Of a stretch of DNA of 64,000 bases, positions 1-64,000 are shown piece after piece; the first letter of the stretch is position 1, and the number at the start of each line of letters is the position of its first letter. Origin of the DNA: a virus (taxonomy: Duplodnaviria > Caudoviricetes). Both the position numbers and the translations under genes were made by a program. The notes under the pieces are model-generated. The model worked only from the letters and a program-made list of their open reading frames with translations. It made no database searches and was not told where the DNA came from. The DNA lies in the IMG/VR virus record IMGVR_UViG_3300038443_002533, positions 96,001-160,000 of that record. One strand, 5' to 3'.

Positions 1-2264
1 ATTGGATCGCCCTGATGGTGCAAGATGGTGTATTGCAGTTGCCCGTCCACGATCGAGAGCTTGGTGCCATCGGCGTTATACTGGTACACGTCTTGCTTGT
101 AGAACGCTTGCTGATCACTGTCCCAGGTCGCGTAGACGATCGAATCCACTACACTACGTGCCCGCGTCCAGAGCATGTCCAGTGCATCGCCAAACTTCAT
201 GGTGATTTGCTCGTGGTTGATACCGGCGATCTGGTTCGGCAGCAAGTGCTTGCCCAGGAAGCTGTCCACCGCGTTCGGCGCCCAACGGCTGCTCAGCACT
301 GCCGAGGTGGCGTACAGCAAATCGAAGGTGTTGGTCAGCGGCGTCTTGGTGATACGGCTTTCGTTGTTGTACATCGTGAACTTGGTCAAGTCCAGATTGT
401 TAACGCTGTCCACATTGAACGTCGTACTCAAGTCGAACGTATAGACCCGTTCACCCTTATCGGTCTTGCCCACCAGCGTACCGTTCACGTAGGCCCGATC
501 ACGCTCGCCATCCGGCACGAATGCCAGCTGCGCGAAGACTTGGTTATCCGGAATGGCTTTGTAGGTATCGTCCGAGCGGGTGTAGACCGTGAGTTGATAG
601 CCCGTCGCCGTGCGCGACAACACATAGCTGCTGGTACCGACCAACATCAGCGTGGTGTCGTTCTGCTTCACGAATACCTTGGACTTGGCCACGGGTGCAT
701 CCAAGTAGTACGGACGGATCTCGAAAGCGCTGTTGCTGGTATCGAGCACGTAGTGGAACGGGGTGAACAGATAACCCCCTTCGCTCACTTCTTGTGCACG
801 CTTATCCGGCGACAACGCGAGCAGACGTGCCACTTCCGTAGCCGGTACCGTCTTCACCACCCCGTTGACGATTTGATATAGCGTGTCCGGCGTGATGGTC
901 AGGCTATCGCCATTGTCTTTCACCGTGGGCAGGGTTGCCAATTGTTCAGTCGAGGTGGTCAAGGTCTCGATTGAGGCGGCCGCCGCGGTGAGCAGTTTCA
1001 CCGTGTTGGTGCCGGTGTTGGTCACTTTCACCACATCGGGCGACGGCATCTCGCGTGTGGCCAGGAACACCCGATTGGTGACGTTGTCGACATCCTTCAC
1101 CACTGAGTAACCGGCGTTTTGCATCTGCACCACCAGGCGTGCCGGGGTGATGGCTTGTTCGATCGGACCGGTGGCGTTGTTGATCACGTTCGCTTGCAGC
1201 GTCGCGAAGTCCATCTCGTTCTTACCGTCGATCACGATATCGTTCGAGTAGCCCTGCACGTTCATGTGCGGCAGTGCGGCCGAATACACGTTCGACGCTT
1301 CGTTCGAGTCGTAGGTCTTCCACGTGATCGTGATGGCGTTGCTGTTGTAGTCCGCCAGCGGCACGTTGATCGCACCTTTGGTTTGGTACAGATCGACCCG
1401 GATGCTGGAACTGAGTTGACGGGTATTGGTATAGATCTGCGGGATACGTACCGACAGATACCCATTCAAAACTTGCAACACCGCGGTGGGCTTCTTGGGA
1501 TCATACACCATCGCACTGTGGGTGGTCAGGAGTTCATCCCAGGCTTTGGTGACCGGATTCTTATGGTACACCCGAGCGTAGTAGAACTGATCGTTGATCG
1601 CCATCGCCATGTTGACGTCTTTGCCCAGGCTGACCTGCATGGTGTTCTGGGTGATCGAGAATTGCATGGTCGGGACCGAGAACTCCACGTATTCAATGGA
1701 GTTAGCGTCTTCCAAGATGCGGTACTCGATCGTATTGCTTTCCAGACTTTGCAGGGGCGAGACGATGTCGTTGTTGTAGGTGATCTGCAAGCCGTTATTC
1801 AGCAGCAAACGAATCTCGATCGGGTATTGCAGACTGAAGGTGTAGACGTCCACGCTGAAGTACGTGTTGCGCGGAATCACCAACTTCTGGTAACCAGTCT
1901 CGGGTTCATACACCATTGCGTTGATCAGTTCACTCCGATTGAAACGGAAGTTGAACGTGGCTTTGGCGGGAATCGAAAAGCGGTTGACGTAGTCCGTATC
2001 GGACATGTGCAGATACAGGTCTTCCTGGGTCTGGGCCAGGGATGGATAACGTCGACGGCATTCAGCGGCATGCTCTTGCATGAAGGCGGCGGTTTCATAC
2101 GCCCCAGCCGACAGCGTTTGCACGAAGGGTAGGGTGGCGTCGAACGCGGGTTGTTCCCCGTTGTTGGCTTCCACGATCGCTTGAATCACCGTGCGTTGCA
2201 AGCCGGTCGGATTGAAGCGGTAGAGCGCGATATTGTTGATGAGGTCTTGGCTGGCGAGGGTCAT
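1..2264 (-). CDS. Large virion structural protein, phiKZ gp87-like (baseplate-associated); 3' end runs off the window
   Basis: Not in the ORF track because it is open at the window edge. ATG at 2264-2262 follows the stop of the upstream minus-strand gene. The frame I translated reads MTLASQDLINNIALYRFNP...TILHHQGDP to base 3. Family call from synteny and recall. Confidence 0.7.
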   Translation of the reverse strand, partial: MTLASQDLINNIALYRFNPTGLQRTVIQAIVEANNGEQPAFDATLPFVQTLSAGAYETAAFMQEHAAECRRRYPSLAQTQEDLYLHMSDTDYVNRFSIPAKATFNFRFNRSELINAMVYEPETGYQKLVIPRNTYFSVDVYTFSLQYPIEIRLLLNNGLQITYNNDIVSPLQSLESNTIEYRILEDANSIEYVEFSVPTMQFSITQNTMQVSLGKDVNMAMAINDQFYYARVYHKNPVTKAWDELLTTHSAMVYDPKKPTAVLQVLNGYLSVRIPQIYTNTRQLSSSIRVDLYQTKGAINVPLADYNSNAITITWKTYDSNEASNVYSAALPHMNVQGYSNDIVIDGKNEMDFATLQANVINNATGPIEQAITPARLVVQMQNAGYSVVKDVDNVTNRVFLATREMPSPDVVKVTNTGTNTVKLLTAAAASIETLTTSTEQLATLPTVKDNGDSLTITPDTLYQIVNGVVKTVPATEVARLLALSPDKRAQEVSEGGYLFTPFHYVLDTSNSAFEIRPYYLDAPVAKSKVFVKQNDTTLMLVGTSSYVLSRTATGYQLTVYTRSDDTYKAIPDNQVFAQLAFVPDGERDRAYVNGTLVGKTDKGERVYTFDLSTTFNVDSVNNLDLTKFTMYNNESRITKTPLTNTFDLLYATSAVLSSRWAPNAVDSFLGKHLLPNQIAGINHEQITMKFGDALDMLWTRARSVVDSIVYATWDSDQQAFYKQDVYQYNADGTKLSIVDGQLQYTILHHQGDP

Positions 2265-2266
2265 GA

Positions 2267-3361
2267 TTAACCTTGCGTGGATTTAAAGCGTTGGATCACG
2301 GACGTGAGGGCGGCGTATTCTTGTTTCGGTACCCACCATTCCAACTCAAAGGTGTCCAGATTGATGCGTGGATACCCGCGGTAGTTAAAGATCGGCAGCT
2401 CGTCGATCGAAATCTTTTGATAGACTTGTTCTCGGGTGCCATCGGCCATGGCAGGATTGAACCACTGTTCGCTGCACTGATTGAATTCCCAGTACAGGAT
2501 CGGGTCATTGTACATCACCGCCGTATTGACGAAGTGCACACTGATCTGTTGCAGGCCATTGTTGAATTGACCACCGCCGGTGTCGGCTTCGTAATTGAAG
2601 ATCGCGCCATTCGGATTGGATACGGGATTGCCCCAGCCCGTTGCCGCGATGCGCAGCACGTGTTGCTTTTTGCTGTCGAGGATCAAGCGGTAGATACGGG
2701 TGTCGTAATCGACTTCGTTTTCCAGCACGCTGTCCGAGTGTGGCCACAGATCGCCGAAGTACACCCCACGTCCATAGGTCAGCCAGGTATCGAGCAGCGG
2801 CGTGATCGGATCCCCTTCGACGTTACGGAAGTTCGCAGTCAGATCGACGATCCGGTTGATCTCTTCCGTGCCATCGTAGAGCGTGAACTGTTCTTGACGG
2901 ACACCGGCTTGCGAAGTCGAGTACGGCATCGATACATCCGGCCACCCTGGCAGACTCAAGAGCAGATTACTCAAGAGCGGAATAAAGGGCATACACGGAT
3001 CGACGTACGGGCTGGTGAACTCACCGGCTTTGTTACCGACCGGATCGAGCCAGCACCGAATAATACGTTGCAGTGAGTCGTCACGTTGCGAGAGCAGGGG
3101 CGAGAGCTTACGCATGATGCGCAAGTTTTGATCGGACAAATTCATCCGCGGCCGAGTAAAAAACGTCATACCGTATTGGTCTTTATTAATTGGTATGAGG
3201 CTCGGCGCTTGTCGGTGGTTAAAACCACGGAAATTATCCCCAATGGCGGTACTCGGTAGGCCAGCGGGGGTGATACGGAAGACTTGGTCGACATCAGCAG
3301 ATGTAATCGGCGTGGCGCTGTAGGAAACGTCCCGTGAGACGTTAGAATTATCATCGGCCAT
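2267..3361 (-). CDS. Virion structural protein, phiKZ gp88-like
   Basis: 364 aa ORF divergent from the head block; contains GMTFFTRPRMNL, a motif I recall from this family; synteny. Confidence 0.65.
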   Translation of the reverse strand: MADDNSNVSRDVSYSATPITSADVDQVFRITPAGLPSTAIGDNFRGFNHRQAPSLIPINKDQYGMTFFTRPRMNLSDQNLRIMRKLSPLLSQRDDSLQRIIRCWLDPVGNKAGEFTSPYVDPCMPFIPLLSNLLLSLPGWPDVSMPYSTSQAGVRQEQFTLYDGTEEINRIVDLTANFRNVEGDPITPLLDTWLTYGRGVYFGDLWPHSDSVLENEVDYDTRIYRLILDSKKQHVLRIAATGWGNPVSNPNGAIFNYEADTGGGQFNNGLQQISVHFVNTAVMYNDPILYWEFNQCSEQWFNPAMADGTREQVYQKISIDELPIFNYRGYPRINLDTFELEWWVPKQEYAALTSVIQRFKSTQG

Positions 3362-3392
3362 TTAGAAACCCCTTGTATTAAAAGGACAAACA

Positions 3393-4553
3393 ATGTATAG
3401 CGATATCATGAATGGTGGTCTCACCGTTCTGAACCGAGCAGGTGATTTGCTGCGCCGTGGCGGTGGTAGCAATTCGCTGGTGGACTTCACCAGCGTGGGT
3501 CGGGTCGAGCCCGTTGTGCTCATCGAGCAAAATGCGCTTCACCTCGACTGCATCGGCGAAGTTCAGCAAAGTCTGCTGTCGATCTTTGCGGGCTACTACC
3601 TGCAAGCAGCATCCCTGATGAATACCATCGGCAACGTGCGGGTGCTGGAGCGCCTGGACGCCCTCAACCCGAATCGCAGCCCGGTCAATGCCGGCCTGTC
3701 GACCTGGCTGATCGCCACCGAGTCGTACGAACACGGCCTGCCATTCCCCAGCGACGACAAACTCAAGCTGTCGGTCGAGTCGGGCATGGGTAGCCTGGGT
3801 GGCGCCGTAACGCCCTCCAAAGCCCCCAACGAGATGGTGCAGAGCAAGAGCTATGGTCAACCCGGCGGCGATGTGCGCCCGGTGGCCAAAGACGTCGGCA
3901 AGACCATGGTCGAACTGGCGAATCTGTCGGTCGGCAAATCCTACGAAGTCAACATCAGCGATGGTCAGCATTCGATTCCGGTGCAGATCAACATTCGCCT
4001 GATCGCGAGCATGCTGCCCTCCCCGGACCTGATTCATATTTTAGCCACGGGCAGCGAGGACAATTCGTTCAAAGAACGCTGGCACGGCTGGAAGTCGGGT
4101 CGTCTGTCGTTCTGGAAAGACCTGGTGTTCTGCAACGATCTGATCGACAAACACCGCAAAGATCTGCTGAAGGACAAGACCGGCACGCTGTCGAACATCG
4201 ACCGTACCAACTTCAGCAACTCCCTGACCTCGGTGATCACCGGCCAACCCTCGATCGCCTCGTCGTCGAACATGGTGGTGCTCACCAAAGACAGCGCCGA
4301 CCAACTCGAACTGCAACTCGAAGGCAAGCTCAACAAGTTCGACATCCGTCAACGCATGATGAAGAAGACCTCGCTCATGATCATGGCAATCGTGGACGAA
4401 GTCGACTACAACACCGTGACGTTCTACTACCGTGACATCGCCCTGCCGACCACGGTACGGATCAAGGACCTGAAAGCCTCGAACAAGGCGAACGGTCCGG
4501 ACATCGGTGAGATCCTTAAGTCGCTGATGGGTGGCCATCCCGTCTCTTTGTAA
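3393..4553 (+). CDS. Head/inner-body protein, phiKZ gp89-like
   Basis: 386 aa; RBS AAGGA; SLVDFTSVGRVEP and SFKERWHGWKSGRLSFWKDLVFCNDLI motifs; A/S-x-E prohead-protease-type sites (ATES, SVES). Confidence 0.7.
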   Translation: MYSDIMNGGLTVLNRAGDLLRRGGGSNSLVDFTSVGRVEPVVLIEQNALHLDCIGEVQQSLLSIFAGYYLQAASLMNTIGNVRVLERLDALNPNRSPVNAGLSTWLIATESYEHGLPFPSDDKLKLSVESGMGSLGGAVTPSKAPNEMVQSKSYGQPGGDVRPVAKDVGKTMVELANLSVGKSYEVNISDGQHSIPVQINIRLIASMLPSPDLIHILATGSEDNSFKERWHGWKSGRLSFWKDLVFCNDLIDKHRKDLLKDKTGTLSNIDRTNFSNSLTSVITGQPSIASSSNMVVLTKDSADQLELQLEGKLNKFDIRQRMMKKTSLMIMAIVDEVDYNTVTFYYRDIALPTTVRIKDLKASNKANGPDIGEILKSLMGGHPVSL

Positions 4554-4573
4554 GTCATAAGGAATTTCCAAAA

Positions 4574-5485
4574 ATGAAAATCGCTGCGTTTCTCAAATCG
4601 CTGTTGCCCAACTTCGCCAAGCAGACCGTCCTGGAAGACATCCGGATCGACAAGATCATGTTGACCACGATCGTCATCCCGGCGTACGAAGATGCCATGC
4701 GCGTGTTCGGCAACCGCAAGTTCAACAACCAGTCGCTGCAAAAGGACTGGGATACGTTCCGTCGCAGTGTGCGCGGGGCGGGTGGTCCGAACACCATCGT
4801 GGCCATCGAAAAGTCGCTCAAGCCGATGATCACCACGCTGGCCCTGATCGAGAACCTGGTCGAGAAGGATTACACCGATGACATCGAAGGCGTCGGCATC
4901 ACGTACTACAAGACCGCCATCCTGCAACTGCTCGAATCGATCGGCTTCGCCCTCGACTTCGCCACCAAGTACCTGAACTATGTGTACGTGGTGGAAGCCG
5001 CGGAACTGGAAGGTGACGATGCGGCTGTGGTGGAAGAAATCGGCGCGTCGCTGGCGCCGGCTGAAGTGCGCTTCATCAACGAGCGCTTCGCTGACTTCTG
5101 CACGGTGATGGATACGCTGTCCAAGCCGACCGACAAGATCAAGGCCGACTTCGAAGAAATCCCCGACATCACCGTCACCGCCGCTGGCGATCATGCAGTC
5201 CAGAACACGATCGGCGCCGCCAAGCTCGATCCGTTCCGTCACGGCTTCGTGCCCATCGCCATGAACCCGATTTACCATGTGCGCATGAAGGTCGCGGATT
5301 ACCAGCACTACCGCTACGAACGCGCCAAGGCCGAGAAAGATGCATTGGAGCTGCGTAAGCTGCGCCTGGAGCGTCTGCAACACGGCAAAGCCGATGCGGC
5401 ACTCGACAAGCAGATCGAGTACACCCAGCGTCGCATCGAAGAGCTGTCGGCACAAATCCGTCGAGTCGAGGAACAATATGCCTGA
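4574..5485 (+). CDS. Head/inner-body protein, phiKZ gp90-like
   Basis: 303 aa with a C-terminal coiled coil; NPIYHVRMKVADYQ motif; synteny. Confidence 0.65.
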   Translation: MKIAAFLKSLLPNFAKQTVLEDIRIDKIMLTTIVIPAYEDAMRVFGNRKFNNQSLQKDWDTFRRSVRGAGGPNTIVAIEKSLKPMITTLALIENLVEKDYTDDIEGVGITYYKTAILQLLESIGFALDFATKYLNYVYVVEAAELEGDDAAVVEEIGASLAPAEVRFINERFADFCTVMDTLSKPTDKIKADFEEIPDITVTAAGDHAVQNTIGAAKLDPFRHGFVPIAMNPIYHVRMKVADYQHYRYERAKAEKDALELRKLRLERLQHGKADAALDKQIEYTQRRIEELSAQIRRVEEQYA

Positions 5486-6083
5486 TACCGCACCGGCCTA
5501 TAAAGGTTTTCGGGTGTATCCGCGCGGCTTCCTGGGCGCCAGCCTGGGTGAACAGATCAAGCCGACGGAACGCTTTGGTGCGGCGCAGCTGCGTTCTTAC
5601 CAATATCACCCGGATTGGTTCAAAGCACCGGCCACTGCTAAAGAGATCAATCAAAACATTGAAGCGCTGTGGGCCAAGCTCAACGACAGCTACGGCGCCA
5701 TGGATTCGATGGAGTTCCGTGAAAAGGTGTTGAAGGTGGCACTCAACGCCTTCGGCACCCGTGACTTCCCGCTCTGGCTGAATGTGCAATGCACGGGACC
5801 GTCCACCGGCGACCTGCATCTGCGTTTTCTGCAAGACACGCTGGAGTTCATCGAAACCGGCAAACGCCAGATGTCGCTGCACAACTGGGGCGCCATGCTC
5901 TCGCTGTCGGAAGTGACCCACAACGACACTCCCAACGAAGGCCAATTCAATTGGTTCTTCATGACCGGCGACAAGCTGGCCAAGAACCTGCAACTCGTCG
6001 ATGTGATCCAACGCTGGTGCAGCCAGCCGAACGGTTTCATCGATCTGGCGCATACCCTGCACGTATTGTTTGGTGAAGTCTAA
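5478..6083 (+). CDS. Conserved jumbo-phage protein, phiKZ gp91-like
   Basis: Start moved to ATG 5478 (MPDTAPAYKGF, RBS GAGGA), overlapping the upstream stop; synteny. Confidence 0.55.
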   Translation: MPDTAPAYKGFRVYPRGFLGASLGEQIKPTERFGAAQLRSYQYHPDWFKAPATAKEINQNIEALWAKLNDSYGAMDSMEFREKVLKVALNAFGTRDFPLWLNVQCTGPSTGDLHLRFLQDTLEFIETGKRQMSLHNWGAMLSLSEVTHNDTPNEGQFNWFFMTGDKLAKNLQLVDVIQRWCSQPNGFIDLAHTLHVLFGEV

Positions 6084-6204
6084 CCACGCTTGCGCGATTT
6101 TGCCTGCTACTTTAGAGATAGTATAGTGGCAAGGCAAACTCGTCGTGCCCTATTCCGCGCGGAATATCTCATTTTTTATTAAACCATTCGAATGGAGTAA
6201 CACC

Positions 6205-7626
6205 ATGCGTCAACATCGCAACTACGGCATCGTCACCAAACTGGCCGTCGAGAACCTGGAAGACAACGCAGTCGTGCCGGGCGAAGAGCCGGTCGCAACG
6301 CCGGTCGAAGCGGGCGCGGACAGCGTCGAAGCCGACCTGGTGGAAGTCAACGCCGACGTCGTCCAGATCGTGCAAGACGACGCCATCGTCGCCGACGCTG
6401 CCGAAGCCGTGGACGAACTGGAAGACACCGCGGTCGCCCTGGAATCGATCGCCCAAAATGGCGGCCTGGACCGCAACGGCGCGCGCGTCCTGAACATGTT
6501 CATGGTCTCGATCAACCGCCGCATGGGCTACCCGGACAACTACAAGACCATGTCGGTCGAGTCGTTCGGCGGTACCAACGACAAAGCGTCGCAGACCAAG
6601 CTGGCTGCTGAATCGATCGCCGAGAAGGCCAAAGAACTGTGGGGTAAGATCGTCGAGATGTTCCGTTCGGCCATCCAAGGCCTGGTCAACATCTGGAACC
6701 GTCTGTTCGACGGCGCCACCAAGCTGAAGGCCCGTGCCGAGAACCTGGCCAAAGCCGCTGCCGAGAACAAAGGCGAGAAGTCCGGCGACACGTTCGAAAA
6801 CCAGACGCTGGCAACCAACCTGCAACTGGGCGGCAACATCAACGTCAAGGAAGCCGCCAAGCGCATCGCACAAGAAGCGTCGGTGCTGGAAACCATCTCG
6901 AAGGCGTCGATCGCTTTCGCTGGCAAGGCTGCTTCGCTGGTCGAATCCGGCGACCTGGGCATGGTGACCCAGCTGGTCCACGACGTCGCTGGTCCGACCC
7001 AACAGGGTTTCGCCAAGGTCGCTGACGCGGCCAGCGTCGGTGTCCCGGCACCGGGCGAAGGCGTCGAGCTGTTCAAGTCGGAAGAACTGCCGGGCAACAA
7101 GGCCATCATCGCCTTCGTGCCGGGCGCTGGCGCCAACGCTGCTGCACTGGGCCAAGCCGGCTACAAGCTGGGCACGTTCGACGCATCCAAGAAGATCGCC
7201 GATGCCGCCAAGCTGCCGGTCCTGTCGACCCAAGACGTCGTCGAAGTCGCCAAGCAGATCAGCCTGGCCGCCGACTCGCTGCTGTCGTACAAGAAGTACC
7301 AGCAGGAAGCCGAAGCCGCTGCCAAGAAGGTCATCGCCCTGGCCGAGAAGAAAGCCAAGGAAACCGTCCGCGCTGAAGCCGGCGCCGATGCGAGCATGGT
7401 CGACAAGGCCAAGGCCGCTGGCAAGGCTGTCATGTCCGGTTCGGACGAGCGCGCTGTCGCCAAGGCCGCCATGTCGCTGGTGATCAACTCGGTGCCGCCG
7501 CTGGCCGCCTACGCCATCAACGCCGGTACCTCGGCACTGCAATACGGCGAGCAATCGCTCAAGCAGTATGGCAAGAAGGTGGACGAGAAGAAACCGGAAG
7601 GCGCCGCAGCTCCGGCCGCAGCCTAA
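6205..7626 (+). CDS. Internal head protein (phiKZ gp93-gp97/gp162-like family) with acidic propeptide
   Basis: Start moved to ATG 6205 (GGAG RBS). Acidic N-terminus with AVE, ALE, SVE and AAE sites, then an Ala/Lys-rich helical body; very strong codon bias. Confidence 0.75.
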   Translation: MRQHRNYGIVTKLAVENLEDNAVVPGEEPVATPVEAGADSVEADLVEVNADVVQIVQDDAIVADAAEAVDELEDTAVALESIAQNGGLDRNGARVLNMFMVSINRRMGYPDNYKTMSVESFGGTNDKASQTKLAAESIAEKAKELWGKIVEMFRSAIQGLVNIWNRLFDGATKLKARAENLAKAAAENKGEKSGDTFENQTLATNLQLGGNINVKEAAKRIAQEASVLETISKASIAFAGKAASLVESGDLGMVTQLVHDVAGPTQQGFAKVADAASVGVPAPGEGVELFKSEELPGNKAIIAFVPGAGANAAALGQAGYKLGTFDASKKIADAAKLPVLSTQDVVEVAKQISLAADSLLSYKKYQQEAEAAAKKVIALAEKKAKETVRAEAGADASMVDKAKAAGKAVMSGSDERAVAKAAMSLVINSVPPLAAYAINAGTSALQYGEQSLKQYGKKVDEKKPEGAAAPAAA

Positions 7627-7638
7627 TCGGGTCTAGGT

Positions 7639-7692
7639 AACACCCCTTCACTCTCTGGGCAACCAAGGGTGAAGGGGGTTATTTCTTTTTTT
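7639..7692 (+). terminator. Rho-independent terminator
   Basis: CCCCTTCAC...GTGAAGGGG stem followed by ATTTCTTTTTTT. Confidence 0.75.
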
Positions 7693-7726
7693 CCATCCTT
7701 TTGAACAATCCATAAAGGACAAAGAG

Positions 7727-9163
7727 ATGCGTCGTTTTCAAAAGCTGAGTGTTCCTGTCGTGACCCCGCCGGCGGTGACCCCGTCGAACGAAGGTCTCGG
7801 CACGAACCTGTCGATCGAACAGATGTCGATCGAGCAAATCCTGAAAGACCGTCACGTACCGTCGCTGGAAGAGGAAGTCGTTGATCTGCAAGAAGCCGAT
7901 GCAGCGCAAGCCCAAGCCAGCGCCGACGTGCAAGAAACCGCCCGCGTGGAAGACGTCACCGACGTCATGCTGAACGTGGCCGACACGCTCGAAACCGCCG
8001 AGACGATCACCCCGCAACAAGCCATGCTGACCGACACCGTGTCGGAAATGGCCGTGGCTGGTTCCGACGGTGATCCCGACGACGTGATCCCGACGGCGGC
8101 TGACGTGGTCGAAGAGAAAGTCGCGCTGGAATCGTTCGTCGAAGACATCCGCAAACGTGCTGCCGAGATCTGGCAACGCATCCGTGCGTTCTGCCTGGAA
8201 ATCTGGAAGACCATCAAGGAATTCTTCGCTCGCATTTTCCACGCTGCTCCGCGCCTGCTGGCGCGCGTCAAAGAACTGCGCGACATCGCTACCGAGAAGA
8301 AGAAAACCTTCGGTTCGGCCGACCCGGCACAGGCGACGGTGCTGCCGATGGCTGGCACCAACTCCATTTCCTATCCGGACTACATGGTGCACAACACCAA
8401 GGAACTGGCCAAGGGTCTGGGTGAACTGGGCAGCCTCGCCAAGTATGCGTTCGGTCCGTACCTGAAGGACTGTCGATCGATGGGCGACTATGTCGCGACC
8501 GAACTGAAGAAGTTCGATCCGAAGCATGCCGCTGATCACCTGAAGAACGTCGCCCTGAACGTGCAGAAGAACAACTTCACCAGCTGGCCGGGCAATCCCC
8601 AGACCGGTTACCTGGGTTGCTTCGACATCGATCCGGTTCGTCTGGACAAGAACAAGACGAAAGATCTGAGCTACGCGCAGATCACCGCGGCCCTGCGTAA
8701 CAGCGGCATGAAGTTGCGCCCGCGTCAAGGCCGCGCTGGCCTCATCAACACCAAGAACGAGTTTGCTACCATGACCTTCGCGGAAATGGAACAAACCCTG
8801 AGCCTGGTGGAGAGTCTGGTCAAGCAAGTCGTCGCGTTCGAAAGCTCGGCTGATGGCAAAGCTGTCGAGAAGACCCGTCAGGATCTGATCGAGGGCGGTA
8901 ACCACGCGTCGATTGAGATCGGCAAGTTCGGCGGCCAAGACCCGGCTGGCAACCAAGAGCGCATGTACGCGATGGACGTGATGAAGGCCCTGGCCAACTT
9001 CAACACCACGCTGACGCGCTGGATGACCGAGCTGACCATGCCGGTCACCAAGAAGATCTACCAGACCGCCCGCACTTCGCTGGTCCTGGTTGAGAAGTCG
9101 CTGAGCCAATACAAAACGGCTCCTGCGTCGGCTACCCCGGCGGCTGGTGGCATTGCTGCCTAA
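7727..9163 (+). CDS. Internal head protein, paralog of 6205-7626
   Basis: 478 aa; SIE, SLE and ALES sites; the ALESFVEDIRKRAAEIWQRIRAFCLEIW segment matches the paralog's AAESIAEKAKELWGKIVEMF. Confidence 0.75.
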   Translation: MRRFQKLSVPVVTPPAVTPSNEGLGTNLSIEQMSIEQILKDRHVPSLEEEVVDLQEADAAQAQASADVQETARVEDVTDVMLNVADTLETAETITPQQAMLTDTVSEMAVAGSDGDPDDVIPTAADVVEEKVALESFVEDIRKRAAEIWQRIRAFCLEIWKTIKEFFARIFHAAPRLLARVKELRDIATEKKKTFGSADPAQATVLPMAGTNSISYPDYMVHNTKELAKGLGELGSLAKYAFGPYLKDCRSMGDYVATELKKFDPKHAADHLKNVALNVQKNNFTSWPGNPQTGYLGCFDIDPVRLDKNKTKDLSYAQITAALRNSGMKLRPRQGRAGLINTKNEFATMTFAEMEQTLSLVESLVKQVVAFESSADGKAVEKTRQDLIEGGNHASIEIGKFGGQDPAGNQERMYAMDVMKALANFNTTLTRWMTELTMPVTKKIYQTARTSLVLVEKSLSQYKTAPASATPAAGGIAA

Positions 9164-9180
9164 GTCGGTTACATGAATGG

Positions 9181-9220
9181 ACTGCCCAGCCCCATCAGGG
9201 CTGGGTGGTCTATTTATGTC
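9181..9220 (+). terminator. Terminator-like hairpin followed by the TTTATGTCGTC motif
   Basis: ACTGCCCAGCCC/GGGCTGGGTGGT stem; TATG at 9215-9218. Confidence 0.6.
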
Positions 9221-9273
9221 GTCACGCGGCGAGGATGTTATGAAGCTAAAACCGTTTCCATTAGGAACCCATC

Positions 9274-10827
9274 ATGCCCATGATTTCACTTCCGATTCCG
9301 GAGACTGTGGAGAGCGTGACCCGTCCAGTGATGTTGGACGTCGTGCGTCAACTCATGACCCTCACCGGCATTTCGAAAAAGACCAACATCGTTTACTTCG
9401 GCGATTTGGAACGTTCCAAACAATTGAATTCCGCCATTGGTGCTTCGGATGAAAAGGATGACCCGAACACTTTTGCGCACAATGACAAGATTTCGATTGA
9501 AGTGGCTGAAACCTACTTCAATGAACTCGGCCACCAAGATGCGGTCGAGCGCCCTGAGAATTTGCTGGTGTTCCAAGATGCCCCGCTGTCGATCGTCATG
9601 AAGCCGATCTATGCCCAAATGGAAGCCACTGTCAGCATTCGCTTCCGGGCCAATAACAAAACCCTGGCGATGCAATGGCGTGACTTCGTCAAAGCTCGCC
9701 TGACCCAAAGCTTCAAACGCGAGTTGTACCTGCACAACGTCACGTATTCGTTCGGTATTCCGGAGGAGTGTTTGTACATTCTGAAGGAGCTGCATCGACT
9801 GCGCGAGAACGTTGCGGGTTTCGGTGAAGACTTCGATACCTACTTCGCCAATCACCGCACACCCAAAATGACCACGGTGCGTAACTTGAGCGCTACCGCG
9901 CAACTCTGGTCCGTACCTGAAACCCAGACCCGCATCCAAGGTTGGTTCGATTGGGAGTTGCCGGAAGAAGCGCAGAAAGATGCTGACGGGACCACGTACA
10001 CGGTCGCGTTCAATTACAAGTTCCGCTATGCACGCCCGACCCGGATCGAGATGATTTACCCGATCATGGTGCATAACCAGTTGCTCGACGCTAAATACCG
10101 CGACACCCCGCTGACGGATCCGAGTGACGTGGAAAAGAGCTACGCCATGACGGCGCGGATCTTCCGTTCGTTTGAAGGGGGGCAGTGGGATTGTAAACAG
10201 ATCCAAGACTTTGGCTTTTCGATTCCGGCGTTCGATGAGTTCTGGCCCAAGATGGTACCGAACGACACCCGGCGTCTGCTCACGGTGTTGTTCACGCTCG
10301 ATGATACCAATCCCCATCAGTTCTTGAACCTGGGTGATTTGAAGTCTCGTCAGCTCCATCCGGATATTCTGGAGTACATCCGCTCCGAACGGGAGTACTT
10401 GACGGTGCCAGGGTTGAGTGCGATTCATTTGGCGCTGTACAAGAATGAATTCCTGATCGCCAACAATCCCGCCCCCTTTAATGTCGATGCCGACCTGAAC
10501 GTCGTTGGGTTGTTGTCGACCAATCTGCGGGTGCAGCATCATTTGCGCATCAGTTTGTTCACTGACTGGCAAAGTCTGCGCGGTGGTGCGTTGCAGCGCA
10601 TGCAAGACCATGGCCGGGCGGCGATCCTGATGTTGATGGCGATTGACCCGTCGCTCAAGGACCGCGGTTTGTTGCCGGTGCTGATTGACGATAACTTCGT
10701 CTCCAAGACCAGCCTCTTGATTGCGATCAACAATCTGCGCCCAACCAAGAACATCCTCACCCCGGGACCGACTGGCATGATGTATACCGTCCAGTCGATG
10801 TTCCAAGAAACCTTTGCGGTGGAATAA
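9274..10827 (+). CDS. Virion structural protein, phiKZ gp98-like
   Basis: 517 aa; size and position in the conserved block. Confidence 0.6.
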   Translation: MPMISLPIPETVESVTRPVMLDVVRQLMTLTGISKKTNIVYFGDLERSKQLNSAIGASDEKDDPNTFAHNDKISIEVAETYFNELGHQDAVERPENLLVFQDAPLSIVMKPIYAQMEATVSIRFRANNKTLAMQWRDFVKARLTQSFKRELYLHNVTYSFGIPEECLYILKELHRLRENVAGFGEDFDTYFANHRTPKMTTVRNLSATAQLWSVPETQTRIQGWFDWELPEEAQKDADGTTYTVAFNYKFRYARPTRIEMIYPIMVHNQLLDAKYRDTPLTDPSDVEKSYAMTARIFRSFEGGQWDCKQIQDFGFSIPAFDEFWPKMVPNDTRRLLTVLFTLDDTNPHQFLNLGDLKSRQLHPDILEYIRSEREYLTVPGLSAIHLALYKNEFLIANNPAPFNVDADLNVVGLLSTNLRVQHHLRISLFTDWQSLRGGALQRMQDHGRAAILMLMAIDPSLKDRGLLPVLIDDNFVSKTSLLIAINNLRPTKNILTPGPTGMMYTVQSMFQETFAVE

Positions 10828-10834
10828 TTCTATC

Positions 10835-11614
10835 ATGCCGATTATTGAAGACACTCCCTTGACCCCACCGGTGAATCCGCCGGTGGCTGTGACCGTTGTG
10901 CCTCCTGAACACCGGGGCGTAACGGTTGACACAATAAGTCCAATAACGCCGCTTAAAGACCTGTCTGAAAATAGTGGTTTGGATAGGGAACATCCTATCG
11001 GCATATACGTTGCCAATAACAGTCAAACCGGCGACTACTACATTGGTGCTACAACCGAAAGAAAAAGAAGATTGCCGGAACATCTGAGTAAGCTCAATAC
11101 AGGATCGCATAGTAACCAGAAATTTCAAGAATCTTTTAATAGAAACTCTGATTTTGAATGGTTAGAGATTCCGATTGTCACCAGAGAAGATGCTTTTAGC
11201 TTGGAAAGGGATCTTATCAAAGCTTGTCGGGGAGATCCGCATTGCTTGAACTTGAAGGATGCTGTTCCGGTATCTGAAGAAACAAGAGAAAAACACAGAC
11301 AGTACCAGCTTGGTAAAAAGATGCCGGACGGCTTTTCAGAGAAACTTAGCGGCGTGCTGCTAGAACGATGGAAAGATCCTGAGTTCGTGCAGAAGCAAAG
11401 GGAAGCTAGAGTCGGCAGGACTCTTTCTGAAGAACATAAAGCAAATATTCGAGCTTCTAGTTCGTTCACGAAGAGTTCGGTTCCAGTGAATATTGATGGG
11501 GTGATTTACCCAAGTGTTAGGGACGCAAGCACCGCACTTAATGTTCCTTATACCACTGCTGCTAAAAGACTTAATAGTCCGAACTTTCCTAGTTGGGAAA
11601 GATTATCTCCATAA
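10835..11614 (+). CDS. GIY-YIG homing endonuclease fused to the first 33 codons of the interrupted structural gene
   Basis: GIYVANNSQTGDYYIG motif, downstream R (RRLPEH), E (LERDL) and N (CLN); NUMOD3-like SEETREK and SEEHKANI repeats; C-terminal VNIDGVIYPSVRDAS HTH-type module. Confidence 0.9.
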   Translation: MPIIEDTPLTPPVNPPVAVTVVPPEHRGVTVDTISPITPLKDLSENSGLDREHPIGIYVANNSQTGDYYIGATTERKRRLPEHLSKLNTGSHSNQKFQESFNRNSDFEWLEIPIVTREDAFSLERDLIKACRGDPHCLNLKDAVPVSEETREKHRQYQLGKKMPDGFSEKLSGVLLERWKDPEFVQKQREARVGRTLSEEHKANIRASSSFTKSSVPVNIDGVIYPSVRDASTALNVPYTTAAKRLNSPNFPSWERLSP

Positions 11615-11728
11615 CAAATGGTGAAATAAATGCCTATAATCGAAGATACACCTCTGACTCCTCCGGTTGATCCTCCTATTGCTGTTAAGGTTGTTTCCCC
11701 TGAGTTTAGAGGTTCGACCGTCGACACA
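10934..11728 (+). mobile_element. Free-standing homing endonuclease element carrying a recoded replacement 5' end for its target gene
   Basis: 795 bp, visibly AT-rich. Removing it leaves ...GACACA|CGCTAC..., an intact gp99-like ORF starting at 10835. Confidence 0.8.
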
Positions 11729-12994
11729 CGCTACGAATCGATGCGCTCGCTCCTGAGCCATATCGAAGGTGCGTCCTGGTCGGTGAACTACTACAGCCAA
11801 GTGCTGGGCAAAGACAATGCCCTGTCTGGCCAGAATCTCGATCGTCCCGCTGCCTACCAACAGTACAAACTGATCGAAGACTTTGAACTGAAAGTCACGA
11901 CCCCGCTCAATACCACCCAAGACCAAACCACCAAAGAATTCAACGTCACCGGCCAGGCCCATGTGTTTCCCTGCGGCTTGATCCCGAATGACGGGGACTG
12001 CTTTATTGCCGACGTAGGCGATGGTCGGGAAGCGGTGTTTGAAATCACCAATTCCGAGAAACGCTCGTTCTTGCCGGATGCGGCGTATATCGTCGATTAC
12101 AAGATCGTGGCGTGGTCGGAGCAAGACAGCCGGATCCAAGACCTCAACAGCAAAGTGATCCAGACCCTGCATCTCAGCACCGAGATGATGGACAATGGCC
12201 AGCGCGGTCTGATCGACATCGATGACTTCACCTTGAGCGTGAAGCTGCAAGGGTACCATAACGAGATCGTCGACTACTACTTCTCGCGCTTCATGAGCCG
12301 GGATTTGCGCACGCTGGTGTTGCCGGGTCAAGACTACGCGATTTACGACCCGTTCCTGACGCATGCCGTATTGGCGATGCTGCGCGATGAACAACATCCC
12401 AACATCAAACTCATCCGTGAACTGAATGTCGGGGAAGACGATAACTACTTGACCCCGACCATCTGGACCGCGCTGAACAAGAAACGGCGTAAGGAGTTGG
12501 TGGGTGGGATGCAAAAGGTGGGCCTGGTTTCTACTCGCGCTTTCACGCGTGAACCCAGCATGAACTCGATCCGCTATTCGGGGATTGATTACGTGGTGTA
12601 TCCGATCGATCCAGTCAAGTCCATCGACTACCTGCAACACGACCAAACCAAACCGTTGAGTGATGTGCTCATCAAAGGCACCTCGACCGCGTTGGTGGAT
12701 TTGTTTGATGTGATCCAGATCACCGAACTGAATGGCTTGCCGAGCTTCGATGCTCCAGCCGTCAACCGTTCGCAAAACGACACCTACGTGTTTTCCCCTC
12801 AATTTTACCAACGCACCAATCCGGGTCAATCGGCATTGGAATTGGCCTTCCAGAACTACCTGGACGATCGCGCCATTCCACTACGCACGCTGTTACAGAT
12901 GAGCGTCAGCTACACCAGCTGGGCGCCGCTGGAACAGTTCTATCAACTGCCGATGCTGCTCGCAATGATCCGTGGTGCTCTCCGGAGAATGTAA
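11630..12994 (+). CDS. Virion structural protein, phiKZ gp99-like (codons 1-33 supplied by the homing element)
   Basis: 454 aa; WSVNYYSQVLG and GLIPNDGDCFIADVGDGR motifs; synteny. Confidence 0.65.
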   Translation: MPIIEDTPLTPPVDPPIAVKVVSPEFRGSTVDTRYESMRSLLSHIEGASWSVNYYSQVLGKDNALSGQNLDRPAAYQQYKLIEDFELKVTTPLNTTQDQTTKEFNVTGQAHVFPCGLIPNDGDCFIADVGDGREAVFEITNSEKRSFLPDAAYIVDYKIVAWSEQDSRIQDLNSKVIQTLHLSTEMMDNGQRGLIDIDDFTLSVKLQGYHNEIVDYYFSRFMSRDLRTLVLPGQDYAIYDPFLTHAVLAMLRDEQHPNIKLIRELNVGEDDNYLTPTIWTALNKKRRKELVGGMQKVGLVSTRAFTREPSMNSIRYSGIDYVVYPIDPVKSIDYLQHDQTKPLSDVLIKGTSTALVDLFDVIQITELNGLPSFDAPAVNRSQNDTYVFSPQFYQRTNPGQSALELAFQNYLDDRAIPLRTLLQMSVSYTSWAPLEQFYQLPMLLAMIRGALRRM

Positions 12995-13710
12995 TGGGTT
13001 ATATTCCAGAGTCGCAACGTACCACTGGCTGGTACTTGTTTAACAAACTGTTTCAAGTGCGCATCAACCCGCACCATGCACGTACTGCGGATGAGATCAA
13101 GCGCTATGGCACCCCGACCACCGGCAATGAAGACGTCGACCGGGAAATGGACAAGTACGAGCAAATCGTGATGTGGTCGATTGCGCGACTGGAAGCGCAC
13201 TTCAGCAGCGGGTACCCGGTCAAGTTCGTCAAGCGCAGTGATTGCGATGAAGTCTATCGCTTGCTTCAAAACCACTTGATGGCCATGCAACAAGCCTTGA
13301 CGGTGTCGGAAAACGTGACGGGCAATCCCGAGACCATGGCGGAACTGGTGCGCCTCGACCAATTCGCTGAAGCAGTGTTTCAGTACGCCCGGCACGGCAT
13401 GCGTGATAGCCTGGAGCATGCTGGCTTTGCCCGTCGGGCCCGAGCGCGGGACCCGTTCGCCAAACTTGGGTCAAAGATCCGCAATCGCCAGTTGGAGACG
13501 GATGCCCCCAAAGAAACCCTGCCGGGTGGCTCCAGTGTGGGGCGGCAATACGGCACCCACGCGGACATGGTGGCACAAACCCCACCGGTGGTCAACGAGA
13601 ACGGGGTGATGGAGTTGGATCCGATTGTGGAAGATCCGAACCTACCGCGTCGTACGAGCCTGGCGAAGTTGTTTGAAGAACGGCGTCAACTCGGGCTCCA
13701 GTGGAAATAA
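12994..13710 (+). CDS. Conserved protein, phiKZ gp100-like
   Basis: 238 aa, start overlaps the upstream stop (TAATG); synteny. Confidence 0.55.
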   Translation: MGYIPESQRTTGWYLFNKLFQVRINPHHARTADEIKRYGTPTTGNEDVDREMDKYEQIVMWSIARLEAHFSSGYPVKFVKRSDCDEVYRLLQNHLMAMQQALTVSENVTGNPETMAELVRLDQFAEAVFQYARHGMRDSLEHAGFARRARARDPFAKLGSKIRNRQLETDAPKETLPGGSSVGRQYGTHADMVAQTPPVVNENGVMELDPIVEDPNLPRRTSLAKLFEERRQLGLQWK

Positions 13711-13719
13711 GGAGCGGTC

Positions 13720-15084
13720 ATGGATATTGAAAGTTCCTCCCTGTGGCGCGAGGTGCAAGCCATCATCGAATCGGGCAGCAATCCCGTGCACCATACCTGG
13801 GACATCACCATCTACGCGGGAGATGAAACCATCAAGCCGTTTAAGGTAATGTCGATTGACATCGATCGGGATTATCTGCACAACTTCACCGATTACATGT
13901 TGATCGATGTCCGGATTCCGCTGGGCACGTACGCCAAGCGCCTGTACCCAAATGCGAATAACGTCGAGATCGAACTCAAACGGATCGCATTGGGGGAATC
14001 CAGTGATGTCACCAACCTGGACGATCAAGTCCAGATGGAGCGCTATGCGGCGGTGATGATCGATACTGGCAACCCGGTGGTGGCCAACTCGATTGGTAGC
14101 ATCACTTCGGAAGAAGACCTGAACCGGATTGATATCCCGACGGTGAAGTTCCAGTTGTTCAATAAAGCCCTGGACCAGTTGCGCACCGTCCCAGCTGGCG
14201 GTATCTATCGCAACATGACTGGGGAAGATGTGGTCAAGGCGGTGTTGATCAAAACCGCGGAAATCGTGAAGGTGGATGCCACCCGCGCCGTGCGGGGGGT
14301 GCAGATGGTGCAAGCCTCGAACCGAGAAAAGCGCGAACACGTGATCGTACCGCACCAAGTCAAAGCGGTGGATATCCCGCACCACGTACATTACCACTGC
14401 GGCGGGTTGTATTCGGCGGGGTTGGGTTACTATCTGCAAGACGACACGTGGTACGTGTTTCCAGCGTACGACACCACCCGCTTCAATGATGGCGATCCGA
14501 CCCTCACCATCGTGAATATCCCCAGCCACCGTCTGCCCGGGATTGAGCGCACCTACCGTAAGGATGGCGATAACTTAGTGGTGCTGGCCACGGGTCAAGT
14601 CAACATGCGTGAGCTGCGCAACATCGCTCAACTCAATCATGGTAATGGTGTACGGTTTGCGGATGCCGATGCGTTGATCGATAACTTTGTCCAAGTGAAA
14701 GACAACAAAGCGGTAGCACAGCGCGCGAAGACCAACACTGAGATCTTGGCCGATAAACGTCCGAACGATGTCAACTACGTCACGGCGGGTCAGCGGCGGA
14801 TCAATGCCAATCCCTTCGTCGAGTATTCGGCACTGGCTGCCCGGCAAGGCAGTGGCATGTCGTTGGTGTGGGAAAATGCCGATCCGGCCTTGGTGTATCC
14901 CGGCATGCCCGTCAAGGTGATGTACCTGGATGGGGATGCGATCGAAGAACTCACCGGCGTGTTGCTGGGTGCCCATTGGTACACCAGTTTGCGTGATCCT
15001 GGGGTCACGGCGCTGCGCTTTAGCAGTCAACTCACCTTGAGTGTCTTCGTTACTCCGGTGACGGATACGAGCGGGTCGACATAG
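13720..15084 (+). CDS. Virion structural protein, phiKZ gp101-like (baseplate hub-like)
   Basis: 454 aa; W.NADP.LVYPGMPVKVMY C-terminal motif; GLYSAGLGYYLQD. Confidence 0.6.
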   Translation: MDIESSSLWREVQAIIESGSNPVHHTWDITIYAGDETIKPFKVMSIDIDRDYLHNFTDYMLIDVRIPLGTYAKRLYPNANNVEIELKRIALGESSDVTNLDDQVQMERYAAVMIDTGNPVVANSIGSITSEEDLNRIDIPTVKFQLFNKALDQLRTVPAGGIYRNMTGEDVVKAVLIKTAEIVKVDATRAVRGVQMVQASNREKREHVIVPHQVKAVDIPHHVHYHCGGLYSAGLGYYLQDDTWYVFPAYDTTRFNDGDPTLTIVNIPSHRLPGIERTYRKDGDNLVVLATGQVNMRELRNIAQLNHGNGVRFADADALIDNFVQVKDNKAVAQRAKTNTEILADKRPNDVNYVTAGQRRINANPFVEYSALAARQGSGMSLVWENADPALVYPGMPVKVMYLDGDAIEELTGVLLGAHWYTSLRDPGVTALRFSSQLTLSVFVTPVTDTSGST

Positions 15085-15145
15085 CGCGCTTTTATTCTAT
15101 GTCAACCTAATTCGCCTTTCCATTGAATCTCGCATAGGAGCCAAT

Positions 15146-15721
15146 ATGGCGACCGATTTTACCAAGATGCCGTTGGAAATCCTTGTCGACTTGATCAACT
15201 TGGCCAACGGTTCTGCCCTGACCACGGCGGACGTCAGTTTCAGTCCCCCGACCGCGCTCACCGGGGCCAGTCGTAATACGGGTCTCACCATCACCGCCAA
15301 ACCCGGCGGGATGTACAGTGGTTCCCGGGACGTGACGTATAACCGGGTGGACATGGGGATGATCCCGGGCTTGCGCAGTACCGAGTTTACCGTCAATCCA
15401 AGTTGGCGCTACATGCACGACTTGGTGCCGGCAATTAACGCCGCGTATAACCTGAATCTGCAACCGGAAGATTATTACGACGACCAGTTGCCAGACTTCA
15501 GCGATTACACGCTGAACAACCACAACTTCCTGCTGCGTGCCCAACCGGGTTCGTACATCTACACCAACATGCTGGTGTTGACGGCAGTCGGCGGTAAGAC
15601 GTTGATTTCGGATTACCTGACGCAAAATCTGCTGAGCGGCTTCATTCTGCCCACCCTCTCGCAACTGGGGGGCGATAATTTGCTCAACGGGTTCGTTTTC
15701 CCGTCACCCACGAACGGCTGA
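15146..15721 (+). CDS. Small virion protein of the jumbo-phage fibre-adaptor family
   Basis: ILVDLINLAN...RNTGLTITA...YSGSRDVTYNR pattern, shared with 15817 and 22226. Confidence 0.6.
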   Translation: MATDFTKMPLEILVDLINLANGSALTTADVSFSPPTALTGASRNTGLTITAKPGGMYSGSRDVTYNRVDMGMIPGLRSTEFTVNPSWRYMHDLVPAINAAYNLNLQPEDYYDDQLPDFSDYTLNNHNFLLRAQPGSYIYTNMLVLTAVGGKTLISDYLTQNLLSGFILPTLSQLGGDNLLNGFVFPSPTNG

Positions 15722-15730
15722 TTCACCTCA

Positions 15731-15792
15731 AGAGAGCATCCCTACCCTTACTGCCGCAAAGGACAAGTAAGGGTAGGGATGCTCTCTTTTTT
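15731..15792 (+). terminator. Long terminator hairpin (22 bp perfect stem)
   Basis: AGAGAGCATCCCTACCCTTACT (15731-15752) pairs with 15766-15787; 13 nt loop; T tract follows. Confidence 0.85.
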
Positions 15793-15816
15793 GATGTTTG
15801 TTAAATAAGGTTCCTT

Positions 15817-16311
15817 ATGTCCAGTACCGACCGGATTTTGCAAATGGTCGTGGCCAAGAATCACCCGACCTATCCCATCACCCCTGATACTGTCGCGTTA
15901 GATGGGATGCTGGTCGACAACGCCAATGACCATAACACCCGTGTCACCATGCGCTCACGCGGCCCCCAGACGGGCTACAGTGGCCAGGTGGACCTGTTCT
16001 ACACCCGGGTCAACTTAACCGCCATGGGCACCATCCAGGCGATTCAAGAAGCCCCGTTCACCATCGATAGTTTACTGGCCAATATCAACGCCAGCAAAAA
16101 TGCCCAGATGACTGCGGAAGATGTCACCAATACCATTTTGCCGGTGACAGAGACGGGCGTCCCGGTGACGATTTTGCTGAGCGCTTCCGATGACTCGCTG
16201 GCTTGGTTGGGCAATACACAGGTAACGATCCTGAATGGGATCCCGGCCAGCGCCCCGGACCTCTTCACGTTTTTGACCCAAACGGCCGCGAGTCTCTTTC
16301 CACAGTCGTAA
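15817..16311 (+). CDS. Fibre-adaptor-family virion protein, directly upstream of fibre 1
   Basis: NTRVTM...YSGQVDLFYTRVNL pattern, paralogous to 15146 and 22226. Confidence 0.55.
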   Translation: MSSTDRILQMVVAKNHPTYPITPDTVALDGMLVDNANDHNTRVTMRSRGPQTGYSGQVDLFYTRVNLTAMGTIQAIQEAPFTIDSLLANINASKNAQMTAEDVTNTILPVTETGVPVTILLSASDDSLAWLGNTQVTILNGIPASAPDLFTFLTQTAASLFPQS

Positions 16312-16335
16312 TTTCGCCATACAAAAGGAATACGC

Positions 16336-19300
16336 ATGTCTAACATGGACGACCTGATTGCTGGGTTTAAAACGAGCATGCAAATTGCTGGGTTGGTGGC
16401 GGGCGGTGATGCCAATACCGACGTCGACACCCCAGCTGGGAAAATCCCATCGCTGGCCAAGCAGTCGCGCCTGGCCCAAGAGAAGTTCGATGCCCTGACG
16501 GCGCAAGGGAACAACGTACTGCGCACTGACACCCAGGCAACGTACAGCAGCGCCCAACAACAACAAGCGCGCACCAATCTGGGGTTGGATCGCATCAACA
16601 ACACCGCTGACGCCGACAAGCCCATGTCGACGGTGGTGCAAGCTGCCATCAATGATTTGCTGGCGCAGCTGCAAAGCAAAGAATCGACCAGCAACAAAAG
16701 TGTCAAAGATGGTTACGTGGGCTACGAGGGCAATCTGCTTGCGCTCATCAATAACGTCAACAACACCAAGAGCTACCTGATCAACAACGCCACCGCAGGG
16801 CACAACTATAACCTGCCTGACAAGAATGGCACTTTTGCACTGCTGGACGACATCACCGGTACCAACAGCGGGGTGAATACCGGCGACGAGACGACCACCA
16901 CGATTAAGAATAAACTCGGCATCACGACCCTGTCGGGGGTGAATACCGGTGACTTCGATAACGTGGTGGTGGTGGCGAACTCGGCCTCCTTGCCCAACCA
17001 AGGCGTGGCCAAACGGATTTACGTCGATCAAGCGGCCTCGGTGCTGTATTACTGGAATGGTGCGGCGTATTCCCAACTCACCACCCTGATCGCGAATACC
17101 GACTCGGTGGCAGAAGGCAATACCAACAAATACTTCACGCAACTGCGCTCGATCCAATCGGTGCTCAGCAATTACGTGAATGGCGTGAGTGGTGCGGTTA
17201 GTAGCGGCGATACGGTGGTCAATGCCATCAGTAAGCTGCAAACCCAGATCAACAACGCCATCAACGACTATACCGCCAAACTGGTCACCAAAGAAGATCT
17301 GGCCAACAAGGTCACTGACTTCAGCGTAGTGAACGATACGCTGTACCCCAGTGTGCAAGCGGTCAAGACCTATGCTGATGCTCTGGTGGCAGGGGTCCTG
17401 AAAGACTGCGGTAACTGGAATGCCTCGACCAATCAATTCCCGACCAACGGCGGCACGGGCTTGAATGGTGCGATTCGCAAAGGCAATCTGTGGTATGTGG
17501 CAGTCGCCGGGACCTTGGGTGGCATCCCGGTCAACGTCGGTGACGCGTTCCGTGCATTGGTCGATGGCCCGGGCCAGACGGCATCCAACTGGGCGGTGCT
17601 GGAATCGAACCTGGGTTATGTGCCGTACAACTCGACCAACCCGGCGGGCTACATCTCGGGTATCACCGGCCCGATGGTGACCGCAGCACTGGGTTACACG
17701 CCCCTGAAGACCACCGACAAGAACGCGAACAACGGTGTGGTGGGGACGACTGGGTTCAAGATCAACTTCATCAATAACCTCGGCACCGTCACGTCGTTCC
17801 TCAGCACGGATGCTACGCAAGCCCGCACCTACAACTTCCCAGACAAAGATGGCACCGTGGCGATGCTGTCTGATATCACCGGTACTTCGTCTGGGGTGAA
17901 TACGGGCGATGAGACCCAAGCCAGTATTTTACAAAAGCTGGGTGCCACCCAAGTGACGGGTTCCAACACGGGCGACCAAACCATCACCTTGACCGGCGAT
18001 GTCACGGGTTCTGGTACGGGTAGCTTCGCAGCAACGATTCAACCCAATAGCGTGACGTTGGCCAAGATGACCCAGATCGCTACCGGCATGTTGCTGGGGC
18101 GCGCCAGTGCCGGCTCGGGTAATGTCGAAACCTTGACCGCCACCCAAGTCAAGGCGTTGATGAGCTTGGACCAAGTCAACAACACCAGTGACGCCAACAA
18201 GCCGGTGAGCACAGCGCAACAGACTGCTCTGAACCTGAAAGAAAACCTCAGCAACAAAGCAACCGATTTCAGCACGATCGACAACGTCAAGTACCCGACC
18301 ACGTCGGCCGTCAAGAACTACATGGATGGACGTTTGACCAGTGTGGTGGTTGATTGCGGTAGTTGGGATGCCTCGACCGGTAGCTATCCATCGACGGGTG
18401 GTACTGGTACCGCAGGGGCGATCAAGAAGGGTAACCTGTTCTTCATCTCGGTGGCCGGCAATATCGGCGGCACGCAGCTGGGGGTCGGTGACTCGATCCG
18501 CGCTTTGGTGGACAGCCCCGGTCAAGTGAATAGCAACTGGGATGCGCTGGAAACTAACATCGGCTACGTGCCCTACAATGCTTCCAACCCGGCTGGGTAC
18601 CTCTCAGCGATTACGGCCGCGATGGTCACGGGTGCACTGGGGTATACGCCCCTGTCCCCCAACAGCGTCAATGCGGCTGGCGGCGTGGTTGGGATGTCGG
18701 GTTACAAAGTCACTTTCGTCAATAACGCCGGTACGGTGACCTCGACCCTGGAAAACACCAACACCTCGCCGCGCGCCTATGTGTTGCCAGATAAGAGTGG
18801 TACGGTGGCGATGTTGTCGGACATCACGGGTATCAACTCGGGCACCAACACCGGTGACGAAACCGCGACCACGATCAAATCGAAGTTGGGCATCACCACG
18901 CTGTCCGGTAGCAATACTGGTGATGAAACCCAAGGGTCGATTTTGTCGAAGTTGGGGGCGACCGCCGTCAGTGGCTCCAATACCGGGGATGAGACGCAGG
19001 CCTCGATTGTCACCAAGCTGGGTTACACGCCGGTCAATAAGAGCGGCGACAGCATGACTGGCGTCTTGAACTTTGCGGCTGGGGTGAGTTTGGGGGCAGC
19101 GTCGACGGTGAACCTGGATTCGGTGACCAGCAACGTGGTGGAAATCACTGGCACTACCACGATCAATTCGTTGTTGCTGGCCGACGGTCACATGCGGTTC
19201 CTGCACTTCTCGGCCAGTCTGACGTTGAAGAACACGGCGTCACTGGTGTTGCCAACTGGTCAAGACATTGTCACGCAAGCCGGTGACTGGGCGGTGGTGG

Positions 19301-19713
19301 TCGGTCGGGCGTCGAACGTGGTGCAGTGCTTGCATTATCTGCCGATCTCGGGTCTGCCGATCTTTGGTAATGCCCGTGAGAAGGTGCGTAACATCACGGC
19401 GAATACCGCAGCCACCATCATCGACCTGAACAACGGCGACGGCGCTACGGTGTTTAAAGTGACGATTGCCGCCAACACCACGATCACCTTCACCAATCCG
19501 CCACCTGCGCCGAACGGGGAGATCTTCAACTTCACCCTGATCACCATTAACGATGGCACCGGTGGCCGCGCCATGAGTTTCGGTAACCCGATGCAGTGGG
19601 CTGGTGGGAATCTGCCACCGCGCACCACGACGGCGAACGCCAAGGATGTGTGGGCGTTTTATGTGGATGGTGGGGTCTACGGTGGCGCGTTGTCGATCGA
19701 CGATCAACGTTAA
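16336..19713 (+). CDS. Tail fibre 1 (1125 aa, internally duplicated modules)
   Basis: N-terminal anchor GDANT.V.T..G.IPSLAK shared with 22757; repeated SGVNTGDET and LGYTP motifs; two DCGxWxAS modules; C-terminal TITFTNPP domain. Confidence 0.8.
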   Translation: MSNMDDLIAGFKTSMQIAGLVAGGDANTDVDTPAGKIPSLAKQSRLAQEKFDALTAQGNNVLRTDTQATYSSAQQQQARTNLGLDRINNTADADKPMSTVVQAAINDLLAQLQSKESTSNKSVKDGYVGYEGNLLALINNVNNTKSYLINNATAGHNYNLPDKNGTFALLDDITGTNSGVNTGDETTTTIKNKLGITTLSGVNTGDFDNVVVVANSASLPNQGVAKRIYVDQAASVLYYWNGAAYSQLTTLIANTDSVAEGNTNKYFTQLRSIQSVLSNYVNGVSGAVSSGDTVVNAISKLQTQINNAINDYTAKLVTKEDLANKVTDFSVVNDTLYPSVQAVKTYADALVAGVLKDCGNWNASTNQFPTNGGTGLNGAIRKGNLWYVAVAGTLGGIPVNVGDAFRALVDGPGQTASNWAVLESNLGYVPYNSTNPAGYISGITGPMVTAALGYTPLKTTDKNANNGVVGTTGFKINFINNLGTVTSFLSTDATQARTYNFPDKDGTVAMLSDITGTSSGVNTGDETQASILQKLGATQVTGSNTGDQTITLTGDVTGSGTGSFAATIQPNSVTLAKMTQIATGMLLGRASAGSGNVETLTATQVKALMSLDQVNNTSDANKPVSTAQQTALNLKENLSNKATDFSTIDNVKYPTTSAVKNYMDGRLTSVVVDCGSWDASTGSYPSTGGTGTAGAIKKGNLFFISVAGNIGGTQLGVGDSIRALVDSPGQVNSNWDALETNIGYVPYNASNPAGYLSAITAAMVTGALGYTPLSPNSVNAAGGVVGMSGYKVTFVNNAGTVTSTLENTNTSPRAYVLPDKSGTVAMLSDITGINSGTNTGDETATTIKSKLGITTLSGSNTGDETQGSILSKLGATAVSGSNTGDETQASIVTKLGYTPVNKSGDSMTGVLNFAAGVSLGAASTVNLDSVTSNVVEITGTTTINSLLLADGHMRFLHFSASLTLKNTASLVLPTGQDIVTQAGDWAVVVGRASNVVQCLHYLPISGLPIFGNAREKVRNITANTAATIIDLNNGDGATVFKVTIAANTTITFTNPPPAPNGEIFNFTLITINDGTGGRAMSFGNPMQWAGGNLPPRTTTANAKDVWAFYVDGGVYGGALSIDDQR

Positions 19714-19718
19714 CAGGA

Positions 19719-19740
19719 GCATGGGGTAGTTACCCCATGT
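19719..19740 (+). terminator. Hairpin after fibre 1
   Basis: GCATGGGGTA/TACCCCATGT inverted repeat; no clear U tract. Confidence 0.45.
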
Positions 19741-19757
19741 CTTCGCTTGAGGTAATT

Positions 19758-20648
19758 ATGCCATTGTCAACACGATTACGTTATGAAAAGACGTTGCGTG
19801 CCAACAAAAACGTCAGCACGTTCAATGCGCCTGGGACGTACCAAGTTCCCTATGGACGTGGCTTGGTGAAGGTGGGTGGCCGTGGTGGGTCGGGCAACCC
19901 GCCGTCAGGCGGCAATGTCGCGAGTTATAATTCACCCACTCCCGGCAACATCGCGAATTACAATAGCCCGACGCCGGGTAACTACGCGGGGACCAATCCT
20001 GCCTCGGGTGGAAATGCCGCGGGGTACAATCCCGTGGTGCCCGGAAATGCCGTGACCACACCAGGCAACTACGTACCCGCTTCGTACACGCCGGGTAACA
20101 CCAATCCTGGATCGTATTCCAATGGCAACTATGTGCCGGAGTCGTACAGTGAGGTGGACGTCGCGATGACCCAGAACTGCCCGGGTGGATGGGATGTGGG
20201 GTATTCGTACGATGATAACGGCCATCCGTTTAAAGTCTGTACTCTCACGACCCCTGCGTACACCAACCCTGGCACCTACACGGCTGGCAACACCAATCCG
20301 GGCTCGTATGCGCCCGCGTACACCAATCCCACGGTGACGAATTACAACCCGTCCTCGGGCGGGAATCTGTACTACAACCCGTATTATCCCGCCACGCCGT
20401 ATTACAACCCATCCACACCAGGGACGGCCAACTATAACCCGGATACTCCCGGGACAGCGAACTACAACCCGTTCGTGCCTGGAAATGTTGGACAGGCGAT
20501 GACGGTGGCCGGTGTCACGTTCCCCGGCGGCGCCGTCGGTGCGCTGGCGCCGACCATCAGTCCGGCGCCGTCTAACATGTCGTATTCGTCCAATGGCGTA
20601 TCGATCGATGTGGCTCCAGGCGGGTATGTCACTATCACACCGATTTAA
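19758..20648 (+). CDS. Gly/Pro/Asn/Tyr-rich tail-associated protein with mirror-ordered repeats
   Basis: Start moved to ATG 19758 (GAGG RBS). YNxxTPG repeats flank a central CPGGW...KVC loop. Confidence 0.7.
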   Translation: MPLSTRLRYEKTLRANKNVSTFNAPGTYQVPYGRGLVKVGGRGGSGNPPSGGNVASYNSPTPGNIANYNSPTPGNYAGTNPASGGNAAGYNPVVPGNAVTTPGNYVPASYTPGNTNPGSYSNGNYVPESYSEVDVAMTQNCPGGWDVGYSYDDNGHPFKVCTLTTPAYTNPGTYTAGNTNPGSYAPAYTNPTVTNYNPSSGGNLYYNPYYPATPYYNPSTPGTANYNPDTPGTANYNPFVPGNVGQAMTVAGVTFPGGAVGALAPTISPAPSNMSYSSNGVSIDVAPGGYVTITPI

Positions 20649-20659
20649 AGGAAAGAAAC

Positions 20660-21580
20660 ATGCTTAACGCAACCTGGTACCTCGTGTGCGACATGCGCTC
20701 CAAAGTCGCCCACGATCTCATCCAACTCGATAATACCTGGGGGACTGTCACCGGTATGCTGGGCCAAAGTGACGATAACCTCGAACACTTTTACCTGTGG
20801 GCCACCAATCACCAAGGCATCAGCTTCATGCCGATCGACCGGGCCCGATCGGTGGGGGTGACAGAAGACAGCATCACCCAAGCCATTGCCACAGCCCAAC
20901 CAGCCGTACTGGCGTGGCTGCGTTCGATGCGCGATCCGCTGCTGCGCGCCACTGACAGCATCATGAGTGTGGACCGCTGGAATGCGCTGGATGTGGTCGC
21001 CCAAGCCCAAGTGGCGGCGTACCGCCAAGCCCTGCGTGATGTCACCAATGCGCCGGACCCGCTCAACGTGACGTGGCCCCCGATTCCGCCGGCGCTGGAC
21101 AGTTTGCGCACGTTCGATTTGAACAGCCTCCCGCGCCCGAGTGTCGCCTTTGCCCAGATGCTGATCAATCCGTTTCCCCCACTGACCTTGGCCCAGCAAC
21201 GCACCAACCAATGCTTGCGGATTAAAGAGCTGCGCGATAAGCGTAAATCCGGTGGGGTGAAAGTGTCGGTCGGCGGGGTGCCCTATTGGTTTCACACCGA
21301 CGATGCCAGTCGCGCGCAATATGCCCTGATGGATGGCATTGCGATCCGTAATTCGTTGCCCGCTGATTACACCTTGGAAGCGGGTTGGAAAACCATGTCG
21401 GGGGATTATGTACCGTTCACGGTCGGCACGCTGCACGCGGTCATCAGTGCTGGTTTTGCCAACGAGACTGCGGTTTTTAACGTGGCGAAAAACCACTCAA
21501 CCAACGTCATGAATTCGACCGCTCCCGAAACCTATGACTACAGCACCGGGTGGCCGACGATGTACAGTGACACCCTGTAA
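20660..21580 (+). CDS. Tail fibre assembly chaperone-like protein with a C-terminal DUF4376-like domain
   Basis: AAYRQALRDVT...NVTWP motif; IKELRDKRKSGGVKV...WFHTD...WKTMSGDYV motif. Confidence 0.7.
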   Translation: MLNATWYLVCDMRSKVAHDLIQLDNTWGTVTGMLGQSDDNLEHFYLWATNHQGISFMPIDRARSVGVTEDSITQAIATAQPAVLAWLRSMRDPLLRATDSIMSVDRWNALDVVAQAQVAAYRQALRDVTNAPDPLNVTWPPIPPALDSLRTFDLNSLPRPSVAFAQMLINPFPPLTLAQQRTNQCLRIKELRDKRKSGGVKVSVGGVPYWFHTDDASRAQYALMDGIAIRNSLPADYTLEAGWKTMSGDYVPFTVGTLHAVISAGFANETAVFNVAKNHSTNVMNSTAPETYDYSTGWPTMYSDTL

Positions 21581-21608
21581 TTTGCACGCATAATCAAAAA
21601 GGTCTAAC

Positions 21609-22100
21609 ATGTCCAAAACGATTCGAGTGTATTTCTACAAAGCGATCCGCCCTGGCATGGCAGGTATCTATAGCCACGGGGTGCGGTTGATCACCAAATC
21701 GATCTATTCGCACTGCGAAATCCAATTTAGCGATGGGATGGCGGCGTCGTCCTCATTCATCGATAAAGGGGTGCGTTTTGCCCAGATCGAGTTCGATCCC
21801 GACCACTGGGATTGTATCGAACTGCCGGCCGAGTTGTTTGAAACCAAAGCGCGGCAATGGTTCCAAGACCATCTGGGGCAGCCGTATGACTTGCTCGGTA
21901 ACATCCACTTCCTGTTCAGCGTGGTGGGCGACGACAAGCGCAAATGGTTCTGCTCGGAAGCGGTCGGTGCAGCGCTCGGGTTGCCCAATTCCTGGCGTTT
22001 CGATCCGGGTACGCTGTACCAGGCAGTGCAATGGTTGGCCACCAGTTTGCAACGGCAAACCATCACGCAACTGCCCGTGACGGATTGGGCGGCAGCGTAA
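21609..22100 (+). CDS. Permuted papain-like/NlpC-type amidase (family often mis-annotated as enoyl-CoA hydratase)
   Basis: YSHCE (His) precedes KWFCSE (Cys); GQPYDLLG motif. Confidence 0.7.
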   Translation: MSKTIRVYFYKAIRPGMAGIYSHGVRLITKSIYSHCEIQFSDGMAASSSFIDKGVRFAQIEFDPDHWDCIELPAELFETKARQWFQDHLGQPYDLLGNIHFLFSVVGDDKRKWFCSEAVGAALGLPNSWRFDPGTLYQAVQWLATSLQRQTITQLPVTDWAAA

Positions 22101-22113
22101 GCAAAAAACTCAT

Positions 22114-22165
22114 GACAGCATACTCGGGTCAGGCGGACAACCGCCTGACCCGATGTGCATATGTC
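22114..22165 (+). terminator. Hairpin (13 bp perfect stem) followed by TATG
   Basis: TCGGGTCAGGCGG-ACAA-CCGCCTGACCCGA; TATG at 22160-22163. Confidence 0.65.
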
Positions 22166-22225
22166 TCTTCCGGCTTTGAATTATGGTATGTCCATGAGGT
22201 AAATTAATATTTATTTGAGGGTTTC

Positions 22226-22732
22226 ATGACCGATACCTCCGTGCCGGCGATCACGGCCAAGCAAGAATTGATCGACTTAATTAACCATGACAATCACACC
22301 ACCCTGACGGTGGATGATGTCACGTTTTCTGCCCCGACCATCGTCAATTACCAAGGGCGCAATACCCAAGTGACGGTGAGTGCCAACCCCAACAGCGCGT
22401 TGAGCGGCAGCATGAATGTGTTCTATAACCGTCTCGCGGTATCGGGATTGGGTTATATCGGGGTGGTCAGTGCGGATGCGATTACCCCTGAAGAATTCCT
22501 CGCCATGGTCAGTGCCAACAAAGGCATTGACTTGCTGGCGGAAGAATTCGAGCCATTCTTGGTGCCCGTCTTAGAGATCGGGACGGTGGGTCAAATCGCC
22601 CTGGTGGCCAAAACCACCGCCATCAAGTGGTATGGCCAAACCACCGCGGATTACACCTTTAACCTGCCGCCCGAACTGGCCTTACTGAGCGAGTTGGTTA
22701 ACATCACCCTTCCCTCCCAGGGCTATTTATAA
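22226..22732 (+). CDS. Fibre-adaptor-family virion protein, directly upstream of fibre 2
   Basis: ELIDLINHDN...RNTQVTVSANP.S..SGS..VFYNRL pattern. Confidence 0.6.
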   Translation: MTDTSVPAITAKQELIDLINHDNHTTLTVDDVTFSAPTIVNYQGRNTQVTVSANPNSALSGSMNVFYNRLAVSGLGYIGVVSADAITPEEFLAMVSANKGIDLLAEEFEPFLVPVLEIGTVGQIALVAKTTAIKWYGQTTADYTFNLPPELALLSELVNITLPSQGYL

Positions 22733-22756
22733 CCTTGCATTTGCAAAGGATTTCCC

Positions 22757-25700
22757 ATGTCACTCAATGACGCGATTAATCAAGGTATCGCCGATTTTGA
22801 TAAACTCCATCAAATTCTGCACGGTGATGCCAATACCTCGGTGATCACCGATGGCGGTCCGGTGCCAACCGTGGCCAAAACCATCGGCGGTATCTACGGC
22901 AAGATCCTCGACACGCTGGGTGCCGAGAGCACGTCCACCCTCACAGTGGGACTGGGTCTGCAATCGCTGACCATCCCCAATGACAAATCCTTCCAACCGG
23001 GTCAGTACATCACCGTCGCCAACAGCGGTGGCGACAAGGTCATGTTCGGTCCGGTCGTCAGCTACCAAGACACGCTGCTGCTCCTGAACGTGGTCAACAC
23101 CGTCGGCTCCGGCACGGATACCGCTTGGATCGTCACGGTCTCGGGGCCGTCGGGTCGCACCGGCGCCAGCGCGTATGAGGACGCGGTTCTCAACCTCGGC
23201 TTCGTCGGTTCGAAAACCGACTGGCTCAACAGCCTGAAAGGTAAGGACGGGCGGGACGGTAACGATGGTTTGCAAGGCGTGCGCGGTAAGACCGCCTACG
23301 AAGTCGCCCAACAAAACGGTTACAACGATACCGAGCAAGCTTGGTTGCTCAGCCTGAAAGGCCCCCAGGGCGCCAAAGGTAACGACGGTCTGAACGGTAA
23401 GTCGGCCTACCAAAGTGCGCTGGACAATGGTTTTGTCGGCTCGGAAGCGGACTGGATGATCAGTCTGAAAGGTCAAGCGGGTATCGACGGTAAGTCGGCG
23501 TATGAACTCGCGACTGACAACGGCTTTGTCGGCACCACGAACGACTGGCTGGATTCGATCAAGGGTAAAGACGGCCGCAGCCTCACGATCCGTGGCACGC
23601 TGGCCGACCAAGCCAGTCTGCCCTCTGGTGCTGCACTGGGTGACGCCTATGTCGTCAGTGGCGATATCTGGGTGAATGGCGACAGCGGTTGGTTCAACGC
23701 CGGTCAATTCCTCGGGGTGGCAGGTCAGAATGGCCGCTCGGCTTATCAGGTCGCAGTCGACAACGGTTTCGTCGGCGATGAACAAACCTGGCTGACCAGC
23801 CTGAAGGGCGCCCAAGGCGACCAAGGTGTGAAGGGCGATACCGGTAAGAGTGCCTACCAGCTCGCCGCTGACAACGGTTTCAGTGGCACCACGATCGAGT
23901 GGCTCGCCAGCCTCAAGGGTCCGAAAGGTGATACTGGTGCGGCAGGGTCGGGCGGTAGTGGTGGCGGCATGGGAGCGTCGGAGAAAATCTTCACGGACTC
24001 CACCACCATCACACCGACCTCGCTGGACGGTTCGGTCAACAATGTCTTCACGATCAAAGTGACGGCGGACTTTGTGATCCCGCCGATCGTCAACGCGATC
24101 TCCGGTCAGAATTACCTGATCGTGCTGATGCAAGACATCGCCGGTAACCACAAGGTCACCAAAGACCGTTTGTACAAATTCAGCAACAACGTTGACCCGC
24201 AGTTCTCGACCTCGGGTTCGGCCATCGACTTGCTGCAAACCACGGCGTCGGCGTCGGGTTTCTTCTACAGCCGTTTCTTCGGCGGCTTTACGACCACCGG
24301 CATCGCACGCATCGCAAGCACCGCCTACGATACCATGGCACTGGCTGGTGCGGCGGCCAAAGACGGCGATCTGATTTACGTCACCCGTTCGGGCCAGATG
24401 AGCGAATGTACGGTGCCGATGCTCAACCCGGGCTACTACACCATCGCAGGTGACCCGGCGGTGGCCGGCGTACCGACCCTGAAGGTGGACAATACCGTGC
24501 ACCTGGCCTGGTCGAAAGGTATCATCAACGTCGAAGCGGGCCATGTCACGGTGCGTGACCTGAAGCTGGTCGGGGCCTGGACGTCGGACTTGAGCGGCGC
24601 GGCAATCCGTCACAACCCGGGCGTGCAGTACCTGCGCATGGAACGTCTGGTCATCAACAACTGCCAAGACGGTGTGCTGTCAGCCACGCTCGACCCGGCG
24701 AACCGGATCAGCAACGGTTACACCATTGAGTTGGTGGATTGCATTCTGGATAGCAACGGTCAGGGTACCGACGGTCAATCGCACAACATCTATTTGCAGC
24801 ACTACAACCGTGTGTATGCGCTGCGCACCCGCTTCACCAACGCCTTGTACGGTCACGACTTCAAGACCCGTGCGGACTGGGTGCTGATGGACCGTTGCTA
24901 TTGCAGCGGCGCGGGTAGCCGTGAAGTCGACATCCCGGATGGCGGTGTGTTCCATGCGGTGAACTCGTACTTCATCATGAACGCGAAGACGGGTCAGAAC
25001 AACCTGATCGGTATTGGCCACGAGATTTCCAAAGACGGTGCCAACACCCAGCAAGAATACATCTTCCGTAACTGCTTGCTGCAAAATGACTCGGGCGGTA
25101 ACTTCAGCGAAACGTTCGTGCAGCAGATTAGCACCAGCGTCACGGTATACTTCATCGACTGCGTGTTCCTCACCGCATCGCCCAACCACTGCATCATGGA
25201 TACGCCGTTCCAGCTGGTGTACACCGGCGGCCCGATCGGTCCGGAAGGCTGGGATCAGAGCAAAGGCGGTATCATTCCGAAGCGTGGTACGTACAACACC
25301 TCGGGTGGTAACAGCATCTGGGCGGACAATCTGCAACCGGCAATCATCTACGGCGCAGATCCGACCCTGAATTCGTTCCCGCCGACCGGCTCGACTTCGA
25401 CCCCATCGGTGCGTCCGGAAAATACGGGCCCTGACACGACGCCGCCCGCAGTCTCGCTTGCCTCTTCGGCCAGCACGGTTTCGTCCAGCGGCACCATCAC
25501 GCTGACTGCAAATGCGTCGGACAACGTCGGTGTCGCTGAAGTGGACTTCTACCGCGATGGCGTCAAGATCGGCACAGACAGCGCCGCACCGTACACCTGC
25601 ACGGTGACGCTGAGCAGCTCGGACAACGGTACGCTGACGTTCACGGCTGTGGCCATGGATGCAGCAGGTAACCAAACCACGAGTGCTCCGGTGCAAGTGG

Positions 25701-26173
25701 TGGTGAACGTGATGCCGGATCCGACGGTGTATCCGTTCTCGATGGATAACCAAACCACGTCTGAGTACAACGCGGCCATCGCAGGCGCAACGTCGCCAGG
25801 TAAACGTTTGGCCGGTGCCAATGCAATCGTCAGTGCAATGACTCCATATCGCCTCTACATCTACCAGGAAAACAGCTTGGTGGTGCCGATGACGTTCTCG
25901 ACCCCGATGGTGGCAAATGACGACGGCACGAACGTGACGGTGAGCACCGGTACGCCAGATCCGACCGATCCGCTGATGGCTGCCGATATCAACTCTGGTA
26001 CCTGGCACTTTGAGCTGCAAGGCGCGGCCGATTACAGCCGCTCGATCAAAGGCAGTGTCGGTCCGACGGGATCGGGCAAGATGATCGAAATCAGCGATAA
26101 TCCGGCCCCGGGTACGGGCGTGAGCATCAGCTTCTCGATGACGCTGGATCGCTCCATCGATGGTCTGAGCTAA
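22757..26173 (+). CDS. Tail fibre/spike 2: anchor, collagen-like SAYE repeats, right-handed beta-helix, Ig-like domain, C-terminal domain
   Basis: GDANT anchor; G-x-y triplets; GAAIR..QDGVL..HNIYL..GHDFKTRA beta-helix signature; DTTPPAVSL...ASDNVGVAEVDFYRDG Ig domain. Confidence 0.8.
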   Translation: MSLNDAINQGIADFDKLHQILHGDANTSVITDGGPVPTVAKTIGGIYGKILDTLGAESTSTLTVGLGLQSLTIPNDKSFQPGQYITVANSGGDKVMFGPVVSYQDTLLLLNVVNTVGSGTDTAWIVTVSGPSGRTGASAYEDAVLNLGFVGSKTDWLNSLKGKDGRDGNDGLQGVRGKTAYEVAQQNGYNDTEQAWLLSLKGPQGAKGNDGLNGKSAYQSALDNGFVGSEADWMISLKGQAGIDGKSAYELATDNGFVGTTNDWLDSIKGKDGRSLTIRGTLADQASLPSGAALGDAYVVSGDIWVNGDSGWFNAGQFLGVAGQNGRSAYQVAVDNGFVGDEQTWLTSLKGAQGDQGVKGDTGKSAYQLAADNGFSGTTIEWLASLKGPKGDTGAAGSGGSGGGMGASEKIFTDSTTITPTSLDGSVNNVFTIKVTADFVIPPIVNAISGQNYLIVLMQDIAGNHKVTKDRLYKFSNNVDPQFSTSGSAIDLLQTTASASGFFYSRFFGGFTTTGIARIASTAYDTMALAGAAAKDGDLIYVTRSGQMSECTVPMLNPGYYTIAGDPAVAGVPTLKVDNTVHLAWSKGIINVEAGHVTVRDLKLVGAWTSDLSGAAIRHNPGVQYLRMERLVINNCQDGVLSATLDPANRISNGYTIELVDCILDSNGQGTDGQSHNIYLQHYNRVYALRTRFTNALYGHDFKTRADWVLMDRCYCSGAGSREVDIPDGGVFHAVNSYFIMNAKTGQNNLIGIGHEISKDGANTQQEYIFRNCLLQNDSGGNFSETFVQQISTSVTVYFIDCVFLTASPNHCIMDTPFQLVYTGGPIGPEGWDQSKGGIIPKRGTYNTSGGNSIWADNLQPAIIYGADPTLNSFPPTGSTSTPSVRPENTGPDTTPPAVSLASSASTVSSSGTITLTANASDNVGVAEVDFYRDGVKIGTDSAAPYTCTVTLSSSDNGTLTFTAVAMDAAGNQTTSAPVQVVVNVMPDPTVYPFSMDNQTTSEYNAAIAGATSPGKRLAGANAIVSAMTPYRLYIYQENSLVVPMTFSTPMVANDDGTNVTVSTGTPDPTDPLMAADINSGTWHFELQGAADYSRSIKGSVGPTGSGKMIEISDNPAPGTGVSISFSMTLDRSIDGLS
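23161..23919 (+). repeat. Six coding repeats G(K/R)SAY(E/Q)xAxxNGFxGxxxxWLxSLKG separated by collagen-like linkers
   Basis: Six copies counted in the translation of 22757-26173. Confidence 0.85.
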
Positions 26174-26190
26174 TAGAACCACGTGTAGTC

Positions 26191-26219
26191 AACTCCCCGG
26201 GGGCTTCCCCCCGGGGTTA
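26191..26219 (+). terminator. GC-rich hairpin between tail genes
   Basis: CCCCGGGGG-CTTC-CCCCCGGGG; weak U tract. Confidence 0.5.
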
Positions 26220-26236
26220 CTCAACTAGGATAAGAC

Positions 26237-28936
26237 ATGCTTACTTACGATTCTGGTTTGCAATCTGCTTTGGCCGCGGCCGTGAGCAAGGTCGACTGGT
26301 GCAACACCCTGCTCACGCAGCTGGGGAGCGCCTTGACCATCCGCTGCAAACGCAGTGCGGACGCTTCGTCCACCACCGTATTCGATACTGGTACGGAATT
26401 CTTCAGCGCGTCGATCTCCAGCGCGCTGGGCATGAGCGGCGGTCAAATCGCCAAATTTGGCAACATCCAAAACGCCACAATCCGCATGGCACAAGACCTG
26501 AGTTCGGGCGCCAGTGTGCTTCGGATCGAAGGCAATGGGCACTGGATTCAAGGCACGCTGGGTCTGAGCAACAGCTCGGCCGACTTTAAGGTCACCCAAA
26601 GCCCGACCGCCAAGACCGGTATGGCCTTCGGTACGATCAGCATTTCCGCGCCGCGTAGCATGCCTTCCGGCACCGGTCCGGTGGCGCCGTCGCTCGACGC
26701 GAATGCGCCGTGGTCCATCGTCTTCGAAGACTGGTCGATTCCATCGACGCCCAAAGTGGTGAAAACCATCAATCTGGATACCCGCGCAGACGACTACGTC
26801 TACCAGGATTCGGAACTGGCGGCTGAAATCGGCGACGTGCGCATGACCCAAAGCTCGCAGACCATCGTGTATGGCCAGTTCGAGTTTGGCGTCACGATGC
26901 TGTCGGTGCATGGTGGCCTGAATCTGGAAAACCCCGGCACCCCGGTGCACCAGATCATCATCTCGCACAAGCCGTACGGTACCTGGGCGTCGTATCCGTT
27001 CTCGGACACGTTCCGCGTCGATCGCGATACCACGTTCCCGAAACCATACAAGATCAAAGTACTCAAGGCCGATGGTACCATCCTCAAGACCTTCGAGATG
27101 CGCGACGGTCTGGCCATCAACGATCCGAGCCTGTCGCAAGGCTGGGGTCCGGGTTACCCGCTGCCGATGCGCCCGCACTTCCAATGCGGTCAATGGCATT
27201 TCTGGCAATCGGCCAAACTGAAGTATAGCTCGAATGCGCTGAAGTATTTCCCGGGCGTGACCGATCATTTCATGCGGGATTCCATCGCCAAAGCTGGTGC
27301 CTCCACCAACGGCAACATCCCGCTGGCGTATGGTGGTCAGTGGAACTCGACGCTGCAATGGCACGGCCTGCCGCAGTGGCCGACCGAGTATTACACCGAC
27401 GGCAACCCGCATGCGGGCGAAACCTACGACGACCCGTATCTGTACGATGTCAAGACCTATCACGGTTATGAAGGCCACCACGGCGGTATCACGGGCTGGG
27501 ATATTGAGCCGGGCTCCATCAGTGGTCACGACTGGTACATCGGCCCGGGTGGACCACGCGCTGACCGCGGTGCGCTGCATACGCCATTCGTACGTTACTT
27601 CTCGCGACCGAACGGGTCCCGCCTTAAAGGTAATGTGCCAAACCGCACAATGCTGGACGCATATAACCACGGGTATTTCCACCATTCGCACCACATGTTC
27701 ACGGTGGACGTGCAAAAGCTGTTGATGCCACCGAAAGAGTGGATGCGTGACGGTACGATTTCGTTCGGCTTTGCGTATTACGGCTCGAACAACACTTATT
27801 CGGCAGGCGGTCTGCCGCGCACGGTGGCGCTGAAAACGCTGCCGAACCAGAGTAACTGGCCGGCACCGGTGCGTGATGGCCATAAAGGTTTCTTCCATGG
27901 TTGGGAAGTCGACCAACACCACTCGTACGTGGCGCCAGGTCTGGCAACGATTTTCTGCAATAGCCCAGCGCACACGATCAGCGGCTTCATGCGTCTGTAT
28001 GCGCACGTCTGTGGTCAGTTGGGGGATGCTTACCCGACGTCTTGCATGCCGGGTCTGTTCCTGTCGCGCGTGCACGCATGGCGCACCTGGCAGCTGGTGA
28101 TCGCATGGAAGACCGCGACGACTCACGCTTCGGGTATCGATCGGGAAACCATCGAGCGTCGTCTGCAAGTCGAACTGGAAACGGTGTACGACCAGGTCTA
28201 CGTGCCAGCGATGGTCAACAACTCGACGGACCCGACCATGATTGGTATTCGTACCTTCGGTCAACCGGTGTCGGTGCAATACGGTACCAGCGTCGATGGC
28301 TGGCAGGGTTACAAGTGGTACCGTGGTCTGAGCGACTCCAAATCGGGTTATTTCGCCGCCGTGCTGGCAGTGATGCGTCAAACCGGCTGCATGGCTGCCA
28401 TGCGCGCCCGTTCGTCCAAGTGCGATATCGCGATTCGTTTCATCATCGACCGCATGGACCAAGACAGCCTGCTGTCGCTGTACTACACCAAGGGTCGCTA
28501 CGAAAGCAATTTCGTGTACTCGAACCGCATCGCTTCGCAAGGTTCCGCCACGGCGGACACGGCCGCAAGTCTGCCGGATCCGACGATGTATTCGGGATGG
28601 CCGGAATGGGTGACGAACAATCCACAAAACGGCCAAGAGACGTTGATGACGGACGTGAATGGCAATATCACGTGTGCCAATCTGGATGCTGTTACGACAG
28701 CACGCTTCCAGTGGGCTTTCGTCCGGCGTGATTTCTTCTCGGATATTCCGGCTCCAATGGACAATGGCACCAATATCGTGACCAGCACTTGCAACATGGT
28801 GCAAGGTTGGATGGACACCCTCGACACCAAAGTCAAAGGTATCGCAGCGCCGTACTCGCAATCCGGTGCCGATATGCAGTATGCCTGGCCACAACTCGGT
28901 ATCATCAAAGCTCCGGCAACACTGACTCCTATCTAA
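26237..28936 (+). CDS. Large tail-associated protein (899 aa), possibly carbohydrate-active
   Basis: N-terminal ~130 aa resembles the C-terminal domain of 22757; the rest is rich in W/Y/H; no catalytic motif I can name. Confidence 0.55.
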   Translation: MLTYDSGLQSALAAAVSKVDWCNTLLTQLGSALTIRCKRSADASSTTVFDTGTEFFSASISSALGMSGGQIAKFGNIQNATIRMAQDLSSGASVLRIEGNGHWIQGTLGLSNSSADFKVTQSPTAKTGMAFGTISISAPRSMPSGTGPVAPSLDANAPWSIVFEDWSIPSTPKVVKTINLDTRADDYVYQDSELAAEIGDVRMTQSSQTIVYGQFEFGVTMLSVHGGLNLENPGTPVHQIIISHKPYGTWASYPFSDTFRVDRDTTFPKPYKIKVLKADGTILKTFEMRDGLAINDPSLSQGWGPGYPLPMRPHFQCGQWHFWQSAKLKYSSNALKYFPGVTDHFMRDSIAKAGASTNGNIPLAYGGQWNSTLQWHGLPQWPTEYYTDGNPHAGETYDDPYLYDVKTYHGYEGHHGGITGWDIEPGSISGHDWYIGPGGPRADRGALHTPFVRYFSRPNGSRLKGNVPNRTMLDAYNHGYFHHSHHMFTVDVQKLLMPPKEWMRDGTISFGFAYYGSNNTYSAGGLPRTVALKTLPNQSNWPAPVRDGHKGFFHGWEVDQHHSYVAPGLATIFCNSPAHTISGFMRLYAHVCGQLGDAYPTSCMPGLFLSRVHAWRTWQLVIAWKTATTHASGIDRETIERRLQVELETVYDQVYVPAMVNNSTDPTMIGIRTFGQPVSVQYGTSVDGWQGYKWYRGLSDSKSGYFAAVLAVMRQTGCMAAMRARSSKCDIAIRFIIDRMDQDSLLSLYYTKGRYESNFVYSNRIASQGSATADTAASLPDPTMYSGWPEWVTNNPQNGQETLMTDVNGNITCANLDAVTTARFQWAFVRRDFFSDIPAPMDNGTNIVTSTCNMVQGWMDTLDTKVKGIAAPYSQSGADMQYAWPQLGIIKAPATLTPI

Positions 28937-28950
28937 AGGGTTAAAGGAAC

Positions 28951-31900
28951 ATGGCAACTATCACTAAAACCATCGGTAGTGCCGCGGGTCGTGATTATTC
29001 AACGATCCAGGCGTTTATCGATTCGATCCCAGCCGACTTGGTGGCGGCTGGGTTTTGCTACACGGGTCTGGTGTACAACGATTCGGAGTTTAACGACACC
29101 ACGGGTAAAGTCAACATCGCCAGCAAAAACACTGACTCGACCCACTTCATTACGTTGCAGTGCGCACCGGGTCAATCGTTTAGCACGAACCCCAATCGTG
29201 CCAACAATGCGCTGTGGTATAGCCAAGCCAACGGGGTGGCGATTCATGCGATCCTGAACAGCTCCACGACGTTTAACATCGCGGTCCCGTACACCGTGAT
29301 CGATGGTTTCCAGATCAATGCCACGGGCACAGGCGCCATCGCGATCACGGCCAATGCAACCGGCGTGATGGTCAAGAACTGTCTCTTTGCTGGCCAGCCC
29401 GCAAGCTCGATCGCTTACGGTCTGACTCAGGTCGCCGGCGGCGCAACGATGCAGGATTGCTTGGTGCTCGTCACCGCGTCGGGTGCAGGTGCGGGTATCA
29501 AGATGACGAACGGCACGGTGATCAACTGTACGGTGGCTAAACCGCCGCAGTTCTCGCTGGGTGCAAGCGAAAAGTCCCAAGCCATCTCGTTCAACTACGG
29601 CACCAACGTGGTGAAGAACTGCGCCCTGTTTGGTTTCGCCAATCAGGATGCGACACCCAACAGCTACAGTGCGTCGGATTACAACGCCACGGACTGGAAC
29701 CAAGCGCCAGGTGGCACGGCGGCTACGCATAACCTGCTGAGCCTGGTGTACGCGAACCAGTTCGTTAACAACGCGAACGACTTCCGTCTGAAGGCCGGTA
29801 GCGACCTGATCGGTAAAGCGATCAACCTGTCGGCGACTTACCAAACCACCGACATCATCGGTACGGCGCGGCAAACCAACTGGGACATCGGTGCTTACGC
29901 GGCGATTACCCCGGCCAATGCGCTGTCGCTGTCGGGTCCGACGCTGGGTCAAGTCAACCAAGTGTCGAGCAACTTCACGGTGGCGGCCAATGGTCAAGTC
30001 AGTGGTTCGGTGACGGTCACCCCGAGCGACGGCGGTAAAGGGGGCACGTTTAACCCTTCGTCGTTCACGATGACGGGTGTGAGCCCGTCGGTGACGTTTA
30101 CCTACACCCCGTCGCAAACGGGCAACATCAACATCAGCATCAGTAACAACGGTACGCTGGCCAACCCGGCCGCGATCACGTACAACTCGGTGCTGCCGGC
30201 TACGCAAGTGATGTTGTCGGGCCCGGCTCTGGCACGTGCGGGTGTGCAAAGCGCGAACTTCACGGCCCAACTGGACGGCTATGTGGCTACCGCTGTCAAG
30301 GTGATCCCGAACGACAATGGTGATGGCGGTACCTTCACCCCGGTGTTCGTGATGCTGGACAGCAACACCCCGTCGGCGACCTTCACCTACACGGGTGCGT
30401 CAGGTGGTGTGAAGACCATCGCCACCACCAATGATTCGAGCCTGACGAACCATTCGGTGTCGATCACGGAAAAACCGCCGATCGTCCCTGTCCCGACCCC
30501 GAGCACCCCGACCCTGGTGGTGAAATCGATCGGTACCGGTAAAGACTTCGCGACGATTAAAGCGTTTACCGATTTCGCTGCCGCGTTTGACTTGACGGCG
30601 AATCAGCAATCGCTGCTGGGTGAAGTGTACGAAAGCTCGACGGTGTCGGCCCAATCTTCGTTCTCCGCGAAGAACCCGACCAGTCAGTTCAACGTCACAC
30701 TGCAACCAGTGCCCGGCACCAGTGCCAACTATCTGGATAAAGGCTATCCGGCCGATTACGGTACCGAAGGTATCGAACTGACGATCAGTAACCAATGGTT
30801 GGTGGGCGCTGGCACGGTGCTGCAAGACTTCCGTTTCAACACCACGGGATCTTCAGGCTGCATCACCATGGGTGGTGGTAACAGTTTGTTCTACCCAGTG
30901 TTCCAGCGCAACCGTGTTAAAGCCAGCGGTACCGCGATAACCTCCGTATGGGCCGGCCAGTATGTTGGTCCGGGTGTCGTGACGGACTGTTTGTTCATCC
31001 TTGATGACGGCAGTACTTCGACGGCGCTGAATGGTCAGCAAGCAAAACTGACGTGCAAACGTAACACCTTTGTTCGCAAAGGCAGTGCGTCAGGTTACCT
31101 GCTGTCGTTCAATGCCAACCAAACCCCGTCGCTGGGTACAATCATCGCGAACAACGTATTCATCAACGCGGGCAATACACCGGTCAATTATCTGAACCTG
31201 GTCGCAGCGGCGAACGTATACAACAACTATACGGACAACGGTCAAGCCTCCCCTATCGCCGGTATCACCACGGTGTTGGCGGGCTCGGGAACGAACCTGG
31301 TGCGCAACACCACCAGTGACTTCCGTCCGGATGATGCGGGTGCGCTGATTGGTCATGCGTCGGAAGGCGCGATCGATATGCTGGACTTGTACAGTGTCGG
31401 TCGCGGTGGTACGCCGGACGTGGGTGCTATCCAAGGCACCGTCATCAACGTGCTACCGGTGGTGGCGATCTCGGCACAAGACGTGAACTGTCAACGAATC
31501 GTGGTGACGGGTACGACGCGTTACACCCCGACCTCGGGTACGGCGTTGCTGTTGCCGGATCCGAACAACCCGAATGGCGCGGTGCAACAAGGCCCGACCA
31601 ATGTCGTGTTGTCGGCAGGTGCGTTCAGCGTGCAGTGGGACAACGTACCGGCGGGGAATTACCTGACCCCGGTCGTGACGCTGGTCAACAGCAGCGGCTA
31701 CAACCGTGTGCAAACTGGTGGCGATGTTATCAACATCATCCCGGTGTCGGCCGCCATCGTTGCAGCCGAAGCATCACCCACCCAAGGCAATGCCCCGGTC
31801 ATCACGTTCGATAACCGTCGTGGCTTCGACAACAACACCTTCAACATCGGTGGTACGGTCGATACCCAAGGCGATCCGAACTGCTCGATCAAGGTGTACG

Positions 31901-32112
31901 TCGATTTCGCGGACTCCTCCAAAGCATCGCTGGGGCCGTGGACGGCGAACATCGTGGGTAAACGCTGGTCGGCTCAGTTCACGGGCCTGTCGGGTGTCTT
32001 CAGTGTACGTGCAGTCGGTACGGCGAATAACCAACCGGCGGTTACTGTCAACAGTAACTCGTTCAAGGTCATCAACTACAAGGGTAACTTCAAAGTCCCC
32101 CTGTCGTGGTAA
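28951..32112 (+). CDS. Tail spike-like protein with two beta-helix modules and Ig-like spacers (1053 aa)
   Basis: TKTIGSAAGRDYSTIQAF recurs as VKSIGTGKDFATIKAF; both modules end in DFR...LIG...D..G..R...D.GA. Confidence 0.65.
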   Translation: MATITKTIGSAAGRDYSTIQAFIDSIPADLVAAGFCYTGLVYNDSEFNDTTGKVNIASKNTDSTHFITLQCAPGQSFSTNPNRANNALWYSQANGVAIHAILNSSTTFNIAVPYTVIDGFQINATGTGAIAITANATGVMVKNCLFAGQPASSIAYGLTQVAGGATMQDCLVLVTASGAGAGIKMTNGTVINCTVAKPPQFSLGASEKSQAISFNYGTNVVKNCALFGFANQDATPNSYSASDYNATDWNQAPGGTAATHNLLSLVYANQFVNNANDFRLKAGSDLIGKAINLSATYQTTDIIGTARQTNWDIGAYAAITPANALSLSGPTLGQVNQVSSNFTVAANGQVSGSVTVTPSDGGKGGTFNPSSFTMTGVSPSVTFTYTPSQTGNINISISNNGTLANPAAITYNSVLPATQVMLSGPALARAGVQSANFTAQLDGYVATAVKVIPNDNGDGGTFTPVFVMLDSNTPSATFTYTGASGGVKTIATTNDSSLTNHSVSITEKPPIVPVPTPSTPTLVVKSIGTGKDFATIKAFTDFAAAFDLTANQQSLLGEVYESSTVSAQSSFSAKNPTSQFNVTLQPVPGTSANYLDKGYPADYGTEGIELTISNQWLVGAGTVLQDFRFNTTGSSGCITMGGGNSLFYPVFQRNRVKASGTAITSVWAGQYVGPGVVTDCLFILDDGSTSTALNGQQAKLTCKRNTFVRKGSASGYLLSFNANQTPSLGTIIANNVFINAGNTPVNYLNLVAAANVYNNYTDNGQASPIAGITTVLAGSGTNLVRNTTSDFRPDDAGALIGHASEGAIDMLDLYSVGRGGTPDVGAIQGTVINVLPVVAISAQDVNCQRIVVTGTTRYTPTSGTALLLPDPNNPNGAVQQGPTNVVLSAGAFSVQWDNVPAGNYLTPVVTLVNSSGYNRVQTGGDVINIIPVSAAIVAAEASPTQGNAPVITFDNRRGFDNNTFNIGGTVDTQGDPNCSIKVYVDFADSSKASLGPWTANIVGKRWSAQFTGLSGVFSVRAVGTANNQPAVTVNSNSFKVINYKGNFKVPLSW

Positions 32113-32118
32113 TTGAAT

Positions 32119-32166
32119 GACATAGGCTCCTCTACCCTTCGGGGTAGGGGAGTTTATGCTGTCTGT
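32119..32166 (+). terminator. Terminator ending the structural region, CATA-hairpin-TTTATG type
   Basis: GACATA GGCTCCTCTACCC-TTCG-GGGTAGGGGAGT TTATGCTGTCTGT. Confidence 0.8.
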
Positions 32167-32258
32167 TGTAAAGTCGAGTCCTAAGGGACTCTCTTCTCTT
32201 GTCTTATGAATTCCAGAGAGATCAGAGAAGCTGAGTAGTAGAGGAGTATAAGGAAGTG

Positions 32259-32283
32259 AGCTAGTAGCATTATGCTACTAGCT
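32259..32283. repeat. 12 bp perfect inverted repeat with a 1 nt spacer
   Basis: AGCTAGTAGCAT-T-ATGCTACTAGCT. Confidence 0.85.
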
Positions 32284-32299
32284 ATTATAGAGAGCAAAA

Positions 32300-32328
32300 G
32301 GGGGTATGGGGAATGGGGGATGGAAGGG
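32300..32328 (+). other. Potential G-quadruplex-forming sequence
   Basis: G5-TAT-G4-AAT-G5-ATGGAA-G3 fits the G3+N1-7 four-tract rule. Confidence 0.6.
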
Positions 32329-32398
32329 TACGCAAGCGAAACCTCTACCAGCCGTAAGGCCAGTAGCGAGTATTTCACTCAATGGATGAATGGCGCTA

Positions 32399-32428
32399 GA
32401 TAAATTTAAACACATATTACCAGTATGT
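32399..32428 (+). promoter_or_regulatory. phiKZ-type early (virion RNAP) promoter candidate
   Basis: AT-rich TAAATTTAAACA then CATATTAC (32413-32420), one mismatch from the phiKZ early consensus TATATTAC; heads the accessory region. Confidence 0.6.
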
Positions 32429-32475
32429 GCTGGGGAATAGAAGCACTTAACAGACAACTAACAACAACGGAGTTA

Positions 32476-32985
32476 ATGATGCTGAGCAAAGAAGACGAGA
32501 AGAAGTATCTGAAACAGATGCAAGACGGCATGTATCTGGCTCTGGAAGCTGCGCACTATCTCGGTGGTCGGATGGAAATCAACTACTTGCCAAAAGTGGA
32601 ATACAAACCCAAAGCAGGTGACAAGAATTTCCCGAAGGGAAGCAACATCAATGAGCGGATCGTCGAAGCGGAAAAAGCGATTGAGATCTACAAGGCGATG
32701 TTGGACGGCAAGACCGCTAAAGAACTTAAGGAGTTGTTCAATCTGAAAAGCAGTTATGTACCGCAATATTATCATCCGGTCCAGATTGCAGTTCAGATTG
32801 AACTGCTCAAGAAGCGTTATGACAACGCCCCTTATCAACCACGTGTCGTTGACCCAAAAACACGGCAACGTTACTATGATGATAGTGTACATCAGCTGCG
32901 CCGACACAAAGACTTCCTGCTGAAAGTCATCGCTAATGCGAATAAAGACCGGTTTATGGCTGTCGTCTTGAAATACATCTATTAA
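32476..32985 (+). CDS. Hypothetical early protein
   Basis: Start moved to 32476 after the ACAACAACGGAG leader; basic, no recognised motif. Confidence 0.7.
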   Translation: MMLSKEDEKKYLKQMQDGMYLALEAAHYLGGRMEINYLPKVEYKPKAGDKNFPKGSNINERIVEAEKAIEIYKAMLDGKTAKELKELFNLKSSYVPQYYHPVQIAVQIELLKKRYDNAPYQPRVVDPKTRQRYYDDSVHQLRRHKDFLLKVIANANKDRFMAVVLKYIY

Positions 32986-32994
32986 GGAATTGCC

Positions 32995-33183
32995 ATGAGC
33001 GTCATGCGTAGTCATGTATTACAAGCCAAAGATAGTCTACGGCAAGCCACCACCCTCGTGGACAATCTGGAGCAAGACAATCCCGAACTACAAGAACTCA
33101 AGAACGCCGCTAAGCAAGCCTCGCAAGCCGCGGAAGTCTTGAACCGTCTGGTTGGCACGCGAATGGCCACATCCGCCAAGTAG
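32995..33183 (+). CDS. Small coiled-coil hypothetical protein
   Basis: 62 aa, RBS AAGGA. Confidence 0.6.
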   Translation: MSVMRSHVLQAKDSLRQATTLVDNLEQDNPELQELKNAAKQASQAAEVLNRLVGTRMATSAK

Positions 33184-33258
33184 TTTCCAGAAGTAAAAAT
33201 ACTGTCGTGGCTTCTTCTATAGCGCGATCCCCGTGTCTCTTGATAACCAACAATAATC

Positions 33259-33648
33259 ATGAAGAACTTAACCCGTGATGTCATCGTTTTTATCCGTACT
33301 GACGGCAGCCGTGCCACACTCCCGCCGTGTGAACACCCGCCGGTGGTGGAAATCGTAGAAGCGGAACCGATCGGTTATTTGGGTCCGCTGGAAATCGTCC
33401 GACAACCCCACCGCCGGGTGATCTTTCCGAACTGGCAAGATGATCCGAAAGGTGGCCCGTATGTGGTCTCGAAAGAGATCTTCGATCTGTTGCCGTGTGG
33501 GGCAATTGAATTCGTGACGCCAGATTACCACACCGCCATCATGAATGGCTTCAAGCAACCGCATCTGGTGCGCCGTTTCATCGTCAAGCCTGTCGCTGAA
33601 ACCATGATCGTCAAACAGTCCGCCGTGGCTGAGCTGCAACCTGAATAA
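33259..33648 (+). CDS. Conserved hypothetical protein (NLT-x-x family)
   Basis: MKNLTRD..V...LPP...YVVS...P pattern; A/C-rich leader. Confidence 0.6.
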   Translation: MKNLTRDVIVFIRTDGSRATLPPCEHPPVVEIVEAEPIGYLGPLEIVRQPHRRVIFPNWQDDPKGGPYVVSKEIFDLLPCGAIEFVTPDYHTAIMNGFKQPHLVRRFIVKPVAETMIVKQSAVAELQPE

Positions 33649-33682
33649 CCAACAACATCTTTCACATAAGGAAAACCCCATC

Positions 33683-34096
33683 ATGTTTAAATTCGGTAAA
33701 AAGAACAAGACCACTATCACCGCCAAGGTCCTGTTCCACAAAGAATCCAACGAGTTGCCGGAGCATGGCTCGGTCTACGTCGACCACGTCCAGAACCGCC
33801 TGAAGAACGAACCGGTGCGTTTCTCGTTCGTCGGCATCGAACCCCCCAAACTCACCCCGGAAGTCATCGCCCACATCTGGGACCAGGCTGAACGTCAGGG
33901 CTACACCGTGTACAGCCTGCGCAGCTACGCCGACGTTCTGAACGTGACGCCGGCCCCAGTGTTGCGTTCCAAAGACGACGAACCGAAGCCTGTGATCAAG
34001 CCGCGTCCGTGGGCCGATCAGAGCCAACCGCGCGTGCCGGTCTCCCGTACCCTGCGTCGTCCGAGCGAGAATCATGCGACTGCTGCGTCGAAGTGA
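33683..34096 (+). CDS. Hypothetical protein
   Basis: 137 aa, AAGGAA RBS, strong codon bias. Confidence 0.65.
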   Translation: MFKFGKKNKTTITAKVLFHKESNELPEHGSVYVDHVQNRLKNEPVRFSFVGIEPPKLTPEVIAHIWDQAERQGYTVYSLRSYADVLNVTPAPVLRSKDDEPKPVIKPRPWADQSQPRVPVSRTLRRPSENHATAASK

Positions 34097-34421
34097 TCCG
34101 TTCAAGCAGGCGTTGAAAGCAACGATCCGCGTCGCCATGAATCCTGATCTGCCCCAAGCCATGCGCCACGGTACGGTCACGTTTAAGGTCGACGGATTCG
34201 GGGAATTGAAGCGGGACTTCCTGGTCGATGATCTGCTGCTGCTCCAGCAACAACCGAAGAAGCTGGCCCCAGTCGTCGCCCGCCAAATCATGCTGCTGGA
34301 TAAAACCCTGCCGAAGCGTGAAGCGATTTGTTCGCCCACTCGCATCGATATCGTCGGACCGGGTCGCCGCTTGGTGTACGATCTCCCTACGTTTAACGTG
34401 GTGTTGGATCAAGCCCTGTGA
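34074..34421 (+). CDS. Hypothetical protein
   Basis: 115 aa, overlaps the upstream gene, ends at a terminator. Confidence 0.55.
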   Translation: MRLLRRSDPFKQALKATIRVAMNPDLPQAMRHGTVTFKVDGFGELKRDFLVDDLLLLQQQPKKLAPVVARQIMLLDKTLPKREAICSPTRIDIVGPGRRLVYDLPTFNVVLDQAL

Positions 34422-34428
34422 GCATAGC

Positions 34429-34477
34429 CTCTCCTGCTCTCGATGAGAGCAGGAGAGTTACTTTCTATTCTTTTTTT
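34429..34477 (+). terminator. Rho-independent terminator
   Basis: CTCTCCTGCTCTC-GAT-GAGAGCAGGAGAG followed by a T-rich tract. Confidence 0.75.
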
Positions 34478-34489
34478 GCCCAGTAAAAC

Positions 34490-35143
34490 ATGTCGAATAC
34501 TAAAGGTAAGTTTATTACCATCGAGGGAGTGGATGGTAGCGGGAAGACCACCAACATTGGGATATTGGCCGAACACCTACGTTCCCGCGGTTATAAAGTC
34601 ATCACCACCCGCGAACCCGGCGGTAGCGACGTCGCGGAAAAGATTCGCGATATGCTGCTCCATGACAAGATGGATGCTGTTACGGAACTGATGCTGTTTT
34701 TGGCCGCCCGTAACGAACACGTACAAAAGAAAGTCATCCCGCATCTGGAGCAAGGTTATATCGTACTCAGCGACCGGTTCCATGATTCAACATGGGCCTA
34801 TCAAGGCTATGGTCGTGGTATGTCGGACGAATTAGAAGAATTCGGTAAATTCGTGTACGGCGGACTCTTGCCGGATATCACGTTGTTCTTCGATATGCCG
34901 TTCGAAGAAGCTACGCGCCGGCTGAAGCTGCGTACAGATAAGAGTGATCGCTTCGATCAAGAAGTGGAAGCGTTTCGTAGACGGGTTTATGAAGGTTACC
35001 AAAAGCGATTAGGTGGCACCCGCCCGCAAGACCATGTGGTAGGTGGCCGCATTATCCACCGCATCAACGCCCTGCCGGAACCTGAAGTGGTGGCCGACAG
35101 CGTGTGTGCGTGGGCGAATGCCAACTTCGAAAACCTCACCTAA
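34490..35143 (+). CDS. tmk: Thymidylate (dTMP) kinase
   Basis: FITIEGVDGSGKTT P-loop, TREPGG, LSDRF, PDITLFFD. Confidence 0.95.
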   Translation: MSNTKGKFITIEGVDGSGKTTNIGILAEHLRSRGYKVITTREPGGSDVAEKIRDMLLHDKMDAVTELMLFLAARNEHVQKKVIPHLEQGYIVLSDRFHDSTWAYQGYGRGMSDELEEFGKFVYGGLLPDITLFFDMPFEEATRRLKLRTDKSDRFDQEVEAFRRRVYEGYQKRLGGTRPQDHVVGGRIIHRINALPEPEVVADSVCAWANANFENLT

Positions 35144-35199
35144 ATAACTTGAAGCAAATGCGCGCCAAGAATACCCTCAAACCCAAATTCTAAATCCCC

Positions 35200-35487
35200 A
35201 TGTCTAACATCCGTCTCGGCAACAAAACCTACCGCAACGTCGAACAGTTCCCACTCGACGATATCGCGAAGCTCCTCGATGAAGTGAACGCCGAACTGGC
35301 CAAACTGACGGTGCGCGTGAATGAACAACTCGACCGCGGCCACGCCATCAAACCGAAAGACTGGGCGGCGCGTAAACGCCTCGACCAGTACGGGTATTTC
35401 CTGACCCAGCTCGCTCGGGAAGTGATGCTCAAGAACACCCCGCGCACGATCCTCAAACCGCTGGCGCGTTTCGTGAAACACTTGTAA
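35200..35487 (+). CDS. Hypothetical protein, paralog of 35498
   Basis: N-terminus MSNIRLGNKTYRNVE. Confidence 0.65.
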   Translation: MSNIRLGNKTYRNVEQFPLDDIAKLLDEVNAELAKLTVRVNEQLDRGHAIKPKDWAARKRLDQYGYFLTQLAREVMLKNTPRTILKPLARFVKHL

Positions 35488-35497
35488 GGCGATCACC

Positions 35498-35770
35498 ATG
35501 TCGAATATTCGTATTGGCGGGAAGACCTACCGCGACGTTGAAAAGATGTCGTTGGATGAATTGCGGCAAGTGGCGCAAGCGATGTTCAAAAGGTCGACTG
35601 TTCTGCAAAAGACAACCGAGGCCACTGTGTTTAATAAGGGCAGTATGCATCGGGGATCGGCCGTGATCGCAGAAATCCAAGCCCTGGAAAAGCGTTCCAA
35701 GTTAATCGATCACCTGATGAAACAAAGGGAAGCCGATGAACAAACCGCTCAGGCTCCTTCAGGAGCATAA
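35498..35770 (+). CDS. Hypothetical protein, paralog of 35200
   Basis: N-terminus MSNIRIGGKTYRDVE. Confidence 0.65.
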   Translation: MSNIRIGGKTYRDVEKMSLDELRQVAQAMFKRSTVLQKTTEATVFNKGSMHRGSAVIAEIQALEKRSKLIDHLMKQREADEQTAQAPSGA

Positions 35771-36089
35771 CTGTACCGGTAGTTGCCTTCGAGAAGTCAT
35801 TGAAGGCGACGTGTGTCATCATGGTACATGTGAGTTTAATATTCACGATCCGATCAACCAACAGCTCAAGGAAGAATTATGTCAGTCGCTTGGCGTCCCC
35901 CAAGTGGAGACAATGCAGCCCATCTGGCCACCTGCGGCACCGCCGCTGAAGACGCTGCTACCGCGCACCCCAACGCAGCACATCCGGTCGAAACCACCGG
36001 TGCCCGTCTCATCGTTACCCACGTCCCCGAACCGTGCGCGACTGGCCAAGTGGGTACGGTCGAAGAAAAAGAAGATCCGTCCGAAATGA
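35736..36089 (+). CDS. Hypothetical protein with a Cys/His cluster and Pro/basic tail
   Basis: CTGSC...CHHGTC. Confidence 0.5.
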   Translation: MNKPLRLLQEHNCTGSCLREVIEGDVCHHGTCEFNIHDPINQQLKEELCQSLGVPQVETMQPIWPPAAPPLKTLLPRTPTQHIRSKPPVPVSSLPTSPNRARLAKWVRSKKKKIRPK

Positions 36090-36199
36090 CGGTTCACTAC
36101 TACCACGATACGTTCGTGGTCGCATGTGTCTCGATCATCATCGTGCTCGGTATCGTAGTGTTCGGTTACGTCATTAACCAGTGGAATGGAACCCGATAG
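36086..36199 (+). CDS. 37 aa membrane microprotein
   Basis: ATGA overlap with the upstream stop; MTVHYYHDTFVVACVSIIIVLGIVVFGYVINQWNGTR. Confidence 0.5.
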   Translation: MTVHYYHDTFVVACVSIIIVLGIVVFGYVINQWNGTR

Positions 36200-36207
36200 G
36201 AGGTAGT

Positions 36208-36444
36208 ATGGTCATGCCCGTCACAGTCTGGAACCAAGGTACACTGACCGGTAACAAACGGGTGCGGAAAGGTTGGTTCGGTAAAATCATCTTGCAAGTC
36301 GAAATCGAACAAATCAAGTTCCACCCTGGATTGGGCGAAGCCATAAGGTCGGGTAATTTACTCAACACTCGCCGAATCTGGCGGGACGCTACCGCTGCCG
36401 ATGTGGGTTTGGAAACCGTACCCCTGTCACTCACAACCAACTAA
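36208..36444 (+). CDS. Small conserved phage protein
   Basis: GGAGG RBS; TG..R.R..WFGKIILQVE...WRDA motif. Confidence 0.6.
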   Translation: MVMPVTVWNQGTLTGNKRVRKGWFGKIILQVEIEQIKFHPGLGEAIRSGNLLNTRRIWRDATAADVGLETVPLSLTTN

Positions 36445-36464
36445 TCAACAATAAGGAAACGACA

Positions 36465-37541
36465 ATGCAGCAACCCGATCAATACAAGGCGCTCTTACAA
36501 CGTGTCATGGTGCCGGAAAACCTGCGCCCTAACCGCACCGGTGTCGACGCTTATAAGACCAGCGGTGAATTCATGGTGTTCCCGGATGTCTCAAAAGCGT
36601 TCCCGGCCACTACTCTCAAGAAGCTGGCGTTCATGCCAGTCAAAGGTGAATCGTGTGGTTTCCTGCGCGCTTTGACCAACGCTGCTGACTTCCGTGCCCT
36701 GAACTGCAAAGTGTGGGATCAGAATGCCAACGAACACGGCGTTACGCCGAACGCCTGGCTGTCCAATCCGTTCCGTCTGGGAACCGATGATGTCGGCCCG
36801 GTCTATGGAAAACAATGGCGGGAATGGGACGGTTACAAAGTCCTACCCAATCCGACTAACCGGGAAGAGATCGAGCGTCACAGTGCGATCGTGCAAAAGA
36901 TCAAGGCCGATGGTTGGGCGCTGATCGGACACACTTTCCACGCCGAAGACGGCATTCATGAAGAAGGTTCGATCTCGGGCGAAGTCTGGCACAAGTCGAT
37001 CGACCAGTTAGGCGACTGCGTGCGCCAGATCATCAAAAACCCGGACAGCCGTCGAATTCTGTACCATGGCTGGAATCCAGCGGTGCTGGACCAAGTCGCT
37101 CTGCCGGCTTGCCACTTGCTGTACCAGTTCCTGCCCGACAGCCACACTAAGGAACTGAACATGGTGTTGTACATCCGCAGCAATGATCTCGGTCTCGGGG
37201 CGCCGTTCAACATGGCGGAAGCGGCTCTGTTCATGCACATCGTCGGTCATTTGACCGGTTACAAACCAAAGAAGCTGTCGTACTTCATCGGCGACGCTCA
37301 CGTCTACGTCAACCAGGTCGAATATCTGACCGAACTGCTTTCGAACGAAGCGAAAGAATCACCCGTCCTGAGCATCAGTACACGGGTGCCAAGTTACAGT
37401 GAACTTATTGATCGCGTGGGTGAAAGCAATGCTACGGAAGAAGCGGTCAAGTGGCTGAAGCTAGTGGAGCCGGATGATTTCAAACTCGAAGGTTACGACC
37501 CACACATCCTGTCCACTCCAGTGCCGCAGATGGTCGTTTAA
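36465..37541 (+). CDS. thyA: Thymidylate synthase
   Basis: RTG, GPVYGKQWR, SRR, ALPACH (catalytic Cys), RSNDLGLGAPFN, GDAHVY. Confidence 0.97.
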   Translation: MQQPDQYKALLQRVMVPENLRPNRTGVDAYKTSGEFMVFPDVSKAFPATTLKKLAFMPVKGESCGFLRALTNAADFRALNCKVWDQNANEHGVTPNAWLSNPFRLGTDDVGPVYGKQWREWDGYKVLPNPTNREEIERHSAIVQKIKADGWALIGHTFHAEDGIHEEGSISGEVWHKSIDQLGDCVRQIIKNPDSRRILYHGWNPAVLDQVALPACHLLYQFLPDSHTKELNMVLYIRSNDLGLGAPFNMAEAALFMHIVGHLTGYKPKKLSYFIGDAHVYVNQVEYLTELLSNEAKESPVLSISTRVPSYSELIDRVGESNATEEAVKWLKLVEPDDFKLEGYDPHILSTPVPQMVV

Positions 37542-37551
37542 GGAGACAACC

Positions 37552-37767
37552 ATGAACGGTAAAGGTGTGTCGATTGGAATGGCTATGATTATGGCACTCA
37601 GTGTTCCTATTACGCTGATCGTCTCTCATAACCGCGACCAACGCATCGGCAAGTACCTCGCGGAGCATCACTGTAGCCGTATTCGCGAGAATGGTTTCGA
37701 TCCCATGTACGCATGCGGTGATATCGAGATAACGGAAAGCGATATTCTCAAAATCACCACGAACTAA
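37552..37767 (+). CDS. Membrane microprotein, YxxxHxC...YxC paralog 1 of 5
   Basis: N-terminal TM; YLAEHHC...PMYACG. Confidence 0.7.
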   Translation: MNGKGVSIGMAMIMALSVPITLIVSHNRDQRIGKYLAEHHCSRIRENGFDPMYACGDIEITESDILKITTN

Positions 37768-37776
37768 TAAGAAAGG

Positions 37777-38079
37777 ATGGGTATGAACTTGAAAGACACA
37801 TACGACCCCGCGGTTGCATTTCGTCGCGATATCGACAACGCCAACGAAAACTCGATCGCCATGGTGGTGATGGTGCTCATTCTGGCGGGGATGGTGGCGC
37901 TGCTGCACTGGTCGAAACAGAAAGGCGAGGAAAACGATCAGAAAATCCTCGCTTATATCAACGCCCACCAGTGCCAGGTCGAGAATCTGACGCCGGGTCA
38001 CCGCGGAGCACGTGCGGTGTATCACTGCACGGAAGGGCAGTTGCTCGACGTCGAGTTGCGTAAGGAAGCCTTGAAATGA
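37777..38079 (+). CDS. Membrane microprotein, paralog 2 of 5
   Basis: TM; YINAHQC...AVYHCTEG. Confidence 0.7.
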   Translation: MGMNLKDTYDPAVAFRRDIDNANENSIAMVVMVLILAGMVALLHWSKQKGEENDQKILAYINAHQCQVENLTPGHRGARAVYHCTEGQLLDVELRKEALK

Positions 38080-38327
38080 AGGTGATCCGCCAATGGTGGT
38101 ACGAATACCGTGATCTGGTGATTCAATGGATCATCATCGCGGTGTTCGGGGCGGTGGTGTTGGGGTTTTACCAATACCACGTGGAACAAGACCGACCGCT
38201 GGTTGCGTATCTGAACCGTCACAAGTGTCAGGAACTCGGCCGGGTTGGCCAACCTGCTCAATCCGTTTACCAGTGCGACAACGGTTTGCATCTGGAAAAC
38301 GACTTACGCAAGGAAACCGGAACATGA
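38076..38327 (+). CDS. Membrane microprotein, paralog 3 of 5
   Basis: TM; YLNRHKC...SVYQCDNG; ATGA overlap. Confidence 0.7.
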   Translation: MKVIRQWWYEYRDLVIQWIIIAVFGAVVLGFYQYHVEQDRPLVAYLNRHKCQELGRVGQPAQSVYQCDNGLHLENDLRKETGT

Positions 38328-38575
38328 TCAAGTGGTATAAATCCCTTAGTGAAGGTCGGAGGATTCTGGTGTTATGGGTCGGCATCGTGGTGATGGGTAA
38401 TTTCAACTGGCTGCTTTACGAATTAACCAGTGAGAGAAAAGCCAAAGTGTCGACTTACATCGCTGAGCACAAATGCAAGATCGTTAGCTATGCGGGGCGT
38501 GACGCTGAACCGGTGTACCAGTGTAACACGGGTCTGTTGATCCACAACCTTTTGGTAGACGAGGCACTGCGATGA
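38324..38575 (+). CDS. Membrane microprotein, paralog 4 of 5
   Basis: Start moved to 38324 (ATGA overlap); TM; YIAEHKC...PVYQCNTG. Confidence 0.7.
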   Translation: MIKWYKSLSEGRRILVLWVGIVVMGNFNWLLYELTSERKAKVSTYIAEHKCKIVSYAGRDAEPVYQCNTGLLIHNLLVDEALR

Positions 38576-38877
38576 ATATCGTAAAACTGAAGAAGGCGTG
38601 GCTGGATGTTTCGTGGACACCCGCCAGTATCGCGTCCGCACTATTTATCCTGGTGTGGGTGGCGGGGTTTATCCTGCTGATGTTAAATCGAGCGCCCACG
38701 AAAGTGGCGCAGCCAGTCGATCAACAAAAGTTCTGGCATTACATCGAACAACACAGCTGCCGTCGGGTGATCTGGATCACGGTCTGGTTCAAGAACGATC
38801 CACGCTATAATTGCGATAACGGTTGGTGGCGTGAAGAAGAATTGATCGAAGTCGCCAATAGCCGTTACCCACACTAA
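38572..38877 (+). CDS. Membrane microprotein, paralog 5 of 5
   Basis: TM; YIEQHSC...PRYNCDNG; ATGA overlap. Confidence 0.7.
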   Translation: MNIVKLKKAWLDVSWTPASIASALFILVWVAGFILLMLNRAPTKVAQPVDQQKFWHYIEQHSCRRVIWITVWFKNDPRYNCDNGWWREEELIEVANSRYPH

Positions 38878-38905
38878 GTCACCATTTTTAAACTAGGGAA
38901 TTATA

Positions 38906-39976
38906 ATGCAGTTGAATTTTGATGAAGAGTCGACTCCGGTCGCAGCAATCGACCAGAACGTCGATACCTCCCAACGCGTCAATGCATCGGACAAGCGCAT
39001 GATCAATGCTCTGACCGACGTGAACCAGCTGGTGCCGTTCAAGTACAAGTGGGCGTGGCAGATGTACAACGACAGCTGCGCCAACCACTGGATGCCGCAA
39101 GAATACAAGATGGACACGGACATTCAGCAAATGGCGTCGGGTCAAATCACCGCCGGTGAACGTGCCCGTATCGAGCGTACGGTCAGCGCGCTGGTGCGTA
39201 CGGTGGGCGGTGCTGGCGAACTGGCCATGCACATCTACCGCCACATCACAGCGCCGGAAGCGCGCCAGTACATCCTGCGCCAAGGCTTCGAAGAAGCACT
39301 GGTTCCGCACGCCTACGCCCACATCGTCGAGAAACTCAAGCTGGATGAAAATGTGTTGCTCGATCCGGCCACCCAGCCGGACACGTTCCATGACAAGCAA
39401 CGCTACATGGAACCCACGATCAAGCTCCTGACCGATCCGCTGTTCCGGACGGATTCGACGGAAAACATCCAAGCTTTCATTCGTGAACTCGTCAAGTACA
39501 CGTGCGTCATGAAAGGCATGTTCTCGATCGTTGACTTTACGCGCATGCTGGCCCTCGGCCAGCAGAACAAGATGCCGGATCTGGTCCAGCAATTCTCGCT
39601 GATGTTACGCGACCAACAAGCCCAGATCGAATTCGGTCTGGAAGTCATTCAGGCGATTCGTAACGAGAACACCCATGTTTGGACCGTGGAACTCGTGAAC
39701 GAAATCAAGGCGATCTTCAAGGAAGCGCTGGCGTGGGAAGTGGCACACGCTATCCGCACGGCTCGTCCGGAAGACGCGGAACAGGGTCAGCAGTTCAGCC
39801 ATCTGCTGCAACTGGTGGCCAACCGCATGGCTGGCAAGATCGGGGTCGGGGCGATCTTCCAGCCACAAGCCAATCCGTTCCCGTGGATGGCGCAAGCGCT
39901 CGGCCTGCAAGAGCACAAGCAGATCACGTCGGCGCCAGTCGAGAACAAAGTGTCCACGACGCTGGACTGGGAATAA
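38906..39976 (+). CDS. nrdB: Ribonucleotide reductase beta-subunit homologue lacking most metal ligands (probable pseudoenzyme)
   Basis: DKRMIN..DVNQLVPFKY.WAW..Y...CANHWMPQE, RQYILRQ.FEEA and NPFPWM match proteobacterial NrdB; ligand positions read V100, E130, V133, K203, Q237, Q240. Confidence 0.9.
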   Translation: MQLNFDEESTPVAAIDQNVDTSQRVNASDKRMINALTDVNQLVPFKYKWAWQMYNDSCANHWMPQEYKMDTDIQQMASGQITAGERARIERTVSALVRTVGGAGELAMHIYRHITAPEARQYILRQGFEEALVPHAYAHIVEKLKLDENVLLDPATQPDTFHDKQRYMEPTIKLLTDPLFRTDSTENIQAFIRELVKYTCVMKGMFSIVDFTRMLALGQQNKMPDLVQQFSLMLRDQQAQIEFGLEVIQAIRNENTHVWTVELVNEIKAIFKEALAWEVAHAIRTARPEDAEQGQQFSHLLQLVANRMAGKIGVGAIFQPQANPFPWMAQALGLQEHKQITSAPVENKVSTTLDWE

Positions 39977-39994
39977 CCAAGAAAAGGATGCAGT

Positions 39995-40258
39995 ATGACG
40001 CAAACACGCTTGGAGTCGTTAATTGAATCGATCGTTAATGTGGTGATTGGTTTTGGGATAAATTACTTCGCGAATTTCGTGATCTTTCCCCATTTCGGGT
40101 TTCATCTTAGCGCCAGTGCAAATCTCGCGATGGGGGCTATCTACACGGTCATCAGCGTAACGCGATCGTATTGCATCCGACGTTGGTTCAACAATCACCT
40201 TAACGCCATGACACGGGCTTTAGCGACATTCATCATCCGAATCCGTTCTAATGCTTAA
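39995..40258 (+). CDS. Small two-TM phage membrane protein
   Basis: QTR.ESLIE...N...GF.I...IFP.FG...YCIRRWFN pattern, common in phages. Confidence 0.7.
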   Translation: MTQTRLESLIESIVNVVIGFGINYFANFVIFPHFGFHLSASANLAMGAIYTVISVTRSYCIRRWFNNHLNAMTRALATFIIRIRSNA

Positions 40259-40294
40259 TGTAATGGTTTTATTAATTACACTGGACTAGGAGTC

Positions 40295-40546
40295 ATGATG
40301 AAAGAAGCAGTCAAATGGTGTCTGTTTTTCGCCTGCGTCGTAGTGATAACGAACCAAGTGTTCGCCGCGCGACCCGCCCAAGCAGGTTCGATTGCGCCAC
40401 CGGTAAGTGAATTCACCTACACCACTTCCGCTGGTCAAAAAATCCACGTGAACTCGTGGACCCGCGGCGCAGTGCAATGTACGGCGTTGTCGACCGATGC
40501 CGCAAGAAGTACCGAAATTCCCCTCGCGATTTCCTGCACACAGTAA
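40295..40546 (+). CDS. Small secreted protein, paralog of 44207
   Basis: Signal peptide ending in AQA; SW....C...(I/V)SC motif. Confidence 0.65.
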   Translation: MMKEAVKWCLFFACVVVITNQVFAARPAQAGSIAPPVSEFTYTTSAGQKIHVNSWTRGAVQCTALSTDAARSTEIPLAISCTQ

Positions 40547-40622
40547 TCCCAGTACCCCCATACGCGAGAGGGGGCAACCCTTCTTCGTATGCCATCATTT
40601 TCTCACCCACCAAGGAAACCAC

Positions 40623-41312
40623 ATGAAAAAGATCTTTGCCCTCTGTCTCGCTCTGTCGCTCGCCGCTTGCGGTAACGACTACCCGCAGCAACCGGTCCAG
40701 TACCAACCGCAAGTCGTCCAGCAAGCCCCGGCCCCGGCCCCGGCCCCGGCCCCGGCCCAGCCGGTCGTGGTCCAGCAAGACAACTCCGGTACGGCCCTCG
40801 TCGCTGGCGCCGCCCTCGGCGCGGTCGCTACCATGGCCCTGACCAACCGTGACTCGGGCGCCCAAGCGCCGGTGCAGCAAAACATCACCCACGTGACCCA
40901 GGTCAACAAGACGGTGATCGTGAACAACAAGACCGTCGCACCCCCGGCCCCGCCGGCCGCGCCTGTCGCATCGGTATCGACGCCTCCTGTGGCCCCGGCA
41001 CCTGCCGCGGTGAACCTGACCAAAGCCCCGGCTGAAACCCCGGCTGCCAAACCGACCTATGCTGTCACCGGTACGGCCAGCCCGACACCGACCATGACTG
41101 CGGCGGCCCTGACGGCACCCAAGACGATCACGATGCCCGCCACCACGTCGGCGCCGTCGAACTACAAGCCGAACAACTATGCCCCGGTGAGCTACAGCAA
41201 ACCGGTCGCGTTGCCCGCTCCCAAGCCTGCGATGGCACCGGCACCGGCGAAGTTGTCGTATTCCGGCCCCAAGCCGCTGGCGATTTCGTATTCGCCTGGC
41301 AAGAAGAAGTGA
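40623..41312 (+). CDS. Low-complexity Pro/Ala-rich lipoprotein
   Basis: Start moved to 40623 (AAGGAA RBS); lipobox LAAC; APAPAPAPA; glycine-zipper-like AGAALGAVA. Confidence 0.75.
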   Translation: MKKIFALCLALSLAACGNDYPQQPVQYQPQVVQQAPAPAPAPAPAQPVVVQQDNSGTALVAGAALGAVATMALTNRDSGAQAPVQQNITHVTQVNKTVIVNNKTVAPPAPPAAPVASVSTPPVAPAPAAVNLTKAPAETPAAKPTYAVTGTASPTPTMTAAALTAPKTITMPATTSAPSNYKPNNYAPVSYSKPVALPAPKPAMAPAPAKLSYSGPKPLAISYSPGKKK

Positions 41313-41418
41313 AGGTTGCAGTTGAGTAATTTTTAACGAGACTGTGTCATGGTTTGAAGGGAATTGCGCCGCCCTCTAGGAGTTAGGAAAGATGCGCTTA
41401 TTTTTCGGGAGTCGAAAA

Positions 41419-42513
41419 ATGCAACAAAACTTTACAGCGTTTGCCAAACCCAAGCTGGGTGTGATGATCGGCCGTTTCTCGTTCATCCACCGTCAGCACG
41501 AACGTACCCTGCAAATCATGGCGGCCGAGAACGACTATATCCTGGTCATGATCGGTTCGGCGAATCGCTGCGTGTCCAAGAAGAACCCGCATGAATTCGC
41601 TGTGCGTGCCGAGATCATGAGCAAGCTGCTGCGCCGGCTCAAACCGGACGGGCAGTTTCGCATCGTGTCGCTCAACGATACCCTCTACAACGAGGAACGG
41701 TGGAAGATGCGGGTGTACGGGGCTGGCGAGCAGTACGCGCAGCGGTGTGGCATCCATCCGGAACGCATCACGCTGTATGGGACCGACAAGGATGAATCGA
41801 CCTACTACCTGAACTCCTTCCCGCAATGGAAGACCAAGGACGTGGGGCGGGTCGAAGACATCGACGCTACGCGGCTGCGTGAGCTGTGGTTCCGTCATTC
41901 GCAGACGGTACCCGGTGGTTTGCGTCTCCAGGACCATCTGGTCCCCGAGATGTTCGACTACCTGAAAGACGGCCACAAGTTCAACGAGGCGTTGCAGAAG
42001 GACTGGTATTACCTCACGGTGACCGAGCCGGATAAGTTCAAGGACTATCCGTATCCTGAAGCCTTGAACGTCATGTGCGGCGATGCAATCGTGGAATGCG
42101 CTGGCCATATCCTGACCGTGACCCGGTCCGGTGATCTCGGCTATGGGCAAGTCGCACTGCCAGGTGGCCACAAGAACAAGAACGAAACCGCGTTCAATGC
42201 GGCGCTTCGGGAACTGTTCGAGGAAACCAACTTGCGTGTGCCGGAGCAGACCATCCGTAACTGCGTGCAACAAACGTACCTGTTCGACCACCCGGGCCGG
42301 ACGCTGTCGTCGGTGCCAAAATCGACGCTCGGCGTTTACGTCAAGATCGAGCCGCGTGACGGCAAGTTTCCCCGTGCCAACGGCGGGGATGATGCCGCGC
42401 ATCCGACGTTACCGAATGGTGGGATCCGCTGGATTCCCAAGTTCGACATCATCAGCGGTAAAGTCAAGATGTGGGACGACCACAATGACATCGTGGATTA
42501 TTTCACGGCGTAA
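41419..42513 (+). CDS. nadM: Bifunctional NMN adenylyltransferase / Nudix ADP-ribose pyrophosphatase (NadM-Nudix, NatV-like)
   Basis: GRF...HRQH, IGSAN, NP, Nudix box GGHKNKNETAFNAALRELFEET, DH..I; start probably ATG 41419 (GGAG RBS). Confidence 0.9.
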   Translation: MQQNFTAFAKPKLGVMIGRFSFIHRQHERTLQIMAAENDYILVMIGSANRCVSKKNPHEFAVRAEIMSKLLRRLKPDGQFRIVSLNDTLYNEERWKMRVYGAGEQYAQRCGIHPERITLYGTDKDESTYYLNSFPQWKTKDVGRVEDIDATRLRELWFRHSQTVPGGLRLQDHLVPEMFDYLKDGHKFNEALQKDWYYLTVTEPDKFKDYPYPEALNVMCGDAIVECAGHILTVTRSGDLGYGQVALPGGHKNKNETAFNAALRELFEETNLRVPEQTIRNCVQQTYLFDHPGRTLSSVPKSTLGVYVKIEPRDGKFPRANGGDDAAHPTLPNGGIRWIPKFDIISGKVKMWDDHNDIVDYFTA

Positions 42514-42584
42514 CGATTAGTGGCAGAAGCCATGAGGGTTGCCGGTCCCTTACCGGTGAAGTAAATAATTGGGAGTCAATTATC

Positions 42585-44138
42585 ATGCTGGAAATCGTAA
42601 AACCCTTCAACATCATCCTCTGGTGCGACACGTACAAGTTTGCTCACTGGGAAGAAATTCCGTTCGGTGTCAAGCAGATGGTGTCGGCGGTCGTGCCGCG
42701 CAAAGCCCTCTACGGCGATGACGGTGAATTCATCACCGACGAAATCGTGACGGCTGGACAAACGTTCATCGCGCACGTTTTCGCGACGGCCCGCCTCGAA
42801 CAGTGGATGATCGACGAAGCAGAAGTCGAAATTACCGAGCAGGGCTACAACTTCAACCGCGAAGGTTGGGAGTACATCCTCCGTACTTACGGCGGCCGTA
42901 TCCCCCTGACCATGTTCGGGGTCGAAGAAGGCCGTGTGGTTAAACCGCAAACGCCGATCCTGATGATCACCAATGAAGACGACGACCGGACCGCGTGGCT
43001 GGTGCCGTACTTCGAGCCGGTGATCCAGTCGGTCTCGTGGTCGATGACCTACACCGCCACCATCTGCCGTTACATGTTCACCGTGATGGCGTACTACGTA
43101 CTGCTGTCCGGCGGCAACATGAAAATGCTGGAATATCTGATCCACAACTTCGGTGATCGTGGAGCAGATGGCCCGGATGAAACCCCCGTGCTCAAAGGCA
43201 TTGCTCACGCGATGCTGTTCCTGGGCAGTGATTGCGGGCGCGCCAATCGCTACATCAAGGTGCTCTACAACACGTCCAAGCCGTACACCAGCTCGGTGGA
43301 AGCTACGGAACACACGACGGTCTGCCTGAATTCGGACGCGGAAACGCGTGACGACTTCGGCGGCATGCAGATGGTCATGCGCCGCCTCAAAGCTGTGGTC
43401 GAACGCAGCAAGCGCGGCATCGGTATCCCTGTGATCTCGACGGTGCCTGATACCTACGACGATGAACGTTTCGTCACGGTGTACGTGGCCGGCTTCAAGG
43501 TGGAAATCGAAAATTCGGGCGGACGTCTCGTCATTCGTCCGGACTCCGGTATCCCCAAGAAGAAACTGCCGCAAGTACTCGGCTGGCTGAAAGATATCTT
43601 CGGCACGACCTTGAACGAAGCTGGCTACCAAGACCTGCCATGGTGCATCGGGGCACTCTACGGTGACGGCATGAACGTTAACACGTTCGAACCTGTCGTG
43701 CGGGCAGCGGTGGTGGACCACAAGTACACCACCAACAACTTCCTGCTCGGCATGGGTGCCGGCATCACCAACGAAGGCTCCCGCGACAAACTGAGCTTCA
43801 GCATGAAAACGATCGCAGAACGCCGCGAATCGTGGAAGCGCGTGCTCAAGGAGCCGAAGTCCGACATGGGTAAGAAGTCGCTGTCGGGTCTGATCCGCAA
43901 TCGTGAAAACGAATACGGCGAACTCGAAACCTTCGACGCCTTGGCTTCGAACAGCTTGTACGAGATGTTCGTGCCGGGCCCGGGACACCGTCGCTGGCTC
44001 GACAAGGGCTATCGCGACTGGCGTCAATCGTTCGATGACACCCGCGCAAATGCGCAGAAAGGCGCCATCGACAAAGCGGCGAATCGTCTGGCCGCTGAAA
44101 AAGCAGTCAATGACGAAGCCGTCGCTGAAGTAGCGTAA
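42585..44138 (+). CDS. nadV: Nicotinamide phosphoribosyltransferase (NAMPT)
   Basis: DTYKFAH, HNFGDRG, ATEH, DTYD, LVIRPDSG, YGDG, RD..SFSMK, PK.D.GKKS. Confidence 0.93.
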   Translation: MLEIVKPFNIILWCDTYKFAHWEEIPFGVKQMVSAVVPRKALYGDDGEFITDEIVTAGQTFIAHVFATARLEQWMIDEAEVEITEQGYNFNREGWEYILRTYGGRIPLTMFGVEEGRVVKPQTPILMITNEDDDRTAWLVPYFEPVIQSVSWSMTYTATICRYMFTVMAYYVLLSGGNMKMLEYLIHNFGDRGADGPDETPVLKGIAHAMLFLGSDCGRANRYIKVLYNTSKPYTSSVEATEHTTVCLNSDAETRDDFGGMQMVMRRLKAVVERSKRGIGIPVISTVPDTYDDERFVTVYVAGFKVEIENSGGRLVIRPDSGIPKKKLPQVLGWLKDIFGTTLNEAGYQDLPWCIGALYGDGMNVNTFEPVVRAAVVDHKYTTNNFLLGMGAGITNEGSRDKLSFSMKTIAERRESWKRVLKEPKSDMGKKSLSGLIRNRENEYGELETFDALASNSLYEMFVPGPGHRRWLDKGYRDWRQSFDDTRANAQKGAIDKAANRLAAEKAVNDEAVAEVA

Positions 44139-44144
44139 TACGTA

Positions 44145-44183
44145 AAGCCCCAGCCCCCGTGTGGGGTTGGGGTCTTTATGCCA
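44145..44183 (+). terminator. Terminator followed by TTTATGCC
   Basis: AGCCCCAGCCCC/GGGGTTGGGGTCT stem; TATG at 44177-44180. Confidence 0.7.
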
Positions 44184-44206
44184 TCTTTATCTAGAAAGGA
44201 ATTACC

Positions 44207-44473
44207 ATGCGCGCCCTGAAAGAACTCATTAAAACCATTGTCCTGGTGGCTTGCCTGATCTGGGTCACCAATGAAGTCTTCTTCGCTCGCCCGGCTCACG
44301 CGGCCGACGCCACGTCGTCGGTGTTGTCGACATCGTCGTTCAAAGGTGCAGACAACACTAACGTGTATGTCACGAGCTGGGTCGATCACGGCGTCAAGTG
44401 CACTGTCATTACGGCGGGCGATAAGACTGCCTACAAGAACATCCAAGCCAGTGTTTCCTGTGTGAAGTTGTAG
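44207..44473 (+). CDS. Small secreted protein, paralog of 40295
   Basis: TNEVFFARPAHA signal end versus TNQVFAARPAQA; SWVDHGVKC...VSC. Confidence 0.65.
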   Translation: MRALKELIKTIVLVACLIWVTNEVFFARPAHAADATSSVLSTSSFKGADNTNVYVTSWVDHGVKCTVITAGDKTAYKNIQASVSCVKL

Positions 44474-44475
44474 TC

Positions 44476-44727
44476 ATGGGTATAACTTACTCCAGCCTGT
44501 TTTTAGGTAACCGCACGCTTTACGAACTGAAAGTCCCGGAACACGTGGGCGGCTTAGTGCGTAAAGTGGGTAAAATGACAATCCAAGCCAGAGTGGAAGA
44601 ACAGCGCGTGGAAGACAAACAGCAACGCGCCAAGCTCTCGCAGAAGCGGCATAAAAGCAAAACCTTCCACGTCAACAAAAAGAAAGACGTACCGCCGTTT
44701 CTCCAGAATCTCGTCAAGAAAGCCTGA
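44476..44727 (+). CDS. Small basic hypothetical protein
   Basis: 83 aa, K/R/Q-rich. Confidence 0.5.
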   Translation: MGITYSSLFLGNRTLYELKVPEHVGGLVRKVGKMTIQARVEEQRVEDKQQRAKLSQKRHKSKTFHVNKKKDVPPFLQNLVKKA

Positions 44728-44805
44728 ACAGTTATTTTTCACCTTGTAGACCTATTAATGGGGAGGTCTACATTCATACCTCCATAATCAACAATAGGAA
44801 CATTC

Positions 44806-45381
44806 ATGAACACCACGAAAAGCACCGAAGCCAAGATCAAACTGAACAACTTCAATTTCGACTCGCACGAAGTCAATCTGATCCATCGTCAATTCAGCGG
44901 AGAACGGACCCAGTTCATTTCGACCATCGATGAACTGCTGCGCTGCTGGGCCATGGCTGATTCGACCAACCCGAACATCCAGTTCAACTATGAACTCCTC
45001 TCGCGCGTCGAGAATGGCAAAGCGGTGAACCGTGAACAGCTGTACGAGGCTGACCATGTTTCGGTTTTCTTCCAACACGTCTCGGAAAAAACGGCGGTGC
45101 CGATTGCCGCGACACTGAACGCTCCGAAGCAGCTGACCAAGCTGTACGACCTGGCGTTCACCAATGCCCGTCCGACGCTGCCGGCGCATACCGTGGCGTC
45201 CCACTTCACTCTGCGCGAAGTGCTGGCCCGCGCTGCGGAATACGCAGTCATGGTTACCGTTAACGGTACGACCCTGAGCGTATTCGTCTCGGAAAGTGAA
45301 ATCAATCACTACATGTATTTCGACCTGAAACTGTTCGGCGATCTGAAGCCGTTCGTGGACCAGGTCAACGCCGCACAGTAA
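44806..45381 (+). CDS. Hypothetical protein
   Basis: 191 aa, ATAATCAACAATAGGAA leader, typical codon bias. Confidence 0.7.
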   Translation: MNTTKSTEAKIKLNNFNFDSHEVNLIHRQFSGERTQFISTIDELLRCWAMADSTNPNIQFNYELLSRVENGKAVNREQLYEADHVSVFFQHVSEKTAVPIAATLNAPKQLTKLYDLAFTNARPTLPAHTVASHFTLREVLARAAEYAVMVTVNGTTLSVFVSESEINHYMYFDLKLFGDLKPFVDQVNAAQ

Positions 45382-45445
45382 CGGCATCATCCTGCCTCCC
45401 ATCCCCCTGTTTGGGTGGGAGGATTCTATGACCTAAAGGACTATC

Positions 45446-45583
45446 ATGGATAAGAAATACTACGCCGACGGTTGGCGTGCACGGTGCAAGAACGAGCCGT
45501 TCGATCCTAATGCGTCCGCCGATTGGCAAGACGGTTGGAATGACCGCAACGAAGCGCCACAGGAAGAAACGGTGCCGGTATGA
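45446..45583 (+). CDS. RMF-like microprotein 1 (45 aa, below the ORF-track cutoff)
   Basis: AAGGA RBS; MDKKYYADGWRARCKNEPFDPNASADWQDGWNDRNEAPQEETVPV. Confidence 0.65.
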   Translation: MDKKYYADGWRARCKNEPFDPNASADWQDGWNDRNEAPQEETVPV

Positions 45584-45717
45584 GGGCAACCGCTTTTGAA
45601 GTGGGGTTTCATGCGTTTTGCAAATACCAGCCCTTCGACGTCTCGCAATCGCAAGAGTGGAAAAATGGCTGGATTCACGCACAAGCCTTAGAACAACAAA
45701 TCTTAACCACTGGCTAG
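45580..45717 (+). CDS. RMF-like microprotein 2 (45 aa)
   Basis: ATGA overlap; MRATAFEVGFHAFCKYQPFDVSQSQEWKNGWIHAQALEQQILTTG. Confidence 0.6.
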   Translation: MRATAFEVGFHAFCKYQPFDVSQSQEWKNGWIHAQALEQQILTTG

Positions 45718-45727
45718 GAAAACCAAC

Positions 45728-45898
45728 ATGTCCAAAACTAAATCGAATAGCATCGAGAACTTATTGTTCGCGCTGGTTATCGGACTCGCGTTCTGCTTCG
45801 ATCGGCGACAAGAGCCCGAAGAAGAGATCAACTTCGGTTGGATCGCGGTCTGGGTCGTCGCTATCGCCATCATCGGGTACTGGAAGCATTATGCGTGA
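45728..45898 (+). CDS. 56 aa two-TM microprotein
   Basis: AGGAA RBS; MSKTKSNSIENLLFALVIGLAFCFDRRQEPEEEINFGWIAVWVVAIAIIGYWKHYA. Confidence 0.55.
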   Translation: MSKTKSNSIENLLFALVIGLAFCFDRRQEPEEEINFGWIAVWVVAIAIIGYWKHYA

Positions 45899-46487
45899 GC
45901 TGACTCTTCAGGAACGGTTGATCGCGGTGGAGTTGGCGAGCCGCCACTACATCCCCAGCGCTACGGTGCAACACCCACAAGGCGTGATCGTGCCGGGCGA
46001 TAAGTTCATGACGGACAAACTGCGCGACCCGGACTATGTACCGTATTGCTTGGCCTGTTCGCCTGCTCAACGGCTGCGTCGCATCGAAGAAGGGTTTCAA
46101 TGCCCGTGCTGCAACACCAAAGCGAATTGGGATCTGACTACCTTCAACGACAACGTCGACGTCGAGTTCGAACCTGAACACGCGGAAGCTGGCGATATCG
46201 CGAGGATGAAGTTGCGTGCCGCTAAAATCGCGGCAGAACAACTCATCCGCGAGACGCCGGCTTATCCGCCCCGTTACTGGGGCGAGGATGAAGGTAAGAA
46301 GAATACGTCGCTGCACGCGTGCGGTAAGTGCGGGGAAACGTTCTTCGGCAAGAACAAGCGGAAGTACTGCAAGATCTGCCAAACGCCGATCAGTGCCAAT
46401 CAAGCTATTGAACAAAGAGCGAGGCAGCGTCATCCTTACATGGAACCGCCGGCCGCTGTGAATCGTAAGGAGCGTCGTCGTGGGTGA
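45891..46487 (+). CDS. Zinc-ribbon protein with four CxxC pairs
   Basis: Start moved to 45891; CLAC, CPCC, CGKC, CKIC. Confidence 0.65.
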   Translation: MRELTLQERLIAVELASRHYIPSATVQHPQGVIVPGDKFMTDKLRDPDYVPYCLACSPAQRLRRIEEGFQCPCCNTKANWDLTTFNDNVDVEFEPEHAEAGDIARMKLRAAKIAAEQLIRETPAYPPRYWGEDEGKKNTSLHACGKCGETFFGKNKRKYCKICQTPISANQAIEQRARQRHPYMEPPAAVNRKERRRG

Positions 46488-46653
46488 TTTTTCGGTGGTA
46501 CTTAAAACCCTCCAGGGTGGGAAGAAGTTTTATAGCCAAGGCTGGAATGCCCGGGTGAACAACGAGCCTTACGATCAACAAGCCTCACCCGATTGGAAAA
46601 TCGGTTGGCGTGACTGTGAGGCGACTCCACCAGAAGAACGTAGCCTGGTTTAA
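46480..46653 (+). CDS. RMF-like microprotein 3 (57 aa, GTG start)
   Basis: AAGGAG RBS; ...KKFYSQGWNARVNNEPYDQQASPDWKIGWRDCEATPPEERSLV. Confidence 0.6.
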   Translation: MGDFSVVLKTLQGGKKFYSQGWNARVNNEPYDQQASPDWKIGWRDCEATPPEERSLV

Positions 46654-46664
46654 GGGGGGTGGTG

Positions 46665-46826
46665 ATGAATGCTGACCAAGCCCATGAGTTATTGCGTACC
46701 GTCGCCGAGCATATGCACAAAAATGCCCATCTCGTGTACGGTATCAAGAACGCCGAGAAAGCCCGTGAAGCAATCGCCGAAGCCTTAATGGTGGACAAAG
46801 CTTCACGGGAAGCTAACCAAAAATAA
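46665..46826 (+). CDS. 53 aa helical microprotein
   Basis: MNADQAHELLRTVAEHMHKNAHLVYGIKNAEKAREAIAEALMVDKASREANQK fills the gap exactly. Confidence 0.5.
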   Translation: MNADQAHELLRTVAEHMHKNAHLVYGIKNAEKAREAIAEALMVDKASREANQK

Positions 46827-46836
46827 CGAGGACCTT

Positions 46837-47742
46837 ATGGGTGTCTATCAAATTTGGACCGTACAGATGTCGCGCAGCCGTAATTTGAAAGACAAAGGCA
46901 TCCATGCCCTCGACACGACGGTAAAATCCGGCATCAAAGCGTTTGCGCCCAAGTGGGACATGGTTATGGCGCATAAAGAGCAAAGGCTCTCGGACGCGCA
47001 GTATACAGACCAGTACACCCGCATGATGCGGGAGTCACGGCAGAATAACCACACTATCTGGAAGAAATTACAAGATCATGAGAAAACTGCTGTTCTTTGT
47101 TATTGCAGCCCAGGTAAGTTTTGCCATCGCCATCTTTTTATTCATGAAATGAAAGATTACCTGGAGAGTTTGGGCCACACGGTCGAACTTAAAGGGGAAA
47201 TCAACGGGCCGCAGTATTACAGTGAGATCCCGAAAGCGGTGGTCTCCATTCCCCGTGACGAAAAGATTGTTCCGTTTTATAGCAAGTACGATTTGTTGTC
47301 GAATCACAACCCTTCAGGTTTTACCATCAAAGGGGTGACGTTTAAGCATGTCGAGCAATTCATGATGTATTGCAAGGCGATGCTGTTTAACGACAAACTC
47401 CAAGCGGGTTTGATTCTGGCAGAACCCGATCCGCAGAAGTGTAAGATATTGGGACGGGGTGTTAGGCCGTTCGATGAAGCGTTGTGGGTGTCGAAGCGGC
47501 GACGCTATGTGTATCTCGGCTGTTTGCAAAAGGCCCGGGAGCACAAAGAAGTGCGCGATTATCTGTTGTCGACAGGTAATGCGATTTTGGTGGAAGCTAG
47601 TCCACGCGATACGATATGGGGCGTAGGGATCGCTAAGGAAGATCCGCGCATCTACGATATCGAGCAATGGCAGGGATTGAATTTACTGGGAGAGATCTGG
47701 ATGGAAGTGCGCCGGGTCTTACAAGCGGAAGTGGTATTCTAA
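46837..47742 (+). CDS. DUF488-like domain fused to a NADAR (YbiA-family) ADP-ribosyl hydrolase
   Basis: N-terminal FAPKWDMV...LCYC...FCHRH; C-terminal LSN..VEQF...KAMLFND...LGR.V..FD...LL.TG...LVEASP.D.IWG.G...GLNLLG. Confidence 0.85.
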   Translation: MGVYQIWTVQMSRSRNLKDKGIHALDTTVKSGIKAFAPKWDMVMAHKEQRLSDAQYTDQYTRMMRESRQNNHTIWKKLQDHEKTAVLCYCSPGKFCHRHLFIHEMKDYLESLGHTVELKGEINGPQYYSEIPKAVVSIPRDEKIVPFYSKYDLLSNHNPSGFTIKGVTFKHVEQFMMYCKAMLFNDKLQAGLILAEPDPQKCKILGRGVRPFDEALWVSKRRRYVYLGCLQKAREHKEVRDYLLSTGNAILVEASPRDTIWGVGIAKEDPRIYDIEQWQGLNLLGEIWMEVRRVLQAEVVF

Positions 47743-47753
47743 CGGAGAAAAAG

Positions 47754-48404
47754 GTGTTCTACAAAGCCTTTCAGCAGTACGTCCAAACCAAATGGCGAAA
47801 AATGTATAACGACCTGTACGATCTGGTCGAAGGATTTATGTTCGCGGTACTCATCACTGCGTTGGCGCAACCATGGTTGATTCACGTCAATGACTGGTTG
47901 CTGGACACGCGCACCATCGTGCCGGTGTACCTCACACTGTGGACTGTGGGCATGGCCTTGATGCCGCCGCTGCGGATGTTGCTCTCCGCATTCTGCTACG
48001 GGTGCCGGTTTTATGGTGATTATGAAATCATCCATGGCACCTTCGGCTACCGCGCGTTTCGCGTGACCCCGGCCCAACAAGAATACCTTGCACTGTATTA
48101 CGAGAAGCGTCCTCGTAAGAAAGAACTTATCATCGCCTCCGCCATCATCGATGGCTCGGGTACGATCTGGTGTGTGGAAAAACCTGGACGCCATCACCAC
48201 TGCATCTGGTACATGGCACAACACGCTGCCAACAAACAAGAACACACCCAAGGTTTTCTGACCAACCAATATCGTTTCATCGGGCGGGAAGCCGGTCGAC
48301 TGCTGGCCCTGCATACGGGTCAAGTCAAACGCACGGACCACGATGAGGATCTGTTCTCAGAAGACCTGTGGGACACCCCCGAACACCTTCGCTATAAAGG
48401 TTAA
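47754..48404 (+). CDS. Membrane protein with a conserved phage C-terminal domain
   Basis: GTG start with GGAG RBS; two TM segments; RHHH...QGFLT...F..RE...LFSEDLW. Confidence 0.6.
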   Translation: MFYKAFQQYVQTKWRKMYNDLYDLVEGFMFAVLITALAQPWLIHVNDWLLDTRTIVPVYLTLWTVGMALMPPLRMLLSAFCYGCRFYGDYEIIHGTFGYRAFRVTPAQQEYLALYYEKRPRKKELIIASAIIDGSGTIWCVEKPGRHHHCIWYMAQHAANKQEHTQGFLTNQYRFIGREAGRLLALHTGQVKRTDHDEDLFSEDLWDTPEHLRYKG

Positions 48405-48407
48405 CCC

Positions 48408-49091
48408 ATGTTTCACTTCGATCCTGCTCTTCGAGCTAAGCTGGAGCGTATTCCCTCTCAAAAAGAATGGCTGGCAATGCTGAGAAAAGAACTCATGCGC
48501 AAACCCCGCTTCGGCTTTAACACCCACGGTAACGTGATTCCGGTCCCTAACCCGGGTGGTAAGAATGTCACCATCATCGCGGCCATGGATAACCACAACG
48601 GGATCGGCAAGGATAACCAGATCCCCTGGAAGATCAGCGAGGATCTGCGCCAGTTCAAACGTCTGACCCAACACAGCACGGTCATCATGGGTCGTAAGAC
48701 CTTCGAGTCGCTGGGCTGCAAACCGTTGCCGAATCGACTGAATGTCGTGCTGACGCGGGACATCCCGGGGTTCTATGATCGTCATTCGTATGACAACCTC
48801 GTGGCGATGTGGAATTTGAAAGACGCGATCGAGACTTGTCAGTCTGAACAGGTCTTCATCATCGGCGGTGGCGAGATCTATCGGCAAACCCTGGAGATGA
48901 ATCTGGCGCACGACATGCTTCTCACGCGTATCCAGCGTGACACCGAGTGCGATGCGTTTTTCCCGAAGTTCGACACCAGCCCCGCCTGGCTCGCGCCAGT
49001 GTACAGTACGCACGCCCTGAGTGGGGGCGGCACCATGCGCTACGAATACTGGCGCCGTGCGACGCAAGAACCGCTTTACTTGAAAGAATAG
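48408..49091 (+). CDS. folA: Dihydrofolate reductase with an N-terminal extension
   Basis: IIAAMD...GIGKDNQIPW..SEDL..FK.LT, VIMGRKT, PLPNRLNVVL, IIGGGEIY, DAFFP. Confidence 0.95.
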   Translation: MFHFDPALRAKLERIPSQKEWLAMLRKELMRKPRFGFNTHGNVIPVPNPGGKNVTIIAAMDNHNGIGKDNQIPWKISEDLRQFKRLTQHSTVIMGRKTFESLGCKPLPNRLNVVLTRDIPGFYDRHSYDNLVAMWNLKDAIETCQSEQVFIIGGGEIYRQTLEMNLAHDMLLTRIQRDTECDAFFPKFDTSPAWLAPVYSTHALSGGGTMRYEYWRRATQEPLYLKE

Positions 49092-49096
49092 CCACC

Positions 49097-49585
49097 ATGA
49101 GCACCACTCGTACCAAACGTACTCACAAAGCAACTGGCCGTCGTATCAACACTGTCGCGCAATCTGACGAGCGTCTGTCGATCGACCGCCGGGTATATCT
49201 ACCTTTTGATCTGGCCATTGTCCACGGGGCGATGCAAAACTTCCGTTTGGACCTGGCCAAAGGCATGCATCATTATTTGGACGACTGGCTGTTGTATAAG
49301 TCGAATTATTTGTCCGAAGCTTTGGGGTACATGAAAGACGATGGGTGCAATTTGTATCCTGGACACAATAGCGAATGGTGGATTCATACGGAACGCACCT
49401 GCGGGGTGCTGCGCATGCCGACGGATCGTTCGGTGAGGCTCTTGGATTTGTTCGACATGTGGATCGATATGGACGACCCCGAGCTTCTCAAGAGTGACGA
49501 CTTCCCGTGCCCCACCAAGATCAACTCGAACCTGGCCATCGATAAAGCGACGAAAGCGTTCGAGCGTCGGTTCTGCTATAACTGA
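49097..49585 (+). CDS. Hypothetical protein
   Basis: Start moved to 49097; contiguous with its neighbours. Confidence 0.6.
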   Translation: MSTTRTKRTHKATGRRINTVAQSDERLSIDRRVYLPFDLAIVHGAMQNFRLDLAKGMHHYLDDWLLYKSNYLSEALGYMKDDGCNLYPGHNSEWWIHTERTCGVLRMPTDRSVRLLDLFDMWIDMDDPELLKSDDFPCPTKINSNLAIDKATKAFERRFCYN

Positions 49586-49596
49586 TAGGAGTTGTT

Positions 49597-49872
49597 ATGG
49601 ATGATACGCCACAAGACTTGGAAAGCGTGATCAGCCGGACGGCTTTGCCGCAGCTGCAACAATACAACGCGTTGCAAGCCAAGGAACCGATCACGTCGTT
49701 TACCATCACCAACCAACTGCGGATCGCCATGCCTAAGGATGGGGAATCGACCGACCAATCCTGCTTCGAGCAGCTCTGGGTGGCCACCGCCCGTGATCAG
49801 AGTACCTTACAAGACTGGCGTCCAGTACAGACGCTGGAAGAGAAAATCGCTTCGCAAGGGAGTTCGACGTGA
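49597..49872 (+). CDS. Hypothetical protein
   Basis: AGGAG RBS; WQ/WR..V.T ending. Confidence 0.6.
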   Translation: MDDTPQDLESVISRTALPQLQQYNALQAKEPITSFTITNQLRIAMPKDGESTDQSCFEQLWVATARDQSTLQDWRPVQTLEEKIASQGSST

Positions 49873-50120
49873 CTGCCGATATCCGCATCATCGATGGCTT
49901 GACCATCAAACTCATCCCCAAGGACATGTTCAAAGATCGGGATGAGCAAGTCCGTAGTGTGACCTTGACGGCACTCGCCCACATTCAAGACCGCGGTTTG
50001 CGTGTTGAAGAAGTCGTGCGGATCTTCCGCGGTAATGCGTTCGTGGGTGTATCCCGTAAGAACCTCGACGGGTTGGTAGCGTCGTGGGTCGATGTGTGGA
50101 AACGCCATGGCCGCTTCTGA
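49869..50120 (+). CDS. Hypothetical protein, paralog of 50107
   Basis: GTGA overlap; IRI..G...IP...RG..V.E....FRG...W...W...G.F. Confidence 0.6.
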   Translation: MTADIRIIDGLTIKLIPKDMFKDRDEQVRSVTLTALAHIQDRGLRVEEVVRIFRGNAFVGVSRKNLDGLVASWVDVWKRHGRF

Positions 50121-50382
50121 AGTGGCAAGCACCTCGACCATCCGCATCGACAACGGTAAGTGGGCAAAAGCGATCCCCATCGGGATGCTGTTAGGCCATG
50201 AAGACAAGATCAAAACGTTCTTCCATTGCACGATTACTGGGCTTCTGGCGCGGGGCGTGAAGGTGAAAGAATTCATCGAGTGTTTTCGAGGCGGGAATTA
50301 TAACCACCTGACGATGCAGGAAATGGACTTCTTGCTGCACACCTGGGTGTATTGTTGGGAAAAAAAGGGGCATTTTGAGTAA
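50107..50382 (+). CDS. Hypothetical protein, paralog of 49869
   Basis: Same pattern as the upstream gene. Confidence 0.6.
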   Translation: MAASEVASTSTIRIDNGKWAKAIPIGMLLGHEDKIKTFFHCTITGLLARGVKVKEFIECFRGGNYNHLTMQEMDFLLHTWVYCWEKKGHFE

Positions 50383-50394
50383 TGGCGATAAGCG

Positions 50395-50415
50395 ATTTCG
50401 CGCACATATTACCTC
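50395..50415 (+). promoter_or_regulatory. phiKZ-type early promoter candidate
   Basis: CATATTAC at 50405-50412, identical octamer to 32413-32420, intergenic. Confidence 0.45.
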
Positions 50416-50438
50416 TTTGATCTAGCTCGCATGATGAG

Positions 50439-50473
50439 AGACCAGTCCTTCGGGGCTGGTCTTTTATGCCGTC
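50439..50473 (+). terminator. UUCG-loop hairpin followed by TTTATGCCGTC
   Basis: AGACCAGTCC-TTCG-GGGCTGGTCT; TATG at 50465-50468. Confidence 0.75.
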
Positions 50474-50533
50474 ATCCGGGTAAAAAACATCCAGAACTCC
50501 GATTCTCTGTATAACCAACAATAAGGAAGCATA

Positions 50534-51079
50534 ATGAACGAAGGTATTTTGTATTGGGATCTCGCCCATCGACTGGATGTCGCGCGTGAAAGTCCGGATG
50601 AGTTCGGTAACGGTCCGATTTACAAGATGGCACAGCTCGATGGCGGCATCAAGTTCTTCATTCTCGCACTGGAAGAGTTGGGCGCCAAGACACGGTACTC
50701 GTGCGAAGGTCACCCATACGGCGCTTACGTGGCGTTTGATGCTCCGGTTCGTCTGATTCGCAGTATCCATTTCACTAACACGTTCACGTTGGTGGCCGAT
50801 CTGAACGAGATGCGTCTTGACGGCATGTGCGACTGCGCGATGTATGCGGATCACAAGCGACACAGAACGGGCCAGGATGCTGCTTTATGGGCAGAAGCGT
50901 ACACCGAAGAAATGCGGGTGGACTTTCTGCGTCAAGCTGCCGACCAATGGATGCGGCGTTTCGGTTATCGCTTACCGAAGTTGCGGCAACAACTGGAAGC
51001 CCTCGCTGCCCAGATTCCGCTGGAACAACAATTATACAACCAACAACAAGGAGCTGTAAATGGCAATTCCCCTGAATGA
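50534..51079 (+). CDS. Conserved hypothetical protein (T..SCxGH family)
   Basis: LDGGI...ILAL...GAKTRYSCEGH; consensus leader ATAACCAACAATAAGGAA. Confidence 0.65.
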   Translation: MNEGILYWDLAHRLDVARESPDEFGNGPIYKMAQLDGGIKFFILALEELGAKTRYSCEGHPYGAYVAFDAPVRLIRSIHFTNTFTLVADLNEMRLDGMCDCAMYADHKRHRTGQDAALWAEAYTEEMRVDFLRQAADQWMRRFGYRLPKLRQQLEALAAQIPLEQQLYNQQQGAVNGNSPE

Positions 51080-51374
51080 CGTAATGGCCAAACTCGACGA
51101 GAAAACCGAACTGTCGGATCAAATCATCGCCAAAATCGATGATGATCTGTCGGATCGTCGCGTGGTCAAGCAGAACGTCATGTACCAAACGAGCAACCCG
51201 ACATGGCGGTTCAGTTTCGACGGCACCCTTACGGTCGGCGACAAGCAATACATCATCCAGCAATACAAGGCCGCAGGCTGGGGCGAAGTCGAAGTCTACA
51301 ACTCGGAAGAAAACGAAGAGCGTGGTGGTCTGTGCGGTGTCAGGTTGTCGCGTGACGCTACCATGATCGCTTAA
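51060..51374 (+). CDS. Hypothetical protein
   Basis: AAGGAG RBS; YKAAGW motif. Confidence 0.6.
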   Translation: MAIPLNDVMAKLDEKTELSDQIIAKIDDDLSDRRVVKQNVMYQTSNPTWRFSFDGTLTVGDKQYIIQQYKAAGWGEVEVYNSEENEERGGLCGVRLSRDATMIA

Positions 51375-51416
51375 CCCAGCAGTAACTACAATTAACAACT
51401 AACTAAGGATATCATC

Positions 51417-52787
51417 ATGAAAAACCAAAACCAACGTGAAGAAGTCAAATTCGCATTCTCTCTCGAAGCCGACGGTTCGGTCTCTCCCAAACTCGTGGTC
51501 CGCAACACCAACGTCGTGGCTGAAATTCCGGCCCGCGTCTATCGCTTGGAAGTGAGCGAAGAGTCGGGTGTGCGCCTGGTGCCCGAGAACGACTTCAAAA
51601 TGCCGGCTAAGATCTACGGCAAGGTCAACAACCACGCGCAGCGTATCCTGCGCTCCTACGAGCTGAACAGCAAAAACCTCGGCGTGCTGCTGATCGGCGA
51701 TGCGGGTTCTGGCAAAACGCTGACGCTTAAACAGGTCGCGATGCTCGCGGTCGAACTGCAATACCCGGTCATCCTTATCGATGAAGCAGTACACGGCAAT
51801 ATCCTCGCCCAGTTCCTGGCCACCATCACGCAACCGTGCGTGGTGTGCATCGATGAATTCGACAAGAAATACGGCGGCCGCGATAAGGACGGCGACGCGG
51901 TTCCGGGAATGAAACAGGATGCGATTCTGGAACTGCTCGACGGCGCCAATTCGGCGCACAAGAAGATCTTCATCCTGACGGCCAACAACGATGACGCTAT
52001 CTCGGTGTATTTGAAGGATCGTCCGAGCCGGATTCGTTACACGCTCCCGTACAAACGGATCGAACAAGACACCGTGATCGACTACGTCGGCAGTGAACTC
52101 AAGAACTGCACGGAGGAAGATATCCGCGCGTTCCTGTTGCTCACCATGGCGGACTCGGATGGCTTCCGTGGCTTGAACTTCGATTCGATGGCTGAACTGG
52201 TGAACGAAATGAATCAATTCCAGTGCCCGCTCGACGAAGCGCTGGAGTTCATGATTCGTCAAGGTAAGGTCTGCCGCAGCTCGTTCGAAGTCACCGTGTT
52301 CCACAACGGCCAGAAGATCCATACCGCTGGTGCGCATGGTCGACACAACGGCGTGTATCTGCACACGGGCGATTACGAGATCAAGTTCATCGTGACCGTG
52401 CCGAGTGCGGATCGTCCTGGCTGTGCCGATCGCGTCGCCGTCACGCTCACCAAAGACCACTATGTGGGCTCCGGTGAAAACTACTTGATGTCGGAATTCA
52501 AGTACGGCGATTTCACCTTTATGCTCCAGCTGGTGAACTACGCCAAAGCCAGCCATGCGGCGTCGATATCGGATAAGGAATACAAGGAGCGTCCGGAAGT
52601 AAAAGCGCATGCGGAAGCGAAGGCCAAGGAGAGGAAAGAAAGACCTGACGGCGGTGGCAACAATGACATGCACCCGCTCCGGATCATGTTCCATGGCAAC
52701 AACGACGCCGATTTTCCTGAGACCATGGAGATGCAAGCTCTGCTCTCTTCGAAACATTTCGGCGGCCGCACTGGCACCAACGGTTAA
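51417..52787 (+). CDS. AAA+ ATPase
   Basis: Walker A GDAGSGKT, Walker B VCIDEFDK, sensor TAN, arginine finger DRPSRIRY. Confidence 0.9.
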   Translation: MKNQNQREEVKFAFSLEADGSVSPKLVVRNTNVVAEIPARVYRLEVSEESGVRLVPENDFKMPAKIYGKVNNHAQRILRSYELNSKNLGVLLIGDAGSGKTLTLKQVAMLAVELQYPVILIDEAVHGNILAQFLATITQPCVVCIDEFDKKYGGRDKDGDAVPGMKQDAILELLDGANSAHKKIFILTANNDDAISVYLKDRPSRIRYTLPYKRIEQDTVIDYVGSELKNCTEEDIRAFLLLTMADSDGFRGLNFDSMAELVNEMNQFQCPLDEALEFMIRQGKVCRSSFEVTVFHNGQKIHTAGAHGRHNGVYLHTGDYEIKFIVTVPSADRPGCADRVAVTLTKDHYVGSGENYLMSEFKYGDFTFMLQLVNYAKASHAASISDKEYKERPEVKAHAEAKAKERKERPDGGGNNDMHPLRIMFHGNNDADFPETMEMQALLSSKHFGGRTGTNG

Positions 52788-52803
52788 CTAAGAAAGGTTC
52801 CAC

Positions 52804-53214
52804 ATGAACACCAAAGAAAAAAGGATTCGCATCACCAGCCAGAACTTCGGTGGCCCGCACAAAGCCGAAGTGGTGACGTTCGATGAAACGTATCCACCGA
52901 TGTCTGGCGGTCCGATCCAGCTCTCCTCGGAACAGTTGGAAGTGAAGTTCGCGACGCTGCTCGCGCAAGCCGCTTACTCCGGCTATGACGTCGAGATCAC
53001 CAAGCACAACGATCCGACCAAAGGCATGGGCGGCCACATCCCACACCTCATCATCCGCCCGGATTACCAGACCGCCCGGGCCGCGATGACCCGCGCCGCC
53101 GAGATCGACGCCCACTTCAAGCAACACGGCTGTCATGGGTTCACGGTGGCTGATGCGGAAGACGAGCGCAAGGTTCTCTTTACGATGCCTGCAAAAACCA
53201 CCATCGATGGGTGA
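52804..53214 (+). CDS. Hypothetical protein, weakly like the domain-A proteins at 57012-58963
   Basis: FATLLAQAAYSGYDVEI. Confidence 0.6.
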   Translation: MNTKEKRIRITSQNFGGPHKAEVVTFDETYPPMSGGPIQLSSEQLEVKFATLLAQAAYSGYDVEITKHNDPTKGMGGHIPHLIIRPDYQTARAAMTRAAEIDAHFKQHGCHGFTVADAEDERKVLFTMPAKTTIDG

Positions 53215-53446
53215 TGACGATAACGTACCTCTCCTGAAAAGTGCGCAGTTGTATTGGGACCCTAACAACGTTGAGATCGTCGCGGCGTTGAAAGTGGCTC
53301 CCCAGTACCTGCCCAAGATCATTCTCGAACGACTGGTGAAAGAACTCGATCGTCGCCTGATGCAGATGTATGACAAGGTGGCCTTCGAGCGCGAACACGG
53401 TTTAGTAAACTATGACTTGCTTGATAAGGGAGAAGCTGATGCGTAA
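53207..53446 (+). CDS. Hypothetical protein
   Basis: Start moved to 53207; overlaps both neighbours. Confidence 0.5.
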   Translation: MGDDDNVPLLKSAQLYWDPNNVEIVAALKVAPQYLPKIILERLVKELDRRLMQMYDKVAFEREHGLVNYDLLDKGEADA

Positions 53447-53723
53447 TCTCAAAGATGGTCTGATCTTGTTGGCTGGCGGTATCGCCTACTTGTTCAGCGC
53501 CCTGGTATGGGAAATCGCGATCGCACGAATCACGATCTGGTGGGGTGAACAGTTTATCCAACTGCGCCCTACCCTCACTGGCTACCAGCCGCTGGGGTAC
53601 ACGATCGTGGGGTTGTTCTTTATGTTGGTCGTGATCCCGCAATTCTTTTGGTTCCCGGTCTTGTTCTTCAAAGAACTCAAAGAGCTGTGGGATGAACCAC
53701 ACGTCACACCTGTTATCGCTTAA
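53439..53723 (+). CDS. Two-TM membrane protein
   Basis: AAGGGAG RBS; two hydrophobic segments. Confidence 0.6.
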   Translation: MRNLKDGLILLAGGIAYLFSALVWEIAIARITIWWGEQFIQLRPTLTGYQPLGYTIVGLFFMLVVIPQFFWFPVLFFKELKELWDEPHVTPVIA

Positions 53724-53729
53724 CGAGCG

Positions 53730-53769
53730 CATAAGTGGCCCTAGGGAATTCCCTAGGGCCGTTTTTATG
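53730..53769 (+). terminator. CATA-hairpin-TTTTTATG element
   Basis: GGCCCTAGGG-AATT-CCCTAGGGCC is a perfect 24 bp palindrome; TATG at 53766-53769. Confidence 0.75.
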
Positions 53770-53794
53770 TTGTATCTTTTTTTTGTTCAAAATC

Positions 53795-54028
53795 ATGCGT
53801 TATTACATACAACAAAGTTTTTTGGTGGTGAGTTGGGTGCTCGTGGTGATGGGTTTGGGTCTGGACGGGGAATGGGCGATCTACCACTGGCCTTTCTGGC
53901 CCAAACTGATCTGGATGATTTCTACGTTCGTGACGTGCCTGGTGGGCGTATCGTTGGCGTGCAATTGGCCCCCATTTCGAAAGCGCGAAGCTACTGATGA
54001 AAAAGTATTGCCGGGAGGTAAACTGTGA
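53795..54028 (+). CDS. Small membrane protein
   Basis: Hydrophobic; start probably 53795. Confidence 0.45.
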   Translation: MRYYIQQSFLVVSWVLVVMGLGLDGEWAIYHWPFWPKLIWMISTFVTCLVGVSLACNWPPFRKREATDEKVLPGGKL

Positions 54029-54210
54029 AGAGAATTGCTGTAGGGATAGTGTCCGTCTTGCTGATGGCACTGGGTGTGCCGCTGGTGATTCTCGCGGCGG
54101 TTGCGGGTGTGGTGGCCGGTACGGCGTACTTCTTCGGGTATGGGTTTTGGACAGCCGCTGTAGCGGTACTGAAAATGGCGGATGATCATGGCGCACATTG
54201 TGAAAGTTGA
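54025..54210 (+). CDS. Hydrophobic two-TM microprotein
   Basis: GTGA overlap, GGAGG RBS. Confidence 0.55.
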   Translation: MKRIAVGIVSVLLMALGVPLVILAAVAGVVAGTAYFFGYGFWTAAVAVLKMADDHGAHCES

Positions 54211-54811
54211 CGGTATCGAGATGTTCGCCACGGCGCGTGGTCACAGTCTGGAATGCGACGAATGTGGCGACACCTATACCGGCGGCAATGGCGAAGACCG
54301 TGGTGGTCCAATCATGATCAACGGTTATCGTAGCGTTGACCGGAGTGAGATCGTCAGCGACGCTGCTCAACTTGGCTGGACCGGGTTGACGAAGTACCTA
54401 GCCCCCGCTGAAGTTAAAGGCATGGCTCCGCCAGATTTGTGCCCGGTGTGTTCGGTCATGAAACATGCGCCGTACTGGCCAACCGTGGTGCACGAACCCA
54501 AAGGCATCAAGACGTTGATGTACAGCGATAAAGGTCCGTTAGTGCAGCGCCATACCGTGGTGCGGCCCTTGGAGAAAGGCCCATTCGGAATCACCATCGT
54601 TGGCTGGCCTCTGCTCGACCGGTATAACCAACCACCGGCTGTGATGGATGTGAAATTCACCGCCAGTGAAAATGGCGTGAACAGTATCTATTTCGACGGT
54701 AGTGTTAAGTGGCCCTACCGAAAACGCGGCGAAGGCTTCAAGTCTGTGGCTCCCAAGATCCGTCTGTGGTCCTGGGGCGATGGCAAAGTCTACGCTAAAG
54801 AAATCACATAA
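54182..54811 (+). CDS. Zinc-finger hypothetical protein
   Basis: CDEC and CPVC pairs. Confidence 0.6.
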   Translation: MIMAHIVKVDGIEMFATARGHSLECDECGDTYTGGNGEDRGGPIMINGYRSVDRSEIVSDAAQLGWTGLTKYLAPAEVKGMAPPDLCPVCSVMKHAPYWPTVVHEPKGIKTLMYSDKGPLVQRHTVVRPLEKGPFGITIVGWPLLDRYNQPPAVMDVKFTASENGVNSIYFDGSVKWPYRKRGEGFKSVAPKIRLWSWGDGKVYAKEIT

Positions 54812-54825
54812 CTAACTAAAGAACC

Positions 54826-55800
54826 ATGTCCAAAAGAGAACACCCCGTTTCGACCCCGCACGATGTGGTTTGCTGTTATCATGCAAATTGCATGGACGGA
54901 CTCATCTCTGCGGCACTCATGCATCATCACTTCAAGGGTCAAGTCGAGTGCTTGCCGGTGCGTTACAACGAAGATCCGCCCCTGGAACTCATGAAGGGCA
55001 AACACGTCTATCTGGTGGACTTCACGTACCCAGTCGAAGCGTTGCAGGATCACATCGAATCGATGGCGTCGCTGACCGTGATCGACCATCACCAAGACGC
55101 CATGACGCCATGGGTCGGCGCAGCCGCACTGGGTGAATTCAAAGACACGACCGTGTTCTTCGACAATAACCGGTCGGGCGCTGCCCTGGTGTGGTTCTAT
55201 CTGCAACACCAGCTCGGTCAGACCTTGGGTGAAGGTACGCCACCGCTGCTGGTCCAGTATGCGCAAGAATACGATCTCTGGACCAAAGGTCTGCCGATGA
55301 CGGATGAAGTGCAAAGCGCGCTGCGTTTTAACTTCCCGCCGCATCAGGCCAATCTCGAAGAACTGGCCGACTACTTGATCAACGCTGGTCCTGCCGAGAT
55401 CGAGAAGCTCAAGTTCACGGGCGCGATCATCCAGCAGCAAGAAAAGACGATGGCCGAGTCCTTGATCCGCCGTGGCTTGCACTTCACCAAGTTCCTCGAC
55501 TACGAGAACATCCCGGTCTGTGCGATGCCGGCTGAACTCGCGAACCAGGCAGGCGAGATCATCTACAACCGTTATCCCGATGCGCCGTTCGTGGTGCTGT
55601 TCGAGGATAACTACAAACACAAGAGCCGCAAGTACTCGTTCCGCAGCCGCCGTGACGGCGGGGCCAATGTGTCGCAAATCGCGGCCCGTATTGGCGGCAA
55701 AGGGCATTACAATTCTTCCGGGGCAGTAGTTGACCTCGAACTCATTTTCGAGCAAGAAGTTCTGGTGTTCAAAGATGAAATCCCGGGTTGCATCGTCTAA
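54826..55800 (+). CDS. DHH/DHHA1 family phosphoesterase
   Basis: YH..CMDG, YLVDF, IDHH, FDN.RSGA, D.W, YSFRS, GG.GH...G. Confidence 0.88.
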   Translation: MSKREHPVSTPHDVVCCYHANCMDGLISAALMHHHFKGQVECLPVRYNEDPPLELMKGKHVYLVDFTYPVEALQDHIESMASLTVIDHHQDAMTPWVGAAALGEFKDTTVFFDNNRSGAALVWFYLQHQLGQTLGEGTPPLLVQYAQEYDLWTKGLPMTDEVQSALRFNFPPHQANLEELADYLINAGPAEIEKLKFTGAIIQQQEKTMAESLIRRGLHFTKFLDYENIPVCAMPAELANQAGEIIYNRYPDAPFVVLFEDNYKHKSRKYSFRSRRDGGANVSQIAARIGGKGHYNSSGAVVDLELIFEQEVLVFKDEIPGCIV

Positions 55801-55821
55801 ATCAATAACTAAGGAAACCAC

Positions 55822-56820
55822 ATGAGCCGCATCATTCGCCACACCACTGACATCAAGCGACATCGTGCCTTCATCCTCACCGTCGATTCGACCTACATCG
55901 AAAACGCGACGGCGCGGACCGCTGAAGGTCTGGTCAACGTGTTCGCCAAGCCGATCAACCACTACCCGCACGAACTGTTCCTGGACGACGCCCAGAGCTG
56001 CCTGGCGATCCGTGAACGTGAGTGGTGCGATAACTCGATCGCCTACACTTACAACGAACTGTCGCGCGACAACCAGATCGGCGCCTACATCCTGAACGCC
56101 AAGGGCGAGAAGAAGAAAGGTGACCCGAAGTACAAGCAGCTCCTGCCGTACCTGATCGCTCGCCAGAAGCAAGCCGACGGCAGCTACCTGTACTTCCCGT
56201 ACCGTCGTCTCGACACGGTCGGTGAATCGCGTCTGGCGGGCAACGGTTCGCTCGGTTACGGTGGTCACATCGATCTGGAAGACGTGGTCTTCGAGAACTC
56301 GGTGATCGACTTGAACGCCACGATCTTCAAGGCCGCGTGGCGGGAAGCCATGGAAGAATTTACTCTGCGTCCGCAACCTGGCAATAACGAGGTACTGGTA
56401 AATTCCCACTACCAAAACGCCATTTCGTTCGGTGACCTGTTCATCGTCGACAACTCCAACGACGTCGGCGAACTGCATCTGGGCATCATCATGTACTTCG
56501 ACGTTCCCGCCGGCTGGACCCTGGAAGCGTCGGAAGACGAACTGACCGCTCTGCCGCCGATGACGGCCGAACAGATGCTGGACGACCCGGCGTTCAAGCC
56601 GGAGAACTGGACGCTGTTCTACCTCCAACACGTGACGGACAAAACCGCGTTCCCGATCAGCGACCTGACCCACACGCCCGACGATGTGCTGAACATCGAC
56701 CACGGCGGCGTCAAAGTCGGCACCGTGCCGGCCGACGCGGTCACCGCCATCCTGGACGAACTGAAACAAGAAGAGAAGCAAGATGTCATCAAAGTCGCCG
56801 ACGACGGAGCAGCCTACTGA
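55822..56820 (+). CDS. Nudix/MutT-like phosphoesterase (COG4112-like)
   Basis: YKQLLPY, ESRL....SLGYGGHI, AWREAMEE, VG.LHLG. Confidence 0.8.
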   Translation: MSRIIRHTTDIKRHRAFILTVDSTYIENATARTAEGLVNVFAKPINHYPHELFLDDAQSCLAIREREWCDNSIAYTYNELSRDNQIGAYILNAKGEKKKGDPKYKQLLPYLIARQKQADGSYLYFPYRRLDTVGESRLAGNGSLGYGGHIDLEDVVFENSVIDLNATIFKAAWREAMEEFTLRPQPGNNEVLVNSHYQNAISFGDLFIVDNSNDVGELHLGIIMYFDVPAGWTLEASEDELTALPPMTAEQMLDDPAFKPENWTLFYLQHVTDKTAFPISDLTHTPDDVLNIDHGGVKVGTVPADAVTAILDELKQEEKQDVIKVADDGAAY

Positions 56821-56956
56821 CGGCTGGACCAACAACATCGATTGGAATAACGCGATCACGGGCAGTCCCGCCAATACGGTCGAGTTGAAGATCGATGAGG
56901 TTCAAACCCAATCGGTGACGAACGCCATCGACGTCGTCCCGACGGAAAAACCATAA
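56783..56956 (+). CDS. 57 aa ORF overlapping the Nudix 3' end in the +1 frame
   Basis: MSSKSPTTEQPTDGWTNNIDWNNAITGSPANTVELKIDEVQTQSVTNAIDVVPTEKP; coding-like codon use; weak RBS. Confidence 0.35.
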   Translation: MSSKSPTTEQPTDGWTNNIDWNNAITGSPANTVELKIDEVQTQSVTNAIDVVPTEKP

Positions 56957-56974
56957 CCGGGTTAATCCCCACTA

Positions 56975-57014
56975 CCCTGCCTCCTCACGGGGGCAGGGCT
57001 TTGGAGCTTTTATG
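56975..57014 (+). terminator. Hairpin plus TTTTATG (the ATG is the next start codon)
   Basis: CCCTGCCTCC-TCAC-GGGGGCAGGG. Confidence 0.6.
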
Positions 57015-57527
57015 CAAACCATTAATCGCGCAGCATTTATCGAGAAAGCTGCGGAAGTTTCGGCGCAGTGCCTGTATGACGTCCATGAGGGGCGGGGCGA
57101 TACTTCCATGGTCGAAGTCGACGGTAAGATGAAAATGAAACCGTTCTTGCCCTTGATCGCGCAAATCGTCGGCAAACCGGAAGGCCGCATCACCAGCATC
57201 TCCGACGGGGTCGGTGGCGTCATCGAGTTGTCGGTAACGGAAGAAGAAGACCTGGAAAATCGGACTAACTTCCATCTGGTGCAACTCGTGCGGAAAACCA
57301 TCCAGGATGCCGGCCGAGATTCCCCAGAAGCCGTTTTCGAAGCCGGCAAGCGTCTCGTCGAGCGTGCCACACGGGCGGGTTCGGTGCTGCTGATCGGCAT
57401 GAACACCGCCAAACAAAAGAAAGTCAGCCAGTCGAAAGACTTCGTGATCGTTGCCCCCTACAATGGCAAAGGTCAAACGCTGATGACCCCTGAACCCTCT
57501 ACCACCGGACAACGCTATGTCGGCTAA
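57012..57527 (+). CDS. Hypothetical protein with a degenerate domain A in its C-half
   Basis: FEAGKRLVERATRAGSVLLI. Confidence 0.6.
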   Translation: MQTINRAAFIEKAAEVSAQCLYDVHEGRGDTSMVEVDGKMKMKPFLPLIAQIVGKPEGRITSISDGVGGVIELSVTEEEDLENRTNFHLVQLVRKTIQDAGRDSPEAVFEAGKRLVERATRAGSVLLIGMNTAKQKKVSQSKDFVIVAPYNGKGQTLMTPEPSTTGQRYVG

Positions 57528-58299
57528 CTACATCTCCCCCATCGACGAAAAAATGATGGCGTATTCCCATCGCCTGCGAGACTTGATTCTCGAAGCGCAT
57601 GCGGAAGGCATCGTGTTCAGCATCGGGGCGGAAGATAATGGGGCGCTCGCACCATTGGAAAAGAATCAACGCCATCACCGTGTCGTGGTCGCAGTGCCGA
57701 AGCTGGAACATGAACACCCGCAGTTGTACACGCCGTACTCGATCACGGCCGAAGCCGTTGTCGAAACCACCCAAGCCATCGTGCCGGCGAAGAAGATCGA
57801 AGCGTATAAACCCCGACCTTTGGTGCCGCTTTACACCGAACTCAGTTCAGGTCTTTTCGTCAACAGGACGTTAATCTGTCCATGGCGCGTGGGTGATGAC
57901 CACGTCGAGACCTCGGCGCTGAAGTTTGATCGGGCCATGGATTTGCTCGCCTTGTCTAACAGCGATGCATGGTTTAAGTCCGGCAAGGTTCGCCAGAATG
58001 ACATGATCGGCGAAACGGTGACTCTGGCAGAAATTTTCTACATTAAGCCCAACAGTCAGGTGGATTCATTCAAAGTGTGGGAAATGCCAGGCGCATTGTT
58101 TCCCCCGGCAACTTCGGGCGATTACAAAGATCTGACGGTCGATTTCACATTTTCGTTGCCATTGGACTTGGGCACGATACGCGTGGCCGGCCGACTCAAT
58201 CGTTTGCACGGCCGGCTCCATCTGACCGCCAAAGCATCGCGGCCTGATGTCACCCCGTTAGGCTTTACGCTCAAAGCGGATCGTATTCAACCGAAATAA
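57517..58299 (+). CDS. Fusion of domain A and a domain resembling part of the phiKZ-family major capsid protein
   Basis: YSHRLRDLILEAHAEGIVF, then PWRVGD..TSALKF..MDLLALS...LGFTLKADR. Confidence 0.55.
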   Translation: MSANYISPIDEKMMAYSHRLRDLILEAHAEGIVFSIGAEDNGALAPLEKNQRHHRVVVAVPKLEHEHPQLYTPYSITAEAVVETTQAIVPAKKIEAYKPRPLVPLYTELSSGLFVNRTLICPWRVGDDHVETSALKFDRAMDLLALSNSDAWFKSGKVRQNDMIGETVTLAEIFYIKPNSQVDSFKVWEMPGALFPPATSGDYKDLTVDFTFSLPLDLGTIRVAGRLNRLHGRLHLTAKASRPDVTPLGFTLKADRIQPK

Positions 58300-58303
58300 A
58301 GCC

Positions 58304-58606
58304 ATGAGCGTGATCCGAAAGAAGATGGAGGCGTACGGTGACCGCTTGATGCAACTCGTCACCGAAGCATTTGCAGAAGGGATCGTATTGACACTGCCCG
58401 AACCGGAAGGTGGTGGGGTGTTGATCGATCCGCCGGAAGGACAACATGTCTATTCGATCTCGGCACCGATTCCATATATGGGGCTGACCCATTTGAGTTT
58501 GAAGCGCACGGAGCGACTGGTCGTGAAAGCTGTCGTGAAAGGCGAGTTGTCTGCGCCTGAAGAAATCGTTTTACCTGTTCGCATGCCGTTACCAAAAAAT
58601 ACCTAA
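58304..58606 (+). CDS. Domain-A protein
   Basis: YGDRLMQLVTEAFAEGIVL. Confidence 0.6.
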   Translation: MSVIRKKMEAYGDRLMQLVTEAFAEGIVLTLPEPEGGGVLIDPPEGQHVYSISAPIPYMGLTHLSLKRTERLVVKAVVKGELSAPEEIVLPVRMPLPKNT

Positions 58607-58621
58607 TAAGGAAGCACTAAC

Positions 58622-58963
58622 GTGAAAACTATTGAAGTCAAGAATAACGAAGCCACGAAACGTATCAACGTTTATGCTGAGCGTCTGCGTGAACTGGTGA
58701 TCGATGCTCTGTCCGAAGGCATTCAGCTGGAAATTCCTGTTATCGAGCGTGGTGGCGCGCTCAACAAGAAATCGCATGGTGTCGAACAATATGTCGTGAC
58801 CGCGGCCATCCCAAATCGCTGGCAACATCCGTATTACAACCAACCGCTGTGGGTGCGCGCCCGTGGCGTGATTGTGAACTGCCAACCTGATTACGAAGAG
58901 AACCGCGTCCTCCCGCCAAACGACGAACTGCTCGCCGCCAACGGTTCTGGTGGTGGTGAATAA
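58622..58963 (+). CDS. Domain-A protein (GTG start)
   Basis: YAERLRELVIDALSEGIQL; AAGGAA RBS. Confidence 0.6.
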   Translation: MKTIEVKNNEATKRINVYAERLRELVIDALSEGIQLEIPVIERGGALNKKSHGVEQYVVTAAIPNRWQHPYYNQPLWVRARGVIVNCQPDYEENRVLPPNDELLAANGSGGGE

Positions 58964-58989
58964 TAATAATCGCGAAAAGGAAGAACAAC

Positions 58990-59616
58990 ATGAAATTCGG
59001 TCCATTCCCGGGCGCTGTCCCAGCCCACCCGATCTTGCGGCAAAACACCGCCCAATACTTCGTCCACCCCAACACGATCGACCCGTGGATGGTCGGCGAT
59101 ACCGAGAACGCCACCTCGGCGCTGAAGTTCGGTGCACGCTTCAGCCTGCTCGATGTCTCGCAAGACGACGACATGCTGGTGACGGGAAAGATGACGGTGT
59201 GCGATGAAATCGATTCGCTGCTCAGTCTGGCGCGGGTGTACTACCGCACCAAGTTCGGCGACGTGAGCTACCTGGACGTGCCGCCGCATTCTGGCGCCTT
59301 GTTTGAACATACCGGCAACTCCCTCAGCGGGCTCACGCTGGATGCGACGGTCAAGGTCAACAAGTTCGGCGAACCGCGTTCCTGGTTCAGCCGGGCAGTG
59401 GACGGGCTCTACAAGTTGTTCAAGAAAGACCTGACGGCAGTGATGCACATCACGGGTGAAGCGAATACCCAGACCGGCATCATGCAGATCGATGTCACCA
59501 CCACCGATATGGATATTCGTCCGATCGGTTACACGCTGCGTGCGTATCGTCGCGACGCCAACCGCCAGTACCATGGCGCCGGCGGCGACCTCTCGCGTTG
59601 CCCGTACATGAACTAA
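58990..59616 (+). CDS. Stand-alone protein resembling a central segment of the phiKZ-family major capsid protein
   Basis: TSALKFG..FSLL.VSQ.D.ML..G.M...D.ID..L.L..VY and IGYTLRAYRRDANR match my recollection of gp120-family MCP. Confidence 0.6.
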   Translation: MKFGPFPGAVPAHPILRQNTAQYFVHPNTIDPWMVGDTENATSALKFGARFSLLDVSQDDDMLVTGKMTVCDEIDSLLSLARVYYRTKFGDVSYLDVPPHSGALFEHTGNSLSGLTLDATVKVNKFGEPRSWFSRAVDGLYKLFKKDLTAVMHITGEANTQTGIMQIDVTTTDMDIRPIGYTLRAYRRDANRQYHGAGGDLSRCPYMN

Positions 59617-59625
59617 GGAGCCACG

Positions 59626-60030
59626 ATGTCTGTTGAAGTAACGCTGCATAAACTGCCTGGCCTGCCGGAAACCCCGATCGAGATCCACGCTCTGGGTTGG
59701 CGTGGTGTTGGTTCCGACCATTCCCATTACGTCATCGGCGGCATGAACATGCTGGACAATCCGCAAGTCTCCGACGCGCGGATCGGTGATCATGAACGTC
59801 TCGACATCCTGTTCCAAAATGGACCGATCCCGCAAGTCGGCCACAATGGCGTGACAATCGAGCATCTGCTCGCGGTGTGCGGCCATCGTCTGGAAGAACT
59901 CCAAAGCGGCAAGTTCGCCAGCGAGTACAACCAAAAGGCGCTGGAACACATCCAAGGCGCGATCGCCTCGCTGAGCCAGCGTACGCTCGACCGTATCGCC
60001 CGTCAAGTCGAAGGCACGTACCAAACGTAA
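59626..60030 (+). CDS. tad1: Tad1-like nucleotide-signal sponge (anti-Thoeris / anti-CBASS family)
   Basis: H.HY.I...I.FQNGP....HNGV..E.LL....HRL..LQ.G.F.S.YN..AL.HI..A...L..R..DR..R.V.GT matches the Tad1 pattern over the whole length. Confidence 0.8.
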   Translation: MSVEVTLHKLPGLPETPIEIHALGWRGVGSDHSHYVIGGMNMLDNPQVSDARIGDHERLDILFQNGPIPQVGHNGVTIEHLLAVCGHRLEELQSGKFASEYNQKALEHIQGAIASLSQRTLDRIARQVEGTYQT

Positions 60031-60046
60031 TCGTAAGCGCAAAAAT

Positions 60047-60092
60047 ACCTAGGCTCCCTATCTTGGGGAGTCTAGGTTGTTATGCTGTCTGT
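60047..60092 (+). terminator. Hairpin plus TTATGCTGTCTGT
   Basis: ACCTAGGCTCCC/GGGAGTCTAGGT stem; the 13-mer at 60080-60092 is identical to 32154-32166. Confidence 0.7.
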
Positions 60093-60099
60093 AGAAATA

Positions 60100-60118
60100 A
60101 ACGCGACTATATCACTAA
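60100..60118 (+). promoter_or_regulatory. Early promoter candidate
   Basis: TATATCAC at 60108-60115, one mismatch from TATATTAC, intergenic. Confidence 0.4.
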
Positions 60119-60158
60119 CCCGAAGTACGGTACATTTACAATTAACAAAGGAACTATC

Positions 60159-60617
60159 GTGGAAAAAATTTCGATGACTGAAAGACTGATGTTTATTGCG
60201 GCAGTGCGTTGCATGGCCACGGCATTCAAAGAGACGGTTGGCGACCACCCCATCGCCCCGCAATTGTCTGCGGGTGTTATAAAAACGTGGATGGTGTTCG
60301 GCGTGTTGTTCAACAAGGCGGTCGATTCGTATCACGAACCGCTACGCGTAATTTCGAACGGAACAGCCCCCCGTCCGAATTTCTGGGTCGCGCCAGAGAA
60401 GGCCATCGATCCGGTAAGTGAAGACAACAAAGTCGAGATCGTCGACGGGCACTACCACGAATTCATGGACCGCGTGAACTGTCTGAACATGCTGTTCGAT
60501 TCACTCGTGGTATCGCACACCGTGACCGAGTTGTTACGTGATGATGTCAACCGAGTCGCGGAAGAACTGGCGGAACTCTACCAGGCTTCGGCCATGCTTC
60601 ACACCGACCGACCGTAA
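60159..60617 (+). CDS. Hypothetical protein (GTG start)
   Basis: AAGGAA RBS; VEKISMTERLMFIAAVR. Confidence 0.6.
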   Translation: MEKISMTERLMFIAAVRCMATAFKETVGDHPIAPQLSAGVIKTWMVFGVLFNKAVDSYHEPLRVISNGTAPRPNFWVAPEKAIDPVSEDNKVEIVDGHYHEFMDRVNCLNMLFDSLVVSHTVTELLRDDVNRVAEELAELYQASAMLHTDRP

Positions 60618-60621
60618 CTTC

Positions 60622-60792
60622 ATGGCATTCATTCAAATGACCAAGTCGCAAGGCGCGGCGTATCGCGCCTATCTCGACAGTTATCGCCGCCAGACCGGGC
60701 GAGAACCCGGCTCTGTCCAACGCACGGAAGCTTTTATCTGTGCACGTTCCACTGACCCATGGCGCCGTCCAGCCTGGGTTGCTCATCAATGA
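60622..60792 (+). CDS. 56 aa microprotein
   Basis: MAFIQMTKSQGAAY... fills the gap between neighbours. Confidence 0.4.
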   Translation: MAFIQMTKSQGAAYRAYLDSYRRQTGREPGSVQRTEAFICARSTDPWRRPAWVAHQ

Positions 60793-60807
60793 AAGAGAGT
60801 TGTCCCC

Positions 60808-61134
60808 ATGAATAAGAAAATGGAATTCATTTGCTCTTGTAAAGCTTTCATCGCTCGCTTCCGCGGCAAGCTGTCGGGCAACTTCGAAAAGCAAGTCATC
60901 GTCATCGACAATCGCAAGATCGTCGGTGCCCGCTTCACCGACTGTGAAATCTGGTATGGTGGCGGTGGCATCAACCTGGTCGATACCCATATCCAACACT
61001 GCACTTTCCATCTTTTCGGTCCAGCCAATCGAACTGGCATATACCTGAAGTGTTTGGACAAACTCGACCCCGAGCTGATCGTCAAAACATTCCCTGGCGC
61101 GATCGCGCACGCCCTTAAACCCTCTTCAATGTAA
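60808..61134 (+). CDS. Conserved hypothetical protein
   Basis: IDN......RF.DC.I.YGGG...L....I..C.F...GPA.RT. Confidence 0.6.
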   Translation: MNKKMEFICSCKAFIARFRGKLSGNFEKQVIVIDNRKIVGARFTDCEIWYGGGGINLVDTHIQHCTFHLFGPANRTGIYLKCLDKLDPELIVKTFPGAIAHALKPSSM

Positions 61135-61142
61135 GGATACTG

Positions 61143-61502
61143 ATGCGTTATCAAGTTTCGGCAGTGGCCACGTACGGTTACGGGTTGGCATTGCAAACCA
61201 TGATGGGGGCGTCTGAAGGCGGCCAGCAGTTTGGTCCGTTCCATTCACTGGAAGCTGCTCGGCCGTTTTACGATGCTGAGAAAGTCGAGCCGTACGACGA
61301 TGAAGGTCCTGATCTGTACGAGGGCGGTAAGAAAACCTACCGTAAGAACTTCCGTAAAGGCGGGCCACTGGAATGGTGCAACCCCTTCAATGACCAGATC
61401 AATTGGAACTGTCCTGAAGGATCGGTCAGTCCCTGGGGGCACGGCATTCATTTGGTGCTGATGCATGTGGACGGTGTGCAGCGTTTGTACCAGCTGGCGT
61501 AA
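61143..61502 (+). CDS. Hypothetical protein
   Basis: AAGGA RBS; RK.FRKG.PLEW.NP motif. Confidence 0.6.
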   Translation: MRYQVSAVATYGYGLALQTMMGASEGGQQFGPFHSLEAARPFYDAEKVEPYDDEGPDLYEGGKKTYRKNFRKGGPLEWCNPFNDQINWNCPEGSVSPWGHGIHLVLMHVDGVQRLYQLA

Positions 61503-61514
61503 CCAGGACTTATC

Positions 61515-61793
61515 ATGAATGCCATCCACCCTTTTCTGTTGTGGTACTTGGTGATCAGCGCCGGGGCGATGTTTATCGCCTTCGCTTGGTTGTCGGTCGC
61601 TGATCTCATTGATAAGTACATCCACGGTCGTCCGTCGGACGCTATGCTCGGTTATAACTACAGCAGTGGTATGACCGGGATGGCGGTCATGACGTCGGCG
61701 CCTTTCATCAATCTGGCGTTCCTGGTGTTCCTCCTGCGTGAGCTGTACGGGACGTTGCGTAACAAGAGAAGCCTTCGTTTCAGAAAGGAATAA
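61515..61793 (+). CDS. Two-TM membrane protein
   Basis: AGGA RBS; ..PFINL.. second TM. Confidence 0.6.
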   Translation: MNAIHPFLLWYLVISAGAMFIAFAWLSVADLIDKYIHGRPSDAMLGYNYSSGMTGMAVMTSAPFINLAFLVFLLRELYGTLRNKRSLRFRKE

Positions 61794-61797
61794 ACGA

Positions 61798-62112
61798 ATG
61801 AGCGTTAGAAGTGAAGTTCTATTGCTGGCTGTATTGGAAGATTCTGAAGAAGTGACGGCGTGTGACGATTGTACCAATATCGATCTCATGAACCGTTACC
61901 TCGCTCGCGATTATCCAGATTCCAAACCCCAGTTCGTCGCACTCGCACCCATCACCTATGTGTATGGCGTTGGGTCCATCAAGAACTTGGACGAGGAAGC
62001 GTTGGTGGAAGCATTCCGACGAATTCCCTGGTTTGAACCCTCCAACACCACTCTGATGATTCGCAAAGATGGGGAAAGTCAATGGGCGTCCTACACTGTT
62101 AGGAGGGATTAG
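61798..62112 (+). CDS. Hypothetical protein
   Basis: Start moved to 61798 (AAGGAA RBS); F..IPW..P....L.I..D. Confidence 0.6.
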   Translation: MSVRSEVLLLAVLEDSEEVTACDDCTNIDLMNRYLARDYPDSKPQFVALAPITYVYGVGSIKNLDEEALVEAFRRIPWFEPSNTTLMIRKDGESQWASYTVRRD

Positions 62113-62113
62113 A

Positions 62114-62341
62114 ATGAAACGTCGTAACTTTTTAGGATTGACTGGATTGGCTATTGCGGCGCCAGCGATCGCCAAGGTGCAAGATATTCAACCCGTCCGT
62201 CCTGTTCAGGTCCCTCCTCCGGTCGCCCCACCCGTGCACGGAAGAGGATTGAGTGCTTATGAAATTTCCGTTAGCATGGGTTTCCCAGGCACACCAGACC
62301 AATGGCTCGCTTCATTGAAAAATGGCGACCCTCTCTTTTAA
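62114..62341 (+). CDS. Tat-signal microprotein ending in one SAYE...WLASLK repeat
   Basis: AGGAGG RBS; MKRRNFLGLTGLAIAAPAIA; C-terminus GLSAYEISVSMGFPGTPDQWLASLKNG. Confidence 0.7.
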   Translation: MKRRNFLGLTGLAIAAPAIAKVQDIQPVRPVQVPPPVAPPVHGRGLSAYEISVSMGFPGTPDQWLASLKNGDPLF

Positions 62342-62350
62342 GGAAATCAC

Positions 62351-62611
62351 ATGAATCGACGTGGATTCTTAGGCGCGATGTTGGGCGCCGTGGCCGCCCC
62401 AGCGGTGGTCAAAGCCGAAAACTTGATGAAGATCATCGTTCCGAAGCGAACTGGTATTATCTTCTGGCCGGAACGAAGAATACTTCTCAGTGGCGATTTT
62501 GATGGCGATGTGTTGAACTGGGGTAACATGGTTTGGAAGCCAGAACTTATTCGGGTGTTGCCAACCGTCCGAACTTCAACAAAGCCGCTTATCATCGTAC
62601 CGAGTCTCTAA
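62351..62611 (+). CDS. Tat-signal microprotein
   Basis: AAGGAA RBS; MNRRGFLGAMLGAVAAPAVVKA. Confidence 0.7.
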   Translation: MNRRGFLGAMLGAVAAPAVVKAENLMKIIVPKRTGIIFWPERRILLSGDFDGDVLNWGNMVWKPELIRVLPTVRTSTKPLIIVPSL

Positions 62612-62666
62612 GTGAATGTTATAGTGGTCGTTTTATGCGACCGTAACTTTCACCTAGAGGCCACCC

Positions 62667-63203
62667 ATGTCCGATGCTGCGCAACCGCTTTCTTTGAACA
62701 ACATCTCGGAAGAGAAAATCCAACGTTTCAAACAGCGCCCTGAGTTGCTCGATGCGCTGGCGCAGTGGGTGACGTTTGCGGACCGTCGTTTGATTCCGCA
62801 GATGCTGGCACTGGGTGAGTTGGTGCGTGACCTGTATGACCTCCCCGCCGAACTCAAGCTGTACCGTGGCTTTCGGCTGGGGAGCTATCAAGATAGCCTC
62901 GGGATCGATGAAGGTGCACCGATCGGCCAGAGTGTAACTTACACCAGCGACGATCGCTCGCTCTCGTTCAGTACTGAAGAAGCGATCGCGCGGGGATTCG
63001 GTAACGTGGTGGTGTCGACCAAGATCAATCCCAAGAAAGATCCGTGCTTGGTCATCACCGATGAGCTGCTGGTGATCGTGCACGAATTACTCAACTTCAA
63101 AGACCTCAAAACCCAACATGAAGTGATCCTGTTGCCGCCGATCCAGATTCAAGTCCAGGTCGTCAGTAAAGAGTCGAATTCCTTCAGTTGGTTAGCATGG
63201 TGA
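62667..63203 (+). CDS. ADP-ribosyltransferase-fold protein (R-S-E type)
   Basis: LYRG, SFST and QHEVIL in the order expected for the R-S-E triad. Confidence 0.6.
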   Translation: MSDAAQPLSLNNISEEKIQRFKQRPELLDALAQWVTFADRRLIPQMLALGELVRDLYDLPAELKLYRGFRLGSYQDSLGIDEGAPIGQSVTYTSDDRSLSFSTEEAIARGFGNVVVSTKINPKKDPCLVITDELLVIVHELLNFKDLKTQHEVILLPPIQIQVQVVSKESNSFSWLAW

Positions 63204-63212
63204 AAGGAGAAC

Positions 63213-63485
63213 ATGTCTCACGAACAACACAACGCAGAAACCAGCGACGCTTATCTGAAACGGGTGTGTGACTATGACCCGGCAACCGATAAGCTCATGA
63301 AGACGAGCGATATCTTGGAGATGCTGGCTAACGCCAATGCCGAGGTTTCGCGCAACACCTTCGATCGCTGGGTCAAAAATGGTTCCTTCCCGAAACCGAA
63401 TATCCGCATCGGCCAGAGCTGGCGTTGGACTGAACGTCGGGTCAAGGAATGGCTCCGAAGCTGCGTAGAGAAAGCTCAACAATGA
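63213..63485 (+). CDS. AlpA/excisionase-like HTH DNA-binding protein
   Basis: LMK..DI...L...VSRNTF.RWVK.G.FPKP.IRIG...RW....V.EW. Confidence 0.8.
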   Translation: MSHEQHNAETSDAYLKRVCDYDPATDKLMKTSDILEMLANANAEVSRNTFDRWVKNGSFPKPNIRIGQSWRWTERRVKEWLRSCVEKAQQ

Positions 63486-63661
63486 ACATCGAAGACATCG
63501 ATTTTGACAACGAAGAACAAGTCCAGCAACTGAGGGACCAAAAGGTCGAGATCCCGGTCGGGGTTCTGTATACGTTGCTGGGGGCGTATTACAAGGGCGG
63601 TGGTGAACCGGATTCCTACAACGACCGGCTGAACGAAGTCATGGAAGGCATCTTCAAATAA
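63482..63661 (+). CDS. Small acidic hypothetical protein
   Basis: ATGA-type overlap at 63482; 59 aa. Confidence 0.55.
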   Translation: MNIEDIDFDNEEQVQQLRDQKVEIPVGVLYTLLGAYYKGGGEPDSYNDRLNEVMEGIFK

Positions 63662-64000
63662 AGCGCTGTGGTTTGGATGCCCGTAACATTCTTGCCAATT
63701 TGTAATATTGCTTGCTCGTATTTATTTATATGCGGCAATTAATGCTGTGCGAGATAATTTCGCGTGTTGATTTTCCACAACTGGAAAAGCTGTGGATTGG
63801 AGCGCGAGGTTAACTTGACTCAGTTCTGGCGAACTAATTACTGGATCACACCGCATCCAGTTTCATTGACTCGTTCTTTTACAATTCATTGACCTCGGTC
63901 AAACAATCGATCGGTAAATCGAACTTAATAGTAGATGAGAAACCGAGGGAAGGAGCCGAACCCTTCCACCCATATTCGCAGGGCGCAAGATTGTAAGACA

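Follow-up and report, generated by a model that had tools for sequence, protein, structure and literature searches.

In synthetic home-and-rescue or cleave-and-rescue gene drives, a nuclease directed against an essential gene travels with a re-spelled, cleavage-immune rescue copy of the targeted segment. Among natural systems, mORF gene hybrids have been described in fungal mitochondria, in atp6, atp9, cox2, and nad3 of Glomus sp. (Beaudet et al. 2013, PMC3630166) and in atp6 of Allomyces macrogynus (Paquin et al. 1994, as reported in PMC3630166). The duplicates in the mORF hybrids are 63.5% identical in DNA and 91% identical in protein (PMC3630166), and the parallel with these elements that was drawn in an earlier, sequence-only reading of the locus described here is real. 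In the MobA/gene 60 cassette of T4-like phages, a homologous region (HomR) of 67 to 81% DNA identity takes the place of target sequence and contains the cut site (Bonocora et al. 2011, as summarized in bioRxiv 10.1101/2022.08.31.505936; reviewed in PMC2988022). The sequence-only reading knew of no element in jumbo phages that replaces the 5' end of its target. Literature searches, whose incomplete coverage makes them weak evidence of novelty, returned no paper on a phage endonuclease with a duplicated 5' gene end, but HomR is a precedent for a carried, diverged replacement (bioRxiv 10.1101/2022.08.31.505936), so that the arrangement has more precedent than that reading assumed.

We analyzed a window of 64,000 nucleotides, positions 96,001 to 160,000 of the IMG/VR record IMGVR_UViG_3300038443_002533. 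Its gp99-type neck/tail-adaptor gene probably holds a homing endonuclease cassette of the home-and-rescue type, intron-less and intein-less, whose cleavage, mobility, and fusion we infer. The record is a complete virus genome of 272,470 bp with direct terminal repeats, and its phiKZ internal-head-protein gene (7727 to 9163), together with the PF24214/PF24215 neck gene, assigns the phage by gene content to the phiKZ-like jumbo phages. Rhizosphere metagenome is the label of the sequencing run whose contig covers the whole stretch, a run that may be the stretch's own source.

All features of the locus lie on the + strand. Gene A (9274 to 10827; 517 aa; phrog_3289, E = 5e-104) is followed after 7 nt by an ORF of 259 codons (10835 to 11614), then, after 15 nt, by an ORF of 454 codons (11630 to 12994) and by more genes of the structural block. 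The 259-codon ORF encodes the endonuclease and consists of 33 host-derived and 226 own residues; its 5' end (10835 to 10933) is made of the stranded native codons 1 to 33 of the neck gene. The insert of 795 bp that is absent from relatives (10934 to 11728) comprises the endonuclease body, its stop, a 15-nt spacer (11615 to 11629) with the element's own SD, GGTGA (11620 to 11624), 5 nt before the ATG, and replacement codons 1 to 33 (11630 to 11728), which have a T/A-ending spelling and are in frame with the gene core. The native core, codons 34 to 454 of this phiKZ gp99 homologue (11729 to 12994), matches PF24214 and PF24215 (E ~1e-54), and the 454-aa protein finds PDB entries 9xps (PHIKZ099) and 11ed, the latter with a chain whose deposited name is "tail adaptor protein." In the public annotation, the call P0002 (417 aa) has the neck gene begin at Met38 and omits the T-rich replacement copy, so that the duplication is invisible in protein-level annotation.

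An SD-like GGTGGA (10818 to 10823) inside the last codons of gene A serves the start at 10835. With only 7 nt between the stop of gene A and this ATG, the endonuclease has no promoter of its own here and rides in the structural operon; its "late" timing of expression is assumed from the class of the surrounding genes. A promoter and terminator scan of 9000 to 13200 found sites no more numerous than in shuffled sequence. Nowhere else does the GC content of the genome dip as low as around the insert (0.417 over 600 bp). A second low-GC island of the window, at 31995 to 33105, reaches a minimum of 0.437 over 600 bp, and its ORFs have no Pfam match.

The ATGs at 10835 and 11630 each open a stretch of 33 codons, and the two stretches are identical at 27 of 33 residues, 8 of 33 codons, and 66 of 99 bases, the first two counts agreeing exactly with those given in the sequence-only reading. 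Similarity stops at the boundary of codons 33 and 34, which reads GACACA/ATAAGT on the left and GACACA/CGCTAC on the right; the shared GACACA leaves each boundary of the insert ambiguous by up to 6 nt. Deleting 10934 to 11728 in silico yields one ORF that is colinear with the homologues (GVTVDT/RYES across the join), confirming the earlier statement that removal of this segment restores a single gene. The pair was detected at an E value of ~2e-11 in a six-frame self-comparison of the 272-kb genome, where it was the sole short duplicate of such a kind between adjacent ORFs. In 100,000 trials with 33 bases changed at random, 14 residues on average and never more than 22 stayed the same; the 27 observed (P < 1e-5) thus put the match between the copies beyond chance. 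The Nei-Gojobori method gives a pS of 0.89 and a pN of 0.13, with synonymous sites saturated. This pS was rejected as a sign that the copies are more different than random, the third positions differing at about 23 of 33, near the 0.74 expected from the third-position compositions of both copies. The bases of the two repeats have diverged by 33%, and their longest identical run is 6 nt, which would be too short for efficient recombination.

Two details of the downstream copy and its leader deserve mention. Codon 29 of the downstream copy (11714 to 11716) encodes Ser, at a position that is Val in the stranded copy and in at least 90% of the aligned homologues. The difference amounts to a change of two to three bases about 13 nt from the junction and, as a matter of speculation, might be part of what the enzyme recognizes. 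Immediately ahead of the downstream ATG, 12 nt (11618 to 11629, ATGGTGAAATAA) are identical at 9 of 12 positions to the last four codons of gene A (10816 to 10827, GCGGTGGAATAA), a likeness that may be a remnant of the end of a donor's gene A or a convergence on the SD-like GGTG.

What does the target look like in phages that lack the insert? In two relatives from IMG/VR, L001 and L002, whose neck proteins are 79% and 76% identical to that of our phage, gene A is followed after 10 to 13 nt by a single neck-gene start. A profile-based scan extended this to 78 related IMG/VR loci, all 78 of which have a single N-terminus, none both copies, and no endonuclease match; where tblastn found a gene A match among them, that match in every case immediately precedes the neck gene. 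The site is thus occupied here and empty in the 78 fetched loci, a presence/absence polymorphism at a conserved position, in line with the earlier claim that a structural gene was interrupted behind its codon 33. The neck N-terminus is kept in more than 100 homologous proteins, and it is the best-conserved motif of this N-terminus, VDT/RY, that the insert interrupts, with G28, V31, D32, and Y35 nearly invariant. A conserved target site is the expected choice of a homing endonuclease. A DNA search of 50,697 phage records with 10000 to 12994 gave no match, the relatives found there being protein-level ones of at most 37% identity, and a metagenome scan with the endonuclease body, together with exact-pattern scans for the spacer/start and the right junction, returned no second occupied allele.

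The two copies are spelled differently. GC3 is 0.58 in the upstream copy, 0.37 in the endonuclease body, 0.33 in the downstream copy, and 0.72 in the remainder of the gene. We computed a codon score, the log-likelihood ratio of synonymous codons under host genes versus the endonuclease, and compared it with 103 independent gene starts and 1287 inner windows. The downstream copy scores -24.6, under all 103 gene starts and under all but 1 of the 1287 inner windows, and the upstream copy scores -5.3, the 7th percentile of the 103 gene starts. The contrast drawn in the sequence-only reading accordingly stands for the downstream copy, which is endonuclease-like, and needs qualifying for the upstream copy, which is genome-like yet at the low end of the range. 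In the downstream copy, CCT encodes six of seven Pro (host use of CCT, 9%) and GTT four of five Val, 17 of 33 codons end in T, and both ATA and AGA, rare in the host, are present. With the relative L002, the upstream copy has 75 of 99 bases in common and the downstream copy 65 of 99. Codon score, GC3, and base identity to L002 together mark the joined copy as the putatively foreign one and the stranded copy as the putatively native one. With host-like spelling at codons 30 to 33 of the downstream copy, the foreign tract may extend no further than about 11716.

Where might the T-rich spelling have come from? In residues, the downstream copy matches the upstream copy at 27 of 33 positions and L002 equally at 27 of 33. 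The clade of nearest relatives is GC-rich here (GC3 of 0.61 to 0.70), and the protein sequence of the downstream copy is typical of that clade. Since its protein is closest to the phage's own GC-rich clade, a foreign AT-rich donor is not evident among the known relatives; either the donor is unsampled, or the copy was re-spelled by selection. The translation-initiation region of the downstream copy folds at -9.1 kcal/mol, compared to -21.3 kcal/mol for the identical leader with the native codons.

The insert gene is predicted to encode an intact I-TevI-like GIY-YIG endonuclease. Its ORF matches PF01541 with 28.6 bits (E = 1.8e-6; cut-off, 22.6), with the catalytic domain at residues 56 to 130 (11000 to 11224), and the whole protein matches the PHROG 314 homing endonuclease (E = 1e-22). 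Y58, Y69, G71, R79, H83, H92, E124, and N139 are all present, in invariant or nearly invariant columns, with an I-TevI-like spacing of the catalytic residues. The catalytic domain of I-TevI (1mk0/1ln0) was matched by sequence, and the catalytic-domain model has a pLDDT of >90 and a TM score of 0.77 to 1ln0. At the C-terminus, a candidate I-TevI-type DNA-binding module (residues 217 to 254; 11483 to 11596) matches PF20987 with 18.6 bits, under the cut-off of 27, and the Foldseek comparison of the C-terminal part with I-TevI 1i3j (probability, 1.00; TM, 0.47; E = 0.12) is a weak likeness. Residues 148 to 256 are confidently modeled, and the NFPxW tail is conserved in relatives. The best enzyme relative in an exhaustive profile search is 44% identical, and word-index searches for close or shorter endonuclease relatives recovered only the window's own protein. 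In the three relatives whose contexts we inspected, the enzyme gene is free-standing, in one case in a phiKZ-like contig, and never beside a neck gene.

How the gene could be expressed can be read from the start of the endonuclease ORF. A subgroup of the enzyme relatives carries an N-terminal leader of about 30 residues, and HMMER alignments with these leader-bearing relatives begin at query residues 32 to 34, their residues 5 to 6, meaning that about six own codons, the start included, have been lost and the leader kept. The 57 residues ahead of the GIY tyrosine make the longest such stretch of 74 sequences, for in the 73 relatives the median is 13 and none exceeds 43. The earlier claim that the endonuclease uses the host's start agrees with the structure of its ORF, which continues the reading frame of that stranded native start and has none of its own; the public gene call P0001 begins at the same position (10835). 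Within the element, TTG at codon 49 is the sole in-frame alternative; it lacks a convincing SD but could yield a free, unfused enzyme. On the simplest reading of the sequence, the enzyme would be expressed as a fusion from the ATG of the host gene.

Taken together, the sequence-only reading is supported in large part, and the home-and-rescue cassette would work as follows. The mobile unit would be about 795 bp long (10934 to 11728), limits that rest on one genome and on empty sites at no more than 79% protein identity, and would consist of a start-less endonuclease gene, its stop, an SD, and re-spelled target codons 1 to 33. By inserting between codons 33 and 34, it would place the RBS, ATG, and 33 codons of the host in charge of an endonuclease fusion. 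The element's RBS and replacement codons would in turn rebuild the full-length neck gene (454 aa), and the earlier proposal of a rescue with its own RBS and a synonymously diverged 5' end agrees with the GGTGA and the endonuclease-like codons. When a phage with the cassette and a relative infect the same cell, the enzyme would cleave the relative's intact allele close to codon 33. The cassette would then be copied across during repair, flanked on the left by homology in gene A and the native 33 codons and on the right by homology in the gene core. A base divergence of 33% would shield the rebuilt gene from the enzyme and would also block the recombination between repeats by which the element could be excised.

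A further step can be imagined, namely that the fusion to the N-terminal arm of the neck protein is itself functional, tying the enzyme to late structural expression and taking some of it to the site of assembly or to the virion, inside or on its surface, and that 5'-end cassettes are general and overlooked; we consider this improbable. The suggestion in the sequence-only reading that the 33-aa tag routes the nuclease to the virion found no support, and the first 50 residues of the endonuclease ORF are modeled as disordered. If true, a virion-borne enzyme could act on the empty allele of a relative, whether co-infecting or superinfecting, as soon as entry takes place, and cassettes of the 5'-end home-and-rescue type would offer phage endonucleases a general route into essential genes that has been overlooked.

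The element was also met outside its own record. Contigs of two RNA libraries from an independent study of a root metagenome are unbroken over about 11202 to 11843, running from the 3' half of the endonuclease through the spacer and replacement copy, past the right junction, to ~100 nt into the core. The right junction is therefore no assembly artefact, and a second strain carries the element; with 10530 to 11201 uncovered by these contigs, the independent confirmation is of the right junction only. The bridging contigs are 97.4 to 98.0% identical to our sequence, compared to 92 to 95% for the flanking contigs of genes A and B from the same runs (Fisher P = 4e-6 and 2e-5). Strain divergence in runs X2 and X3 is a mosaic, with 0.6% over 9274 to 9605, ~5% over 9581 to 10529, 2 to 2.6% in the right half of the element, and ~8% over 11823 to 12994. 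The pattern fits an element younger than its flanks, with the reservation that both runs come from one study and that divergence is mosaic. It also fits co-transcription without splicing, although such contigs give neither strand nor level and may include DNA carry-over.

Could the same structure have arisen otherwise? A single accident, as opposed to an element adapted for mobility, would start from a donor relative in which a free-standing endonuclease lay just upstream of the neck gene: after a cut near codon 33, repair on the right would have been homologous and the join on the left illegitimate, within the first codons of the enzyme, so that the recipient's 33 codons were trapped and the duplicate is co-converted donor flank. 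The 12 nt before the downstream ATG do resemble the end of gene A, as a copied donor A-B junction would, only about six endonuclease codons are missing, the relatives of the enzyme are free-standing, and just one occupied lineage is known. Yet none of the 78 related loci has an endonuclease match beside its neck gene, the element region is less diverged than its flanks in the second strain, and the present structure, with its perfect homology arms, would home as a unit whatever its origin; we regard the accident as unlikely. Duplication in place, followed by re-spelling under selection against repeat-mediated loss, self-cleavage, or structure at the start region, would account for a downstream protein sequence that is typical of the phage's own clade and has a MPIIEDTPLTPP prefix common only to the two closest relatives. 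It would also fit third positions as different as in unrelated sequences beside a pN of 0.13, the far less structured start, and the 6-nt limit on identical runs. It is quite unlikely all the same, for the changes are directional, toward T-ending and endonuclease-like codons including ATA and AGA, which would not be expected of random escape changes, and no known mechanism duplicates 99 bp around an insertion.

Two further possibilities were considered. If the neck protein began at Met38, as in the database call P0002, the insertion would have truncated the protein and the copy would be a dead remnant. The frame at 11630 is open behind its GGTGA, however, nothing SD-like lies ahead of Met38, and all full-length homologues retain the N-terminus with its nearly invariant residues; a low score for the T-rich stretch is what one would expect of gene prediction trained on GC-rich coding sequence. 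We hold a dead remnant to be very improbable. Introns and inteins are the usual housing of endonucleases inside genes, and one such intron exists in the same genome. Within 10300 to 12300, however, there was no Rfam match at E values up to 1 and no group I ribozyme around the endonuclease, in the same scan that detected the RF00028 group I intron of the same genome's RNA polymerase gene with 91.4 bits as a positive control. Only 15 bases of the insert are non-coding, the endonuclease ORF ends at its stop (11612 to 11614), and Pfam finds no Hint domain, in keeping with the earlier claim that no splicing is involved. An assembly chimera is opposed by a single 52-kb contig (depth, 147) that spans the stretch, although it may be the source of this DNA, and by the bridging of the right junction in contigs of another study. 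The chance that the locus is a group I intron, an intein, or a chimera is negligible, and a home-and-rescue cassette remains the best explanation.

The same genome houses another endonuclease. Outside the window, its RNA polymerase beta-prime-like gene (G000:C1:62759-65120; L087, 86 to 2450) is broken inside the catalytic NADFDGD motif, between GFNAD and YDGDEMN. The interruption consists of an HNH_3 endonuclease ORF (L087, 1270 to 2064) followed by the RF00028 intron (L087, 2045 to 2370) and lies in a low-GC island. The phage thus holds both solutions, an intron-borne HNH endonuclease and an intron-less cassette.

Besides introns and inteins, a cassette of this kind would give homing endonucleases a third means of inhabiting an essential phage gene, as the element brings a re-spelled gene piece and reuses the orphaned original start for its own expression. 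It would explain the misannotated start of the neck gene in the public gene call. Such cassettes would move short foreign gene ends between phages, a transfer by which phylogenies, and gene callers based on codon usage, can be misled. The empty site and the two occupied junctions are a ready substrate for the question of how GIY-YIG enzymes spare their own genome.

Compared to I-TevI and the Seg enzymes of T4 (1ln0, 1mk0, 1i3j; PMC2988022), the predicted enzyme has the same catalytic fold and residues and a candidate two-domain layout, with the C-terminal module weakly matched here. Its place in a host operon, with no promoter, is shared with several seg and mob genes of T4 (PMC2988022). I-TevI, however, is housed by a self-splicing intron, the Seg enzymes occupy intergenic positions, and none is reported as fused to the N-terminus of its target or accompanied by a duplicate gene end. 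The MobA cassette, as far as the preprint and review cited above describe it, is a phage cassette in a conserved coding site as well, without intron or intein and with a new start for the downstream part, and it too lacks a promoter of its own and rides host transcripts. By the same accounts, MobA is an HNH enzyme that splits a topoisomerase into two polypeptides, needs a 50-nt ribosomal bypass, and adds terminal extensions, whereas the enzyme here is GIY-YIG and the target is rebuilt as a single ORF of 454 aa with no coding gap. MobA is described there as deleting a parental segment of 55 to 75 nt, in contrast to the element here, which keeps the parental segment, fused to the enzyme.

The fungal mORFs come close in another way, being intron-less endonuclease ORFs (LAGLIDADG or GIY-YIG) that travel inside a gene with a foreign copy of the gene end, are often in phase with the gene, and leave the native end stranded. 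They replace the 3' end, so that the stranded end lies downstream and unused, whereas the phage element replaces the 5' end, must bring an RBS and a start, and would reuse the stranded native start for the endonuclease; their host is an organelle and here it is a jumbo phage. The element may thus be seen as the mirror of the fungal mitochondrial 3'-end hybrids. Synthetic drives are built with engineered Cas9 in insects, and the element described here, with a natural, protein-only viral endonuclease, would be the natural counterpart of these engineered home-and-rescue gene drives.

Follow-up and report, generated by a model that had tools for sequence, protein, structure and literature searches.

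A phiKZ-like jumbo phage encodes a ribonucleotide reductase small subunit lacking most of its metal ligands, a candidate non-catalytic competitor on the host enzyme

The product of an nrdB-like gene in a phiKZ-like jumbo phage, designated here R2-prime, is a member of the ribonucleotide reductase (RNR) small subunit (R2/NrdB) superfamily and has the R2 helical-bundle fold, as indicated by its sequence and by a structural model. Judging by the aligned residues of its metal site and tail, R2-prime cannot bind a dimetal cofactor in the known way, nor can it relay a radical. We tentatively propose that it serves as a non-catalytic beta-prime, competing with the active host beta on the host class Ia RNR, a reading that we hold to be somewhat less than probable.

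The stretch of DNA under study (64,000 nucleotides, referred to as the window) covers bases 96001-160000 of a 272,470-bp virus record, which carries direct terminal repeats and is rated 100% complete. The sequencing run containing this stretch is one DNA run, from a rhizosphere metagenome that is the probable source sample; among RNA runs, none is listed as containing it. The phage itself is a phiKZ-like jumbo phage, with a match to the PhiKZ major capsid family at an E-value of 1e-162, and a comparison of one virion protein puts Burkholderia phage FLC9 nearest among cultured phages, at 40% identity. A soil member of the Burkholderiales is the probable host, since the nearest NrdB relatives are from the Oxalobacteraceae and the nearest cultured phage is FLC9. 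The R2-prime gene sits in a co-directional module of nucleotide and cofactor genes, which is arranged as follows.

36465-37541, co-directional with R2-prime: thyA homologue, upstream of R2-prime
Between the thyA homologue and R2-prime, co-directional: small membrane-protein genes
38895..38899, plus strand: Shine-Dalgarno-like AGGGA, 6 nt before the ATG, read from the sequence
38906..39976, plus strand: R2-prime gene (P0001), from the ORF list and translation; 356 aa, stop codon included in the coordinates
Between R2-prime and NMNAT-Nudix, co-directional: DUF7220 gene
41392-42513, co-directional: NMNAT-Nudix gene, the NMNAT-Nudix/NAMPT pair lying 1.4 kb downstream of R2-prime
42585-44138, co-directional with R2-prime: NAMPT gene

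Genes for thymidylate kinase, NADAR and DHFR occur at corresponding places in related loci. In every relative whose context was read, R2-prime lies downstream of thyA with small ORFs between the two, and in most of those with context the NMNAT-Nudix and NAMPT genes follow.

The ORF of R2-prime is intact, with an ATG start and a TAA stop according to both the sequence and the ORF list. Its NrdB ancestry, which had been claimed in an initial reading made from the letters of the DNA (the sequence-only reading), is borne out by a match over virtually the whole of the Pfam profile PF00268, Ribonuc_red_sm (profile positions 2-281 of 281, E-value 5e-45, 154 bits against a cut-off of 33.6), and by matches to the class Ic R2 structures 6Y2N and, from Chlamydia, 1SYY, 2ANI and 4D8F, with E-values of about 1e-67. 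The AlphaFold2 model, built on a 97-row alignment, has a mean pLDDT of 82, with 213 residues at values of at least 90. The only disordered parts of the model are residues 1-25 and the tail, residues 337-356 (pLDDT below 50 across the tail), as in free R2 proteins. The top Foldseek matches of the model are Chlamydia NrdB proteins, with TM scores of 0.79-0.91. The parent family is the betaproteobacterial and Chlamydia-type NrdB rather than the E. coli type, and the NrdB proteins of Burkholderiales are 42-44% identical to R2-prime. Within the group that includes this parent family (SSN cluster 2), Ia-like and Ic-like sequences cluster together (PMC8463856).

The ligand columns were read from two sets of alignments, HMMER ones to Chlamydia R2c and others to intact betaproteobacterial NrdB, and the codons were checked in the window. 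The sites of the former metal and radical centres are the following.

39203..39205, plus strand: V100, which replaces the first carboxylate ligand, E. coli D84 (alignments and codon check)
39293..39316, plus strand: first ExxH, E130-A-L-V133-P-H-A-Y137, in which Val replaces His but Glu and the radical-site Tyr are kept
39512..39514, plus strand: K203, which replaces E. coli E204; Lys in 11 of the 12 members of the degenerate clade described below, Glu in P0124
39611..39625, plus strand: second ExxH, D236-Q237-Q-A-Q240, with both ligands replaced by Gln

Five of the six metal ligands of R2-prime are consequently replaced (V100, V133, K203, Q237 and Q240). In the alignments V133 takes the place of E. 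coli H118, while Q237 and Q240 stand at the positions of E. coli E238 and H241; E130, which corresponds to E. coli E115, is the sole remaining ligand. Every substitution listed in the sequence-only reading was found in the alignments and in the codons. That reading had set them against a proteobacterial NrdB consensus; the parent family, which is not of the E. coli type, has the consensus motifs VTADS / EEAIH / MEGLFF / RDESMH, and in the first altered region, correctly described as replaced, the ligand itself maps to V100. The relay residues W62 (E. coli W48) and D236 (E. coli D237) are kept, and so is the radical-site Y137 (E. coli Y122), to which attention had been drawn at the outset; the emphasis placed on this tyrosine is weakened by its variation across the clade, since the radical-site column holds H, Q or F in P0005, P0121, P0124 and L012. 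In the tail, E-Y-Q has become E-N-K, so that N347 occupies the position of the relay tyrosine (E. coli Y356), a residue that is conserved in every characterised class I RNR and essential (review PMC8463856). The loss of this tyrosine, together with the retention of the LDWE tail end, agrees with the initial description.

When R2-prime is aligned to the R2 classes, it falls outside catalytic classes Ia and Ic, which have the six ligands, the relay tyrosine and a cognate alpha subunit. It is not class Ie either, as had already been argued, because both histidines are lost, the relay tyrosine is absent and no NrdI is encoded. The complete Mn/Fe ligand set characteristic of R2lox is lost as well, an R2-type tail is present, and the nearest structures are true R2c rather than R2lox. 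Both E130 and K203 are kept in almost the whole degenerate clade. Since these two positions bind metal 2 in the known geometry of the R2 site, we propose that a K203-E130 ion pair probably fills the old metal pocket and would replace the metal as the internal cross-link of the bundle. A new mononuclear site formed by H135, H139 and E129 was considered and rejected: H135 is invariant in working NrdB too, and both histidines should face away from the old site on the helix.

Among 5.8 billion proteins, two close homologues of R2-prime were detected (75% and 72% identity), both of them on phage contigs of ~270 kb, together with more distant degenerate homologues at 43-47% identity. Thousands of intact NrdBs rank next in the same collection, those of Oxalobacteraceae and other Burkholderiales first, at 42-44%. 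Scans of IMG/VR added further degenerate copies on complete phage genomes of 271 kb and 322 kb. No member of the degenerate clade was found by tblastn of R2-prime against 50,697 phage records, and the best matches in cultured phages were the nrdB genes of Acinetobacter phage MD-2021a (37.5%) and of P. putida phages (31%).

In a maximum-likelihood tree, the 12 degenerate sequences (R2-prime and 11 others) form one clade with a support of 100/98, nested inside the intact betaproteobacterial-type NrdB. The branches of this clade are roughly tenfold longer than those of intact NrdB: the path from the intact cluster to P0001 amounts to ~3 changes per site, and most of the intact end branches measure 0.02-0.25. 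The number of ligands lost rises along the ladder of the tree from three (P0124, L019 and P0122) to four or five, which suggests a stepwise decay after a single origin. Common to all 12 members are the loss of the first histidine, the loss of the relay tyrosine and a hydrophobic-aromatic-acidic tail end. Eleven of them carry Lys at the E204 ligand and Trp as the anchor aromatic; the exception in both respects is the earliest-branching member, P0124, which has Glu in the E204 column and Phe as the anchor aromatic.

All 12 ORFs of the clade are intact. The dN/dS ratios (Nei-Gojobori) are 0.12 for G000 versus L002 and 0.19 for G000 versus L003, at dS values of 1.1-1.4, and range from 0.18 to 0.47 for deeper pairs, in which dS is saturated. 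Together, the intact ORFs and the low ratios of the closest pairs indicate, at the level of sequence comparison, that R2-prime is under purifying selection and not decaying. The sequence-only reading had likewise taken the gene to be under selection and had named dN/dS as the check, and the outcome is not that of neutral evolution.

The complete 272-kb phage genome contains one PF00268 locus. It has no PF02867 domain (class I/II large subunit), no second PF00268, no NrdD and no NrdI, and the best match in a tblastn search of the genome with NrdA of Collimonas (Burkholderiales) had an E-value of 1.3. The absence of nrdA, originally remarked for the window, thus holds for the complete genome, in which a second nrdB is missing as well. 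The presence of nrdA in relatives was examined on IMG/VR records. Neither nrdA nor a second nrdB was found in the carriers of the degenerate gene, namely the complete genomes G000, G002 and G003 and the 83%-complete G001. In contrast, in G004 and G005, phiKZ-like jumbo phages with a ligand-intact nrdB, nrdA lies immediately upstream. Degeneracy of nrdB therefore goes with the absence of alpha (three complete genomes and one partial genome versus two phages). In the tree, the intact nrdB genes of G004 and G005 group among bacterial NrdBs and have short branches; in G004 the nrdAB pair adjoins the major capsid gene, outside the thyA module. Owing to these short branches and to the different locus in G004, the intact operons look like recent acquisitions from hosts, rather than the ancestor of R2-prime. 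An origin of R2-prime in place from a phage nrdAB operon was also considered and set aside, R2-prime not being syntenic with the intact nrdAB of G004.

The two regions of R2-prime that would be expected to make contacts with other RNR subunits are located as follows.

38975..39103, plus strand: N-terminal arm to the W-M-P-x-E motif (W62), residues 24-66, the best-conserved stretch
39914..39973, plus strand: C-terminal tail, residues 337-356, disordered, with E346-N347-K348 and with the anchor L353-x-W355-E356 kept

Conservation and tail residues were determined from an alignment of 11 degenerate and 18 intact sequences, from which P0124 was left out. Residues 24-66 have a mean column conservation of 0.90 in the degenerate clade versus 0.93 in intact NrdB, and the two sets share the same consensus in 81% of the arm columns. 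All regions outside this stretch are down to 0.47-0.75 in the degenerate clade. In the tail, the relay tyrosine is present in 18 of 18 intact sequences and in none of the 11 degenerate ones (P0124, read separately, also lacks it), and neither set shows any variation at L353 or W355. R2-prime thus retains, at the sequence level, an alpha-binding anchor (L353-x-W355-E356): its C-terminus reads T-L-D-W-E, and host-type NrdB tails end in L-x-W-D/E. The tail of P0124 ends in L-S-F-D, with Phe at the position of the anchor Trp and an acidic end. E346, L353 and W355 are retained in the R2-prime tail, where a clade-specific K348 has replaced Gln; the fixed changes specific to the degenerate clade are K348, G333, G104, I110, F191 and Y198. 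Outside the anchor the tail has diverged from host-type NrdB tails, as exemplified by K348, and for this reason it could have been re-aimed at another partner. Prediction of a complex between Collimonas NrdA (residues 230-935, 42-row alignment) and residues 305-356 of R2-prime, run with no controls, gave scores of 0.46, 0.31 and 0.11, the median of these uncontrolled runs being 0.31 versus a mark of 0.32.

As the phage encodes no large subunit, the only partner of a known kind is the host class Ia RNR. We infer that R2-prime probably binds the host enzyme, since the dimer arm and the alpha-binding anchor are the parts under the strongest constraint, which makes such binding the simplest function. 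R2-prime would dock on host NrdA through its tail and would possibly pair with host NrdB through its conserved N-terminal arm. The net effect would be competition with host beta, throttling or re-routing host ribonucleotide reduction, and the phage would meanwhile live on salvage, with host DNA as a possible source, by means of thyA, thymidylate kinase and DHFR in the same module. The inhibitory direction of the effect is hinted at by analogy: a predicted-inactive point mutant of vaccinia R2 that still binds R1 is dominant negative, and the orphan R2 proteins of poxviruses use their C-termini to associate with host R1 (PMC2900304). Nevertheless, one might expect a phage equipped with thyA, thymidylate kinase, DHFR and NAD salvage to boost dNTPs rather than to block the only de novo route, and the conserved N-terminal arm fits an Rnr4-style heterodimer with host NrdB at least as well as it fits competition for alpha.

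A helper function of this kind is possible, if unlikely. R2-prime would then form a beta/beta-prime heterodimer with host NrdB that supports or multiplies the active host RNR; for example, given half-sites reactivity, each host beta that bears a radical could work in a dimer of its own, and the phage would be supplied with dNTPs without having to assemble a cofactor. The arm up to W62, best conserved and almost unchanged from host-type NrdB, is what such a role would lead one to expect, because a helper would have to fit the host NrdB protomer, although a homodimer needs a conserved arm too. The neighbouring genes are likewise of a "booster" character (thyA, NMNAT-Nudix and NAMPT, with thymidylate kinase, DHFR and NADAR in related loci). 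Against this, the protomers of an R2 dimer hold together tightly and may be slow to exchange with pre-formed host beta2. For class I RNR, half-of-sites reactivity has been described (PMC8463856), and yeast Rnr4, without key diiron residues, participates in an active alpha2-beta-beta-prime enzyme (PMC3824934); in experiment, however, a radical-dead, tail-competent R2 is by default dominant negative (PMC2900304). It is unlikely, in our estimate, that R2-prime has instead become a repurposed scaffold, whose ferritin-like body and conserved tail bind a partner outside RNR, be it phage nucleotide enzymes, in a dNTP-synthesis complex like that of T4 which would include the neighbouring thymidylate synthase, or a defence or regulatory protein of the host, with R2-prime as its decoy. 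The order thyA - small genes - R2-prime, conserved in every relative with context, would be consistent with a scaffold, but this synteny may be merely ancestral (in T4, td lies next to nrdA and nrdB). The changes fixed specifically in the tail and body of the clade amount to new constraints that are not shared with working NrdB, yet the near-invariant residues of the tail are precisely those common to working NrdB tails, so that the same receptor, alpha, is the simplest explanation. The NAMPT and NMNAT-Nudix pair located 1.4 kb downstream would also be consistent with a repurposed scaffold, pairs of this type having been reported as counter-defence against NAD depletion.

Two further readings find little room beside competition on the host enzyme. 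It is very improbable that R2-prime is a radical generator with an undescribed metal-free chemistry, an analogue of class Ie that works with host NrdA. Y137 and W62 are indeed kept, and a Lys has entered the old metal site, as also happens in class Ie; however, the Lys of R2-prime occupies a different ligand position (E204, metal 2), both histidines are lost whereas class Ie replaces only three carboxylates, the relay tyrosine is missing in 12 of 12 clade members, four of which have H, Q or F at the radical site, and NrdI is missing from the complete phage genome. Scarcely credible, and close to refuted, is the reading as a decaying, functionless remnant of a lost nrdAB operon, for which the missing nrdA and the roughly tenfold longer branches than in intact NrdB could be cited. 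Against it stand unbroken reading frames in 12 lineages, with identities as low as 42-47%, and dN/dS values of 0.12-0.19 for the pairs short of full dS saturation. K203 and the tail anchor persist in nearly every member, the N-terminal arm is highly conserved, and the genomic position is conserved as well.

The occurrence of similar proteins was analyzed with a profile of the clade, searched against 1.84 billion representatives at 50% identity; the ligands were read in the best 150 and in eight clade members, from pairwise alignments in which the columns are approximate for the most distant representatives. All six ligand columns could be read in 107 proteins, 99 of them from the best 150 and the other eight being the clade members, and 58 of these 107 have three to six ligands replaced, with the same reservation about columns for the most distant. 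A hydrophobic-x-W/F-acidic tail anchor is present in 42 of the 58 ligand-poor proteins. Many of the ligand-poor representatives carry N-terminal extensions of 100-350 residues, and one is encoded on a phage-like contig, adjoining a Cpn60 gene. R2 proteins that lack ligands but have R2-type tails thus appear common among metagenomic sequences. Radical-dead, tail-competent R2 proteins may constitute a large unrecognised class of phage regulators of host RNR, whether inhibitors or helpers, a proposal for which we see the balance tipping only slightly to the negative.

All de novo production of DNA building blocks goes through RNR, which is also a classic drug target, and RNR genes in phages, which are used as markers in viromics, are usually read as auxiliary metabolic genes. 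The present phiKZ-like jumbo-phage lineage, and probably many other phages, keeps the small subunit only, in a form incapable of the chemistry. If these proteins act on host RNR, phages would possess a general means, at the level of proteins, of influencing the host's sole de novo dNTP supply. If the proposal is true, automatic "nrdB" annotations of phage genomes can be functionally wrong, and host dNTP synthesis would be controlled by subunit mimicry, a natural counterpart of the dominant-negative R2 mutants and tail peptides of the laboratory. It would also provide evolution-tuned binders of bacterial class Ia RNR, as tools for probing alpha-beta docking.

No description of an inactive, ligand-less or pseudoenzyme R2 in phages was found in the searchable literature, and a comparative review of jumbo phages (PMC7824862) mentions RNR for an intein only. 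Among characterised proteins, R2-prime shares its fold, N-terminal arm and tail anchor with the betaproteobacterial and Chlamydia-type NrdB (1SYY, 4D8F, 4M1I and 6Y2N), from which it differs in the replacement of five ligands and the relay tyrosine and in the lack of a cognate NrdA. In class Ie NrdF (M. florum, S. pyogenes and A. urinae), ligands are replaced and a Lys is present in the metal site, as in R2-prime; there, a conserved Lys replaces metal site 1, only three carboxylates are affected, NrdI is needed, the relay tyrosine is kept and the enzyme is active (PMC8463856). Class Ie NrdF makes a DOPA radical on a conserved tyrosine, whereas the radical-site residue varies across the R2-prime clade. 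The R1 homologues of the M45/UL45 type in betaherpesviruses are catalytically dead and kept for protein-protein interaction; unlike R2-prime, they are R1 rather than R2 proteins, belong to eukaryotic viruses and have known targets outside RNR.

The orphan R2 of poxviruses (vaccinia F4 and those of other chordopoxviruses) is, like R2-prime, a viral beta without a viral alpha, and it acts on the host large subunit via C-terminal residues (PMC2900304). The natural poxvirus protein is, however, catalytically competent and supplies dNTPs, in contrast to R2-prime, which has lost the cofactor site and the relay tyrosine. In yeast, Rnr4 is the non-catalytic partner, or beta-prime, in the heterodimer with Rnr2 (Sommerhalter 2004; Perlstein 2005; both cited in PMC3824934). 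Like R2-prime, Rnr4 is an R2 paralogue without key diiron residues that keeps the R2 fold and forms no radical, and it works only through protein contacts within RNR, a likeness that we propose to extend to R2-prime. Ligand loss is more complete in R2-prime (five of six) than in Rnr4, and R2-prime has an independent origin, inside the betaproteobacterial-type NrdB of the tree. Furthermore, Rnr4 has a working Rnr2 and Rnr1 in its own genome, whereas the phage has no other RNR gene, and the heterodimer of Rnr4 is known, whereas R2-prime is known here from its sequence and model. By analogy, therefore, R2-prime would seem to resemble both Rnr4 and the poxvirus orphan R2, while being a member of neither.

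Many long, ligand-less R2-like proteins with uncharacterised N-terminal domains were observed, one of which, P0223 (652 aa), is encoded at positions 5949-7907 of the phage-like contig L023, three genes 3' of a Cpn60 chaperonin gene. Its C-terminal half is R2-like, all six of the ligand columns are replaced, and the protein terminates in I-S-W-D.

The 491-aa NrdB designated P0004, encoded on a 5.4-kb ENA contig, is otherwise intact, and contains an internal tandem duplication of ~130 residues covering the second and third ligand helices, which may be either real or an assembly artefact. In the Pseudomonas putida phages PP496436-PP496444, the nrdB match is split into two segments that together cover ~1.7 kb and flank an annotated 'hypothetical protein'; the split probably represents an intron or a homing-endonuclease insertion. 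In a 272-kb phiKZ-like phage (locus L106, G004:C1:178000-197900), the PhiKZ-type major capsid gene is followed immediately by a host-like, intact nrdA-nrdB pair, an unusual location for a metabolic operon.

The genes on either side of R2-prime, the degenerate R2 homologue of the window, can be compared with those of the related phages. The features concerned are as follows.

36465-37541, thymidylate synthase homologue (thyA), 358 aa
37474-38877, tandem genes for small single-pass membrane proteins (four ORFs, 83-101 aa), between thyA and R2-prime
39995-40258, DUF7220 protein, 87 aa (Pfam E 7e-28)
40497-41312, Pro/Ala-rich ORF
41392-44138, NMNAT-Nudix fusion and NAMPT, two paired genes for NAD salvage

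Relative to its profile, the thymidylate synthase homologue is long: the match extends over residues 6-347, versus 266 profile positions, and thus includes ~90 inserted residues. The corresponding protein of the related locus L021 is longer, at 480 aa. The gap between thyA and R2-prime is likewise occupied by runs of small ORFs in related phages, similar to the arrangement in the window.

Downstream, the DUF7220 gene starts 19 nt past the R2-prime stop, and ORFs of 95-96 aa are found at the matching position in L002 and L003, the loci of the two closest relatives. The Pro/Ala-rich ORF that follows has an internal Met and, after it, a sequence resembling a lipoprotein signal (M-K-K-I-F-A-L-C-L-A-L-S-L-A-A-C); relatives carry a Band_7 (stomatin-like) gene at this position instead. 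The NMNAT-Nudix/NAMPT pair adjoining R2-prime is also kept in L002, L003 and the further related locus L005, as well as in G003, a complete phage genome with a degenerate R2-prime gene. Gene pairs of this type, combining NMNAT-Nudix and NAMPT, have been reported to counteract defence systems that deplete NAD.

Follow-up and report, generated by a model that had tools for sequence, protein, structure and literature searches.

A cluster of three acidic microproteins in a jumbo phage with a predicted fold like that of ribosome modulation factor

Ribosome modulation factor (RMF) is a small helix-linker-helix protein that grips the ribosome at several places. Its helix 1 inserts between 16S rRNA helices h28 and h37/h40, the conserved residues Arg3, Lys5, Arg8, Arg11 and Arg15 form bonds with the backbone of the rRNA, the anti-SD end is held by the linker together with helix 2, and the ribosomal proteins S1, S7 and S21 are contacted as well (Beckert et al., bioRxiv 10.1101/382572). 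RMF-dependent 100S formation has been described for gamma-proteobacteria in the same work. Literature searches turned up no relevant work on RMF-like proteins of phages or on links between CrpP and RMF. Here, we describe three jumbo-phage microproteins, ORF1 to ORF3, that belong to a family widespread in phages and uncharacterized. New are the clustering of three copies, a branch with a fixed short linker, and repeat proteins of up to seven units. The explanation that we find best, and hold with some rather than full confidence, is that the three are real paralogues, that they represent an acidic, short-linker branch of the RMF fold, and that they bind proteins rather than silence ribosomes.

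The gene cluster and its surroundings

The window, a 64,000-base stretch with a GC content of 55%, covers bases 96001-160000 of a 272,470-bp IMG/VR virus record that has direct terminal repeats and a completeness rated 100%; the source is a jumbo phage. The initial annotation had proposed three microprotein genes, each with a ribosome-binding site or a stop-start overlap, interleaved with a transmembrane (TM) microprotein and a zinc-ribbon-like protein and placed upstream of a NADAR fusion. The ORF list and the sequence confirm this layout, including the sizes of the three products (Table 1). The cluster genes are co-directional and tightly packed, and the AAGGA and AAGGAG motifs of ORF1 and ORF3 lie 7 to 8 nt before the start codons.

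Table 1. Features of the cluster and flanking frames, in window coordinates
Feature	Position	Strand	Description
191-aa ORF	44806-45381	+	Upstream of the cluster
GC-rich 10-bp hairpin	45395..45422	+	Between the upstream 191-aa gene and ORF1
ORF1	45446..45583	+	ATG, 45 aa; AAGGA ribosome-binding site; acidic microprotein, predicted RMF fold
ORF2	45580..45717	+	ATG, 45 aa; divergent paralogue, GF.AF variant; ATGA overlap with the ORF1 stop
289-aa listed ORF	45618-46487	+	Frame of the 198-aa protein run upstream over ORF2 and the TM ORF
56-aa ORF	45728..45898	+	Two hydrophobic segments (two-TM); from the ORF list; between ORF2 and the Cys-pair protein
198-aa Cys-pair protein	45891..46487	+	Two CxxC-type pairs, zinc-ribbon-like; ATG overlaps the TM-ORF stop
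ORF3	46480..46653	+	GTG after AAGGAG, 57 aa; paralogue with a 12-residue N-terminal extension
55-aa ORF	46659..46826	+	Between ORF3 and the NADAR fusion; weak DUF3283 match only
DUF488-N3a-NADAR fusion	46837..47742	+	Closes the co-directional run; Pfam NADAR 2.1e-42, DUF488-N3a 3.5e-12
245-aa ORF	47667-48404	+	Hydrophobic stretch

The interleaved genes have little recognizable kinship. The 56-aa TM ORF had no family match in Pfam, PHROG and NCBIfam scans; the 198-aa Cys-pair protein gave just weak zinc-finger matches in the family scans, and no relatives of it were found in viral and metagenome contigs. Likewise, a blastn search with the 3-kb region returned no match among phage records, and no related locus emerged from viral and metagenome contigs with the motif profile or with the Cys-pair neighbor as the query. 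A promoter and terminator scan of the region stayed at background level. The hairpin that precedes ORF1 (-22.1 kcal/mol) is not significant against shuffles (z of just -1.46), has no T tract and was not called by the terminator scan; it is a possible unit boundary.

Three flanking or overlapping frames deserve mention. The upstream 191-aa ORF has no significant Pfam or PHROGs match. In the 289-aa listed ORF, the first 91 residues are R/S-rich and have an out-of-frame look; since this frame spans ORF2 and the TM ORF, a gene caller that favors length would bury two microproteins. The 245-aa ORF, as listed, shares its first 76 bases with the end of the NADAR fusion, and therefore its true start probably lies further downstream.

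ORF1 to ORF3 are real paralogous genes. Eight positions are invariant across their alignment (G9, A12, P18, D20, S24, W27, G30 and W31), and the shared motif noted by the initial annotation, with its fixed spacing, is the same one that defines the family of 205 representatives described below. The whole phage genome holds three copies only, all within 1.2 kb. ORF1 and ORF3 are 54% identical, and ORF2 shares 32 to 48% with the others. Outside this phage, the closest relative of ORF1 is P0004 (73%), that of ORF2 is P0011 (66%, with an LTT tail common to both), and ORF3 has P0008 and P0012 as relatives (56% over full length). Each paralogue is thus nearer to an outside relative than to its sister copies, which suggests that the copies arose before these phages diverged. 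For the pair ORF1 and ORF3, pN is 0.32 and pS is 0.61; the remaining pairs are saturated at synonymous sites. AlphaFold2, run with the family alignment, modeled ORF1 with a pLDDT of 87.5 (34 of the 45 residues score at least 90) as two helices, residues 6-14 and 25-36, joined by a ten-residue linker that carries P-F-D.

A word-indexed search recovered the window's own proteins plus one 71% relative and nothing more. On a separate 3,579-bp contig, the 57-aa protein P0003 is one residue off ORF3 (T to V); therefore, a near-identical phage was sampled elsewhere.

The wider family and its resemblance to RMF

An exhaustive HMMER profile search of 1.84 billion protein representatives yielded 205 cluster representatives at E ≤ 1e-3, with 14 at E ≤ 1e-10. 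Members are mostly 41 to 70 aa long and largely metagenomic, and share the consensus F-Y-D-Q-G-W-N-A-R-x-x-G-E-P-F-D-x-x-A-S-x-D-W-x-D-G-W-x-D-C. The cultured carriers are Pseudomonas and Rhizobium phages, where the genes are hypothetical or unannotated. Sixteen IMG/VR loci, on contigs of 5 to 106 kb, each hold one family copy amid runs of small genes, and the 79 neighbors scanned with Pfam at these 16 viral loci are ordinary phage genes, among which no partner recurs. When five other phage records were searched whole, four had one copy and the fifth had one plus a weak second; against this background, the three copies found here bear out the earlier description of a small expanded family. PHROG family phrog_20222 was matched by 32 of 121 family members at E ≤ 0.01 (best 1.8e-5), and weakly by the window proteins (ORF1, E 0.081; ORF2, E 0.011; ORF3, none). 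A cluster look-up of the family gave no informative names.

Some members are longer, and no Pfam domain was found in them as a fusion partner. Two-unit proteins exist, such as P0007 and P0058, as do proteins with five to seven units, namely P0006 (305 aa), P0028 (279 aa), P0040 (216 aa), P0135 (268 aa) and P0151 (181 aa). The multi-unit proteins are metagenomic and consist of tandem copies of the family's helix-linker-helix unit of about 30 residues, again with no Pfam domain; they may represent an undescribed helical repeat. A model of a two-unit protein reached a pTM of 0.56, which does not establish packing. In Rhizobium phage RHph_I42 (MN988540.1, about 40129-40596; L005:2980-3447), a family domain heads a 155-aa ORF. 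This ORF has a hydrophobic C-terminal tail and falls in a gap of the deposited annotation, and four sister Rhizobium phages match at the same place. The Rhizobium phages that carry relatives are T4-like.

The initial annotation had likened the three proteins to RMF and proposed a profile check against the RMF/CrpP family. Direct scans came back empty: ORF1 to ORF3 gave no RMF, CrpP or Rmf/CrpP match at E ≤ 10 against Pfam and NCBIfam and no RMF or CrpP match in the PHROG scan, PF04957 matched none of the six reading frames of the complete phage at E ≤ 10, and a four-sequence profile run against PDB sequences retrieved no RMF at E ≤ 10. Alignment with hhalign to a single RMF sequence was also tried and discarded (probability 7.7%, the W-x-x-GW part alone covered). 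The family as a whole behaves otherwise. Among 121 members scanned singly, 21 matched Pfam RMF at E ≤ 1 (best 7e-4), the runner-up family reaching 6; one given family is expected at E = 1 about once per 24,736 queries. In NCBIfam, the same 121 members gave RMF 7 times, CrpP-related twice and Rmf/CrpP once, all weakly.

For profile comparison, the reference set comprised E. coli rmf from NC_000913 and collected RMFs, 105 of which were used in hhalign. The family aligned to these 105 RMFs with ORF1 residues 7-37 on RMF residues 14-50 (P 0.0015, probability 16.9%), placing G-W-x-A on G-Y-Q-A, P-F on P-Y, and W-x-x-G-W on W-L-G-G-W, so that this profile-profile match spans the entire core and its register is the expected one. 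Real RMFs scored a median of 7.6 bits with the family HMM, a value reached by 26 of 10,500 composition-matched shuffles, and reversed sequences attained a maximum of 0.8 bits. Conversely, the RMF profile gave at least 5 bits in 15 of 121 family members versus 54 of 12,100 shuffles, ORF2 being the highest of the three at 10.0 bits. The proposed resemblance is distant, yet it holds for the fold, the scaffold motif and the family-level alignment; every RMF/CrpP model cut-off is missed by ORF1 to ORF3 themselves.

Structure comparison gave a mixed picture. A structure search with a family member returned RMF as its first match, whereas searches with the 45-residue ORF1 model were uninformative. 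In BFVD, the nearest neighbor is a hypothetical protein of Pseudomonas phage phCDa (45 aa, 47% identity, root mean square deviation [rmsd] 0.3 Å), followed by Gp48 of Burkholderia phage Bcep781 (rmsd 0.4 Å); fold look-alikes are present in Burkholderia and Caulobacter phages, and 3 of the 50 BFVD matches listed are phage proteins labeled "ribosome modulation factor". The ESM Atlas gave leads below 0.9 only, including a viral cluster in which 11% of members carry PF04957. In our judgment, it is quite likely that the family and RMF have a common ancestor or share a fold.

Alternative readings and a proposed role

That the three frames are open by chance and are not genes is scarcely credible. 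Their shortness, under the usual gene-calling cut-offs, would invite that view, but the family has 205 representatives, each paralogue has relatives of its own, and ribosome-binding sites, a pN below pS and confident folds also stand against it. A less extreme view accepts the genes and regards the likeness to RMF as convergent, with an independent helix-linker-helix family having similarly placed Gly, Ala, Pro and Trp residues and no common ancestry. This we consider unlikely: motif order and register agree with RMF over the whole core, the scores are enriched over shuffles with 21 of 121 members pointing to one Pfam family, and RMF, named as the target beforehand, ranks 1 of 48,161 chains in the structure search.

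As a further alternative, ORF1 to ORF3 might be functional ribosome factors that occupy or disturb the RMF pocket of the 30S subunit, or bind and sequester host RMF or HPF, so that ribosomes are held active or silent while the phage infects. In addition to the common fold and scaffold motif, RMF touches S1, S7 and S21 besides rRNA, and RMF, being basic, is in principle a possible partner for an acidic copy. We nevertheless regard this reading, and with it a ribosomal target reached via ribosomal proteins, as decidedly improbable. The basic anchor residues of RMF are either lacking or reversed, and RMF shapes its anti-SD contact with a linker six residues longer than theirs. Furthermore, Rhizobium phages carry relatives, and Burkholderia and Caulobacter phages carry fold look-alikes; to our knowledge, these hosts lack RMF. 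RMF-dependent 100S formation, for its part, has been described for gamma-proteobacteria (Beckert et al., bioRxiv 10.1101/382572). Accordingly, the earlier proposal that these proteins mimic or antagonize RMF on the ribosome finds no support: they are acidic, the basic helix segment and Arg15 are missing, and their relatives and fold look-alikes reside in the phages just named. More speculative still is the notion that acidic short-linker RMF-fold proteins form a class, spread across phages, that binds ribosomes or hibernation factors, with the three-copy set directed against host variants and the seven-unit proteins a new helical repeat; by docking on the S1/S7/S21 pocket or sequestering hibernation factors, they would make dormant ribosomes serve the phage. 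We hold this to be a long shot.

The favored reading, that of protein binders built on an RMF-like scaffold, would explain the resemblance differently. The shared residues would make up the scaffold of a hairpin, to which helix 1 contributes G-[WYF]-x-A, the linker P-[FY]-D, and helix 2, at its start, S-x-[DE]-W-x-x-G-W; ORF1 to ORF3 would resemble RMF because the conserved residues are those of this scaffold. These residues look structural: Gly and Ala for helix packing, a Pro-aromatic linker, a Ser cap and a Trp core. With a negative surface, and with no counterpart of the basic N-terminal helix segment by which RMF enters between helices of the 16S rRNA, the proteins would not silence ribosomes as RMF does and, judging from their sequences, are probably not ribosome hibernation factors. 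For binding, pairing and role, we infer the following. ORF1 to ORF3 are more likely to be small stoichiometric binders of a protein partner, from host or phage, and would form part of the accessory gene block of the phage. ORF1 and ORF2 may pair or oligomerize, given that their genes are coupled by ATGA and that some relatives elsewhere are fusions of two to seven units. Since the surrounding block contains the NADAR fusion, host takeover or counter-defense is the likeliest theater of their action.

Phage annotation routinely overlooks microproteins below 60 aa; all three described here were uncalled, and the Rhizobium relative is unannotated. The family delineated here is large and coherent, its fold is confidently predicted, and its link to a known ribosome factor can be tested. 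Should a partner be found, it would give a role to hundreds of phage genes, and the three-copy jumbo-phage cluster is a convenient starting place.

Comparison with RMF and known relatives

The closest described neighbors are phCDa gene 33, Bcep781 Gp48 and PHROG 20222, which are profile matches and close fold neighbors of the family. Gene 33 of phCDa, an N4-like Pseudomonas phage, encodes a 45-aa hypothetical protein within a long run of small hypothetical genes. Unlike the cluster presented here, phCDa gene 33 and Bcep781 Gp48 are single copies. The Rmf/CrpP and CrpP-related families (NF041886 and NF041856) are likewise small proteins of mobile DNA with the same scaffold; however, ORF1 to ORF3 have no score with them at E ≤ 10, and 1 to 2 of 121 family members do so at E of about 0.045 to 0.05.

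With RMF itself (PF04957, NF011162; PDB 4V8G; E. coli b0953), the family has in common a length of about 45 to 57 aa, the helix-linker-helix layout, and three motifs in unchanged order (helix 1, G-[YW]-x-A; linker, P-[YF]; helix 2, W-x-x-G-W). The differences are equally consistent. ORF1 to ORF3 score under every RMF model cut-off, and the best family value (7e-4) is sub-threshold. The aligned core of the family begins at RMF residue 14, so that R3, K5, R8 and R11 of RMF lie N-terminal to it, and the basic N-terminal helix segment is absent; over the 15 residues before the conserved Gly, the net charge is +5 in RMF and -1 in the family. The position just before this Gly, Arg15 in RMF, is occupied by R or K in 88 of 95 RMFs, whereas E, Q, A and D predominate there in the family (Arg in 4 of 120 members, among the residues listed); ORF1 to ORF3 have Asp, Val or Gln. 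The spacing from Gly to Trp is 24 in 91 of 95 RMFs and 18 in 111 of 120 family members, which makes the family linker six residues shorter. The median net charge and pI are +6 and 10.5 for RMF versus -4 and 4.7 for the family, with net charges of -4 for ORF1 (pI 4.4) and -1 for both ORF2 and ORF3. Finally, the family is phage-borne, is present here in three copies, and includes fused and repeat forms. A label of RMF given by motif would be wrong, because the basic residues that grip rRNA are missing or reversed and the charge is opposite; by their sequence features, ORF1 to ORF3 are best placed within the RMF (Rmf/CrpP) fold as a branch that is acidic, has a short linker and is distinct from RMF.

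Follow-up and report, generated by a model that had tools for sequence, protein, structure and literature searches.

In the window, that is, the whole stretch of 64,000 nucleotides analysed, which comes from a giant phage of the nucleus-forming type, a series of adjacent genes of the plus strand (Table 1) includes a four-gene array (57517-59616) of the form [N+I][N][N][I], composed of two domain types, termed here the N domain and the I domain. The first-pass annotation had described the first and the last genes of this array as encoding proteins that resemble an excised segment of the major capsid protein, and the extent of the array was overlooked in it: the N-terminal half of P0001 has two more paralogs, P0003 and P0004. 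For the 171-aa product of the gene preceding the array, searches of Pfam and PHROG gave zero matches.

Table 1. Genes, domains and repeated sequence of the locus, in positions of the window
Feature	Position	Strand	Basis or remark
First gene of the unit, 171 aa	57012..57527	+	ORF list; last 11 nt shared with the 5' end of the following gene
P0001, 260 aa (N domain fused to I domain)	57517-58299	+	
N domain of P0001, residues 1-95	57517..57801	+	Paralogy to P0003 and P0004
I-domain copy 1, P0001 residues 97-260	57805..58299	+	PF25620, identity to own capsid protein, model alignment
17-mer ACCTCGGCGCTGAAGTT, copy 1, TSALKF codons	57910..57926	+	
P0003, 100 aa, N domain alone	58304..58606	+	E 1e-8 to N-half of P0001, 3e-11 to P0004
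P0004, 113 aa, N domain alone, GTG start	58622..58963	+	E 2e-8 to N-half of P0001
P0002, 208 aa, stand-alone I-domain copy 2	58990..59616	+	PF25620, AF2, Foldseek, VIA-align
17-mer ACCTCGGCGCTGAAGTT, copy 2, TSALKF codons	59113..59129	+	
P0156, 134 aa, Tad1-like	59626..60030	+	Starts 9 nt downstream of P0002

Two hairpins flanking positions 57012-60030 were spotted by eye; neither was listed by the terminator scan, and the upstream one (56975-56998, just 5' of the first gene) is spanned by a contig from an RNA library, so that a terminator-bounded operon is not established. Root metatranscriptome libraries contain a phage with about 90-97% identity, the contigs of which show its presence and not its transcription or timing. 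In a contig of a strain with ~95% identity, positions 58607-58977 (369 nt), i.e., the P0004 cassette, are omitted; at the joint 7 letters are in common, represented by the repeated ribosome-binding site AAGGAAG.

Both I-domain proteins matched the Pfam family PF25620 (PhiKZ_MCP) above its curated cut-off of 27 bits, P0001 with E 1.5e-13 and 50.2 bits over profile positions 147-280 of 635, and P0002 with E 1.8e-14 and 53.3 bits over positions 149-320 of 635. PHROG 3231, 'major head protein', was also matched, and the search of PDB sequences likewise points to the I (insertion) domain of phiKZ gp120. In the phage's own capsid protein (G000 216464-218347, 734 aa), residues 237-374 align with the I-domain copy of P0001 at 35% identity (E 3e-13). 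AlphaFold models of the two proteins have a pLDDT of 91 (for P0002, AF2 pLDDT 91.3 and pTM 0.85), and Foldseek with the P0002 model retrieved 8bfl_A and 8y6v_a (E 1e-10, probability 1.00). In VIA-align, residues 4-192 of P0002 are superimposed on residues 248-467 of gp120 (8y6v_a) with Z 18.0 and rmsd 3.1 Å over ~179-182 residues, and the model of P0001 on residues 248-466 with Z 18.9 and rmsd 2.5 Å over 161 residues; the published I domain of gp120 comprises residues 248-472 (PMC11297242).

The likeness to the capsid I domains of phiKZ gp120 (PDB 8Y6V) and phiKp24 (PDB 8BFL) includes the full fold as well as the sequence motifs T-S-x-L-K-F-G and G-Y-x-L-x-A-x-R-x-N-x-N-R, common to the family and gp120. 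The domain is complete, with the terminal strands leading into the capsid-protein linkers retained, while the HK97 core (N-arm, P domain and A domain, ~700-760 residues) is absent from these proteins of 208 and 260 aa, which cover only residues 248-467 of gp120. Without the A and P domains of the HK97 fold, P0001 and P0002 are not capsid proteins; P0002 and the C-terminal half of P0001 represent free-standing paralogs of the complete I domain found in phiKZ-type capsid proteins. The resemblance to gp120, which the first-pass annotation had put forward, is thus borne out by two profile families, the own capsid protein and the fold, and the excised segment named there is now defined as the entire I domain, from one end to the other. 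Profile and structural matches to the gp120 family, the lack of which had been named beforehand as grounds for rejection, were both found. At its C-terminus, P0002 ends in C-P-Y-M-N; the tail motif, C-P-[YF]-M, is kept across the subclade and has no counterpart in the capsid protein.

Residues 101-256 of P0001 and 11-187 of P0002 are 29% identical (E 2e-16), which confirms the paralogy proposed for these genes. The identical 17-mer reported for both, ACCTCGGCGCTGAAGTT, was indeed found exactly twice, against 0 expected copies (100 shuffles), and encodes T-S-A-L-K and two nucleotides of the F codon, i.e., the most conserved motif of the I-domain family. Among 164 aligned codons of the two genes DNA identity is only 45%, and the same codon is used at 31 of the 52 identical residues; the 17-mer is accordingly a conserved motif in preferred codons. 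Recent gene conversion as its origin is ruled out by the flanking DNA, which is just 45% identical.

The N domain, the second paralogous domain of the array, is represented by ~90 aa, modelled as one long helix and three strands (pLDDT ~80-87). No family was found for it in Pfam and PHROG and no usable match in ESM Atlas, structure searches gave nothing above Z ~3, and similarity to the capsid protein was looked for and is absent. In the I-domain family, such a small N domain is a frequent neighbour. The N-domain HMM also picks out the N-termini of six other N+I proteins, and an ortholog of P0003 is located directly upstream of the I-domain gene in L020, a related 269-kb phage.

In the maximum-likelihood tree of 160 I domains with SH-aLRT support, a single clade (support 100) contains 64 of the 66 capsid proteins. 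Outside this clade, on longer branches, are the 87 forms that are short, N-extended or C-extended, including P0001 and P0002 in different subclades; the exception is three short rows within it, which are probably fragments of capsid genes. Given this position, the short forms constitute an accessory family of nucleus-forming jumbo phages that is old, evolves fast and is distinct from the capsid proteins. In contrast to the phiKZ-type capsid protein, from the I domain of which they differ strongly (identity about 15-35%), its members evolve faster, are located away from structural genes, and either occur as single domains or have been joined at the N- or C-terminus to various unrelated partners, namely, the N domain, a P-loop-like segment and Tad1. 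The family includes at least 87 protein clusters, and among its cultured carriers are 201phi2-1 (gp106), FLC9 (gp132), Phabio, RP12 and pEt-SU; no short form was found by profile search in phiKZ, RSL2 and FLC4-3B. Its distribution across phages is patchy, genomes contain several copies, and one cassette is strain-variable.

The family was recovered by profile and fold searches and not by nucleotide or tblastn searches: megablast with the locus and tblastn with P0002 gave no match in the phage collection, the family being too divergent or absent at that sensitivity, and a search for related loci with a 4-row alignment returned a single locus, the 50-row alignment having no sufficiently conserved stretch for it. 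Gene neighbourhoods were inspected for 12 of the 373 family matches. No profile similarity to the I domain was detected in phiKZ gp185 and 201phi2-1 gp281, while 201phi2-1 gp282 gave a marginal profile match (probability 55%). In the literature, no description of stand-alone I-domain paralogs or of fusions of the I domain with Tad1 was found.

The gene following the array, P0156, is Tad1-like by homology to solved Tad1 proteins: in a phmmer search against PDB it was nearer to phiKZ gp184 (4e-12) than to Thoeris anti-defense 1 (8kbb, 7uav and related entries; 7e-8). In a search with the protein itself, P0156 was the sole Tad1-like gene of the genome; the search of the genome with Pfam PF24729 gave no match, and the control also matched nowhere. 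P0156 has no N-terminal anchor and is 43% identical (E 4e-29) to the C-terminal domain of P0028, a fusion of the I domain with Tad1. An I domain followed by a C-terminal Tad1-like domain is encoded in P0028, P0032, P0037, P0038, P0045, P0047 and P0049, and the reverse order is found in P0140; these eight fusion clusters are scattered over several places in the I-domain tree. Separate I-domain and Tad1-like genes are located one or two genes apart in the window and at four further loci of phages, in L020/L041, L044 and Burkholderia phage FLC9 (gp132-gp131); in FLC9, gp132 is the I domain and gp131 a cyclophilin-Tad1 protein. In three fusions, the motif F-S-G-x-E-Y is present ~10 residues ahead of the Tad1 domain and presumably fits the S/A/G-x-E motif of the head protease.

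Tad1 sequesters signals and in this way blocks Thoeris and CBASS (PMC13282480). In phiKZ, Tad1 is gp184, a minor protein of the capsid with reported injection (PMC13282480), for which wedging of the N-terminus in the capsid and release of the C-terminus by the head protease have been described (PMC11297242; bioRxiv 10.1101/2025.11.23.690004). Similar to gp184, the fusions carry a Tad1-type sponge at the C-terminus behind an N-terminal module of another kind; in gp184, the region ahead of the sponge is short (~110 residues), of low complexity and not an I domain. In the window, unlike gp184, the sponge is a separate protein of 134 aa with the I domain in the neighbouring gene, an arrangement replaced by fusion in the eight other clusters.

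Upstream of the array, genes for a DHH phosphoesterase and for NAD+ salvage (Nampt and Nmnat/NUDIX) were found, while the real capsid gene is located at a distance of 61 kb and the gene for chimallin, the nuclear-shell protein, at 93 kb. In the GenBank notes of phage 201phi2-1, the flag for detection in virions by mass spectrometry is missing for gp106 and present for gp200, gp276, gp277 and gp280, the last being the homolog of gp184. Together with the adjacent Tad1-like gene, this context supports the earlier placement of the array in a non-structural operon next to Tad1. In five phages, chimallin is close to I-domain genes; it is the conserved neighbour of 201phi2-1 gp106, L036, L037 and L038, none of which is beside Tad1. 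The nuclear-shell interaction study makes no mention of PhiPA3 gp326.

In the virion, the I domain is an extension of the E-loop, positioned on the outer face of the adjacent subunit at its A/P junction, and dimerises between capsomers (PMC11297242). These dimers and this seat would give a free copy obvious binding sites, and the protein might pair with capsid I domains or fill the docking site, acting as an assembly factor that chaperones or times assembly, as a decoration protein cementing the shell, or as an inhibitor poisoning the capsids of co-infecting related phages. The proximity of chimallin in five phages could tie the I-domain genes to capsid handling at the phage nucleus; however, chimallin is distant in the window's genome, the genes are not core genes, being undetected in the three phages named above, and the repeated fusion and adjacency to Tad1 are left unexplained. 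A role of this kind appears improbable. When the own capsid protein (residues 150-734, 44 aligned rows) and P0002 (50 aligned rows) were modelled as a complex, both runs gave a score of 0.00, which counts neither way on binding.

The repeated fusion of the I domain with Tad1, at several positions of the tree, and the adjacency of their genes point to counter-defence and not to shell building. The I-domain proteins may tentatively be regarded as soluble mimics of the capsid surface involved in counter-defence together with Tad1, the most likely of the functions considered here, though short of an even chance. Being a copy of the region of the capsid protein that is exposed most, the free I domain would engage host sensors of this protein, the model case being the TIR cyclases of Thoeris. 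The outcome would be either a dampened activation of these sensors or a Tad1 sponge kept at the site of signal production; the N-domain proteins would then be accessory partners. The ThsB proteins, the TIR sensors of Thoeris, are activated by major capsid proteins (PMC12578639), which, along with the repeated fusions, lends indirect support to the decoys suggested in the first-pass annotation. Patchy distribution, multiple copies and the strain-variable cassette are arms-race traits, the neighbourhood is non-structural and of anti-Thoeris character, and gp106 of 201phi2-1 is without the virion flag that gp280 carries.

However, the capsid sensing demonstrated for Thoeris is limited to systems of staphylococci and streptococci and to capsid proteins of siphoviruses, whereas phiKZ-type capsids and the probable proteobacterial hosts of this phage fall outside this range; a mimic bound to an activating sensor could trigger it rather than block it; and many members, such as 201phi2-1 gp106, L036, L037 and L038, are away from Tad1. 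More doubtful is the specific form of this proposal, namely, that a dedicated jumbo-phage family baits capsid-sensing receptors and is coupled to Tad1 by fusion or operon ('bait-and-sponge').

Packaging is fitted equally well by the position of the I domain in the fusions, which is that of the N-terminal capsid anchor with which phiKZ packages Tad1. In this case, the I-domain copy would retain the contact surfaces of the capsid protein and play the role of the anchor of gp184, binding capsids or procapsids and bringing Tad1-like cargo, and perhaps other cargo, into the virion for co-injection. The injection reported for gp184, the common order of the fusions (I domain N-terminal, Tad1 C-terminal), the putative protease motif in three of them, the missing anchor of P0156 and the varied unrelated partners, as expected of a targeting module, agree with such an adaptor. 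It is nevertheless unlikely, as the capsid I domain and its contacts face outside (PMC11297242), so that docked cargo would not be injected; moreover, the virion flag is absent from gp106, and fast evolution and patchy distribution agree poorly with having the capsid protein, which evolves slowly, as partner.

The low identity to capsid I domains, the long branches, the diverse fusion partners and the C-P-[YF]-M tail foreign to the capsid protein are also consistent with an exapted fold, in which the I-domain scaffold would serve a purpose unrelated to capsids, such as tuning the Tad1-like sponge through oligomerisation or ligand binding, or binding another host target. This appears quite unlikely, since the whole domain, including terminal strands and the most conserved motifs, is retained, which suggests that the original interaction surface is at least partly maintained.

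Among known capsid-related proteins, the vertex protein gp24 of T4 is a full HK97-fold paralog of the capsid protein occupying a lattice position, while decoration proteins (T4 Soc/Hoc and lambda gpD) bind the capsid lattice and are not capsid-derived. In contrast to these, only one surface domain has been copied out here. CapRel and Lit are capsid-triggered defences. Together with Thoeris ThsB1/ThsB2 (PMC12578639), they represent the sensor type that a soluble copy of a capsid domain could engage; it is also Thoeris that Tad1 and the NAD+ salvage genes of the window counter. For phiKZ-type capsid proteins, we know of no such sensor shown to recognise them, and, to our knowledge, no phage-encoded capsid mimic is known to act against Thoeris, CapRel or Lit.

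It is still a question how phages deal with immune systems that detect structural proteins they cannot dispense with; the triggering of Thoeris by capsid proteins is a recent finding. A family of exposed domains joined to Tad1 is a testable candidate for interference at the level of the sensor, or else for a new packaging route of anti-defence cargo. If true, bait-and-sponge would be a counter-defence in two layers, and no earlier case would exist of a phage turning a protein mimic of its own capsid against immunity. In addition, a first functional handle is obtained on at least 87 clusters of unannotated jumbo-phage proteins. Some members are labelled only with the Pfam family of the capsid protein and are at risk of being mis-annotated as capsid genes.

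Both open reading frames that the first-pass annotation had described as encoding non-structural proteins similar to a segment of the major capsid protein, and regarded as possible capsid decoys next to Tad1, were found in the window and encode P0001 and P0002. The two proteins are indeed paralogous (P0001 residues 101-256 and P0002 residues 11-187, 29% identity, E 2e-16), and the shared 17-mer is present in exactly two copies, with none expected by chance. It encodes the conserved motif TSALKF; the surrounding DNA of the two genes is just 45% identical, which rules out gene conversion as its source and identifies it as a conserved motif in preferred codons. The supposed resemblance to the phiKZ-family capsid protein was also borne out: both proteins match Pfam family PF25620 (PhiKZ_MCP) above the curated cut-off, exclusively at profile positions 147-320, as well as PHROG 3231 (major head protein) and the phage's own capsid protein P0005 (best 35% identity, residues 237-374). 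A small family profile retrieves capsid proteins of known structure, from phiKZ, phiKp24 and one further jumbo phage. After its capsid-like domain P0002 carries the tail C-P-[YFAV]-M, usually with one more residue, which is conserved in homologs P0006-P0014, is confined to that subclade; the capsid protein contains nothing equivalent, and the tail is possibly a docking peptide.

Features of the I-domain locus, its surroundings and related loci (window coordinates unless another sequence is named)
Feature	Position	Remarks
Nmnat/NUDIX (cytidyltransferase/NUDIX) adjoining Nampt (nicotinamide phosphoribosyltransferase)	41392-44138	PHROG 395 plus 1198; PHROG 448; NAD+ salvage
Strong intrinsic-terminator-like hairpin	53733-53764	14 pairs, 8 G-C, then T run
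DHH/DHHA1 phosphoesterase	54826-55800	PHROG 4771, E 1e-61; three genes upstream of unit
P0001, N+I protein	57517-58299	260 aa
Shared 17-mer	57910 and 59113	in P0001 and P0002 genes
P0003, N-domain gene	58304-58606	paralog of P0001 N-half
P0004, N-domain gene	58622-58963	paralog of P0001 N-half
P0002, stand-alone I domain	58990-59616	208 aa
C-P-[YFAV]-M tail of P0002	59590-59613	
P0156, Tad1-like	59626-60030	phiKZ gp184, 4e-12; solved Tad1 proteins, 7e-8
HTH_17/excisionase-like small DNA-binding protein	63213-63485	Pfam E 4e-6
P0005, capsid protein	216464-218347 (whole genome)	
FLC9 gp131	L019 4654-5670	cyclophilin-like domain fused to Tad1-like
Prolyl isomerase genes, metagenomic phages	L045 3018-3572; L044 3721-5481	cyclophilin, FKBP
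201phi2-1 gp282	L049 5491-6711	406 aa

AlphaFold2 models are confident for P0002 (pLDDT 91.3, pTM 0.85) and P0001 (pLDDT 90.8), and a Foldseek search placed the phiKp24 and phiKZ capsid proteins on top (E 1e-10, probability 1.00) and gave no other significant match. In VIA-align superpositions of the models, P0002 residues 4-192 match phiKZ capsid protein gp120 at 248-467 (Z 18.0, rmsd 3.1 A, 179 residues), and P0001 residues 97-260 match it at 248-466 (Z 18.9, rmsd 2.5 A). The published limits of the insertion (I) domain of gp120 are 248-472, and its dimers are located at quasi-two-fold axes between capsomers of the phiKZ capsid (PMC11297242). The family HMM marks gp120 at 247-472. Accordingly, P0002 and the I part of P0001 are entire I domains, with no other part of the capsid protein. 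A role of the free domain in assembly, in decoration or as a poison of competitors is improbable.

A profile search run exhaustively over 1.84 billion representatives (E<=1e-3) gave 373 hits; the best 150 of these plus named phages comprise 66 capsid proteins (about 700-760 aa, matched at about 220-410), 54 stand-alone forms (165-235 aa), 20 N-extended and 13 C-extended forms. A maximum-likelihood tree built from 160 I domains groups 64 of the 66 capsid proteins in a single clade (SH-aLRT 100), and one of the two outliers, P0140, is a Tad1-I fusion. Non-capsid forms lie outside this clade on longer branches, except for three short rows, which are probably capsid-gene fragments, and P0001 and P0002 belong to separate subclades. 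It follows that the free I domains make up a separate family of long standing and did not arise by recent copying of the capsid gene in each phage. That the fold was exapted for an unrelated role is unlikely, although this ranks ahead of the assembly role. When the profile was run on ten cultured phages, unambiguous free copies were confined to 201phi2-1 (gp106) and FLC9 (gp132 and a second one), and it picked up none in phiKZ, RSL2 or FLC4-3B. Further uncharacterised proteins, from Phabio, RP12, pEt-SU, PhiPA3, Psa21, PhiEaH1 and others, came from a fold search of viral models. In 201phi2-1, gp282, two genes past the gp184/Tad1 homolog gp280, has a stretch with marginal resemblance to the I domain (hhalign probability 55%, E 1e-4).

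The I-domain fold is already known. In the searched protein databases, members are hypothetical, uncharacterised or tagged solely with the capsid Pfam family, and the literature search found no description of free I-domain paralogs or I-Tad1 fusions; what is new, as far as can be told, is the existence of a stand-alone family with these domain architectures and the link of that family to Tad1.

The locus has the order N+I, N, N, I, each gene with a separate ribosome-binding site, followed after 9 nt by P0156, the genome's only Tad1-like gene. Residues 1-95 of P0001 form the N domain, predicted to fold as one helix with three strands. Searches assigned this domain to neither a Pfam nor a PHROG family and gave no Atlas hit; its structural matches did not exceed Z of about 3, and it is not similar to the capsid protein. 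It is also N-terminal in six other family members. Unrelated segments, among them a P-loop-like one, occupy the N-terminus of other members; in P0043, P0053, P0089 and P0126 about 60 aa with a Walker-A-like G-x-x-x-S-G-K-T replace the N domain. Contigs of a 90-97% identical strain from two root-metatranscriptome libraries, which are no proof of transcription, span 50000-60700. One of them (roughly 95% identical) joins 58607 to 58977, so that the whole of P0004 is absent and N-gene copy number differs among strains; the joint lies in the repeated ribosome-binding site AAGGAAG, so this gene acts like a cassette.

In seven cluster representatives (P0028, P0032, P0037, P0038, P0045, P0047 and P0049) a Tad1-like domain comes after the I domain; in P0140 it comes first. 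The Tad1-like part of P0028 shares 43% identity with P0156 (E 4e-29) and finds solved Tad1 proteins at 5e-11; the fusions are scattered over several places in the tree. The two are separate genes in the window, overlap by 4 nt in the order N, I, Tad1-like in L020 and L041, and are separated by a 264-aa gene in L044. In FLC9, I-domain gp132 is directly followed by gp131, whose cyclophilin is of the prolyl isomerase type; prolyl isomerase genes were also observed near I-domain genes of two metagenomic phages. Other members, without Tad1 nearby, are placed close to chimallin, which lies within a few genes of the I-domain gene in 201phi2-1 (gp105-gp106-gp107), L020, L036, L037 and L038.

Tad1 of phiKZ is gp184, a dispensable minor capsid protein that has been reported to be injected and that blocks Thoeris and CBASS by sequestering their signals (PMC13282480). 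According to published descriptions, the gp184 N-terminus is lodged in the capsid and the head protease releases the C-terminus (PMC11297242; bioRxiv 10.1101/2025.11.23.690004). By parallel with that N-terminus, the I domain could be a capsid-docking adaptor by which Tad1 is packaged, as the domain order of the fusions would fit, but the known contacts of the I domain are on the shell exterior, and this reading is doubtful. An F-S-G-x-E-Y motif, which resembles the head-protease site, precedes the Tad1 domain in three fusions and also fits docking. Major capsid proteins activate Thoeris TIR proteins of staphylococci and streptococci (PMC12578639). The reading ranked first, though tentatively, is that the free I domain imitates the capsid surface in soluble form and works with Tad1 against capsid-sensing immunity; it would damp a capsid sensor or, alternatively, tether the Tad1 sponge to the signal source. 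Capsid mimicry is favoured by the repeated fusion with Tad1, by the accessory, fast-evolving character and variable copy number of the family, by the anti-Thoeris neighbourhood, and by GenBank notes of 201phi2-1, where the mass-spectrometry flag is on the capsid protein and gp280, not on gp106.

The window covers bases 96001-160000 of a genome of 272,470 bp with direct terminal repeats. Its genes for a phiKZ-type capsid protein and for chimallin, the latter 93 kb from the I-domain locus, mark the source as a nucleus-forming jumbo phage. The capsid protein is most similar to its counterparts in Burkholderia phage FLC9 (41.5%) and Ralstonia phage FLC4-3B (35%). Genes around the locus are metabolic and anti-defence in kind, without structural character. 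The Nmnat/NUDIX and Nampt pair resembles the phage NAD+ reconstitution pathway, counter to NAD+-depleting defences such as Thoeris; DHFR and ATPase genes are also present. The DHH/DHHA1 phosphoesterase, a possible degrader of nucleotide signals, has an ortholog at the same position in related phage L020. The hairpin at 53733-53764 is the sole convincing terminator-like one within 53.5-61.5 kb. In metagenomic phage L036, chimallin is followed by a gene similar to the HTH_17/excisionase-like gene of the window.
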